Origin: the human T2T-CHM13v2.0 reference genome, Homo sapiens
Assembly: GCF_009914755.1 (NCBI RefSeq)
Contig: NC_060931.1
Strand: one strand, 5' to 3'
DNA: 64,000 nt
In this document: piece by piece, positions 1 through 64,000 of the stretch
Position numbering within the stretch: the stretch's first letter is position 1
Layout of the letters: the number at the start of each line of letters is the position of its first letter
The notes under the pieces: generated by a model
What the model was told of the DNA's origin: nothing
What the model saw: the letters and a program-made list of their open reading frames with translations, nothing else
Database searches by the model: none
Position numbers and translations under genes: made by a program

Positions 1-379
1 TAAACTAACAACATGAAGTTAGCTTAGATAATCCAAATACTCAACAAGACCAAAGAGCCAGGTAGTGTCAGCTGTTTAACATGCCAGTAATCATAACTGT
101 TATCCATCTTGCTAGCAGATTAAAAATAAATAAGTAAAATTAAAAAATATCTTGGCCTTGAGTTTATTAAACTTGAATACTTCATAATTCCTAGAGTTCC
201 CCACTTCCAGCAAACATCAAGCAGCTGCTATGCCCATGTCCTCCTGCCTATGCCTTCTCTTCACACTGTACCTGCTCCTCTGGCTCTACAAATCCCACAT
301 GTCAGTCCTTAAAGGACAACAAAATGATCCCCACTTCACTGGCCCAGTCTTTTCGGTGAGTGTTCCATGATTCATGACT

Positions 380-808
380 TGGTGGTTTAGTTTGGATATT
401 TGTCCCCACCCAAATCTTATGTTGAATTGTAATCCTCAATGCTGGAGGTAGGGCCTGGTGGGAGGTGTTTGGATCATGGGGGTGGATCCCTCATGACTTG
501 GTGCTGTCTTTATGGAAGTGGGTGAGTACTCAAAAGAACTGGTTGCTTAAAAGTGTGTGGCATCCCCGTACCCCACTCGCTTTCTCTCTAGTTCCCACTC
601 CTGCCATGTGAGATGCTTGCTCCTCCCTAACCTTTCAGCATGACTGTAAGCTTCCTGAAGCCCTCACTCAAAACTGAGTAGAATGCTGGTGCCATGCTTC
701 CTGTACAGCCTGCAGAACCATGATCCAATTAAACCTTTTTTCTTATAAATTACCTGGCCCCAGGTATGTTAGAACACCTAAAATAGCAATGCAAGAACAG
801 CCTAATAC
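380..808 (+). mobile_element. MaLR solo LTR (MST-type)
   Basis: Starts TGGTTTAGTTTGGATATTTGTCCCCACCCAAATCTTATGTTGAATTGTAATCC and ends ATAGCAATGCAAGAACAGCCTAATAC, typical MSTA/B LTR ends; ~430 bp. Confidence 0.85.
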
Positions 809-2804
809 TCTTGGTTATGAATTTCACCTCCATATCTTTTATCCTACCCTCTGGACCCAATTAAAATTTATCATTCCTGTGATTCCCATCCCTTCAAGGA
901 CTTATGTGACAATATGGTCATTAACCAAAACATAAGTTCAATGCTTCATCTGTATAATGTGGTATTAATATTTGCATTTGTAACAGAGGACTTCCTGGAA
1001 CAGGCAATGATTAATTCAATACATCTATGTAAAGGCTGAGAATTTCAAATAAAATCATAGAGAAGAATGCTGGAGCAATCTGGCGGCAATGGCCATTTGG
1101 TAGCACCCATTAAAATCACATCCAAAGTGGAGGAAGTTCACTTCACATTTCTCTAAAGGAAATCCTTGGTAAACATTCCAATAGAGGATAGGGTCTTTGG
1201 TAAGATGAATTCTTACCATTTAATATGTTTGCCACTTTATTTAAACTGCATCTGCGACCGTATATTCATATATTCAGCTTTTGAGCCTGGCATATGATAG
1301 AATAGAGAAACTACAAGGTTTTGTTAGGTCACCTTACTCAGTTCCCACCCAGCATATACATTGGACTATAACTAGAAATCTCCTAGATATTCGAATCCTA
1401 TTTCTTATATCGAACAGCCAGTTGATGTATATTGTACACCCAATCCTATTTTTATTTAGGAAGAATCATTAATGATATGAGGAAATTTTTAAGATATAAT
1501 AAATAAAAAGAGCCAATGTTCATAATTGTTATTTTGGATTATAACTACTAAAAGAGGGAGGGGCAGGCATTACCTCTTGATGGTGTGATTACAGGTTAGT
1601 AATGTTTATTCTACCTTCTTTTTAAACATGAACACGGGATGTGTGCATAAATATCATTTTTATTTTAAAAGAAAAGTTATTTAAGATAAATTCTCAATCA
1701 TGGGCTCTTTATAATCCATTTAACTATCAAGCCTTATATAAATTAGTCAACATGACTCATGCATAATGAGCTGAGCTTTACGTATCTGTGGGGTGTTGTT
1801 TATGAACTTAGGGGAACACTTGTTGCCTAAAATTTTTTCTATAAACTCATTCACATCTGGCATCCTTTTAATGAAGGACCAGTTAGTTTTTTCTGTATTT
1901 AGGGCAACTAATGTCCAGTCACAGTATCACAGAGAGGCAAATAATAAATATCATATCCACACTGAAGGTCTGTTCTGAGTGCAAGAAGGAATTGGGTTTT
2001 CTCTCTTTTTTCCCCAGCTCACTAAAGACAATATTGGATGCTGCAAGAAATTAAATCAACATAAGAGGATTCCCATTCTCAGTGAGTTAGGTCCATCATA
2101 AGTCACACTTCATAACCCAGACTAACAAAGAGTTAACATCCTTCTTGCAGTCTCCCCTCTCTCAATTCCCTGAGTACAGGTTTTAGTTCCAAATAGCAAT
2201 TTTTCTAGGGTTTTTTTTCTGCCTGTGAAACCGCAGCCTTATTATCTCTCTGGAACCCATTTCATTGTCTCTCTTCTAAAAATTTTAACTATGAGTTCCA
2301 TCTGCCATCACTGAACTGGAATGTCCTCAAAATGTAAAGCAAGTCCCACTGGGAATTGCCTTAAATAATCATTTGCCTGATAAACAGCAAATCGCAAAAT
2401 GGGTTTTAACTTCTTTAAATTAATAACCAAAAATAAATAAATAAATAAAGAGAGACAGAGTCTTGCTTAGCTCGCACAATAGGCATGTCTGAAATCCCTC
2501 TTTCTTTATCCAATGAGTAAAAGTACCTGTTGAGGGAGCCACAAGACTTCACACTGCATGGCATGGTAGCTCGAGATGCTCCTGTGGTGGGGGTTACACA
2601 GAGGGGGCACCTACGGGAACAGCCACATTTCTGCTGCTTATTGTGAGATCTCAGAGTTCCTCCTTTAAAGCATTTTCCCATAAAGTGTTTATAATTAGAA
2701 TGTTTTGCCCGCCAACACATTTGATGGAAAGGGAAGCGCTCCTTCCCCCTTCTGTGAGCAAGTGGTAGGACAATTCAGATGCTTCAGATACGTAAGAGAC
2801 TTAT

Positions 2805-3280
2805 CATTTATTGAACAATTATTTATCGAGTGCCTACTCTGCATCAGAGCCTGTGCTGGGCACTGGTTAAGTTAAAGTGTAGTACTTAACAACAGATCTT
2901 ACTGTTTGGTAGAAGAGACAAATATTAACAAATAACCATACAAAGAAATGCACAATTGCAACTGTGACTAGGGTTATGAAGGAGTGGTCTATGATATACA
3001 AGAGCCTGTAAGTGAAGGATTTGTTCTATCAAGAGGTGTGAAAGCAAAAAAAAAGAGATCCTTAATCCAAGATCTGAAGGGTAAGTAGGGGATTATTACT
3101 CCAAAAAAGGGAAATGAGATTTAAGCCAGAAGAGAAACCTCTGTACCTTGTGCAAAAACCCTTCTGTAGGAGGGAGCATCCCAAGTCCTGGAAATGAGAG
3201 GACAACCATGCTGGCTGCAGCACAAAGAGTGATAGTGATGGAGGTCATTTTTGTCATGTAGACAAATGTTAAAGGGTTTT
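2805..3280. mobile_element. L2 remnant (degenerate)
   Basis: ATTTATCGAGTGCCTACTCTGCATCAGAGCCTGTGCTGGGCACTGG resembles the L2 3' terminus; boundaries approximate. Confidence 0.6.
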
Positions 3281-3289
3281 GCTTTTGTA

Positions 3290-3480
3290 ATTTTTATTTA
3301 GAGATGATTTTAGGCTTATAGAAGAGTTTTAAAGATACTACAAAGAGTTCCCATATTCCCTTTACTTGAGCTTCCCTAATGTTGACAAATTATATCACTA
3401 TGGTACCTTTACCAAAACTAAGAAATTACTATTTGCAAATATTATAACTAAAGTAGAGAGTTTATTCAGATTTTAACAGT
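3290..3480 (-). mobile_element. Old L1M (L1MC-like) 3' end fragment
   Basis: TTTTAGGCTTATAGAAGAGTT...AGAGTTCCCATATTCCCTTTAC resembles an antisense L1MC 3' UTR. Confidence 0.55.
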
Positions 3481-3529
3481 TATTCTGGTCCTGAAATAGA
3501 CAGGAGGCACCAGTGGAAAATATTGTTAA

Positions 3530-4429
3530 AAAATTGTTAATCTTGCCATACCCTAATTGAAGAGGACTGGTAAATAACAGTACAAACAGGAGCCAACACC
3601 ACTGACATCTCAACTGGTTCAGCTTACACTAATTCGACTGAAAAGTTAAAGTTGGGCAAACTTTCCATTCAATGAGTGCCAAAACCATTGTGTCCGAATC
3701 AGCTGCAGCCAAAGGCAGTGCTTTCAATAAAAATTTTAAACAAATGGGATGAAGATCCCAAAGCATTTATTCAAATAATTGTAACAGAAGAAAAAAAAAC
3801 ATGGCTTTACCAATACAATCCTAAAGACAAAGCACAATCAAAGTAGTAGCAACTGAGAGGTGGAAGTGGTCCAGTCACAGCAACAGCAGACTGTTCAAGA
3901 GCAAAGGTCACAGCAACAGTTTGGGGGATGCTCAAGGCATTCTGCTTGTTGACTTTCTGAAAAGCCAAAGAACAATAGCATCTGCTGATTATAAGAGTAT
4001 TTTGAGAAAGTTAGCCAAAGCTTTAGCTGAAAAATGCCTGGGAATGCTTCACCAGAGACTTTCTCTACAATGACATTGTTCCCGCTCATTATTTTCATAA
4101 AATAAGGCAATTTTGTGAAAGTTTTGAGGGGAAATCATTAGCTATCACCTTCCAGTCCTGATTTGGCTCCTTATAACTTCTTCTTCTTTCCTAATCTTTA
4201 AAAAAATCTTTAAAGAAAATCCATTTTTCTTCAGCTAATAATGTCAAAAAGGTCTGCTTCAACATGGTTAAATCCCCAGAATCCTCAGTTCTTTAGGAAT
4301 GAACTAATGTTATCACTTACAAAAGTGTCTTGAATTTAATGGGGGTTATGTTGAGGAATAAAGTTTACATATTTTATTATATTTTATCTTTTATTTCCAT
4401 ATTTCCAAAAATTGTTTGAAGTCCCCTCA
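3530..4429 (+). mobile_element. Hsmar2 mariner DNA transposon, 5'-truncated, decayed transposase
   Basis: Degenerate mariner motifs: (W)VPK at ~3675, IVT(G)(D)(E)TWLYQYNPKDKAQSK at ~3778-3843, SPDLAP at ~4154; 3' end TTTGAAGTCCCCTC resembles the Hsmar2 TIR. Confidence 0.8.
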
Positions 4430-5023
4430 AAACTCTCAAAACTCAACTGTTATAAAAAACATACAGTCCAGTTAGAAAATTATCAAAGTACATACAGAGA
4501 CATTTCACCAACGTGATTGTACAGATGGCAAATAAACTCATGAACATACGTTCGGCATCCTTATCCAGTAGGGTTATGCAATGAGAAATCTCTACATACC
4601 AATCAGAATGGCTAAAATTGTTTAAAAAGTGAGAACATACTTTTAAATGTTAATGAGGATGGAGAGAAATTAGATCACTAATACATTGCCAGTGGAAATA
4701 TACAATGGTATAGTCTTTTGGAAACTGCCTGAAAAACACTTCGGCAATTTCTTTAAAAAATAAACATACGGGGAGGAGCCAAGGTGGCCGAATAGGATCA
4801 GCTCCAGTCTACAGCTCCCAGGGTGAGCGACGCAGAAGACGGTGATTTCTGCATTTCCATCTGAGGTACGGGGTTCATCTCACTAGGGAGTGCCAGACAG
4901 TGGGCGCAGGCCAGTGGGTGCGCGCACCGTGCGCGAGCCGAAGCAGGGCGAGGCATTGCCTCACTTGGGAAGCGCAAGGGGTCAGGGAGTTCCCTTTCCG
5001 AGTCAAAGAAAGGGGTGATGGAC

Positions 5024-5218
5024 TCACATGGAAAATCGGGTCACTCCCACCCGAATATTGCGCTTTTCAGACCAGCTTAAAAAACGGCACACCACGAGAC
5101 TATATCCCACACCTGGCTCGGAGGGTCCTACGCCCACGGAATCTCGCTGATTGCTACCACAGCAGTCTGAGATCAAACTGTGAGGCGGCAGTGAGGCGGG
5201 GGGAGGGGCGCCCGCCAT
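5024..5218 (-). CDS. L1 ORF0 (antisense), 64 aa, slightly C-terminally truncated
   Basis: MAGAPPPASLPPHSLISDCCGSNQRDSVGVGPSEPGVGYSLVV...; ATG (CAT 5216-5218); matches primate L1 ORF0, which is normally 71 aa. Confidence 0.8.
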   Translation of the reverse strand: MAGAPPPASLPPHSLISDCCGSNQRDSVGVGPSEPGVGYSLVVCRFLSWSEKRNIRVGVTRFSM

Positions 5219-5673
5219 TGCCCAGGCTTGCTTAGGTAAACAAAGCAGCCTGGAAGCTTGAACTGGGTGGAGCCCACCACAGCTCAAGGAGGCCTGCCTG
5301 CCTCTGTAGGCTCCACCTCTGGGGGCAGGGCACAGACAAACAAAAAGACAGCAGTAACCTCTGCAGACTTAAATGTCCCTGTCTGACAGCTTTGAAGAGA
5401 GCAGTGGTTCTCCCAGCACGCAGCTGGAGATCTGAGAACCGGCAGACTGCCTCCTCAAGTGGGTCCCTGACCCCTAACCCCTGAGCAGCCTAACTGGGAG
5501 GCACCCCCCAGCAGGGGCACACTGACACCTCACAAGGCAGGGTATTCCAACAGACCTGCAGCTGAGGGTCCTGTCTGTTAGAAGGAAAACTAACAAACAG
5601 AAAGGACATCCACACCAAAAACACATCTGTACATCACCATCATCAAAGACCAAAAGTAGATAAAACCACAAAG

Positions 5674-6690
5674 ATGGGGAAAAAACAGAACAGAAAAACT
5701 GGAAACTCTAAAACGCAGAGCGCCTCTCCTCCTCCAAAGGAACGCACTTCCTCACCAGCAACGGAACAAAGCTGGATGGAGAATGACTTTGACAAGCTGA
5801 GAGAAGAAGGCTTCAGATGATCAAATTACTCTGAGCTACGGGAGGACATTGAAACCAAAGGCAAAGAAGTTGAAAACTTGGAAAAAAATTTAGAAGAATG
5901 TATAACTAGAATAACCAATACAGAGAAGTGCTTAAAGGAGCTGATGGAGCTGAAAACCAGGGCTCGAGAACTACGTGAAGAATGCAGAAGCCTCAGGAGC
6001 CGATGCGATCAACTGGAAGAAAGGGTATCAGCAATGGAAGATGAAATGAATGAAATGAAGCGAGAAGGGAAGTTTAGAGAAAAAAGAATAAAAAGAAATG
6101 AGCAAAGCCTCCAAGAACTATGGGACTATGTGAAAAGACCAAATCTACGTCTGCTTGGTGTACCTGAAAGTGATGGGGAGAATGGAACCAAGTTGGAAAA
6201 CACTCTGCAGGATATTATCCAGGAGAACTTCCCCAATCTAGCAAGGCAGGCCAACGTTCAGATTCAGGAAATACAGAGAACGCCACAAAGATACTCCTCG
6301 AGAAGAGCAACTCCAAGACACATAATTGTCAGATTCACCAAAGTTGAAATGAAGGAAAAAATGTTAAGGGCAGCCAGAGAGAAAGGTCAGGTTACCCTCA
6401 AAGGGAAGCCCATCAGACTAACAGCGGATCTCTCGGCAGAAACCCTACAAGCCAGAAGAGAGTGGGGGCCAATATTAAATATTCTTAAAGACAAGAATTT
6501 TCAACCCAGAATTTCATATCCAGCCAAACTAAGCTTCATAAGTGAAGGAGAAATAAAATACTTCACAGACAAGCAAATGCCAAGAAATTCTGTCACCACC
6601 AGGCCTGCCCTAAAAGAGCTCCTGAAGGAAGCACTAAACATGGAAAGGAACAACCAGAACCAGCCACTGCAAAATCATGCCAAAATGTAA
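5674..6690 (+). pseudogene. L1 ORF1p (338 codons) with premature stop
   Basis: ATGGGGAAAAAACAG at 5674; TGA at 5818-5820 (codon 49, CGA>TGA CpG decay); downstream frame open with REKG, ARR, YPAKLS motifs to TAA 6690. Confidence 0.95.
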
Positions 6691-6753
6691 AGACCATCGA
6701 GACTAGGAAGAAACTGCATCAACTAACGAGCAAAATCACCAGCTAACATCGTA

Positions 6754-10578
<3,825 letters not shown>

Positions 10579-11469
10579 ACAATGAGATCACATGGACACA
10601 GGAAGGGGAACATCACACTCTGGGGACTGTGGTGGGGTTAGGGGAGTGGGGAGGGATAGCACTGGGAGATATACCTAATGCTAGATGACGAGTTAGTGGG
10701 TGCAGCGCACCAGCATGGCACATGTATACATATGTAACTAACCTGCACAATTTGCACATGTACCCTAAAACTTGAAGTATAATAAAAAAAAAAACCAAAA
10801 AAATAATAAAAAATAAAAAAATCAAAAATAAACATACAACTACCATATGACCTGGAAATTGCAATCCTGGGCATTTTTTCCCAGGGAAATAGAATTATCT
10901 TTACATATAAACCTGTAAACAAATGTATATAGCAGCTTTATTTGTAATAACCAAAAACTGAAAACAGCTCCAATGTCCTTTAATAGGTTAATGGTTAAAT
11001 AAACCATGGTATATCATATTATGAAGTACTATTCAGCAATAAATGGTTATGAATTATTCAAACAACCACCTGGATAACTCTCCAGAAAACCACAGAGAGG
11101 GGATAAAAGTCCAATCCCAAATGGTCATATTTGTGTTGTATAATTCCATTTATACTGTATAATTCCATTTATACAACATTATTGAAATGTCAAAATTATA
11201 AAAATGGAGAATAGATTAGTGATTGCCAGGGTTTAAAAAAATGTCAAGTGTGAGAGGGAAGTGAGAATAGGGAAAAATGAGGTAATAGTAGTGATGAACT
11301 GTTCTATATCTTGACTGTACCAGTGTTAATGTCTTGGTTGTGATATTGCAGTATAGTTTTCAATATGTTGCAATTGGGGGCAACTGGGTTTATGTTACAC
11401 AGAATCTCTCTGTAATGTTTCCTATAAATGTATGTATATATACATTCATCTTAAAGTAAAAAATATTTT

Positions 11470-13780
11470 TTAAAAAATATGACAATTGTACAATGACAGT
11501 TGGAAGAACAAGAGAAATATTTTGTTGTAGGATCTCTGTATAATACATAAGGTGGTATGCATTAGTGAAGTACAGTGCAAACCTTAAAGGGCCTATTAAG
11601 AAAATTAAACAATGGGGTATATATAATAATTTAGTACAGAATATGAAATGAAATCATAAAAGATAACCAATGACAAAGCATAAAAACAAAAAAACAGGAA
11701 GAAGGAATAGATCGAAAACATAAAAAACGATTATGCTGGTACAACTAACACTTAGAGTAACAATGTATTAATGTAAATGGTCTAAATTCACCAAAGGCTG
11801 GATAAATAATCTAGACTTCACCAAAATCCATTTATAAAACTCAACTCAATTATAAATTGGTTAATATTTATGAGTATATATAAACTCACTTTAAACATAA
11901 GCATAAATATAACTTTACAATAAGTAAAATTACAAAATAAATTCTAAGCTTATATACATTTCAAAAAAGGCAGTATAATTTTGTTAAAATCAATGTATAA
12001 CTCAGAACAGGGACTATTACTAGTGGTAAAGGAGGTCATTTCATAATAAAGGCATTAATTCGTCAGGAGGAAATAGTAATTCAATGTCTATGCACCTAAC
12101 AATAAACCTTAAAACTACTAAAAATGGATATAAAAGGAGCTATAGACATATGCCAAACTACATTTGGAGATTTCAACAGCTCTCTTTTAACTGACACATC
12201 ACAAAAATGACAATTAGTAAAAATAAAAATATAGAGAACAATAACATTATTAAGAAAATTGACTTAATAGAGTTTAGAATATTAAACTCATATTCTTTTT
12301 GGAATGTTAACTAAAATAGATCATGATATTGGCCATAAAACAAAGCTCAATATATTTGAAGTGATTGAAATCATGTGGTGTGTTATCTGACTGGAAAATA
12401 ATAAATTATAAATCAACAGCAGTAGGATATATGGAGTATCCCAGATATATAGAAAATAAACAACAAATTTTTATATAATTTATGGGTAAAAGAAGATATC
12501 AAAAGTTAAAAATATGTTGAATGGAATAAAAATGACAACATAACATCAAAAAACATGTTGGATGCAGCTAAAATAATGCTTGTATCCAGTAAAACAGTAA
12601 AAAAAGTTCACAAGCACACTAATCTTCACATTAAGCACAAAATAACACCAAAGAAATTGAAAGCAGTGGTTCACTGACAATGAAACCTGAAAACAGCTCA
12701 ACACTTGCCTAGATTAACTTAACTTGCCACACTGAAAGTCTATCAGAAGAAGCATGCACATCTCAGGCATAAATACTCATTATTTTAGTTCTCAGTTCTA
12801 CTATATGCTCAATACTCAACCAAAAGTTATGAGACACCCAAAATGCAGATAGAAAACAATACATAGTCAAGGGGCAAAATAATCAGCACAACCAGACTCA
12901 GAGATAATTGAGATGTTGGAATTTCAGAGAGGTATTTAAAAATAACTGAGTAATGTGTTCAAGTCTCTAGTAGAAGAAACTGATAACATGTAATATTATG
13001 TGGGAAATTACAACAAAAATGGAAACCATAAAAATAATTTTAAAATACTGTAAATAAAAAACATGTTACCAGAGATGAAGACTCACTTTGACAGACTTGG
13101 TAGCTAACTCAAAGCAACTCAGGAAAGAATCTGGGAATTTGCAGATTTGTTAACAGAAATTACTCAAACTTAAGCCAAGGGAAAAAAAAGTAAAAAAAAA
13201 AAAAGAGCATCTCGTGTTGTTGGACAATATCAAAATGTTTAACATACATGTAATCCATCCCAAAATAAAAGGAAAAAGAGTGAGGCAGAAAAATATCTGA
13301 AGGGATAATGGTTGAGAATTATTTTAAAAATTACAAAATACATCAAACTACAGATATAAGAGATTTTGGGAACTCCAAGCAGGATAAATAACGAATGAAA
13401 TAAAACACACATACACACTTAAACATATCATATTCCAGTAGCTCAAAACCAAAAGATAAAGGGAATATGTTGAAGGCATTCAGGGGGTAAAGTGGTAAAA
13501 GATATACACAAGAAGAAAAGGGAGAATTCCAGCAGACTTCTTGTCAAAAATTATACAAGCCTTAAGTAAAATGATCACCATGACTAAAGCACCGAAAGTA
13601 AAATACTGTGCACCCCAAATTTTATGCATAGTGAAAATACCTTTAATAAATGCAAAAGAAATTGGGATAACTTTAGACAAACAAAAATTGATAATTCATT
13701 GCCAGCAGACCTGCACTATAAGAAACATTTTTAAAAATGCCCTCAGGAAGACCAGAACATATCAGAAAAAAATTTAGATC
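11470..13780 (+). mobile_element. Ancient L1M fragments (ORF2 EN region, then ORF1-like region of another copy)
   Basis: A-rich decayed L1 sequence: AATGTAAATGGTCTAAAT, GGAGATTTCAACAGCTCTC, CAGCAGACTTCTTGTC, CAGCAGACCTGCACTA. Confidence 0.65.
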
Positions 13781-13782
13781 TG

Positions 13783-14050
13783 TCAGCAAACTAACAGAGG
13801 AACAGAAAACCAAACACCACATGTTCTCTTCCATAAGTGGGAGTTGAGCAATGAGAACACATGGACACAGAGAGGGGAACAACACACACCAGATCCTGGT
13901 AGCGGGTGACAGGGTGAGGGGAGGGAACTTAGAGGGCGGGTCAATAGGTGCAGCAAACCACCATGGCACACGTATACCTATGTAAAAAACCTGGACATTC
14001 TGTACATGTATCTTGTTTTTTTCTTTTTTAGAAGAAATAAAGAAAAAAAA
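13783..14050 (+). mobile_element. 5'-truncated L1PA (older primate) 3' end
   Basis: CAGCAAACTAACAGAGGAACAGAAAACCAAACACC...GGTGCAGCAAACCACCATGGCACACGTATACC plus A-rich tail. Confidence 0.85.
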
Positions 14051-14204
14051 TCAGGATGATCAAAAAAACTTTATATCTGTACAAATAAATAAAAATTTCT
14101 GGAAATGATTAATTACAAATGTAAATATAAAAGATGTTCTAAAATGCATTAATTGCTGTAAAATATATTTTATTATTTATTTTATATATAATATATATTT
14201 TAAT

Positions 14205-14502
14205 TGTTTTTAGAGACAGTGTCTCACTCTGGTGCCCAGGCTGAAGTGCAGTGGCATGATTATAGCTCACTGCAGCTTTGAACTCCCAGTCTCAAGCAAT
14301 CTTCCTGCCTCCCAAGTAGCTGAGTCTACAGGAATGCACCACAATGCCTGACTGATTATTTTTTTTATTTTTTTTTCTCTTTTGTAGAGACAGAATCTTG
14401 CTTTGTTGGCCAGTCTAGTCTCGAACTCCTGGGCTCAAATGAGCCTCCTGCCTTGGCCTCCAAAAGTGCTGGGATTACAGGTGTGAGCCCCCATGCCTGG
14501 CT
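14205..14502 (-). mobile_element. Alu (AluJ-like)
   Basis: GAGACAGTGTCTCACTCTG...CAAAAGTGCTGGGATTACAGGTGTGAGC; dimeric, diverged. Confidence 0.9.
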
Positions 14503-14989
14503 TTTAAAAGAAATTTTACTGCCTAACATGTAAAGTTACTTAAATGTATTTTAAGTTTATAAGTATATAAAAATAGCATAGATGACAAAAATAGCACAAA
14601 AAATAGGAGAGAGAAATCTGTGATTTGTAAAATTCTGGGTTTTTTCTCTTCTCTTTTTTTAAATTTTTTCATATCAAATGGGTAATGTACTAATGTCATA
14701 ATAAGATGTAAGAAAGGCACATCTCACTTATGAGTTAAAAAACCCAGTCATCACATGTATAAGCTGCAAAATGATCTGTAAGAATCTTATAATATATACA
14801 AAACCATATAATATTCAAATCAATATTATAATTAATTAAAGATGCATATTGTAAACTTTAGGGTACAAATTAAATTTTTAAAGAGATATGAATAATAACC
14901 TATAAATTGAGATTTAAATAAACTCTTATGAAACAAAATTACTCCAAATGCTATCAGGAAGAAAGAGAAATAAAGCAACAAGAAACAGA

Positions 14990-15980
14990 ACATATAGTGT
15001 GTTTATGGTAATCTAAGATTTGTTCAACATTTGAAAATTATTCAACGTAATTTACCAAGTCAACATAAATAGAAAGAAAAGTTTGATCATCTCAATAGAT
15101 GGAAGGAAAACATTTAACAGCTTTTTACATTCATCAAAGTTAAAATGTCAGCAAAGCTGGAAGCGAACTTTCTCAACTTGTGAAACGTATACGCCAAAAA
15201 ACAATAACAACAACAAAGAAAAACCCAGGTAAAATTATATAAACAGTGACAGACTGAATGTATTTCCCCCAAAATCAAGAACGAAGCATGCATGTCTGCT
15301 CTCACCACTTTTACTCACTATCATACTAAAAACTCTAGCCAATGCAATCAGAGCAGAAAAATAAATTAAAAACTTGCATATATAAAATGAAAAAATAAAC
15401 TTTCACTTGAAGATCAATGATGGTTTATGTAGAAAATCTCTAATATTCTGTATTAAAACACTACTAGAACTAATGAGTTCAAGGTCATGGGATACAAGAT
15501 AGGTATGCAAAATAATCTGTTTTATTTATGTATACTATTATTAGAAATTAAAATAGAAATAAAACAGTTTTAAACAATAGTAAAAAAGAAAAAAGTTATC
15601 AATCTAAAAAAAATCTGTATGATCTGTATATGGAAAACTAAATATTACTGATTAAAAAACTCAGAAGAGACTTAAATAAATGGTGAAAAAAAAAGTCAAA
15701 CCAAGACTATTTCTCCATAATTCCACATTTTGTAAATTCTAGAGAGTGAAACTATTTTTCAGTGACAGAAAGCAGACCAGTGATTGCCTAGGGATGGAGT
15801 TAAATAAAGATTGGGATAGATTAAGGAGGGTGGAAGGAAACTTTAGGGAGTAATGAAAACGTTATTTTGATTGTGACGGTGGTGTCACAAGTGTAAACAG
15901 ATGTCAAAATTAAATAAATTGTATACTTTGACTGTACAATGTAGTTCATTATATATCAATTATCCTATAACTCATGAAAA
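14990..15980 (+). mobile_element. Ancient L1M ORF2 (RT region) and 3' fragments
   Basis: TGATCATCTCAATAGATG, CTAGCCAATGCAATCAG, ACTACTAGAACTAATGAGTTC, GATTGCCTAGGG. Confidence 0.65.
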
Positions 15981-16404
15981 AAGAAAAGCTGTGTTTCTAT
16001 ATAAGTCAATTTGTAAATAAAAACTATATTGGTTGTTTCTTAGCCAGAAACTCTTACAAATGTTACATTTATTAGTGAACTTTGAAATGCAGAATTAAGG
16101 GACCAAAAATTCAGCAACAAACATTCAAATTTATGAAAAAATTTTGATCCTACTGTATGCAAAATTCAAAGGTCAAATACCTATGAATAAAAGATGTAAT
16201 TAAATGAAAAAATGTGATCTAAGAAAAGTTATGGGACATTATTTTGCTGATGTAAAGATGCTATGAGAATAATAGGTCTTCTAGTTTGTGCTTGTAAACT
16301 ACATTTGCCAAAAACCTGATACTCAGTTGTAGCTGATTTAGAAATATAGGAAGGCACTTCTCTTGATTTTCTTTATTTTACAGTGTAGGTCCCTCTGCCT
16401 GGAG

Positions 16405-16670
16405 CAACAGTGTTTAGCCCTGGCTATACATCAGTACAGACAATGATACTTTTAAAAATAAAAATTTCAAAGGTGCACCCACAGAGGTTCTGAATTAGTA
16501 GGACTGGCATCCAGCTCAGATATCTGGAGGTTTAAAGTACTCTCTTGGAGGTGATAATGTACTCTTTTGGAGTACTCTCTTGGAGGTGATAATGCCCCAT
16601 TATCACCTCTTGGTGATAGTACTCTCTTGGAGGTGATAATGCCCCATCATGGTTGACAATCATTGTCCTT
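16405..16670. mobile_element. MER5-like hAT-Charlie remnant carrying a templated insertion
   Basis: CACCCACAGAGGTTCTGAATTAGTAGG...GGTGATAATG...GGTTGACAATCATTG resembles MER5. Confidence 0.55.
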
Positions 16671-16980
16671 AAAAGAGCAAGGATCCAAAGTCAAGTTAGC
16701 ATGTGATTGTCATCCAAAGATAGCCATCCATATTGGAGTCTTCAAGGCACCCTAGAAAAGTTTTGACTCTACCAGAAGGGATACAAGCTGCTCAAATCTG
16801 GATGGAGAACTTGGGATATAAAAATAAAAGCTAACATTTAAAGACTGGGAAAATGGTGAAGTATTTTATTTTGACATACTTATGTATTTCAGTTTTTATG
16901 TAATTATTTCATCACAATGTTTATGCTTTGATTTTTATTAAAGATATTAAAGAGATTTTTGAAATAACCAAGTGGAATGA

Positions 16981-17029
16981 TCTCTCTCTGTTTCTCTCTC
17001 TCTCTCTCTCTCTGACCTTCTCTCTCTCA
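16981..17029. repeat. (CT)n microsatellite, interrupted
   Basis: Visible TCTCTC run. Confidence 0.9.
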
Positions 17030-18434
17030 TCACTTCTTTACCCCATTTTCCACACTCCTGTTTCTCAATGAAACACATCAACAGAAAGTGTGGTCACATG
17101 ATCCATGAGGTCAATCAAAAGCATCAGAGTTCACCTGTTGATATTGAATAAGTGATTCAGCCAGGTAAATAAGTGATTTCAGCCAGGTGAATAAGAGGAG
17201 ACAATGCTGTCTTTTTAAAAGTAGTTTTATCTTTCATTATCATAAATAAAAATATATATTCACTGGAATAAATACAGCAAATAATTATTGATTTTTTATA
17301 ATTGCTGTATACTTTCATTATTATACTTTCCTGAAGGTAAGTAAGTATAATAAAAAAAAGAAAGAAAGAATTCCCCACCATGCCACTACAAAATGATAGT
17401 CTCAGTCACCATTTTGGTAAATATATTTTTTCAGACATTTTTCCATGTAATTTTGAAAACATGTAGGGAGTAGACTAAAAAATACAGGCAAGTATACCTA
17501 TTATTTATTTTTCCCTTTTTTTGTGCTGTAATATTTATTTTTAAGTATTTTACTAACATTTTAAATTTATTTTTAGTTTGCTTTGTTTATCCTGGGTCAA
17601 TTATTATTTTTCACTTACTTTATGATTATTACTGAGGATACTTTTATTGTGTAGAGCAAATACATTAAAAATGGCCCACTCCTGATGTTAAATATGCCAC
17701 TAATATACAATGTATTCTCATTGGTCTGGCTACTTCTGCTCAAAATTATATTCATAATATCCTATAATGCTGGTGTTGTGTGTGCCATTTCATTCTATTG
17801 TTAAGTAGGAGTTCATTGTTGAATCAACCACATTTTTATCCTACATTTAATATTTTGATAACTATTTCTGAAGGATGAAGAGGAAGGTGGAAGAAGAGTC
17901 TTTACTACCTATTGTGCACTTGTTTGCCGTACATTGTGCTTAGCAGTTGTCCCCACAAAGGACCTATGAAAGAGACTCTATTGTTAGCCCATATTTTAAA
18001 ATGAGGTAACTGAGGCACAGAACACATAAAAGATTCGTACAACATTATATTGCTAAAAGTGACTTATCCTGGATAACATATACTGCATTAGTTCAGGGTC
18101 CCAAAGTGTGACAACCATAAAATATTCCCTCTTTAGTCATCTTCAAAAGTGTGTGAAATTGTTTGCTTCTACATTGACCACCACTGCAGTAATAAATGAT
18201 GAAATTTCCAACCACCAGGTTTGTAAAATCAAACCTTACATTGATAGCAAAAATCATAATTCTAATCTGTACAGTGAAGCTCCATTTTGAGCATACAATT
18301 TCTGTAGTACTTTAGTCTTTTTCCTTTACTCTTTTTATTTTCTTTAGGGTATTAAACAATTTCTACAAGTTTATTCTTCTTTAAAATTCCAGAGGCAGGG
18401 GACTCCACAGTTAGTTCAATACTGATATCTAAAC

Positions 18435-18628
18435 TAGGGTTGCCAGATTTAGTAAATAAAAATAGAAGGATATCCAGTTAAATTTGACTTTTAGATAAAC
18501 AACAAACAATTTTTTAGGATGTGTATTCCTCATGAAACAGTTGAGAAAACAAATACTAGAGGTATTATTTGCTTTCCATCTTAAATTCAAACTTAATTGA
18601 GTGTCCTGTATTTTATCTGGCAAGCCTA
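18435..18628. mobile_element. MER53 hAT MITE (palindromic) with 8-bp TSD
   Basis: TIRs TAGGGTTGCCAGAT / ATCTGGCAAGCCTA; 194 bp; TSD ATCTAAAC at 18427-18434 and 18629-18636. Confidence 0.85.
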
Positions 18629-21600
18629 ATCTAAACTAAAGCAATATAGTTTTAGAGACTCTCCCCCGATGAAAGATAATCTTTTGTGTCCCAAGCAAAT
18701 AGAAACATAAGACATTATCTCAAATGTTGCTTACTGAGTTTGTTCGTATAAAAAGAACATCTAAAATGTACAATTAAAAATGTTTACTTCCATCCGCCAG
18801 AAATTGTTCTTATTAATCCCCCTTCCAAATACTTTGAGAAGAGAAAACAAACTAAAAAACAAAACAAAAAAATAAGGCACCAATCATAGAATGTATAAGG
18901 TACCCTAAAGTAAACAGGGTCCGTATTTCCTCCAAGAAAGGGTGCCCTTATGGAAGTAAGGACTCTATAAACATGGGCCAAACTTAAAAATAGTTAAGGA
19001 GAACCCCTCTTCTCTCACCTCTGTCCCACTTGCCTTTTTCCACCATATTGAAATCTTGAAATAAATCTGAAGACAGTAGCTATGAAAAACCAATACAATT
19101 ACTTGCAAGTGGCTATCATGAACTACCCAGAATAAAGAGTTCCTTCTTTTTGTAAGCATAAAACTAGTAAAGATGTTAAAAGAAAGCAATTTGAGACCGT
19201 CTTCCTCTTCAGCTAAATGTTAGACAAGGACATGAAGAGTGGTTAGCTCCCTTCTGACACTAACACCGAACCCCTGCCCTTCAGAATGATGATAATGCTC
19301 TGCTGGATGGCACAGTTACTCAGTGTTGGCATGCCACTCGATGCAGTCTATTTAAAACGTTTTTAGGAGCTTGGATTTTCCCTTCCCTGTAATTTAGAAG
19401 GCAGAACAGAGAGGCAGTTTGCTCTTAAAACAATGCAATTGTGAGCTCCTGAGCCATTGTCAGACTGACTTGTTTTCCATGGAAAGTAACTCCCTTGATG
19501 TATGCCAGAGATCTGTACCCCCAGATTAATGAGAGAGGGCTCACATAACTTGTGCTTAGTTCTGGAACTTTAAAAAGAGTGAAGTGATTGTAATGGAAAG
19601 AATAAAGGAAGGGACCTAAGTGGCAGCAGGAGACTTGGGTCTGGTTCCCTTTTTTCAATCTTGCTACACACTAGGGTGTGGCCTTTGGTAAATTACTTAT
19701 CATCTTGGAACTGCAGTGTCTTCTTCCTTAAAGTACTGAGGTTTGACTACATTATTGTACAGATCTTTTTGAAACTAGAAGTCTATGGCATTTTACATTA
19801 GCTTGTGGTTTCCCTCAGGATTCTTGTGTTTTGTTCAATTCTTCCAGCTCTGCCACTGCTTGAGCAATCATCATAAATCACGGGGCTCACTGGCTCTCTA
19901 AAAACTCTTTTAGAAATCTTTATGAAACAAGTCAGCCTAAGAAATATCAAGGACTGCTGCCTTCAAAGGCTTCTGGGAAGTAAGGTATGGATGTATAATT
20001 CTTAAAAGACAAAAATAAAAACAACCATGAAAGTACTGAAGAATAAGGGAAAAAAGAAAGAAAGAGGAAGGATATCAGAGGGAAATATTTAGATAATTTT
20101 TTAAAACGATGAGTATGAGAAAAATATAGAGGAGCGTTATATCAGGACAGGGTTAGAACAAGACACTGTTTTCAAAGAGGGGTAAAGATGTTTCAGGAAA
20201 AGAGTGGAAGAGATTGCACCCACAGGAAGAAATAAGTTCAGGCATTCACTCTTCCGGTGAACAGAAGGGCTATATACTTTCTCTAAATATTACTTAGCAA
20301 TAAGTAAAGCAGATATAGTCACATATACAGCTACCAATTTCCATCCTTGGGTTGTTGGTCTATATAACAGAAGAGGGTCAGGAAGGCAAGGTAATGAGTG
20401 GGGAGGAGTAATTGGGCAGTGGTTCTTATTATGGAATGGAAGAAATTAGTCATGTGGGAATCGGGATGCAGAGGAAATGATGGGGAAGAAGAGCAGTGAT
20501 GTGTGTCTGTATTCCCTGGGAAGACTGAGAAATGGTAACCTACTCAGGAACTCTTGACGTGTTGGAGAGAGCTCAGGATGTTGAACACTTGAAACAAGGA
20601 AATCTTTCTGAGTTATTTTCATACTTTCCATTGAAAGAACAGAAAGAATATCCAACTTAAAAGACACTTCTGTTAGATTTCATAGATTTCTTTTTCTATT
20701 GGACAGCTAATAGGTAGCTGCTTCTTCAAGCTGTATAGAGAAGTAGCTTTAGTCTGAGTCGCAGACAGCTAACACCATGATACGAAGTCCTTTCTTGAGA
20801 GAGATGCAAGCTTCGTCTGGTCATAAGAAGGATACAGATTGTGTTTTCCCTCCTCTTGCTACCCAGTAAGTCTATTTGTTTTATTTTTTATTCTCCTGAG
20901 AGTAAGAAAACATGTTATGAATTTAAAATATGTAGACACAAAATAGGAGCCTAAGGAAGTGGATGATTAAAGAGTGGAGAATAATACAGGCAGTGGAATA
21001 AAATAATGAAGAAGGTCACTGTTTTCTAAGCAGTTCTGTCTCACAAATCAGAATATAGGAGATGAATACTCCTAACTCCACGAACTTTTTACAGCTTACC
21101 TCCCTCCGTAGCCCATCATGTGAACAGACATAGTGTCCAGTCAATAGACTCTCCACTCCTGCCTTGACGAACACCATGTCAGATTGGAGAAAGACTGTCC
21201 CAAAGCCAAGCCAGTCCTCTCAACCCCATAATTCAAATGTATCTCCACTTATAATTATCCCTCACTTCTGTTTAACTTTTCAGAATTGACAGCTAGACAG
21301 TCTCACAGAAAGCCAAGCTGCATACACTCATTAAATTCCTACTTTGTGCAAGATCTGTGTAAAAAAAATTCTGAGGAAAGGAAGCTGGAAAACCTTGGAT
21401 CTAATCTCTCATTCTAACTTTAAATAAAGGCAAACATCTACCAAACCTAATTCATAGCAAAATATATAAAGAAAACTCAGAAAGGGAGTCAAAGCAGTGT
21501 TGAAAATGGAAAAAAGGAAAATGTATAACCTAGAAACAGCCAAGAGATAAATAAATAAATTCAATTTATGTACATATACAGGCACACATTATAATAGCTT

Positions 21601-23259
21601 AGCATTTGCATCTATCAGATAGGTAAAAATCGAAAACATCCAAATTGGTGAGGATAAGGCAAAATAAATCTTTTATGTATTGTTGGCTTTGAATGTCAGG
21701 CTTCATCTGATGGGGAATCACTGACGACTTCAGGATAGTAGACTTACATTGCCTACCTGATGCTTTAAAAATATAATATGGAAGTGATATGAAGGAAGAG
21801 AGGACTTAAAGGAAGGGAAGGTCTATTTGGAGGTCTTGTCAATAGATAAATGTTAGATAAAAATAACTTTCATTGGCTATTGCCCATGGATTTAGAGAAA
21901 AAGAGAAATCTAGGACCTGGTGTTAGAATAGAAAATGGAGTCCTGGAATTAAATGATGTAATTTTGTTCCTGATATTTCAGTATGGGGAATAAAAAATGT
22001 TAAACAGAAATGTGAATGTTACTTTAGAACCCTGTTGTGGAAAAACGGGGGGTTAAATTTAAGTTCTGGGTAATGTTTATTAGTGTCTTGGTCGCTGATT
22101 TTTAAACTATAGGAAACACATTTCAAAATCTATATTCTTGCCTATACATTGAAATAGAATGATCTGCCCAACATTAGCCAACAGAAATACACTTCATGAA
22201 GATAAGAACCACAGAGTATGCATGTACCATATGGGAAGAATTAAAAGAAGCTCTCTCTATCCTCCATGTTTACATTGTACAAGTTTGGTTCTAAAAGTAA
22301 AACAATACTGGAGGTTTAAATGTTGCCCATTTTATGATACAGACTTCCTTTGTTAAAAAAAAGTTTTATTCTTGTATATGCTTTCTAATTTACAAAACCC
22401 TTCTAAACACATCGACCCCCTTGAATATACCCAACCCTTTGAACTGGGAATGCTGGGTATCACAATATTGTTTCTGATAAGGGGACTTTAACTGAGAGAG
22501 CCTATGGTGTATTTACCCAAAGCCATGTGGCTGCTCCGTGGTGGAGCTGGATTAAGTGCCCAGGTCTCTTTCAATGTACTTACACTGATAGCAATAGGCC
22601 CTGAGATGCAATGATTACCAAAGAGTAGTCCCTCATAGATCCTTTCATAAACATCAAGATAAATGTAAATGTTTTATGGAAAAAAATTATTTTTTATGAT
22701 TGTATTATAAGGTCTATAATGTAACTAGCTATATACCAGTAGCCTAGTTGTTGCATATGTCCATCTCTGCAGATTCAGATGATCACCTGGAAGATCTATT
22801 TCTCTCTCTAGTGTGCCCAGCAAGGATGGCATCTAGTAGTTATGACTGCTCTCCTAGTCTGTAATAGCGGGCATAAGTCTCATCATTCTCCCATATCTTC
22901 TTTCATTTATCTATAGCTCAATATCATTTTTTTCCTCCAAGAAAGAGTGTTACTTTTCTCTATTTGGATGTGTATCATGCAACAATATCTGGAAATCTCA
23001 ACCATGGCTGTTTTTCCTATTGTAATTATCTCAAAAATTAACCATGAAGCCTTGCCACATTAGGAGCATTCTCTTTGCACATCCTGAGGTTGGATGTAGC
23101 CTATGTGACAGTTGAGATTCCACTGGAGGGATCTCTGGATGTTTCTTGAACACTTCAAGAGGAATAGTCACTTTGAAAATGATACTGCATCTTGTGTTTG
23201 AGTGTAGGGAGTGGTGAGGTGTAGGTGGAACATCCTGCAATACATATACTCTTTATCAT

Positions 23260-23670
23260 TTGCATTGGTTTGGATCTTCTGAGAAGCAAATGCTGATATA
23301 GGTTTAAATGACCATGCTAGATTTACCAGGGGAAGGAGGAGAAGACAGGGAAATCCTTTAGACAGGCATATGGATGTAACATTTTTGGAAGGTAAGAAGC
23401 AAGGGGATTGGGTAAAAAATATCTTGGCTGTTTCACAGTTCCAAGAAAGGTTTTGCCAGGTTAGTACAGAGTCTTTTAGCCAATGCCACTAGCTGGAGCA
23501 GTCCCACATTTCACTAGCATGGGCCTGTCTTGGTACCTCTGCCATTCATCAGGAGCAGCCTTATGGAAAAAAAAAGACTTTGTGGATGTGGGGGGGTAGT
23601 AGCCAGGGTCACCAGTCAACTGTGCGCACCACAGAAAGGAACGTGAGAAGTACATTTTTATGGCTACTGA
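23260..23670. mobile_element. Old ERVL-class LTR remnant
   Basis: GGATCTTCTGAGAAGCAAATGCTGA start and purine-rich body; subfamily uncertain. Confidence 0.45.
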
Positions 23671-24754
23671 AAATTGGTGTTATTCATTTCCCTGAAAAAT
23701 ATTGTTCTAAAAAATATTTGGTGTCTTAATATCATTAGTTGTTCTCAGTCTGACTGGCCATGAGATTGAAGTGAACCCTTTACTGTGCTTTATTGTTAAC
23801 AATTTAACTAGAATTATTGTGCATGTCTTGGTTAAATTTACTTTTTGTTTTTGTGTGTGTGTGTTTGTACATGTATACATAAAGATAGATCTCTAAATAA
23901 ATATAAAACATATTCTTATATTTAAATATTTACTGCATATGCTCTGTTAAAATTCAGACTTTGTATAAGAACAATCTACTAACAAGCCATATTGACATCT
24001 CTATAGAAGCAGGACTAATTGGTGGCTCATAGAGGGAGGGAAGACTTCCTGAGATCAATAGCATAATGATTACTGTTTCCTGTAGTGTTTGTTAAGAACT
24101 TTACCAATGAATTTAAAAGCAATCGATTCTTTTTATTTAATTTTCTACTTGTTTCAAAACTACAGAGAAATTTGAGTCATACTCAAAAAGGGACCCCTGG
24201 TCACTTACACAAGCAAATCTCGCTTTAAGTAAAGCTTCAGCAAGTGGTATGTGTAAATATTTAAGTGTATATCTGTAAATATCCATACTTATATTAAAAT
24301 ACAATTTAGTCATTAGTACTGGGTTTCTACTTAATAAAAGAATGCAAATGAACGCAGCACATAAATGCAGAGGAAGACCTGAATTTGATAGTTCTGTCAT
24401 AACATGTGCCCTTAGGTGTGCCATTTTAACCTTTCCAATCTTCAGTTTCTTCATTTAGAAAATAGAGATAATTGCTCACATATCTTCTTTATATTTTTTT
24501 CAGAAGAGTCAAATGAGCTGTGAGATCAAATTGGAGTGACTCTGGATATCTACATGAAAACACTAAAAACTGAAAATTATGCTATGCAAGATAAATTATC
24601 CACACAGATTATTCATGGTGTGGCAGTATTCTTTCTTCAGAGAAGTTCGACAAATCTCCTGAAAGCTGTTCTATATTGTCTTACAGTGAAAACGTATAGA
24701 ATTCATCCATGTCCATACTTTCACCTCTGGGAGAAGAGATGCCTGACTTCTTAT

Positions 24755-25830
24755 TCAATTATTTGTTCAACAAATTTTAACCAAGCATCTCTTAGACACT
24801 TGGGTATGCAATAGTGAATGAGACTGGATCAGTTAGATGAAGGCCCTGTTCTCATGAAGTTTACATTCCATGTAAGTCTTAGCTCATGTCTTAGATTGTA
24901 TTCCCAGGAAAACACACTCTGAGATGAGGATTTGTGTACAGGAAGATTTATTAATGATCAATCCATGGGAGGGAGGGAGGGACGGAGCAAGGGAAGCAAG
25001 TTTGGGCAGAGGAAAAGATTAAGCTGCGATTTAACGGCAATGAGGGCCTCAGCAAGCCCCAGAGGCAGCACTGGAGCCAGGATAGGCCTCCACACGGACC
25101 TGATATTCAATGTAGACTGCAGCTTCCATCAGCCAAGGGCTATTTCAAGTGGAGTGGGTTTATAAGGTATGATCTGTGAGCAGGAATGCTCCCACAGCTC
25201 AGGGAATGAGTGTCTAGGTCATGAAGGGCTATCTGTGTGGGGCATAATAGTATGATAAATAAACATATGCTGTGCCAGATGGTGACTGATGCCATGGAGA
25301 AACATACTGAGCAGAGACCTGAGATAACTGAAGGAGTGACGCACGCAGAGGGAGATGGGAAGGATCCGTGAAGGCCTTGAGGCAGAATGTGGTTCCTTTG
25401 TGTGTTTGAAGAACAGCACGGGATCACCAAGACTTCAGTGGTATGAACAGAGGGAAGATGTGTAAGAGGTGAGGTCAGAGAGCTGGTATGGAGGGAGAGG
25501 GGCATCAGGTAGAGGCATATACCCACCAAATATTAACCGGGTTCCTAGTATGACCAGGCCCTGAAGAACAAAATGTTGGTAAGCCAGAGTGACCAGGCTC
25601 CTGATCTCCTGGAGTTTAATTCTAGAGGGGGTGGGGACATGAGGCAGTTGATAGTAAACAAAAATGTGAAAGGTTATTTTCAGTCGTGGTCCACACTAAA
25701 AAGGGCATTTATTTTAAAATGTGTTAGAAATGAATGAGGTAGAGAAGTATCTTTAGGTTGAATGCTCCAGAAGGTATCTTTGGAAAGGCAATATTAGAAC
25801 TGAGACCTGAGTCCCATAAGGGTGACATCA
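24755..25830. mobile_element. L2 remnants with an inserted old LTR (~24888-25230)
   Basis: ATTCAATTATTTGTTCAACAAAT...GGCCCTGTTCTCATGAAGTTTACATTC (L2) and TTCCCAGGAAAACACACTCTGAGATGAGGATT (LTR16/33-like). Confidence 0.5.
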
Positions 25831-26712
25831 GAGTCTATAGTGAACAATGTAGAAACAATATACAATTTATATAAATTTACCTTTTTTCTCCCATTTCAGT
25901 TAATAGCACGTGATCTTTTGGAAAATTCAATCTGGGATAATAAACTTTAATTGTGCCAACCTCGTTAGGTGGAATCAAGATACTACTGGACTGACTCTTG
26001 AAGAGAACTGGACCACCAATTACTTGAGTTCATTTTTGATCAGAGTCTACACCTGTCTCAGCTCCTTAAAATTACGCCAGGAATACAAGGCCAGTGAATG
26101 TGCACAGAACAAGATAGATGGAATTAGTCTAATTGAGCCACCATTTGTCAATTTTTCATTAGTTTATTTAATTAGAACTTGGCGAATGAGACGAAAGCAA
26201 TCTTCTATGTGAGTCAATTAACTTCACACAGCTCCATAGTCACTGAGCAAATTTATAATCTCAACTAACATTTCAATTACATTCACCTCAAAAAAACTTA
26301 CTAATGACTGATCATGTACAAAGCACAGTGCTATGCAACAGATTTACTAAGATGATCAATATATGGTTTATGTCTCCAAGAACATTACAAGAGAATTAGA
26401 GGAGGTGATGTTTTAGAAAGAATAGAGCACGAGGCTGACTTTGATAAATATTATGGAAACACAGTGGCTAATCGTTGATTATTAAATATTATGGATGCAC
26501 AGTGGCTAATCATTGACTATTATGCCTTTGATCATGAAGAAGATAAGGCAAGTGAATTTAAGGCAATCCATCAGCAATACTAAAGTAAACTTTAAAGAGC
26601 ATACCTTTAACTAACATTAACAGCAGGTAGAAAATACAATTTTTTTACTTTTTAAAAGTTATATTATTAAAATATAATTTAATTACTTTGTATTTTTTGC
26701 ACAGATATCAAG

Positions 26713-27117
26713 TGTTATGGGTTAAATTTTGCCTCCCCACTAAAATTTAAATGTTGAAGTCCTAACCCCTAGTGCCTCAGAATCTGTCCTTTTCTAGACA
26801 TAGGATCTTTACCAAGTTAAAATGAGGTCATTGGAATGGGACCTAAACCAATATGACTGGTGTCCTTATGTAAAGGGCAAATTTGGAGACAGACTCTCAT
26901 ACAGGAAGAACACCAGATGAACATCAACACCACTATCTACAAGCCAAAGAGAGAAGCCCAGAACAGATCCTTCTCTCATAGCTCTCAGAAGGAACTAATC
27001 CTGGCAACACCTTGATTTTGAGCTTCTGGCCTTCAGAGCTGTGAGATCACATTTTTCTGCTGTTTAAGCCACCCAATTTGTGATTCTCTGTTCCTGAAGC
27101 TCTAGCAAACAAATACA
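26713..27117 (+). mobile_element. MaLR MLT1 solo LTR
   Basis: TGTTATGGGTTAAATTTTGCCTCCCC...GAAGTCCTAACCCC...TGTTTAAGCCACCCA...CTAGCAAACAAATACA. Confidence 0.85.
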
Positions 27118-28741
27118 CTGTTTAAATATGCTCCCAGCTACTATCTAAAGGCAAGAAGGACTATTAGCTAATGCAGTGATTAATCCAGGCTTATATATCT
27201 ATCTAGCTCACATGGAAATGAGAGACTCAAAAAGGTTAATTTTAAAGATGACTAAAGTTTATCTCTTCAAGTACTGTCCTTTTCTTAACTAAGGATATTA
27301 ATATTAAATGTATATGAGCTTTTTTGCCCTCTTAAAGAGTGTACTTAGCATAATCAGCCTTGGGATTATCAGGATGACTCAAAGTATTTTGCCAACTTGT
27401 AATATATATAAACGACTAAAAGGCCACCAGGGCAAGAATGATTGTGTGCTCTGGCTACGGCCCCAGAGAGCTCTGCTTCCTGAGTTGTTGGGATGACTTT
27501 TTGTTATTGATATTTTTATTCTTTTTTTTTTTTAACTCTTTTCAGGACTCTACTTGTCCATTCTCCTTATTGTCTGTATGTCTGCTTCCAACAGTTCCTT
27601 ACTCCTTATAATTGGATGCAGTTAATTGTCTACTGGTTGAGAAATCAGATAATAGAGTCTGTAAGAGTTTTATATAAAATAAGAAAAAAAATGAATGTGT
27701 GTACGTGTCTGAGGAATTCCCTCACAAAACATATTTTATGGTATTTTTTAATATCTATTTTTAAAGCTCAGGAGATGTCTGTTTGCTTGTTTGCTTTTCC
27801 GGGTTTATAGATGTGTTCTGAGTGTTGCATTTGCTGGAAGTCTGTCTTCTGACTAAGCGGGATATTGCTTTATTTTAGTACTGAAACATAAGATCAGCCA
27901 GTGTCCTGTTCCCACAAGTATGCTAATCATCAGACTGCATGTCTCAGTACACTGAAGGTTTGGGATGATCTTGTTCATAGAATACAACTCTGACTTATAA
28001 TCACTCAACTTTGGGACAAATTGTGAGGAAAAGAACAGTAGCCAAATTTGAAGATAGCTATCCTTTATTCTCTAATCAGATCATCTGAAAGACTTATTGA
28101 TGTACATTCTCTCATGAAGAACTTGTGTGCTGTGGTACAAATTCTTTAAAACCTTATCCCAAGACAATGGTGGGCAGAACCCTGATTTTCTGATATTTGT
28201 CTTGATCCAGCTCGAGTTCCACCCATGCACCTGCTGACCCTTCCCTGTTTGCTCTGCTGATCTTCCTTTTGTCTCCCTAGCTTCCTGTCCCTTCTATGAT
28301 CTCCCCCTAGGCAGTCAGCCTTGCCCACAACTTCAGTTACCACCTAGGAGCAAACGAATCACAAGGTCATACATCTAGCTTAGACCTCTATTTTGAGCTC
28401 CGGGTCTGTATTTGCAACTCTCTAGTTGACACTCCTTCTTAATGTTCCCAAAAGTCTTTCAAATTCAATGTGTCCAACATGAGACCTCCTCTGAGAGCTT
28501 TGTTCTCTTCCAGGATTCTCAGTGAATGGTATGACCACTTCAGGTTGCAGGGTGTTATCCTCAAATCTCTCTTCCTCCAACCATAACAAATCTACACCAG
28601 ATTTCATAAAATTCAACTCATAAAATACTTTGGAAGTCACCCCTTTATTCCTACCATTATGCCAGCAAAGTTAATCGAACTTTCCTACCATTATGCCATT
28701 ATCTGTTAATCGAACTTACACTATGGCCATGTGGATCTATA

Positions 28742-29142
28742 TTTTTTTTAACTTTAAGTTCCAGGATACAAGTGCAGAACGTGCAGGTTTGTTACATAGG
28801 TATATGTGTGCCATGGTGGTTTGCTGCAACTATCAACCAGTCATCATGGTTTTAAGCCCCGCATACGTTAGCTCTGTGTCCTAATGCTCTCCCTCTTCTC
28901 ACCCCCACCCCCAACAGGCCCCGGTATGTGTTGTTCCCCACCCTGTGTCCATGTATTCTCGTTGTTCGACTCCCACTTATGAGAGAACATGCAGTGTTTG
29001 GTTTTCTGTTCATGTGTTAATTTGCTGAGGATGATGGCTTCCAGCTTCATCCATGTCCCTGCAAAGAACATGATCTCACTCCTTTTTATAACTGCATAGT
29101 ATTCCATGCTGTATATGTACCACATTTTCTTTATCGAATCTA
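28742..29142 (-). mobile_element. 5'-truncated L1PA 3' end inserted in L2 sequence
   Basis: Antisense ORF2 C-terminus (MEYYAVIK...WMKLEAIILSKL) plus 3' UTR and T-tail; degenerate TSD ATGT(G/T)GATCTAT on both sides. Confidence 0.88.
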
Positions 29143-29169
29143 CATGTTGATCTATTTATATTTGCTCTT

Positions 29170-29790
29170 GCCTTCCTCCAACCCAATTTCCCTGCTGTAG
29201 TCAGAACATTTTTTTGAAACTCATTTGATTATAGTTATTCATTCCCATGCCCGTGTAAACCCTCCTATAGGTTCCCACCAATTTCAATAAAAAGATAGTA
29301 TTTCTAAACATGGCTAGAGAACTTTGCATGGCCTCCCTCTTCCATACCTGCCTGACCCATTCCTTTTCATGAAAAATATCCCACAAATCTTCTTCCTTCG
29401 TCTTTCTGGGTCCTTCATAGTTTTTGTCTACTTTCCATCCTCCTACTGCCACAGAACACTTGACCTGCTGTTCCCTTTTTGTAGCAAACATTTCTTTCCA
29501 GTCTTCACCTGATTAATTCCTTCTCATCTTTGAGATGTTAATTTAGGCTTCACTTCCCCAGGCAAGCCTTCTCTTACAGAGGAGACTCAAATCTCCCTAC
29601 TGTATACTCAAAACAATGTGACTTCCTTCCATTATATTTTTGTAGTTGTAATTTTCCTTTGAATTTGTGTGATTATTGGCTGAATATTTGTCTCCTCCAC
29701 TATACTGTACGTTCTATCTTTGTTTACTATTTTATCCGAAGTGTTTTGTTTAGAATCAAGGATATTATAGTTGCTAAAGGAATAAATGAA
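29170..29790. mobile_element. L2 remnant
   Basis: CACTTCCCCAGGCAAGCCTTC, TGTCTCCTCCACTATACTGTA; pyrimidine-rich L2-like sequence. Confidence 0.5.
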
Positions 29791-31604
29791 AATACTGAGA
29801 TTGCAGTGATTCACAGACTACCTGGGCTCCTAAGCATTGTCCCCAGGGTTACAATGAAAATTATAAGAATAATTTTGGTTAGGGTGTAAAGAGAGTGGCA
29901 AAAATGTGAATAGAATAATTTTATAGGTAAGAAATAAGTTAGATCCTTAGCTGGAAGTCTAGAGTTGGGTTTATAAAAATTTTAATACTGGTTGCAATGT
30001 CTGCCATGTTTTTCAAAAGCAATATTAACATATAAAGAAATGGATATGATTAGACAATAAATAGGGCAAGGAAAGCACCAGGCATTTTTTAGAGCTAGGA
30101 TCCATGTCTGCATTTGGTTCAGGGTGGTGCATCACCTTCTTGGGATCTGTATTAAACCTATCTGTAATTTTTTACACTATCGCTTTTCTTCTGCCTGAAA
30201 TATTTTCCCCCAGGAATTTAGCATCACTCACTTATTACCATCACTCAGGTCTCTGCTACAATTTCAGATCCTAGTATCATACCTCCCTTGATTATAAGTC
30301 AGAATAGAATACATTATTCTGTGATAGGAAAAGCAAATACCTGTGTCAGAAAACAACAAAGTTTTATTCACATTTCCACTATGTTGTTTCCATGGTGGTT
30401 GCAGGAATAATTCAGGGATTCAAGCTACCATCTTAAATATTGCTGTTGCTGTACGGAAGAGAAAAGAGAGCTTGAGAAGCTCTCATGCTGGTAATTAGAT
30501 GCTCAACTTGGAGTCACATCAACGTGCCACTCACATCTCACAAGGAAAACTATTCACATGGCCCTATCTCACCACAACTGCAATCTGCAATCTTACCTTG
30601 TACCTGCAAAGAGGGAGAACTATGAATATTTGGAAAAAAAGCATAATATATAACAACTTAGAATAGTTTCTTTATTTACTTTTACATTTTATAGTAAATA
30701 TTATTTTTTGACATTATTACATCATATTACATTATATATTTTTGATGTTATTCACCTTCTGCCTCTGCCCACAAGAGGCCTATGTAAGCAAGACTTTGTC
30801 TTAGTCAGCCTTTATCTCTAGCATGTAGAATCATACATGGTATCTGTAAAGCTGTAAATCAATATTGTTTACTAAGTGAATGAGTGAATAAATCGTGATG
30901 GCCTATTTTGGCTCATACCTTCATCTATCCAACCCTTCTAGTAGTGAGCTCAGTTTGCTTTATTCTAAGTCAAGATCCTTACTCAACAGTAAAGATAGAT
31001 TATAAGCAAAGGCAGGGACTGAGACCAGCACATGCGGAGACACAGAAAAGGCAACTCCAACTTGGAAATTTCACAGAACCTGCATGTGAAGTGCAGCATT
31101 GGGTCAAAAATCATCTAACATTTTGGCTCCAGCTGGGTTTGGCAAAGCTCAGATGAAGGGACTTGATTTTGCGGCAAGAACTACTTTAAAGTGGAGGCAA
31201 CTTTATATTTTTTTCTCAGGTTACAATCAGCATAATCACTCCCCACATCTCGGTGATCTTGGCAGAAGTTTAGTCCACAGAATAAGTGACCATCTAGGTC
31301 TATTCTGATAATCTATGAAAGAATGTGTCCTGTCCACTCTCCAAGGTACTGACTCAAAACTAGAAATAATGGCTGAACTGTCCCAAGTGCTGAATTTTTA
31401 GTATCAATAAACTGCTTCCTCAAAACTTTTGCATTCCTCCTGCCCCATCCTAGGATGGTTATTGTAACAACTATACTTGACTGAGACATTTGGGAAAATA
31501 CTTGGCACAATTATATTATCACTAACATAAGGTACCCACGTGGAAATTTGGATAAATAGCATACAGTACCTAAATTATTTTCTATGATCATGGGAGAAAC
31601 TTCG

Positions 31605-32105
31605 TATATTTGTTTCCTATGGCTGTGGCCACCATAATGCTGTTTGCTTAAAAATCCACAATTATTATCTTATCTTATAGTTCAGAAGTTTCACACAGAT
31701 CTCACTGGGCCAAAATCTGTGCCAGTAGGCCTGCATTCATTCTGGAGGCTCTAGGAGAAAATCAGTTTTGTGATATTTTCCAGCTTTTAGAAGCTGCATG
31801 CATTATTTAGCTCATGGCTCCTTCAATCTGCAAAGCCAGCAATGGCCGGTCATATTATTCTCATATCCCCTCACTCTGATACAGAGTCTTCTGCCTTGGT
31901 CACCCACTTTTATCATCACTTCTGATTACATTGGGCCTACCTGACTAAGACAAGATAATCTGTCTATCTTAAGGTTAGCTGATTTGCAGCCTTATGTCTA
32001 TTTTTCATGTAAATTATTTTCTTGCCATATACAGTAACACATTCATAGTTTCTAAAGATTTAAATGTGGACATCTTGGGGAAGGGGACATTATTTGCCTA
32101 TCAAA
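31605..32105 (-). mobile_element. MaLR MLT1 LTR
   Basis: TTCTGGAGGCTCTAGGAGAAAATC, GATTACATTGGGCCTACC, GGACATCTTGGGG. Confidence 0.75.
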
Positions 32106-32178
32106 CTCAGTAAATATAAACATTTCAGATTACAAAAGTTATCATAAAATTAATCAAAACCTGATGAACAAGTGGCTT

Positions 32179-32290
32179 ATGTGTGTGTGTGTATATATAT
32201 ATATGTATATACACACATATGTATAAAGATGTATATATATACACATATATATAAAGATATATATACACATATATAAAGATATATATAATA
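32179..32290. repeat. (TG)/(TA) compound microsatellite with ATAAAGAT units
   Basis: Visible; three TATAAAGAT anchors. Confidence 0.9.
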
Positions 32291-33842
32291 ATAAATCTTG
32301 GGATATTAAACTATTTTTAAATAATCTTGGAATCAGGATGGATGCAATATCTTTTTATGGATAAATAAAGTGAGGCATGGATGGGTTAAATTACTTAGTC
32401 AAGGTCATATAATATAGAATAATTGACATGAGGATACAGGCACTTTCTACTTGACTTCACTATTGCATTCCATTTGGGAAGACAGGCCATATTGTAATAC
32501 AATTAGAAAAATCTATCACGTGGTTAACTTTTTTTTAATTCATAAAGCTTGAGGTGATAAATTTACATTACCAGGGTAATCTGAAAATATTAAATAAGTT
32601 TATTGCTTGATGTTGGCCAAATGACATTCCTGTAAGTATGTGATGCAAGGGGTATTTTGATGCTCCAGGTGACCTAATTTAAGAAATTGTTTTCAGATGT
32701 GACCAGGTGCATATTCACCCAGTTCATTCCATTGTAATAGGGCAATACTGTGTAATGTGTACAAAGTACATTCTTTTTGTAAGAAGCTGAAGTTCACCAT
32801 TTGCTGATCTCATTACGCAGAATTGCGCACTTAAATGAACAAATATTTCGGGAGTTATTTTTAAATGAGTCAAGATGGTCAATACGGAGGAAAAATATAA
32901 ACATTTGTGATGATGGTATAGACTTAGGAAAAGGTGAACACAGACTTAAGATTTGCCCCTAAGTAACCATTCACCTTCAAATTTATGTGGTTTCAAATTG
33001 TATTTTGAAGTTTTATTTGTACTAGAGAGTAGCTTTTATTCTTCAGGGATAACTGAAAGCTAAACAAACACTCTGCATGTTTATACACAGTCACATAGAA
33101 ATGCTTTAAAAATGCTGTCCCCCTTGCACTTCTGTGCTTTGTAAAACAGGCACAGACAGTGCTATTTATATTTGTAATAAAGCATTTAGATTAATTTTTA
33201 TGGTTTGCCACAGATTCATTTTGAGAGGCACTGTGACACGCCGGTTTTGGGTATTAGACTCTGACCTTTATCCTTAGCAACTAGACTGCTATACATTTCG
33301 ATTCCCTCCACTCCATCACAACACCCCCAGACTATTTCGAGTAAATTCTTTTTGTGTGTGCCATCAGGTTTCTAAAGAGGCTCACAGAGAGAACTGTCAC
33401 CACACAAGGGAGAAAGCAAGCAAAAAGAAAGAAATAGAAGTCTTGTCAGAACTATTTTTGTTTTCAATACTTAGTTTCCTTAAAAGCTAAATAGAACAGG
33501 TTTATAAGCTGCATATGAGGAGCTGAGAACTTTCAGCTTAGTATGAGAGCCATGCTGTAGTTTCTGGTAGTTTAGTGAAGGAGTTACAAAACAGCAGTGT
33601 CTCATTTCCTTTTCCTGACAGCTCTTATCTTGGTTTCCCATGCTTCCATCGATGTACTTTGGGGTGAGCATAGGAATCTCATTCTTAGTCTTTTTTTTTT
33701 TTTTTTTTTTTTAGATCCTGAGTGTTGACTCCATTAGGACTTCTAATTTCACTAAGTGATGCAATCATTTTTAAAATTTACTTTTATTTTACCATCTTTA
33801 TTAGTCTTTTAATCCAATGCTTTATGCTTAGTTCCTAAATTA

Positions 33843-34199
<357 letters not shown>

Positions 34200-37100
34200 T
34201 TACCAACTAACTCTCACTTTCCAGGAAAGTTATCATCACTAAGCAGTCATAGTACAAAATGCTTTTAATGTTATGGGGTTATTTTTAATTATGTATAAAC
34301 ATTGTATTTACGTTAATATGTATATTAGTATTCTGGCCAAAAATAATAAGCCCAATGACAAAGACAACTCATAATTTAAGTTTGAAAAAATCTTCCATGA
34401 GAATCATCATCATATTCATCTAGTGATATACTAAGAAATGTTCCCTATAACTGTTATAACAAGTTGTAAGCAAGTAACCACATCAAACTAGAGTTGAAAT
34501 TGAATATACTTAAAACTGACTCAGCCATCGGGGGAAAGGTCCACTATGCTTGCACGCCTGCTGCATTGGCCACACCCCAATTTATAAGAAGTATTATCAG
34601 GTTTAAAAACAATGGGATCACAGTGCAGATCAGAATTATTATTTTTTTAATTTAAGAAGGAGGAGTCTAGGTCTAAACTTACACAGAAACACTAGTACAT
34701 AGAGTTGAGGTCAAGATTATTTGGTAAATCTCCAGCTGGTAGTTGGGATGCATAAGAACATAGTAGCAATTGAGCCAAAAAGAATATTTAAAGACAAAAA
34801 GGCTTAGAATGAGAAAATGGTTCTGAATTAGGTGGTCAAGAAGAAAAATCAGAGTTTCTTCTATAAATGCACAGAATTATAGGGAGTCAGTCTATCTCAT
34901 CTCGTTATCGGAACACAGTCATGGTCTTGAGCTTGAGAAGCTAGTTTTTATAGTTACAGATACCACTGCTCTTGGCTTTGGAAGCCGGAATTAAGCAACT
35001 GCTGGAGCTCTGCACTTGACTTCAGGCAGAACAGGAATCTTTGCTTTAGAGTAGAATTTTCATCTTTCTTCATTGAAAGTTGTATAAAGACAAGGGGTAC
35101 CTTGATATGATATTTCATACCAGGAGCTGATGAGAGAATCTACTTAGAACAATATAAGGCAATATGTATCTGGAGATAAGGAAAGTTTTAGGCAAGAGTT
35201 AATCTTGTTCCCTCAAATGACACCAGAAAATAATATAGGTATATCCTTACCCCACAGATGAAGGAATCACTGGTGTTTCCTTTTCTTTATTTGATAGATG
35301 ATCCCATCTATCCAAAGTTTTGGCCCTAAAAGCAATTCTATCATTTATACCTTACCATTTGTCCATCTTCTTCACCGCTCCTAGTATTGCACAGGTGACC
35401 CTAATTTAGAGATAATAGCACAGAGGCTTTCTATGCAGCACAGCTCTTCTTAGAAACTGGGTGGCTTATTTTTCCACTTTCACCTTGAAAGTTTGCATCC
35501 CTGCCCATTTCCCATTCTCTCACTTATCACTATGGACCAGCTCTGGGGCATGCTGCAAAGAAACCCGAGAGAACATTCCCAGAGATAAGCCTACTGTTAT
35601 TCTGCAAGCTGAAGGTATATACTACAGCTCAAAACGGGTTTTTATTCCTTTCAGTCAATGCTGTGAACAGCAACTGCATTCCAGTTCTTAGTTACATTAT
35701 CCCTATCCCAATGCCATTATGTAATTAGAATAAGCTGTAACAGCCATAGCCAAGAGTTTTCTTCTCAAGAAATTACAGAAGTGACCATGTGCCAGAGACA
35801 CACATTGCTAAGTAAGTTTGCAGTCAGCTTAATTGCTTCCAAAACACAAAAGTAAAAAGAAAAAATAAATAAATAAATAGCTACAGAGAAACTAGGCGAT
35901 TGGAAGTACATCCTAGAACATAGCACTCTGGACAAAGAGTGTGTGGGAGTGTTATTGCCCTTCTTAGGCTTCTCCATTAATTAACTTCAGAAATGAGACA
36001 TAATATTCAATAATTTTTGGATACTTTTTCCCACTCTGGATATTATAAAGCATGGGCCCAAGGTTTTGCTAGTTGGTCATTAATAGATGTCTTCAGTTTT
36101 AGCAGTAATTTCCTGGTGATTGCCTTAAATATTGTATGTATTGCTTCATCATCCAGAGTATTTTACCCACAGATTTAACTTAGCATAGCTTCCAAATTCT
36201 AGGTAGAGTGTAACTCAGCTATAATCTACCTCTGGAATTAGTTCCCTAATGAAGAGTCAAGGCTCTTTACTGAATCCCCCATGGGTTATGACAGCACAGA
36301 TTTTATTGGAGGTGCCTAATAATAATAATATATATATATTTTTGTTTGTTCTCTCCAACTTAGCTTCCAGAGGGCAGGAAAGCTTCCTTGTTTTTGCAGA
36401 CTTAATCCTAATATCTAAGAGAATATTGAATGATATATAAATATTTGCTGGACAAATCCTGATGCTTCAAGTCTGGTCTGTGGTGGGCTGCTGAGAAACA
36501 TAATTCTCAGAGATGCAATCTGGCATTCTCACGAGGACCCACTGAAACTTACAATATAGTAGAAGGAAAGCAAAGCACAGGCATTTTGTTTATGTGAGAC
36601 TTGCTTAAGAAAGAAATTTGTCCAGGATTTGCTATCAAGTGAGAGAAACTGTCTACTCCATATTCTGGCATAATAAAAGGGGAGTACCTTGTGCCACCTC
36701 TGGACCTCTCAAGGTAGATTTAGAGTGCTTGTTTTTGAAGACATTCAATGATTGCAAATAATACATGCTTATTGGGCATGCTTTCAAAACCAATTCAATT
36801 TCTAGAAAAACACTTGCCAATAAAAGCCTTGTAGGAATGGAACACACACAATAACTATGCCTAGGGCCTTGCCTCATTCCTTTCTGCAGGGATTTATGAA
36901 ATATTGCCCATGAGATTTTGTAAATGAGGTCCTTAAGCCTAACACGCCATCACTTTGCTGGTTAAATAATGAAAAGACAGGATTTGTCTTAGGCACAGTA
37001 AATCACGGAATGGTTTAGAGTATGCTGCCTTGGACACACTGCTAGGGGAGTGTGTTTTTAAAGTGAAAAGATCTATATGAAGTGATATTACAGTATCAGA

Positions 37101-38964
37101 CACACTCAGTTAAGTCTTACTTAGCAACGTGCAGCTTTTGCATCACAATTATTCCAGTCACTCTCAAGAAATAGAGGTAGGTCAAATTTAATCAGGAAGT
37201 GGTCCAATGTTGTGATGGCACCCAGGATTTATTTCTTTAGAATGTGTTAGCATTTCTAGCTTTTCCCTTTAGTTGGCTTAAGAAATTGGTATGTTGTATG
37301 ATCTGAGCAATTATGTGAATTCCCATGAGTAAGCACAGGTTTCTCTACAGACTCAAAAGATTTTAAGTATTCCTAGATGACTCTTTCCTGCACAAAGATT
37401 ACTGATTCAAATAATCTGAGACCTCATGCATATAGAAGAGTATCATAAGACTTTCACTTTGAATTTGCTAGAATCTTATCTTCATCTGAGATTCCAGCAT
37501 TTAACTTTGCCTGTAAAAAGGGGAAATGTAGGCTGTTTGTGAAAATATACACTGAGGTAGTTGTTGAAACTTTCAAGTTCACCCTGTCTTAGAGGTTCGC
37601 TTCTGAAGCAGCGCTCAGCTTACCTCCTGGTAGGAGGAACACACATACACTAAATGCTTCTCTAAGGAGACAAGCATCCCATGTGACCTTTTCCTTCTGT
37701 ATTCTTAACACTGATTTATCACCATTGCAGCTGTTTAGCATTTTGCAGGGTGGTGCACTTCCCCTCCCATCTCTGCTTTTTCTCCCTTCTTCATAGTCCC
37801 TGTCTGCAAAAGAGCCCTGTATTTTAAATATTTTATACTCAGCAGCAGTAAATGTTTTCAGGCGTTGGGTAACACTATCGCTGCTATGAGAGAAAAGAGT
37901 TGAAAACATCTGTGATGCCAAACTTCGTGGAAAAGAAAAAAAATAACAAAGCATTGTTTGTCACACTGTCACTAAACATTATCCCTCAGAATCAGTCCTA
38001 TTTGTATATGAAAACTTCAATTGCAGGGTCTGAAAAAGAAAAGCTCAGGATTTTCTAGAATAAAAACAGATCATCTTTTTAAGCTAAAGAATAGAAGCTT
38101 TTAAATTACTCTCTGGGAAGGTCTGTAGGAAAAAATAAATAATTCTAGGAAGAATAATGTGTGTATTATGAAACCATTATTAAGATTTCAAAACAGTAAG
38201 AGACAATTGAAGAACCCATTGTAAGTAGTGATTGTCATTTAGCGGAGATCTACTTTTAACCCAGGATTGTTATATTTCAAACTGAGGTCAAGGAAAAGAA
38301 AGGTTTCTTTGGCATCCATCAGATAAATCAGCCCACCTTTTCCAAAGCTCCTGCTGATAAATACGGTGCTTCCCTGATTTAACTCTTAAACATTGTCTGT
38401 GTGAGTAGAAGATAAAGGACAAGGCAAGATCTGCTCTTGGCTCATTTTCCCAATATAGGCAAAGCGCTCACCTTCATTTTCTTGGTTCCTTGAAAATAGA
38501 AAAAAATTTTTAAAAATGTTATGACTGCCATACCTGGTGGGAAATCACTGGAGTTGAACTTGTCACCCTCTTAATCCACTTATGATGATAGAGTGCTGAT
38601 TTGTGCATCTAATTATTGAAGCCTAATTATTGCTGCAGTGAAATCAATGTGGCATGTTAAATATGCGCCACACTCCCAGGAATGAGACCTGTGCTTCCCC
38701 TTCTTCTCATGTTAGTGGTGACCTTATTTATAATCTTATTCAAACAAAAGCTTTGTCAAAGATTCAAAGTCACCCTTCACAGGCATTGAGAGCTCTTCAG
38801 TGTGTGTCTGAAGGTTATATGTAATGAAGTTTGGCTTAATAAGTAGAAATTACTAATTTATTAGAGTTCCTTGAGGTGGAAAAGAGGAATGTAGATTAAA
38901 AAAAAATCTCATAGATGCATTTTACAAAGTATTTAAAAAGCAGTTTTGAAAATGTTCCACACCA

Positions 38965-39261
38965 GCCGGCACGGTGGCTCACGCCTGTAATCCCAGCACT
39001 TTCGGAGGCCGAGGCAGTCTGATCACTTGAGGTCAGGAATTCGAGACCAGCCTGGCCAACACGGTGAAACGCCGTATCTACAAAAAATACAAAAATAGCT
39101 GGGCGCAGTGGCAGGTGCCTGTAATCCCAGCTACTTGGGAGGCTGAGGCAGTAGAATTGCTTGAACCTGGGAGTCAGAGGTTGCAGTGAGCCCAAGATCA
39201 TGCTACTGCACTCCAGCCTGGGCGACGGAGTGAGACTCCATCTCACGAAAAACAGACAAAC
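38965..39261 (+). mobile_element. AluS with 17-bp TSD
   Basis: Full dimer; TSD GAAAATGTTCCACACCA at 38948-38964 and 39262-39278. Confidence 0.95.
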
Positions 39262-41157
39262 GAAAATGTTCCACACCAAGAGTTACTAATCATATAAATG
39301 CTATATTCCTTGGGTGGGGAGTATTCTTTTTTTTTCCTCAGAAAACGAACTGGCTTAAGAGATTAAAATAAAACACTCAGAATACACATGATCATTTCTG
39401 GTATGGAAACAGCAACTAGAAGAAGAAAAGAATTAAGTTCCCTGGGGTCAGAATGCTGATGGATTATGTTTATCTTGTTAATTATATGATGGTGATGAGC
39501 ATTATGGTTTGCATTGTCAAGAATCACTCCTTAATACTCTGTTTCAGAGGTCACAGGTGTGACCCAAGAAACTGTATTTTTCAGTCTTGACCGACAATGT
39601 TATATTTATAGCAATTTGCTATGTGTCACATGCTCTTTTAAGAATTTCACATGAATTACTTCCATTATCCCTCCTACCAACCCCGACATGTATGCTATAC
39701 CCATTTTATGGTTTAAGAAGCTGAGGCAAAGAAAAGTTAAACAACTTCCCTAAAATCACAGTGAATGGCAGAGTTACAAGTCTATATAAAGATGTGTTCT
39801 AAGTGATGACCTAGAAAAAGAAAATGGACATAATTGATGACCGTTGGCTAAAAATGATGCTTCCCTGTGCAACTCCTCTCCAAAAGGCCTTAAGTATACT
39901 GACTTCTATTAAACATAGCACTTCAGTCACACATAGACTCTGTTTTATTGAGGTTTAAGAAAAATATTCGTTTGCCTTCATTGGTTATTTATTTGGTTGC
40001 TCATTTTGGAATGTGCAGCTTTATTAGTAAAAGGGGGCTTAGTGTTCTTAATGATGTAAAGGAACAAAAAAGTAACAAATCACTGGGTTTTCCTGTCTAT
40101 TGCTGGCCAGGGATCTATTTCTCCTCACTTTTTTGCTTTGATGGGTGTGTGTCTGTGTGTGTGTTCCAAAAGACTCAAGCAGCTTCATGGGTTTATGGAG
40201 GCTCAGTAGACAGAAATAATGGAGTAAAAAAGGAAAATGTGAATTCATTCTGAAAAGAGTGTCTAAGAGAGGAGAGATGACAAAATCAGATATTTAATGT
40301 AGTGGAACAAATGCTGGGAGAGGCTGAGAACAAGACTTAGCAGGGCTGTTTTGATTTTCTCACAGGTATCTTATAATCACCCAGTGATGGTGGGATGTAA
40401 GTATGGAGGTTGAAGGCAGAGACACAGTATTGTAATGCTGCATTTTAGGATGACTTCAATCAAGCAAAATCAACTTTGTGTCAAGTCCTGCTTGGTGATA
40501 GCTATGAGTTAACAAAAAGGGCAGAAACTTTCAGCTACAGCATTTCCATTTATCAATAAATTTACATTGCTATAAAATTAATCATTGGATTGTCAACTGT
40601 TACATAGATGTTTCAAATGAAGTGTCTTTTCTTGTCAATAGGAATAGAAGCTTATAAAAACACAGGGACAGTGGTTTTTGCTCTTGTGGATGGCCTTTAA
40701 TACCTAGCAAAACCCTGGACGTCAAGAACTGAACTGAATTTAATTGACTATATTATATTATATCAATGTATCTTTAACTTGCTCTTTGTCTATCCCTGTG
40801 ACCCAAAAAGTGATGTGTCCAATTCTGGGCTATTCAATTTAAGGTTTCCACTTCTTGCTCTTTATTTGATTGAAGTTGGATGAGAGAAAATAAAGCCTAT
40901 GTAATATATAATATATTGATGTTATATTCACATACACATATGCTTTTACAAAAGCAAGTTTTGGCCTAAGCTACACTTTAGAATCCTATCATTGTACTTT
41001 TATCAAATGAGGTTAGTATCTAAAAATAATAGATACAATTATTGGCAGAAATTTCTCATTAAAATAAAGAAATAAACATCAAAGGCAGGTCTGAACACAG
41101 AAAGTTTGCATCCTAAATTTTTTTTCATGGAGATCACAAATTCCCTGAAGCATCAAA

Positions 41158-41818
41158 CATATATATATTCTGGAGATATATATATATATATATATTTTTT
41201 TTTTTTGAGATATATATATATATATTTTCTGGATATATATATATTTTCTGGATATATATATATTCTGGACATATATATATTCTGGATATATATATCCTGG
41301 ACATATATATATATATTCTGGATATATATATCCTGGACATATATATATATATATATATATTCTGGATATATATATATATATTCTGGATATATATATATAT
41401 ATTCTGGATATATATATATATATTCTGGATATATATATCCTGGACATATATATATATATATTCTGGATATATATATATATATATTCTGGATATATATATA
41501 TATTCTGGATATATATATCCTGGACATATATATATATATTCTGGATATATATATCCTGGACATATATATATATATATATATATATTCTGGATATATATAT
41601 CCTGGACATATATATATATATATATTCTGGATATATATATATTCTGGATATATATATATATTCTGGATATATATATATATATTCTGGATATATATATATA
41701 TATATTCTGGATATATATATCCTGGACATATATATATATATTCTAGATATATATATTCTGGATATACACATATTCTGAATATAGATATAGATACAGATAT
41801 AGATATAGATATATTCTG
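41158..41818. repeat. AT-rich minisatellite/VNTR: (TA)n-TTCTGGA and (TA)n-TCCTGGAC units
   Basis: About 30 units of variable (TA) length directly visible. Confidence 0.97.
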
Positions 41819-42419
41819 TAGTCTACTGCCCATTAGCTGAAGAAAACATGGTCACTGGCTCATATTTAAAGTAAGAGAAAAAAATTACTTCTCCTTCGGA
41901 TACATTTGTCAAAGCTCCAAAGAAATAAACAATCTGTGAATAGTTCAGCACAATTATATATTTACAAAGCATAGTGGATTTAGTCTAACATTTTCCCACC
42001 TGGAAAAACTGGGCTTAAGTATCTCCGACAAACAAAAAGCAATACTGCGTTCTTCCCAATATGCCATGTCACCTTTGTAGCACTCACACACTTGCAGGGA
42101 AGGGACTCGGGGTTGGGGGTGGTTCTGATGTAGAAATTGCAGATGGAGAGCTGGGCTCTGGGGATGGAAATGGAGAGAAGCGAAAAAGAGCCTGGAGAAA
42201 AGGCTGTCATATTTGCTCAGAAGAACCGCCAAATCAGAGAGCACAGAAGATTTCATTGGAGGAGCGCCTTCAACAGCAACTAATCCTGTCATACTGAAAG
42301 AAAATTGTAAATGTTCTCTCCAGAAATTGTCCGCCCATTGCAGCTAATCGAACACACACGCACGAATACAGACACGCTCTCCTGCTGTACTAAAGGCGCC
42401 AGGGCGCAAAGACCTAGGG

Positions 42420-42431
42420 AGCGCGCGCGGG

Positions 42432-42464
<33 letters not shown>

Positions 42465-42480
42465 ACACACACTCACACAC
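42420..42480. repeat. (CG)n-(CA)n alternating purine-pyrimidine tract
   Basis: GCGCGCGCGGGCACACACAC... Confidence 0.95.
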
Positions 42481-42771
42481 TCCAGGCTGCGGGTTGGCCA
42501 GAGCCTGGAAATCGCAGATTTCACCAGGAAATCGCCGAGGTACCCGAATAGGTGTTGCCTCCCAAAACTAATTCCTACTTCCCCAAGCACTTTGGTGAAG
42601 AAATGAATCCAGCCCAGCTCGCCGAGGCATCCAGGTCTCCATTCTATTTTGGTCTCCAGGCTCTTCGTGAAAGCCAGGTTTGAAAGTCTTGTTTGCTTCT
42701 CCTTTAGTGGTTTGGCGTGGAGGGCGGGGGCAGCGTCAATTTAACTCCAGTCTAAACCACGAACAGGTCAC

Positions 42772-43103
42772 AGACTAGCCAAGTGGCTGAGACGAGTGTG
42801 GGGTGCGTGACTCTGCCTGCGCGCGCGCCAGCCCCGCAGCTCTCGCCAGAGCCTTGGGGTCGGTTCTCTCCCGCCTCTCCCGCCTCTCCCGCCCCACCCC
42901 TACAGTGTCTCGGCATCAACTAATCTTTTCCTTTTCTTTTGCAAGATCAAGGGAGAAAGAGAACCGGCAGCTGGCCTCGGACTCTAAGCGGTGCGCAGCT
43001 CCAGCCCGAGCGGATCGGCCCTGAACCCACAAAGGACTCCTCGCTCCTTCAAGCCTCCACCACCTCGCAGCCGGGGAGGCAACTGGAGCGAAACCAGCGA
43101 CAG
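42772..43103 (+). other. Putative non-coding first (5' UTR) exon of a + strand gene with a long first intron
   Basis: Strong donor CAG|GTAAGG at 43103/43104; no ATG in the interval; start inferred ~30 bp after the TATA-like element. Gene not determinable here (unverified recollection: SEMA6D distal exon 1). Confidence 0.6.
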
Positions 43104-46100
43104 GTAAGGGCCCCGCGCTGTGCAGCTCTCCGCTTACCCACTCCAAGGGCCCTGGCACCAGGGGGTCTCTCCCTTCATATCCCCCCAAGCCGGAGGCTCA
43201 GGGGTCGGGGCTTGGGGGAATTGGAGGGAGGTCCTCCCCACGTGCAGATTCTCAAACGGAAACTTTGGATCCTGGGGCTTGGAGGGTTGCGAGCAGTGAT
43301 GGCGGGTCTGAAAGGAAGGGGCAAACGAGGCACAGCGCGAGGCGAGGTACCCCTACGATTCCGACGGTCACTGAGTCCAGCCGAATGTGGCGAAAGCAGC
43401 CTGGGAGCTGCGCTGTCCCGGCGTCGCTCCCTATTCCAGCCCCCCATTCCCTCTACTGTTGCTGACCCCCCTCCCGCCACCCACTCCAGATGCAGCCATG
43501 GACAAGACAAGGAGAGCTTCGTCCCTCCCGCCCCTCGGGTTCCTTCCTGCTGGGGTCTGACCGCGTCTTCTGTGCGTGTGGGATGGAGGCCCGGCTCGCC
43601 CGGGCTCCGAGCTGTCCCCCGGCTCCGCTTTCGGAGCAGCCCTTGGGCGCTGGAGAGGTTTCCCATTGCGGTCTCCAGGTCATGGCCAAGGAGGAGAAGC
43701 AATTAGAATGGGGGAAAGGGTCCCAAGACAAAGGAGAGGGAAGCATTCTGCAATCCCATCCTATTTGAGCCCCGCGCAGGAGCTGGACTGTCCGCCGTGG
43801 CTGGGGGACAAGGTCTCAGCCCGAAGCTCATGAGGTACCAGACAGTGCCTGGGCTTCGCCACCTAACTCACAATGGGTCCTGAACGGCCCGGGCAGTCCC
43901 CGGGGTCGTAGACTGGGGACCGCTGCACCCCTCCCCGCCCGCAATGTCCCTTGGAGTCCGCACCTGAGGTCCCAGGCAATCGCCGCTAACTTGTAGCTCT
44001 CGGACCCGGACAGGTGCGGTCCATGCCTGGTGCCGGTAGACGCGCAGAAATTCCACCTGTGCGCGCTGCCCGGCGCCCCTGGGGCCCCTCACGGGGTAAG
44101 TAGAGACTCATCTGGGAGAGGTGAAAATTCCCCAGAATTATTGACACACACGGCGGCACACCCTTTGCCTCCGTCCGCCTCCAGCATCCGCATCCCTTTC
44201 TCTATCTTCCTGCCCATTGCCGTCCTCGAGGCTGCCCTGAGATACAGAATTGTCCCAAGCTGAGTCCACCGACCCGCCAGTCCCTGGCGATGATGCCAAG
44301 GCTCTTGCATGTACGGAAATACCAGCAGGGAGGTTCGCCAGGGGCAGAGAGGCTGGAGGAGAACAGAGAATTGGAGGTAAACGCGTAAAGCCAGCAGAAC
44401 TGTCGGTGGACATTTCACCCAGGCCGCCCTCCCGCGTCTTTAAGTCAGTTCACCGCCACAGCACGTCTGTGACTGCGGCCACCCAGGGCTCCAAGTCTGC
44501 CAGCCCAGGCGCCGCGAGCCAAGAAGAGCGCGGCGCCTCCCACTCCTCAAGCTCCGGAATCCCCCACATCGACTTTCTATTTCCCTGTCTTCTTTTCTTT
44601 TTTGTTTGTTTTGCTTTTCCTGCTCTTTTCTTAGCGCTGGGTGGCAGTGGGTATGCGGCAGCCGTGTGATTTGCCCATCCCCTAGTACACGCAGCCAGCG
44701 ACACAAGCACACAGCGACCAGTCCCCACGCTGTGCCACACACCCTCCAGCGGTCCGGCGCGCAGCCCCTGCTCCACAGCCCGGGACGCCTGCAGCCACCG
44801 CCAGGGTCATGGCCATGGCCCACGCAGGGCTCTGCGGGTGGAGAGGGGAAGTCAGCCTAGACTCCAGAGAGAAACCCTGGGGCAACCCGAAAGGCCTGAG
44901 GAAAACTGGAATTGGGGTTAGGCATGAGGGGAGGGAGTCTCTGGGGAAAACGGGCCGGGCTGTGCGGAGCCCTGAGGGCTCCTGCGGCTGCAGCGCTGCA
45001 GGCCGCCCGCGTCTCGCCCCGCCCCGCCGCTGGGCGTCCCCGCCAGGAGCCCACCCGCGGGCGGCAGCTTTTCTCCATGCTGCCCAGGGAAGTTCGATGC
45101 CTGGTGCTGGGATGCGCCAGCGCTTCTGTTCGCTTCTGGCAATCCTGGCGTCTCCCAATGAGAGGGCTCTCAAAATGAAGCTTTTAATAAACTCCAGAGT
45201 AAGGAACTCGGGATTGTGCGGCCAAGGCCGCGCATTGCACTTTGTGAGCAATCGGTAAATATGCGCAAGCATATGATAGGAAATATATGCATTTTCATTG
45301 ATAAGAAAAAAAAGAGATGATGGTATTTTTAAACAGAAGCCACAAACAGGCGTACCTGTGCCATTGTTGGGGAGCTAATAATAAAGGCACTGATGATCAC
45401 AGGAGTAAGAACAATTGACTTGGCCAAGAGACAATTTTAAGCTGGGAACTGTATTCGGCTGCAGTTCAGAAAGTGGACTTTTGAGACTTGTCAAACGAAT
45501 GGAAGAATTTTGTGCCAACAATGTCCCAGCTTTGCAGGCTTGGCAGCTGAGGACTCAGAGGTAATAAATTAATGCCAGGTGAATTATTATTGTTACTACT
45601 ATTATCAATAATGTGTTCCAGTTGCAGCAATACAATGGATAAGCAACTTCCTATTGACTCTATTTGCTTTCCTGGGCTAGACAATAATGCCAATTAAAAC
45701 TTAAAAAATTTAACCTGACCCTAAAAAGAGGTGAGAACTCCAGCCAAATCTGTTTACCATTTTAAAATAAAGCTCTGTGAATGAGGTGGGGTGGGAATGC
45801 GGGAAAGTTTTGGGACTCCAAATTCCCAGGGCTAGACTGTCTGAAAGATGCTTCATTTTCCTATAAAATAAAGAGGCATGTTTGTTTGTAGAAGGGTGCT
45901 TGAGGGTGCCTGGAGGCGAATTGGAGTGAGCAAATAGGTGGATTTGAATACTGTCATAGTTCCAGTAAAAGGGAACCCAAAGAGCATGTTTTCAGCTCTC
46001 AACTAACTTCAGAGTCAGATGTGGAAAGAACTAGCAGGTGAAATACTGGTAAAAGTCCCTTTGGAGTGAGTTCCCATGGTCCTTCAATTTTGGGAGGCTG

Positions 46101-48713
46101 AGACTGTTGTCTTCATGTTAAAAAACAAACAAACAAAAACACATATTGCTCTAAATTTGACCCTATCGCCTTCATTGCCCAGAAAGTCCAGATAGTCAAG
46201 CATCCAGATGTGTCTCTACTGGACAATTTTCCAATTCCAATTCCAGAGCAGCCATTCCCCAGGGCCAATAGGAATGGGTGGTTTCAGAGGTCCAAAGAAA
46301 ACAGTCCCAGACTGCTGGCAGGTAGGGAAGGCACAAAAAGCATGAATGACACTGTCTTCAATGGAAGTTAGGCTGGCTAATTAGGAGTCCTATGTCTCTC
46401 TGACCCACAACAATGAGTAAAGTTAAAACAAGTACAAAAGAGGGAGAAGAGAAGAAATTAGAACAAAAGGGAAATGAAGACGGAATGGGAGAGAGAAAAA
46501 TGAGGACAAGAATCTGTAGGTATATCAATAATCGTGCTGGATTCAACCTCCATCACTGATGTCAGCCTTTGTTTAGAATATGCCTGTGAGCGAACCCTTT
46601 CTATTATCTTCACAAGATCACCCAGACACCATTCTCAATCCTGTCTTAAACTTTTCCCACTTTACTCAAGAGGACAGAGACTGACAGAAACATTTTGCCA
46701 CACAGTTCTCTTGAAGAATTGGTTTTCTTTATTTAAACTTATATTTGACTTGCTTGAGATTTTATGACATGGACTCTCCGTGGCATAGTTCCCAATAGAC
46801 TCCTATGTATCGAAAGCCACCAATGTCCACCTTGTGACTACTAACAACTGGCTTTTGCTTCCTGTACCCACTCTGTCCACCTTTGGTTCATTGAGCAGGC
46901 ATCAGGACTTCTCTCATTTAAGATAAATGGCATAAGTATACTGATTGCATATCCCACAGCTCACCTGGCCTATGTGGTGGAGGTGGTGTGTGGGGAAAGA
47001 GATGCAAGTCACCTTTCCTTAGGCAGGTATTTTTGCTGAGTGTATTCTAAGTCCTTGGCATTATTCTAAGCATCTTCCCATATGATATTTTCTGTTTTGT
47101 CAGTTGCTTTAGCCTCACTGCTTAAAATACAGCCAGGCATACCTAAGAAACATATTAAATCTCTTTTGAATGAGTTAATACAGCAATCAATTTTCTCATT
47201 TTATCTTTGCAACAATCCTATGTAGTAGATGTTATTTTCTACAGGAAGAAATCAGCATTCAGAGGGGTCTGGTAATGACCCGAGATCATACAGCTAGTAA
47301 GTTGCAGCCCCTGGATTCAAACACAAGCTTGTTGGACTCCACTGTCTTAGTTCTTATAGTGTGTCAATCAGTTCGCTATAAATAGTTGTGGCACTTGTTT
47401 TCCCTGTGTTTGGGGAAAACAAAACCATGGCATTCAGAAGTTCAATGATGTTCTCCCCATCTGTTAATACAACTTTGCATGTTTTTGTTAAGGTCCTCCA
47501 AACCTTAAGCAAAGAAGAGGCAGTGCTGAGTAGGTTCTTAGTTGGCACGTGCTTGTCTTGTTTAGTCAGTGATTGCCTCTGGCAGAGGTAAACGAGGGCA
47601 CCAAAATTTTGGCAGATGCCATTTTCACCTCTCAGCAATACTAAGACATTATTAAACAGAAGTTCTTTTGTCTGATGCATAGTAATAAAAGATAATTTTG
47701 ATATCATTCAGCTGAGTTCATGATAGGAAGCAGATCAAGAGACTTTTTCAAGGTGACACAGCTAACCAAGAACTGCATAAGAACACACACATCCCAATCC
47801 CAGTCTGGTTGTCTCTCCATTTTTTCATGCTAAATGAGTTCTCTTTTTCTATAAGATTGTTGGCACTTAAGATTCTGAATTTCAATGGCCCCATTTACTT
47901 TTAATTAGTATTTATTATCCACATGTGCTTTGAAAAGTATAATGTTACTTTGTAAACTGCTATTAGCAAAGAATGAGGTAGGTTCCAGTTGGTTTGCCTC
48001 TTTCCACTCTTTATATATCTTTGTCTTACTTTATTTATTTCTCTTTTTTTTTCTTCACATGTTCTAGCTCCTTCTTTTATACTATGACCTAAATATACAA
48101 TCATCTTAACTGGTGCTGTTACCATGGTAATGTTTCATGGTAGATAAGGGTACACACTAAAAACTCAGTTTTCTCATTTTCTTTCATTAGTAATGGAATT
48201 CCTTCTGTCTCTCTTTTTTTTCTCTGTCTTCCCCCATGCCCCCTCCCTCTCTCTCTGCCCCCCCTCTCTCCCCTCTTCCCTCCCAAATCCAAGCTTTCAC
48301 TGAATGATGCCCTCTGGTGTTCAATAACTGGAAGCACATTGGATTGGATAGGACAAGGACATCCGTTTTAAAGCTTAGGGAGAATTTCAATTTCAAACAA
48401 AAATTCAACTGGACCTAAGCAAGAAGGACTTTGAATTAATATGTTTTTAAGCAAAGAGATTAGTAGAATACATTTGTTGTCTGGGCATGTCAAATGTTGT
48501 TTACTATGTATACAGTTATGGCAAAGGGGTGGGAAGGATATTTATACCCTTACAGGTTTAACATTGTTATGAAAATGTTCTTATGGAAGAAAAAGAGATG
48601 CCACCGAGATATCCCTGGGAGGATAGTCTGATAGAATATTCTGCACATTTAAGTCTTTAAGACTTCTAAATGGAAGTCTTCTATCTTTAGAATGGAAACA
48701 TTTTTCTTGCTGA

Positions 48714-48930
48714 ATATATATATATATATATGTAAAAAATGCATGTGTGTGTATGTGTGTATATATATACACATATATACATATATACACACATATATAC
48801 ATATATACACACATATATACATATATATACACACACATACACACACATGAATTTTATATATATATATATATCTCCAGCAAGAAAAAAAAATATATACATA
48901 TATACATATACATACACACATACACACACG
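48714..48930. repeat. (TA)/(TG)/(CA) compound microsatellite forming a quasi-palindrome
   Basis: Visible alternating RY tract; see finding. Confidence 0.92.
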
Positions 48931-49059
48931 CGTGAGAAAGAAAGAGTGGAGGTATTTGTTAGGTGAGAAACGTAGACGTTTTACTCTTACTTACATGATT
49001 GTGTGAATAATAATATCAAGCTGCACATTTTTATTAATCCCTAAATACATGGCAAACTA

Positions 49060-49560
49060 GAAGTGAGGTTGATATGCTATAAACATATCTTCTTTCTTTC
49101 TCATTCCAAATTCCACTGCTGCCCTCTGATCAGACCCCAGGTTAAATCTGTTCCCTCAGAGGCTTCCCTGGAATCCATCCCCCTCTTTCCATCCAGGCAT
49201 CTTTTCAGACCTTTCGCACCTCTCACATGAACTATCACCAGAGCCATATGCTTCTAACCGGTCTCCCACTCTCCAGTCTTTCTCTAGTACAAGCTACTCC
49301 TCACATTGCCAGAGTGACCTTTCTAAAATGCAAATCTGAACATGTCGTTCTCCCGTTTAAAATTCTTCAGTGTTTCTCAACAGTCTAGGATAAACCCTGA
49401 GATCAAACCCATGTGAGAGCTTCCATAGCTCATAGAGCTGTTTTGCCAGCCATCTTTCTCACAGGCATTTCTTCATCCTCCAACTGCACAAGGAAAGAAT
49501 CCATGCACATAGCTTAGTGTAATGACTGGTACAGTGTACATGCTAAATAAATACTAGCCA
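49060..49560. mobile_element. L2 remnant
   Basis: TGCCAGAGTGACCTTTCTAAAATGCAAATCTGAACATG...TAGGATAAA. Confidence 0.65.
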
Positions 49561-52500
49561 ATATATTTATTTCCCCTTTATTCTCCTCCTCCTCTTCCTC
49601 CTCTTCGTGGAATTTATTATTATTATAATACTAACAGGCAATGATAAGCTTCACACTTATACTCTAGCCATTCCTCAAACTAATAATAATACTCATGAAA
49701 AGGTATGATATAATATGATGAAGTTAATGAATATTTGGCATCCTCTATCTCATTTAATCTCTCACAGCCATGTGCACCACCTGGTGCCCACTAGGTGCTC
49801 AGTATATTCCTGTTATTTTTATATACCTAATCAATATAATAATAATGACATTTTTAGCCCTTATTATTCATAGCAACACGTTTTGGAAGGCGAAGCCATG
49901 GGTGTTTTTATTTTAAAAAACAAATTATTTACAAAGGAGTTAACTTATAAAAATGCTAGGCAACTTGGATGGTTTTATCTGGTGCTGGTAGTAGAGTAAC
50001 AGCTAGAACTTGTTAGGGATACAGATGACGTGAGAATAGAGGCCATATTTTATAAATGATGGCAATATACACTTACATTTGTATTTCTGTCTTCTCTTTA
50101 AAACGAAACCAAATGCCCTGATGTTTCCAAATAACACAATTAAGTGGAATTTTTAAAATCACTTTCTATTTTCAAAATAATTTTACTATTATTTTATTGC
50201 ATAGTGTGCAACCGCATAGATACCCACAGTACCCCTCCATTTTATCGTATCAAAGAAACTGTAGGCAACTTCATAGGCTGAGGGCTATTTTAAGTTCAAA
50301 TTTCCAGCACATGGACAATGAGTAACAGCAACAATAAAACTGAGGATCTACATTTTTAAGATTAGTGCAAAATACATAACAAAAACTGTAGTAGCGAGGC
50401 AGTCTTTTGAAGCTATCTGTATTTATTGGGCTCAGAAAAACAGGACCTCTCTTTTCTGAGGCTGAGAATCCTAAATATCCTTGAATATTGACCTCTTGGC
50501 AGAACTGGGCCCACTTTTTCAAAAGTCAATATTCATAAGTCACCAGGTATAGTGCTTTAAATGATAAGATTCTGAATTACTTAAATAACTACTATCTTCT
50601 AAGAAGTCATTTAAAAGAGATTAATTCACAGGTTGAGTATCTGAGACACTTTATTCCTCTTGTAAAGACATTGAGTCAGGCTGGGAATTAGGGACAGGAA
50701 TCTAGATTTTTAACCAGCCCCTTCCATGATACTGAGGTGGGAAATCACAGGACTGCATTTTAAATAACAGATTGATGAACTGGAACATAGAAGGCATCAA
50801 GGAGGAAAGAAGATAGGATGTACAACTCAAAATGTTGCTGCCAATAGTACTATATGTATTTTCCATTAGGGCCCGGACAGAGAGCTTTGCTGTAGCCGGA
50901 GACTTTTTGATTTGTTAGGCAAATTCTAGTGTGAACAATGAATAACGGTTCAGGAAGACAGCTATAGATTAAGAAGCACATCTTTCAATGTAGAGGAAAC
51001 CTAGATACCTGTGTGTTTAGATGGGACACAGTCCCATTTGCATACAATATGTCCTTGGAGTTAAATCAGTCTCGGCTACTTAAGAAATAAGTACTTGATT
51101 TCTTTTCTATTTCTTATTTTTTTCCTTCTTAAATTCCTTTCATTCGTTTAATATCTTCACAGATCATATATATCTTCATGATTCCAGAGCTCCTCTCTGC
51201 ATTCTTCTATCTGGTGTTCTGTGTAGATTCTTATTACTAATGTAGCTGGATCAAGCACCTGGACTTCTTCCTCTTCTTCTCTCCCAACTCTAGTGGAGGA
51301 GTTAGAGAAAGTGAGAGAATTGTCTTAAATGTTAATGCTGATACATTTCACTGTCATTGTTGCAAAATGTTGTTGCATTCTGATGATCCCAAGTAACAGG
51401 CGGGTATGATACCTCCTCTAGGAATAAGAAAGTTATAATGACTTTTCTTGATGTTATTGTTCACCCTTAGTCATGCTGATGATTCTTCTGTTTGAATAAA
51501 GCAAATAAGCTGTTCTTCACCTCCTCATTCATGCCAAGCCAATAAACAAGACAGAATCATGTTGGAAAACAAGCTTCTTATTTCTTATTTAATTAACTAC
51601 CAAGGAACTCTTTAGGAGGAATGTGATCGTGAGCTAAATAATTACCTGAAGCCTAATTTTTCTTCCTTTCTATAAAAGATAAGCACAGAATAATTTGATT
51701 GGTAGAGGAAAAAAATACATTTCACAACCAGTTTTACATTGTTGAACACGATGAAGATTTTCTAATACTCTGCCTTCCTTGGCACTGTTACAAAGGGAAG
51801 AGCTTCTACCATAACCAGCATGAAAATAGAAAGTGATAAGAAAATTCTACTTAATTGTGTTCTTTGGAGAGCATCAGGGCATTTGGTTTCATTTTAGGGA
51901 GAAGATAAAGAGCAGCCCCAGGGCCAAAGCATGTTTCCCAGATATGCCCACTGTTTTCTTGCTTTATCCTCAAAATTACTTTTCTATGAGATTTTATCAG
52001 TGGAGTAGGCAGTTATGTCTTCGCATGTAAGCCTAAATAATAAAGACTTTATTTTTCTTTGTGCTATGCTGGATGGAGGTACTGAAGGCAGGAGGAAGGG
52101 TAGATGATATAGGTTTAATTTCTATTCTCTCTGGCAACTGGGTATCATTCAACAGTAAACAAGCAATCTCAGTTTTGCTTTATTTTAAAATAAGCCTCAC
52201 TGGATATTTTCCATGGCTAGTTATATCCTTATCAGGGGAAATTTCAGAATTTGGGGTGAGATACTCTTCTGTGACAATAATAATGGCAACAAAAACCACG
52301 AAATGACAGCTGCTGTTTTTTAAGTGTTTACCAAATTTTAGAATCTATGCCATTTCTTTACATGTATTGTTTCTATACCTCATGCCCACCCGATGTGGTA
52401 AATTTATTCATTTTTCTTTCTAAATCTTGAAACCTTGGCTTGTTGACACTAAACAACTTATTCCAGGTCTAAGAGTGAGTATGTGGCTCAGCATTATTTC

Positions 52501-54324
52501 CACATCTAAGGTCAAGGATCAGTTTTTAATGTTTTTTGTTTTGGTTTACTATACCACAAGCAGTTCTTTCAGAGGATGTCTCACTATATTATTTGGCATC
52601 TAATTCTGATAAGGCTAAGGAAAAAGAGAGAGAGAAGAAAAAGAAATAGAAGCAAGTCTCACTTCTAGTCAGTGTTCAGAAAATGAAGTCATGAAAACAG
52701 ACTTCATGGTAAAGGAATCAGTCTTAGGTGAAGTTTAGAATCTGTCTCCTGGCAACTAACCCCCTGGCTTAGCATAATTTGAATTTAAAAGTGCTTGAGC
52801 CTTCGTAGTTCCCTGGGAGCTCTTTCTAGGCACAGAGGTGGAAAAAGTCTCAGCAAGGCTTTCAGGTATGAAATTTCCAAGGCATACAATATTTATTGAT
52901 GTTTATATAACATATATGTTGCAACATTTCTGTTGATTAGGAGAACATTAAGTATCAGTAAAATGTCATTATTTGATCTCCTTCTATTTCATACTGTTAT
53001 ATCTATTTCCTTCCTCTGCAAAACAATTGCCATTACTTAACCTTAACTTCTGCATTGCAGATGCACAAACAAAAGGCCAAAGAGGCTAGATGTCCTAAGG
53101 GATAAACCTGCTTGGAATAATTCTGTTCCTGTTTACATGTCCATTGTTAACTAACCATTTATTTGCATGCCCCCATATCTTCTGGAAATCATGACTGTCT
53201 ATTGGGAAATGATAATACCAGCTAATTTCTTTTTCACAATTAATTGAAATTTTACACTCTTACATTTCAATATCCATCAACATTTTTACATACTGACACT
53301 TTTAATCAAGGATTATCTTTCACAAGGGAGCTGTAACAGGGCCCTAATTAATTAAAGTGATAATTACTCCTCTCCCTCGCAGTTTGTTAGTTACATAACA
53401 CATTCTCCAGGAAATTCACATCCTTAGCATTCCTCTTTAAATTTCTCTCATTTATAAGGAGATACCTTGGCTTCTATCTCTGTAAGAATTTACTGAAAAC
53501 TCAAATAAATTTATCATCTAGCATTAGGAAAGAAAGGCGGCCATCTTTATTTTTTAGCAAGTTTTCATATTCAAACCAAATAAAATGAGATTTTCCTATC
53601 ATTGAAATGTTCAGTTTGAACCGCAGGGGTCGTTTTCATGGAAAAAAAACAAGATTGTCAAATGACTCCCCTTTGCTATTCACCAGCTTATTCTAGCTTC
53701 TTCATCACAGTGCAAGTTCCCGTGGTCCATTCCTCTTGGATCTTTTTTTTTTTTTTCCACTTCCATTCCTCAGCTGCAATTGCTCTTGCCTCTCTGTAGT
53801 TTATCTTAGTGCGTAAGGTTTGTTACATTCTCTGGTCCGGTTTAATTCCGTTATTTGAGTAGACATGGGATCTAGAGTATTGGCAATTATTGGCAGCCTT
53901 GCTCTCTTCTCCTTTAATAGCTATTGCCCCTGTTCCTATATTTTGGCATCTCTTGGTGTCTGAGATGCACTTTCAGAAATAATTGGTGGTGACTCTAAAT
54001 TCATTCAGTTTATCCCCTAAGACTTGGGAATCCAGATCATTGAAATCCCTGCACCAAATATTGGTCAGATTTGCTAAAGGTCATTCCTGTTTGGTTTGCA
54101 TATTTTAATTATATTAGTGTGACTTACTCATTTCACTTGCAGTAAACATTTGACTACATTTTAAAATTATTATTTCTCCCAAATTCCTGAGTGTTCTTAC
54201 TTTACTTTTCTAATACATGTGAAAATGAAATTTGATACTGAGGTCAGTTATCTGAAATTCAATTAGCTTTTTTTCTGTTACTATATATAATTATTGAAAG
54301 AATTTTTTTCTTGCTGCAATAGTT

Positions 54325-55050
54325 TTTTTAATAGACTTTATTTATTAGGCCAGTTTTAATTTCACAGCAAAATTGAGAAGAACTGTTTCCACAAACCTTT
54401 TGGCCCCACACACACCTACTCCCTTCCACTATCAACCTCCCCCACCAGAGTGATACATTTGTTTCAATTGATGAACTACATTGACACATCAGTATCACCA
54501 GAGCCCATAGTTTACATTAGGGTTCCTGCTTGGTGTTTTGCATTCCCTGATGTCCTAAGGGATATCCTAAGTGTAGTACTTCTCCTTCCCCTTTTGAGTA
54601 AGGCTAAGGCTATTGCATGGCAAATTATCCAGAATGTTACTTAGTTTCATGAGGTATATTATTCTTCATCTTTGTTCATTTAACTTTTACATAAGGTCAA
54701 GTAAAGTGTATAATGAAATTATACACTTTGGACAAGTGTATAATGGTATGTAGATGCCACTGTATGCATGTAGCGTCATACGAAGTATTTCCACTGCCCT
54801 AAAAAGCTTCTGTGCCCCTTCCATCTAGTATCCTCTTTACCTTAACTCCTGACAACCACTGATTTTTTTACTGTCACTATAGTTTGCCTTTACGGACTGT
54901 CATGTAATGGAAATCATACAGTATGTAGTTTTTTAGAATGACTTCTTTCACTTAGTAACAACTTTTTTCACCTGGTGTGTAAATTCAAATCATTTCAGGT
55001 TCCTCCATGTCTTTTCATGGCTTGATAGTTCCCTTCTTTTTAGCACTGAA
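54325..55050 (-). mobile_element. L1MC-type 3' UTR fragment interrupted by templated insertions
   Basis: CAGTTTTAATTTCACAGCAAAATTGAG, TGATGAACTACATTGACACATC, CACTGCCCTAAAAA, GGTTCCTCCATGTCTTTTCATGGCTTGATAG. Confidence 0.8.
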
Positions 55051-56785
55051 TGACAGTCCATTGCATTCATTTTTCTTTGGGATTTTCATTAAATCAGTAA
55101 ATGTTTTGCCATGCTTCTTGAAGATAAATTTTAGCCAGGCATTAGAGAAATATTTTTTCTTTTTGCTATTGTATTATTTTATTCTTGTTCTGTATTTTCT
55201 CTAATCTTACATTTCCATATTCTTAAGCTCTAGAACTTTCTAAAACTGGTCACAGAACTCTTGCTCTGAATATTTTAATTCTCTTTTTCATCTTCCTTTA
55301 ACCCACCATATCCTCATTTCAGTACTTAGAAAAGAGCATTGTTTCTTAGCATCTTGTAGTTTTTAACTGTCTTTACTTTCCTGTGATTATATCTTTTACA
55401 TGATTTTTTAAATTCAGACAACAAAAATCTTTCACTTCTCTCTGTTGAAAGATTTAAGTGGTTTGTTTACCAAGTTTGGACAAGTCTTCCATTTCTCTGA
55501 GTGTGTAAATTCAAGAAGAGGAGAGGAAAAAATATCACAGGGCTATTTACTTTCCACTTCTCTTTCTCACATCATCTTCCAATCTTCAGCAGCCATGGCC
55601 ATGACGAAGCTAAGTTAAAAAACTGAAAACCTAGTTGAAAGACCATTTTATACAAGACCATACTGACCCCTAAATAACCTTTAAATGAAACACCATAAAT
55701 CTTTTTTGTTTTACCAATAGCAGACAGAGTATTCTTGTTCCTATTTGAGAAGTAAGGGAAGTCCTAAGAGGTTATTTAGTACTCCCCTGAGGTGTTTTCT
55801 CTATCCTCTGCCTTTAGGAAACTGATACTGTTTGAATATTGGTCTAGTCCCTCCAGCTATTTAGACACCGGCTTTACACACGGAAGCTAATGGAACCCAC
55901 TTATTTAACTTGACAATTTAACCTCTTCACATGGACCTACTGTTTTTCTTACACTCATACGTTATATTCAACTCCTTTATACAACAAAATTCTTTTGATA
56001 TTCTCCGGTTTCATTAAAAGAAACCTGCTCCATAAGGATGGGACTTGTATTCCCTCCTTTCCTCCTCCTCCCCTTTCTTCTCCCCTTTCTCCTCCTCCCC
56101 CTCTTCACCTTCCTTCTCCTCTTCCTTTCTCCTCCTCCTTCCCCCTCCTTCTTCTCAGCATTTAATTTGATGCCTGCCTCTATTCTTGGCACATAGCAGA
56201 GCTCAATAAATGTTTATTTAATGATACTTTATGCTAGTAGTCTGCTAAGAGTTCCAAGTTTCCTACTACCCCAATCTGCTTCTTCTGTTGGTTTCATAAT
56301 ACTGAGTTATTCCTTTCTGAAATAGCTCAAAGAAACTCTTTCTAGGTAAAATTTTTCTTTGAAAATAAAACTTCCTTTCTGATAAATGTTTCCACTTTCG
56401 AAACCAATATTTTATCTAAGCCTGAGCAAAATTTCCTCTAGGCCATGCTTATAGGTATATAGTAATATTATTTTGTTTAAGCTGAATCTAATTAATCTGA
56501 AACACATGAACTTTTAAAGAGACCAGACTTTTTTGTTTATGCATATTATATATGTTAAAAGAAATTTTAGCCAGCTAAACATTGCATATGATTTAAACAG
56601 TATATTTTTTCCATATTAGGGATGGATTTAGTACAGTTTCCTCTTTTTACTTGACCCAATGTAAAAGATAAATGAACAAAGATGAAGAATAATATACCTC
56701 ATGAAACTAAGTAACATTCTGGATAATTTGCCATGCAATAGCCTTAGCCTTACTCAAAAGAGGAAGGAGAAGTACTACACTTAGG
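54566..56785. repeat. 140-bp inverted repeat pair (54566-54705 / 56646-56785)
   Basis: Manual reverse-complement alignment: ungapped, 4 mismatches; spacer 1940 bp. Confidence 0.95.
56052..56155. repeat. Polypyrimidine (CCT/CTT)-rich low-complexity tract
   Basis: Visible. Confidence 0.85.
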
Positions 56786-59269
56786 TGCCCACTTTCATCT
56801 GCTCTCTTACGTAGGGCTTAGCGTTCCCTCCTAATAGCACTACTTCTGCCTTAACAGTTACAGTGGACCTAAGCTCCCTAGCAGTGGGGATCTTCCACTT
56901 GTTTTTACCACCTTCTAGGGAGCTTAGAAAGAGAAGGTTTTGGCATCTTTCCCTGTCTTCAGCCTCCGGTGTCTCCCAAAGGGTACTACAGTTTCAGGCA
57001 GTACAAAGTAGTGGATAAGTATATTCAGTTTGGAGACAGTTGTGTCATTGTTAGTTTACCCTTAATATCTTCACCTTCATGAATTTAAAGATTTAGTGGG
57101 GTGTCCAACATCATCTAGTCTGATGCCTTTATTTTATAGTGAGGAGACTTACTAAGGGTAAAAACAGTCGTAGCTTATTATGTGGGTGACAGTGATCAGA
57201 GGTGACAGAAACAAGACTTTGAGTCTGAACACCTTGACAACCCATTATCAGTTTCATCAACCTACAATGAATACTTCTATGGAAGGTTCCACATGATTAT
57301 TTTCAATCTTAGACTTGTATTCCTTCTAAGAAAGATATGAGGCTATAAAAACTCTTTCTTTGTTATTCTTTCTGGTTTGTGTGGGACTTTTGATTCTGTT
57401 TTTCACCTCTGCTCTTCTGTTTCCCTGATGTTTTACAAAGGGATCTTACAATTTAGTGGTAAGATTTTGTTGGAAAGGCTGGATTCAAACATGAGCGACT
57501 GTCAAAACTTTAATGACAGGTATGAAATGACGCCAACCTATCAGAACATGTGTTGGCCATTGTATTGTTCTTTGGGTCCCTGCTGAGAATCAGTCCTGGT
57601 TCAATGAGTTACTCTAATCTTGAAAGCATCTACTTTCTTGCTTTCCAGATATTCTGGAAATATAATCTAGTCATTTTTCCTACTGAATTGCCTGTAAATG
57701 ATTAGGGTTTTCATTAATCATTGCAGTATCTACTTGGAGTAATGTATTTTTAAAAAATAATGGTGATGCTCATAAAAATATATCAACTTAATCTTGCAAC
57801 TTTACATGATTGAGAATAGTTAAAAATTAATTACACAATGAGTTTGTTCCCTGGAGATGTATGACAACTTCAAAAGCTGAAGAAAGTATGATGGATGAAC
57901 TCTTTTATAAAACGACATCAAAATCTGCTTCTTTCTTTTGCTTCCCCAATTCATAAGGTCATTAGGAAACTGTTGTCACGTTGAGTGCCAAATTTGCAAA
58001 AATTGTCTGTGCAATGTCTTTAGAGTAAGAAAAAAAGACAAATTAGAAAGCTGTATTTTGATGTCATCTCTCCTAATTCTGTCAAAGTGTTTTTCTTCCA
58101 AATAGCAGATTACTTCATCCTAAAGGCTTGATAACCATAAATGTAATCAGCTTTGCCACAAATGTTTTCAAAATGAAATGCCTTTTTTTTTTTTGGTTGT
58201 CTTTTTTGCTTTGTTTTTTTATCAGGGGAAAGTGGAGAGGAGAAGCAATTGGTGGTGAGTTGAGGAACTGGTGTTTTCTGAGACACTGAGCATTTCATAG
58301 TCCAGAGAAATTCACAATTAGGTGATAGAATGTGCTCCCAGACCACTGTCACTTACACTGGGAACGTGATGTCCTCCTGGGGAATGTTGGGAAGGCACTT
58401 GCAAAGCTATTTTAAGAGGCGTTTGGAACTGTGAGAGGACAGGGAAGTATAGGAGAACATGCCAGAAGCCTTGTTTGTAAATACTGTATTCTCTTTAGGG
58501 GCTACTCAGTGGCAAAATCAAACAGATATTTTGCCAGACAATAAAGCAGCTCATCTTTACTTCCTAAGAGAATTCCACACTCAGTGAAGATCAAAACTTA
58601 CAATGAAAACATTTTAATGAATCACAGAAAATCAGTTTTTCTGTTTGTTTGGTTGTTGGTTTTGTGTCTTTCCTGGTGTGAGCTCCCCAAGCTTACAGAT
58701 GAGCTGATGCTACTAGTTGGTACCAGTAATCCATCAGAAGACAGATGAAACTTTGTAAGAGAAACTGTATTTGATAAAGCTGAAAGCTAACTTGCTTCAA
58801 TCTTTTTAGAAAATGTTTTATTCATCTTCATAGAGACCCAAAGGAAAAATAATTTGGACAGGGATGGCAATTCTGTGACAGTTTATCATCCCTCCTTAGC
58901 AATGGACCAAAGAGAGAAACAAATAGGAAGTCAAAAATTTCCTCGTTTCCTGGTCTGTGACAACCCCAAAGATTCCAAAGAGAGTTGGAGAATAGCTTGC
59001 TTGCAAAAGTGAGCAGGTCTCACATACTCCCTTCAACTCCATCTCCTAAAAAGTAATTTAAATTTCAGGGGTATCATCTGTATAGCCACATAAAGAGGAC
59101 ATTGTCCATATTTAAAACTGAGAAATATCCATCATTCATATCAGTAACATTTTCATCTTATTATTCTGCTTTTTAAACTTACATTTCTGTCCCCCTGCAG
59201 TATTCAGTCAGTTGTATACCAAGAACGTGTAAGTGCTTTATAAGTGACAGATATTAATGCGCTAGAAAT

Positions 59270-59740
59270 GGTTATTTATTTATTCTTCAACATTTATTTC
59301 TGCAGACTTAGTTACATACAGGTACTATACTAGACATCTAGGATACAAAGGTGATTCATCATAATTCTAGCCTTTACAGTCTGTCCTGAGAGATTAGATG
59401 AGGAAAAAACAATGATATACAATACACAGGTGATAAATCAGAGACATTAAAACTCCTTGAATCACAGGGAAAAATTAGACTAACCCAGCTGGATCTTGGT
59501 TTAATAAAGCACTAGAGAGTCAATGGGGTCTTACTGGATTGAGGGGGGAAGAGGAAGAACTTAGCAGAAGAGGGTAGAGCATGTACCAACACATAGGAAT
59601 GGAACATTCAGAGTCCCGTACGTTATTCTCAGTAGCTACAGCCTAGGGTGGTTTTGGGGAAATGGAAAGGAAGGCTGAAACATAGATTAGGCCAGACTAT
59701 GAAAGAGTCAGTATGGCATCCAAAGGTCTATACCTATCCT
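59270..59740. mobile_element. L2 remnant
   Basis: ATTTATTCTTCAACATTTATT...AGGTACTATACTAGAC...GGCCAGACTATGAA. Confidence 0.5.
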
Positions 59741-60280
59741 GTTGGCTAGCATGAGCAAAATCTGTCATCGAAGGGAAACATTTTATGTTTAAATCATATG
59801 CCCTACACCATCCTATTTCATTTGACATTTACCTAAAAAGGTAGTAAAAAATCTGGGTAGAATCACAGGTAGATTGTTAGATTGGTCAAATGGCAACATC
59901 TAGCTTATGATGTCTGCCAAAATCATAGTACCTTGTGGTAAGGAAGTGGGTCCATGAAAACACCGAGTGATAGTTCTCTAGTTTTATGTGACTTCTCCCC
60001 ATTCATAACTTCAAATGGTCTGGGCTTTGGGTAAACAGTAGGCTCATTCATATGTGTACAGTAAAGCAAGTACCCAAAGCACTGAAAGAAGCCAAAAATA
60101 TACACCATTGCTTTCTGACTCCTCTTTGAGAAGAAGACTCAGATTCTTGCCACTAGTGTACTTCAAAGTGTAATTTCTTGTCGATCTAAGGCAAGGTGTG
60201 TGAAACACAGTGCCTGGACATCATCTGGTATGGATTTAGGAAACTTGATTTTATGTAGCGGTTCTAATTGAAAAATTCTG

Positions 60281-60590
60281 AGCCAGGCACAGTGGCTCAT
60301 GTCTGTAATCCCAGCACTTTGGGAGGCCAAGGCAGGTGGAGTATTTAAGCCCAGGAGTTCAAGACCAGTCTGGGCAACATAGGAAAACTCTTCTCTACAA
60401 AAAATACAAAAAAAAAATCTAGCCAGGTGTGGTGGTGCACACTTGTAGTCCTAGCTACCTGGGAGGCTGAGGGGGAGGATCATTTGAGCCCCCGGCAGGT
60501 CGAGGCTGCAGTGAGCTGTGATTGCACCACTGCACACTACCCTGAGCAACAGAGTGAGACCCTGTCTCAAAAAGAAAAAAGAAAATAATA
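60281..60590 (+). mobile_element. AluJ
   Basis: GCCAGGCACAGTGGCTCATGTCTGTAATCCC...GAGGCTGCAGTGAGCTGTGATTGCACC...GTCTC plus A-rich tail. Confidence 0.92.
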
Positions 60591-60694
60591 ATTCTATAGC
60601 CCATCATGCCTCAAACATACCTAGTGGATTAGGTGTCTCAGTTGGGGTTTCAGAATGTATGTCCACCACTTCATCTTTCTGTAAGATGTAGGCC

Positions 60695-60965
60695 AAAGGA
60701 TACAATGTAGCAAATATGTAGTTGAACAAGTCAAAAGATCTAATGTACAGCATGAGGACTATGGTTATTAACAGTGTATTGTATTCAGGCTTTTTATGAG
60801 TAGATTATAGCTGCTCTTGCCATAGGGGCAGTGAGACTGCATAACTCTGTGAGATGATGGCTATGTTAATTTATTCTACTATACTAACCATTTTATTATA
60901 TGTATATATCTTATAACATCATGTTGTATATCTTAAATATACACAATAAAATGTATTTTAAAAAT
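60695..60965 (+). mobile_element. L1MA-type 3' end
   Basis: GATCTAATGTACAGCATGAGGACTAT...TAACTCTGTGAGATGATGG...AACATCATGTTGTATA...AATAAA. Confidence 0.75.
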
Positions 60966-62477
60966 GCTTTGCTTAAAAAACCTTTACAATTTGCAAAGGA
61001 TTAATGTATCCATCACCTTATTCGCTTTTCACAAAAAAAAAAATCCCACAGGATAGTAACAACACATTGAGGAAATTTAGAATTGTCAATCTCTGGTGAC
61101 TTGTCCAAGGTGACACAGCTTGAATGAGAATCCAGATGGCCCAACTCTTATACTCTTGGGTTTTTCATCCTTCCTTACAGTGATAAGGATGAAATCTCAC
61201 TGTGCCATTGCCTGAAATACCCTGAGTGTCTGACAAAAGTTAACTGGCACCTCACCCACAATTAATTCTCCAGAGAAGTGAGTTAAGAGTGATGAGTCTA
61301 AACTTGTCTCTTGAATCAACTCACCCTCAAAGAACAGATAATTCATTGTGAAACTCAAAACCTCACTGACCATGCCTCAGAAGAATTATTCCATCTCCCT
61401 CCTAAGGAAACCAAGCGTTCTCTCAGAAAAGGAGATAAAGAAATTTCTGCTGCTGGATCTCTGTGAAGCAGTTCCCCCTTTTGGGAAACTTAGGGTTTTA
61501 TATATTTTTTAAATTTTACTTGAAAATGTCTTGTGATCAAATGTGTCCCCATTTTACATTTGAAGAAACAGATGTGAAGAGAAAAAGTTCTCTCTCCTGG
61601 GAGGCACTTTGATGGCTACCTTTGATTACCGAGAAAACCTCAGCTCGGGAATCTTTGGGAAGGCAGAACTGGAGGAAAACTCTCTCTAGGATTTTCAAAT
61701 CCTGAGGGTTGAACATCAGCTTTCTCCTGTGAGCCCTGAGGGGAGCTCTCTGGGATTTCCTGACAGACTCCACTTTCCTCAGGGCTGAATTAACAATTCC
61801 CATTCTTTTTGCTTCTTTCCCCTGGCTCTGCCAGATGTGTTACTTTGCCCTGCAATATTTAAGCAGGAGAATTTTACCTGGGAGCTGCCATGCCCATCGA
61901 GTCGTAGCTTAGTCCATGGACCCCTATCATGAAACCTAAGAAAGGCCTTATTGTCTTAAAATAGATAGGAGCCAAATTCCCCTCTTCCCTGTGATGTCTG
62001 CTAAACGTACATGTCCCTGCCCATTGCTGCGCTGGGGAAAGGAGAGATACCATACTTCTAAGCACCTTTCTGATTTAATCCTTGCTTCAGCCTATGGGAA
62101 GCAGTTGACCTGTTGTTGTTGGAAGCTGTGAGAATTCAGCGAGAAATATTTTAGCAGGTTTTCAGAAAGGAATTACATATGTGAATAGGAATAACATTTT
62201 TCAAGTCACACCAATCATCAGCATTCACCCTGTTGGGCAAAAGGTCTCTGTGGTGGGGAGTGAGTTTAAGAAATGAGGGATTGGCATTTTCAGCTCAGGC
62301 TGTGTGTTGATGAGCCCTGTGCCTCATGATTCCCCTTAATTTAACATGGAGGATGATCTATTTTATGTCTTTCAGTGGGAAACCCTAAGAAGAGTTATTC
62401 TTGTTAATAAAACGAGTCAGGAACTGCAAAAAGAATATTGGCGTGCTTGTTCCAATTAAAAGTAATTACCAATTCAA

Positions 62478-62782
<305 letters not shown>

Positions 62783-64000
62783 TCAAAAAAGAACTTTTCT
62801 ATCAATCATGTAGCTCAATTTGTACTGTCTCCATTTCTTCCAGAATTATTGTTCTTGAGTGTTGGTGCAAAATTCAGTATTGGTGGATAGGTGATTTCTG
62901 AGAGAAGGGCTGGCATTGTGAGGTTGCTTGCTCAGCCTTCACTGGATGGCTGGTGCTTGGTGAGTGGCTCTAAGAGCACTGGGGGAACCACTTCTTATGT
63001 AAGGGTCATTTGACTTTGAGCTCCTCTTGAGCTAAGGAAGAGAACAATCCCTTTATACTGGTTAACATTTACTGCTTTCACATTTTTTTCATCTATTGAT
63101 CCCTCTACAATCTGGGTGAGGTGGGCATTATTACTGATATCCAAATGAGGAACAAAAGTATTTAAGGGTTTCCCAATCTTAACTGAAAGTATAAGACAGA
63201 ACCAGGACACAAATCAACTTTTCCAACTCAGATGCACCACACCTTTCCACAAAGGGTGATTCTCAGGACATAACCCAATCCTGAGGTTTCTTCATTTCTA
63301 AAATGTGTAATACCAATGCCTGCAATTACTTTGAAAAATTACTCAAGAATAAAAAGAAATAAATTTGGAAACATTTTGTAAACACATAAATGCTATACAT
63401 ATGCGGTGTACTAAAATGATAATCACTATTTGCAATGATTTAGATTCAGATAGAACCTCCAACTCTATTCATTTGGTTTGTTTAGCTATTGCGGACTGTT
63501 GCGGGAATGTTGTTTTTTTCTCTATGTTGAGTATATTTTAAAATTATGTTTAAATTCGTTAGACTTAGTTATTCCTGTTGGACTCAGAGATATTTCACAA
63601 ATATAAAGCACAGACAGGCGACCTCAGCTGCCTCCTCTGTTGACTAGGATTTTCCAGGGAGGAATAGACTTCTCCCTGCTATAGCACACCTTACCACATT
63701 CAGCTGTTATTATTTTCTATCCATCTCCAGCATGAACTTTACAATTAATTATCCTACATATATTTTTTTCTAACCTGGGATCCTATGTCAAGGTTATTGC
63801 CAAATTATCAAGACAGCTGCTTCAAAACTGAGACAATACATTTCTAATCTTGGGAAGAGTTAAGAAATGTCTAGTAGTTTGCACTTAAATATGATTTCTG
63901 ACAGTTGTGACTTGTATCCTGAAGGTAACTAAAATGTAATCTAAGGAAAGGCGTGGGCACATGGACTCCGAACTATAACGTCACCATTAACACTTTTTCA

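What the first reader, a model, noticed from the sequence alone, without database searches (positions are those of the whole stretch)
54546..54729. Patchwork templated insertion: one repair event copying from three nearby templates
Seen: an L1MC remnant breaks after ...GCATTC (54545) and resumes at TTTGGACAAG (~54727). The insert contains (a) GATGTCCTAAGGGATA (54549-54564), identical to 53089-53104, 1.46 kb upstream in direct orientation; (b) 140 bp (54566-54705) that is the reverse complement of 56646-56785 with 4 mismatches and begins with CCTAAG, a hexamer also inside piece (a); (c) AAGTGTATAATG (54704-54715), a copy of the right flank 54734-54745, which then folds back as a perfect 12-bp hairpin AAAGTGTATAAT-GAA-ATTATACACTTT (54703-54729). 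There is no TSD or poly-A, so this is not retrotransposition. Established: microhomology-primed multi-template and snap-back insertions are signatures of polymerase theta end joining and MMBIR/FoSTeS. Inference: a germline break was repaired with several template switches reaching both sides within ~2 kb; ~3% divergence suggests a primate-lineage date.
Basis: partly seen in the sequence, partly recalled or inferred. Interest (0 to 1): 0.8.

Follow-up and report, generated by a model that had tools for sequence, protein, structure and literature searches.

The report
Patchwork templated insertion in old L1
A 177-base insertion inside an ancient LINE-1 fragment in a CHRM2 intron was stitched together from copies of three nearby sequences, a well-preserved but ordinary scar of error-prone, template-switching DNA repair or replication in the primate germline.

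Summary
Other copies of the flanking L1 3' region run straight across the site: 26 of 28 have 2 nt, and 2 have 3 nt, where this window has 177 nt (54550-54726).

174 of the 177 nt are copies of local DNA:
- 15-16 nt from 1.46 kb upstream, in direct orientation. This 16-mer occurs only twice in the 3.1-Gb genome, both times here.
- 140 nt inverted from 1.94 kb downstream, 136/140 identical, only two copies genome-wide.
- A direct and an inverted copy of the right flank, forming a perfect 12-bp hairpin.

Junctions show 0-3 nt of microhomology. There is no target-site duplication and no poly-A.

Best reading: one event in which a single growing 3' end switched templates several times. The strand pattern fits extension of the right-hand 3' tail of a resected break, with every template lying on one of the two 3' tails. 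A stalled-fork (FoSTeS/MMBIR-type) origin fits nearly as well. The 2.9% divergence (95% CI 0.8-7.3%) suggests an ape or catarrhine date.

The primate empty site and human polymorphism could not be checked with these tools. Multi-template germline insertions are already described, so this is a new member of a known kind, unusual mainly for its kilobase template distances.

The parts
54386..54549 (+). Left part of the old LINE-1 3' region. It probably ends at G 54549; the last 4 nt (CCTG) are ambiguous between L1 and insert.
   Evidence: 38 other genomic copies match query 7-170 (window 54386-54549) at 78-88% identity; alignment of 28 copies; 1 of 28 reads CCCTG at 54545-54549.
54550..54564 (+). 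Patch 1: direct copy of 53090-53104. G 54549 is shared with the L1, giving 1 nt of junction overlap and completing the 16-mer.
   Evidence: exact match; the 16-mer occurs only twice in the genome.
54565..54565 (.). One unassigned nucleotide (T) between patches 1 and 2. It lies inside the 8-bp palindrome GGATATCC (54560-54567).
54566..54705 (+). Patch 2: 140-nt inverted copy of 56646-56785, 136/140 identical.
   Evidence: two copies genome-wide; the only such local pair in the window.
54704..54715 (+). Patch 3a: direct copy of right-flank L1 sequence 54734-54745. It overlaps patch 2 by AA (54704-54705).
54716..54717 (.). Two unassigned nucleotides (AA). Together with G 54715 they form the hairpin loop GAA.
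54718..54729 (+). Patch 3b: inverted copy of 54703-54714 (and of flank 54734-54744), forming a perfect 12-bp hairpin. TTT 54727-54729 is shared with the resuming L1.
   Evidence: (I19); dG -8.9 kcal/mol, z -3.9; rarity of such hairpins.
54727..54891 (+). Right part of the same LINE-1 3' region, resuming at TTTGGACAAG.
   Evidence: other copies match query 348-512. In three copies both flanks match, with only 6-8 nt between them..
53089..53104 (+). Template 1, in single-copy sequence 1.46 kb upstream of the insertion site.
   Evidence: a 501-nt query around it finds only itself.
56646..56785 (+). Template 2, in single-copy sequence 1.94 kb downstream, copied in inverted orientation.
54734..54745 (+). 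Template 3: native L1 sequence 5-18 nt right of the junction.
   Evidence: The motif is in the L1 column of the other copies.

Best explanation
One mutational event in the primate germline replaced about 2 nt of an old L1 3' region with 177 nt. The new DNA was made by a single growing 3' end that repeatedly came off its template and re-primed at 0-3 nt microhomologies on nearby single-stranded DNA.

Preferred sub-model (inferred):
1. A double-strand break formed between 54549 and 54727.
2. It was resected at least 1.46 kb to the left and at least 2.06 kb to the right.
3. The 3' tail of the right end (bottom strand, ending ...GTCCAAA-3') snapped back on itself through AA/TT and copied 9 nt.
4. 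It added 2-3 untemplated nt and made a second hairpin copy of 11-12 nt.
5. It folded back on its own strand 1.9 kb away, primed on TTT/AAA at 56646-56648, and copied 140 nt towards 56785.
6. It dissociated, added 1 nt, and copied 15-16 nt from the other end's 3' tail (top strand, 53104 down to 53089).
7. It was joined to the left end through a single shared base.

In this order every template is a strand that 5'-to-3' resection leaves single-stranded.

Odds: one-event serial template switching about 0.8 (this is the confidence given for this entry, slightly discounted). Within that, a resected-break, end-joining type origin (Pol theta-like snap-back plus a longer fold-back synthesis) about 0.45, against about 0.35 for a stalled-fork origin.
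For: Shown:
- Empty-site proxy: 26 of 28 other L1 copies have 2 nt, and 2 of 28 have 3 nt, where the window has 177 nt.
- 174 of 177 inserted nt are assigned to three local templates. The pieces abut with 1, 0 and 2 unassigned nt.
- The 16-mer is unique to this locus in 3.1 Gb.
- The 140-mer has only two copies, and its source lies in single-copy DNA. The source of the 16-mer is also single-copy.
- Junction overlaps are G (1 nt), AA/AAA (2-3 nt) and TT/TTT (2-3 nt).
- There are no mismatches in the short patches (16 nt, plus two 12-nt copies of the flank motif) and 4 in the 140-nt patch. This is compatible with all patches having the same age.

Template choice looks guided by short similarities:
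- CCTAAG ends the 140-nt tract and recurs inside the 16-mer. The null rate is 530 of 20000.
- GGTCAAGT near the start of the tract matches the break-proximal GGACAAGT at 7 of 8. The null rate is 249 of 20000. Both tests are post hoc.

Inferred from strand logic: written on the bottom strand, the patch order (flank hairpins, then the top-sense sequence 56646 to 56785, then the bottom-sense sequence 53104 to 53089) needs as templates only the right tail itself and the left tail (layout).

Precedents:
- Pol theta alternates between untemplated extension, snap-back in cis and copying in trans within one product (Kent 2016, passages).
- TMEJ leaves 3-30 bp locally templated insertions after aborted synthesis, especially in AT-rich, microhomology-poor DNA (Carvajal-Garcia 2020, passages). 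The insert here is 33% GC.
- In yeast, a resected end folds back on an imperfect inverted microhomology and synthesises 10 to over 150 bp. The displaced strand is then joined to the other end with 0-5 bp of microhomology (Yu 2024, abstract and section 15).
Against: - No orthologous empty site was seen. One event rather than several, the date, and fixation in humans are all inferred.
- Template distances of 1.46 and 1.94 kb and a 140-nt tract lie far outside what was read for TMEJ: templated insertions of 3-30 bp, microhomology search within about 15 bp, and a median insert of 7 bp.
- The junction between the 140-nt tract and the 16-mer has no microhomology.
- The final join rests on a single nucleotide.
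- The local hairpin part is explained equally well by top-strand synthesis.
- A stalled fork with helicase-polymerase uncoupling would expose the same strands, so strand logic does not separate a break from a fork.
- The CCTAAG recurrence is not used as a simple junction microhomology, so its role is unexplained.
Confidence: 0.75

Rival explanations
1. Replicative template switching at a stalled or collapsed fork (FoSTeS/MMBIR type), not end joining of a two-ended break. A nascent bottom strand growing leftwards stalled at 54727 and snapped back on itself. It then copied 140 nt of its own extruded strand 1.9 kb behind the fork and 16 nt of the unwound leading-strand template 1.46 kb ahead. Finally it returned to within 2 nt of where it left.
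For: - The pattern is switch-and-return with only about 2 nt lost.
- Template distances are in the kilobase range and the inverted tract is 140 nt.
- Germline MMBIR-type templated insertions in humans can use up to five templates, and about 100 per person are 25 bp or longer (Osia 2021, passages).
- Short template switches create hairpins and inverted copies in human-chimp comparisons (Loytynoja and Goldman 2017, passages).
- The same strands are single-stranded in this scenario as in the break scenario.
Against: - Nothing in the sequence requires a fork.
- Two successive short snap-backs with 2-3 untemplated nt are the described behaviour of end-joining polymerases.
- Copying its own strand 1.9 kb behind the fork requires the nascent strand to be extruded.
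- The MMB-TI detector that was read about only looks within 100 bp. Kilobase distances are therefore no better documented for this pathway in what I read.
Confidence: 0.35
2. Several independent mutations happened to accumulate at one spot. For example, an older 140-bp inverted insertion was later decorated by a short template-switch hairpin and a separate 16-bp insertion.
For: - No outgroup sequence was available to show that the pieces arrived together.
- Short template-switch hairpins are common on their own.
- The window has a second complex hairpin cluster at 16.5 kb.
Against: - All patches lie within one discontinuity of the L1 and abut with 0-2 unassigned nt.
- The hairpin arm uses the last AAA of the 140-nt tract.
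- The short patches have no mismatches.
- Three hits on one site within 180 bp, in a window with no other such local duplication, is unparsimonious.
Confidence: 0.08
3. RNA-templated patch: class 2 templated sequence insertion, or endonuclease-independent L1 reverse transcription. Under this rival, pieces of CHRM2 intronic pre-mRNA were reverse-transcribed into a break.
For: - Both distant templates lie in the same CHRM2 intron (hub annotation).
- Class 2 insertions lack a target-site duplication and poly-A, and they show microhomology and untemplated nucleotides (Onozawa and Aplan 2016, passages).
Against: - The two distant patches have opposite orientations relative to the transcript. One growing end copying sense RNA cannot make both.
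- No antisense transcript is annotated over 53-57 kb.
- The flank-derived hairpin is a DNA snap-back signature.
- From recall rather than any call: CHRM2 is not a germline-expressed gene.
Confidence: 0.03
4. Not a templated insertion at all. The alternatives are a dispersed repeat or transposon inserted twice, chance matches, or an assembly artefact.
For: The genome search tool states that its counts are lower bounds.
Against: - The 140-mer and the 16-mer each have two copies genome-wide.
- There are no terminal repeats, no target-site duplication and no poly-A.
- 0 of 200 shuffles and 0 of 20 shuffles reproduce the hairpin.
- A 2.9% divergence between the copies is not what a mis-assembly gives.
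Confidence: 0.01

Closest known systems
Polymerase theta-mediated end joining with locally templated insertions (TINS), and SD-MMEJ snap-back synthesis. Sources: Kent 2016 eLife, passages. Carvajal-Garcia 2020 PNAS, passages. Yu and McVey 2010 and Khodaverdian 2017, seen only as listing and abstract starts.
   Same: - Copies of flanking sequence in direct and inverted orientation.
- Alternating templated and 1-3 nt untemplated stretches within one product.
- 1-3 nt microhomologies and little loss of flanking DNA.
- An AT-rich context.
- The flank-derived 11-12 nt patches, 5-18 nt from the junction, fit well.
   Different: - TINS are described as 3-30 bp, with microhomology search within about 15 bp.
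- Here one tract is 140 nt, and two templates lie 1.46 and 1.94 kb away.
- POLQ dependence cannot be tested from sequence.
Local fold-back inversions at resected double-strand breaks in yeast (Yu et al. 2024 NAR; abstract and section 15).
   Same: - A resected 3' tail pairs with an imperfect inverted similarity on its own strand.
- It is extended by 10 to over 150 nt.
- The displaced strand is joined to the other end with 0-5 bp of microhomology.
- Here the break-proximal 8 nt match the start of the copied tract at 7 of 8, the tract is 140 nt, and the final join shares 1 nt.
   Different: - The loop is about 1.9 kb instead of 41 nt.
- There are additional snap-back patches and a patch from the other tail.
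- Priming is at TTT, 3 nt beside the similar octamer, rather than through it.
- The organism and the polymerase (Pol delta in yeast) are not transferable.
MMBIR-type templated insertions (MMB-TI), including complex multi-template germline events (Osia et al. 2021 NAR; passages).
   Same: - An inverted copy of a nearby template, flanked by microhomology.
- Several templates in one insertion.
- Present as a germline or evolutionary variant without gross rearrangement.
   Different: - The published detector requires the template within 100 bp. Here the distances are 1.46 and 1.94 kb.
- One patch is direct, not inverted.
Short-range template-switch mutations, four-point model (Loytynoja and Goldman 2017 Genome Res; passages).
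   Same: - A switch-and-return that writes a reverse-complement copy and creates a perfect hairpin de novo.
- Seen as lineage-specific changes in apes.
   Different: - That model explicitly leaves out long-range switches and multiple successive rounds of switching.
- This event has at least four switches and kilobase range.
Templated sequence insertion polymorphisms, class 2 (Onozawa and Aplan 2016; passages).
   Same: - An insertion at a presumed break, without a target-site duplication or poly-A.
- Microhomology and untemplated nucleotides at the junctions.
   Different: - Those patches come from distant loci and are proposed to be RNA-derived.
- Here the templates are local, of mixed orientation, and include the break's own flank.

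Membership tests
TMEJ / SD-MMEJ templated insertion | The inserted sequence is identical, or reverse-complementary, to DNA flanking the junction. | tested here: met
   Patches 3a and 3b copy flank 54734-54745. Patches 1 and 2 copy DNA 1.46 and 1.94 kb away.
TMEJ / SD-MMEJ templated insertion | Short microhomology at the template-switch junctions. | tested here: inconclusive
   Overlaps are 1, 0, 2-3, 0 and 2-3 nt at the five junctions. Two junctions instead have 1-2 unassigned nt.
TMEJ / SD-MMEJ templated insertion | Insert of about 3-30 bp, with templates and microhomologies within tens of bp of the break (as read). | tested here: not met
   Met by the hairpin patches only. The 140-nt tract and the 1.46 and 1.94 kb distances fall outside this range.
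TMEJ / SD-MMEJ templated insertion | Dependence on POLQ. | not testable with these tools
   This needs genetics at an induced break.
MMBIR templated insertion (MMB-TI) | An insertion of at least 10 bp that is an inverted copy of a nearby template. | tested here: met
   140 nt, 97% identical, inverted.
MMBIR templated insertion (MMB-TI) | Template within 100 bp of the insertion (operational criterion of MMBSearch). | tested here: not met
   There are 1940 nt between the arms.
MMBIR templated insertion (MMB-TI) | Complex class: several templates in one insertion. | tested here: met
   Three templates and four patches.
MMBIR templated insertion (MMB-TI) | Arises during break-induced or restarted replication. 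| not testable with these tools
   The sequence does not distinguish a fork from a two-ended break.
L1-mediated retrotransposition / class 1 templated insertion | Target-site duplication, poly-A tail, and a TTTT/A-type target. | tested here: not met
   No poly-A. No duplicated target; about 2 nt of the target are lost instead.
Dispersed repeat / transposable element insertion | Many genomic copies. | tested here: not met
   The 140-mer has 2 copies and the 16-mer has 2 copies.
LINE-1 (identity of the interrupted host element) | A dispersed family whose copies carry ORF2 upstream, in the same orientation. | tested here: met
   2031 first-look candidates, 40 scored, 78-88% identity. In the one copy tested (L027), an ORF 507 bp upstream matches LINE-1 ORF2p residues 1155-1231, E = 1.6e-17. 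Pfam gave no hit for that ORF. The subfamily name L1MC was not tested.

The most novel reading that the evidence does not exclude
The strand pattern would mean that both kilobase-long 3' tails of one resected germline break served as templates: the broken end's own tail 1.9 kb back (fold-back in cis, 140 nt) and the opposite tail 1.46 kb back (in trans, 16 nt). That would be a fossil record of how far resection and template search reach in the primate germline. It would also be an example of a class that current detectors cannot see, because they search within about 15-100 bp. Such events could be an under-counted source of local inverted duplications, and so of long intronic double-stranded RNA. 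Here the two arms are 136/140 complementary, lie 1.94 kb apart in a CHRM2 intron, and have a predicted RNA duplex energy of -229 kcal/mol.
Probability: 0.3. Interest if true: 0.5.

Novelty: new member of a known kind. Interest (0 to 1): 0.3.

Why it matters
On its own this is a neutral intronic scar, and no function is suggested. There is no Rfam match in 52-58 kb, and no exon or annotated element overlaps it.

Its value is as an unusually legible example:
- The old L1 gives a built-in empty-site proxy.
- Nearly every inserted base can be traced to a template.
- The order and orientation of the patches allow a strand-specific reconstruction.

If kilobase-range, tail-templated patches like this are common, catalogues built with short search windows under-count templated insertions. 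Such events would also be a route to new inverted repeats and hairpins in introns.

Tried and rejected
- **Possible fourth template.** TTCCCTGATGT (54543-54553) equals 57421-57431 and spans the left junction. I rejected it. The 11-mer occurs 2771 times in the genome. In addition, 123 of 386 random 30-mers from 44-60 kb have an equally good local match within 3.5 kb.
- **I20.** The 12-mer 55390-55401 is complementary to 56659-56670, inside the source. I judged it a chance match. About 3 exact 12-mer pairs are expected in 7 kb; this is my own arithmetic, not a tool result.
- **Pfam on read-through translations upstream of L1 copies.** A stop-free ORF from L027 then gave 0 Pfam families, but it matched LINE-1 ORF2p among solved structures.
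- **Rfam on 52-58 kb.** No match.
- **Literature on this locus.** 0 papers hold both 'CHRM2' and 'templated insertion'. I ran no other search for this locus.
- **The CCTAAG hexamer as a junction microhomology.** It would predict a product without the intervening GGGATAT, and that is not what is seen. Its role stays unexplained.
- **Polarising the four mismatches (synthesis errors versus later substitutions).** Not possible without outgroups.
- **Primate orthologues, human polymorphism and the L1 subfamily consensus.** None of these is available in the tools.
Full report
**What is there**

On the + strand the region reads as follows:
- L1 sequence up to ...TTTTGCATTCCCTG (ending at 54549).
- ATGTCCTAAGGGATA (54550-54564).
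- T (54565).
- A 140-nt tract (54566-54705).
- GTGTATAATG (54706-54715).
- AA (54716-54717).
- ATTATACAC (54718-54726).
- L1 sequence again from TTTGGACAAG (54727).

- **The 16-mer.** 54549-54564 equals 53089-53104.
- **The 140-mer.** 54566-54705 is the reverse complement of 56646-56785 at 136/140. The mismatches are at 54590, 54683, 54693 and 54694, and none is in a CpG.
- **The flank copies.** 54704-54715 equals 54734-54745. 54703-54714 pairs perfectly with 54718-54729 across the loop GAA.

**More than chance**

- The 16-mer occurs twice in the whole 3.117-Gb assembly, both times here. The reversed control gave 0 forward and 1 reverse.
- The 140-mer has two copies.
- A 901-nt query around its source finds only itself plus the insert. 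A 501-nt query around the 16-mer's source finds only itself. Both sources are therefore single-copy DNA, not a repeat family. The tool warns that its counts are lower bounds.
- In a self-comparison of the 64-kb window, this is the only local pair (within 6 kb, at least 90% identity, at least 30 bp) among 19 non-self pairs.
- The hairpin folds at -8.9 kcal/mol as DNA, z = -3.9, with 0 of 200 shuffles as good.
- The window has 11 perfect hairpins of at least 12 bp with 3-6 nt loops. Nine are (AT)n, so only two are of complex sequence. None of 20 shuffled windows had any.

**The host element and the empty site**

- A 521-nt query across the site found 2031 first-look candidates, of which 40 were scored.
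- 38 other genomic copies match the left flank at 78-88% identity. These matches end at window 54535-54549, mostly 54544-54545.
- Where the start of the right flank is matched, it resumes at 54727-54729.
- In three copies (on contigs C23, C15 and C13) both flanks match, with only 6-8 nt between them, against 183 nt in the window.
- I aligned 28 copies (loci L004-L031, all that were given loci) with the window. In the columns of window 54550-54726, 26 of 28 have two residues (14 of them GG) and 2 of 28 have three.
- At window 54545-54549 (CCCTG) the copies read CTATG in 14 of 28, and L009 reads CCCTG exactly. The L1 therefore most likely continues to 54549, and the event replaced about 2 nt by 177 nt.
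- The family is LINE-1. In the one copy tested (L027), an ORF 507 bp upstream in the same orientation matches LINE-1 ORF2p residues 1155-1231 of 1274, E = 1.6e-17. Pfam gave nothing for that ORF. The subfamily name L1MC was not tested.
- There is no poly-A and no target-site duplication.

**Accounting for the insert**

174 of the 177 nt are assigned to templates. The exceptions are T 54565 and AA 54716-54717. The junction overlaps are:
- G 54549, between the L1 and the 16-mer.
- None between the 16-mer and the 140-mer.
- AA 54704-54705 between the 140-mer and the direct flank copy, or AAA if the hairpin arm is counted.
- None between the direct copy and the inverted copy.
- TT or TTT at 54727-54729, between the inverted copy and the resuming L1.

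Two short similarities sit at the template choices:
- CCTAAG ends the 140-nt tract and recurs inside the 16-mer.
- GGTCAAGT, 4-11 nt from the other end of the tract, matches the break-proximal GGACAAGT at 7 of 8.

Random pairs of window segments of the same sizes share such features in 530 of 20000 and 249 of 20000 trials. These tests were chosen after seeing the data, so I treat them as suggestive only. The junction between patches 1 and 2 also forms the 8-bp palindrome GGATATCC (54560-54567). I cannot explain it.

**Mechanism**

The facts are contiguous patches, opposite orientations, flank-derived snap-back copies, a few untemplated bases, microhomologies of 0-3 nt, and almost no loss of target. 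Together they are the described signature of a 3' end that repeatedly dissociates and re-primes.

Written on the bottom strand, 5' to 3', the product is:
- the native flank ending ...GTCCAAA;
- GTGTATAAT, complementary to the flank's own ATTATACAC, with AA pairing to TT across a 4-nt loop;
- TT;
- CATTATACAC followed by TTT;
- the top-sense sequence of 56649-56785;
- A;
- the bottom-sense sequence of 53104-53090;
- C, then AGGGAATGC... of the left L1.

If this strand was the one being extended, every template is a strand that 5'-to-3' resection leaves single-stranded. The templates are the right tail itself (locally, and 1.9 kb back, which needs at least 2.06 kb of resection) and the left tail (1.46 kb back). 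The opposite polarity, top-strand extension from the left end, would need the two resected 5' strands as templates. That is why I prefer the right-end model. This is inference.

The local hairpin part fits either polarity.

A stalled leftward-moving fork with an extruded nascent strand and an unwound leading-strand template exposes the same strands. A replicative origin (FoSTeS/MMBIR type) is therefore nearly as good.

**Comparison with what is known**

- Kent et al. 2016 (passages): Pol theta alternates between untemplated addition, snap-back in cis and copying in trans within single products. The median insert is 7 bp.
- Carvajal-Garcia et al. 2020 (passages): TMEJ leaves templated insertions of 3-30 bp. 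It searches for microhomology within about 15 bp, with repeated aborted synthesis in AT-rich, microhomology-poor DNA.
- Yu et al. 2024 (abstract and section 15): a resected yeast end folds back on an imperfect 10-bp inverted similarity with a 41-nt loop and synthesises 10 to over 150 bp. The displaced strand is joined to the other end with 0-5 bp of microhomology. This is the nearest mechanistic analogue for the 140-nt tract.
- Osia et al. 2021 (passages): about 100 germline MMBIR-type templated insertions of at least 25 bp per person. Some use up to five templates. Their detector searches only within 100 bp.
- Loytynoja and Goldman 2017 (passages): short template switches create hairpins. Their model explicitly excludes long-range and multi-round switching.
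- Onozawa and Aplan 2016 (passages): class 2 templated insertions lack a target-site duplication and poly-A, but they are distant and proposed to be RNA-derived.

The present case is a member of this general kind. The flank-derived patches are typical. The kilobase template distances and the 140-nt tract lie outside the ranges I read for TMEJ and outside the MMB-TI search window. No paper in the library holds both 'CHRM2' and 'templated insertion'. I ran no other search for this locus.

**Rivals**

- **Separate events at one site** cannot be excluded without outgroups. It is unparsimonious, because the pieces abut within 0-2 nt inside one L1 discontinuity and the hairpin arm uses the last bases of the 140-nt tract.
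- **An RNA-templated patch** is unlikely. The two distant patches have opposite orientation relative to the CHRM2 transcript, so a single growing end copying sense RNA cannot make both.
- **A transposon, chance matches or an assembly error** are excluded, for practical purposes, by the copy numbers and controls above.
- **A candidate fourth template** (an 11-mer at 57421-57431 spanning the left junction) is not above background. It has 2771 genomic copies, and 123 of 386 random 30-mers do as well.

**Date**

- 4 differences in 140 nt give 2.9% (95% Poisson interval 0.8-7.3%). Counting the tandem pair as one event gives 2.1% (0.4-6.3%).
- Paralogue divergence since a duplication accumulates like divergence between two species that split at that time. 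Against recalled, untested figures of about 1.2% for human-chimpanzee, about 3% for human-orangutan and about 6% for human-macaque, the event falls somewhere between the African-ape ancestor and early catarrhines.
- If some differences are synthesis errors, the event is younger. Three of the four lie within 23 nt of the 54705 end, which is the start of synthesis in the preferred model.
- The L1 host is far older. Its flanks are 65-79% identical to the other copies across the junction alignment.

**Consequences**

- The site lies in a CHRM2 intron about 11 kb downstream of the exon at 42946-43103 (hub annotation). No annotated element overlaps it, and there is no Rfam match in 52-58 kb.
- The event created a 140-bp, 97% inverted repeat spaced 1.94 kb apart on the transcribed strand. 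The predicted RNA duplex energy is -229 kcal/mol. Whether that RNA duplex forms, or is edited, was not tested.

**Verdict**

It is a clean, instructive, but not categorically new example of a multi-template templated insertion. The decisive missing piece is the primate empty site.

Noticed in passing
window 16540-16650: This is the window's only other complex-sequence perfect 12-bp hairpin: GAGGTGATAATG, loop ccc, CATTATCACCTC (16583-16594 and 16598-16609). It sits among three direct copies of a roughly 22-nt unit ending in GGAGGTGATAATG. It looks like another small duplication plus snap-back or template-switch patch.
   Followed up: partly
window 41151-41768: An AT-rich tandem array with a period of about 20 nt. 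TATCCAGAAT recurs at least 17 times on the minus strand between (AT)n runs. It produces all nine low-complexity hairpins found.
   Followed up: no
window 54560-54567: The junction between the 16-mer patch and the 140-nt patch forms the perfect 8-bp palindrome GGATATCC, around the single unassigned T. CCTAAG lies on both sides of it. No simple switch model I tried produces this arrangement.
   Followed up: partly
window 54683-54694: Three of the four differences between the insert and its source cluster within 12 nt, including the tandem pair at 54693-54694 (AA vs TG). They lie 12-23 nt from the end of the tract where synthesis would have started. They could be synthesis errors or later substitutions. 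This cannot be polarised without outgroups.
   Followed up: no
window 54386-54891: This L1 3' fragment has thousands of genomic relatives (2031 first-look candidates). It is nevertheless absent from the hub's list of NCBI-masked stretches of 100 nt or more. An unmasked stretch here is therefore not necessarily unique sequence.
   Followed up: partly
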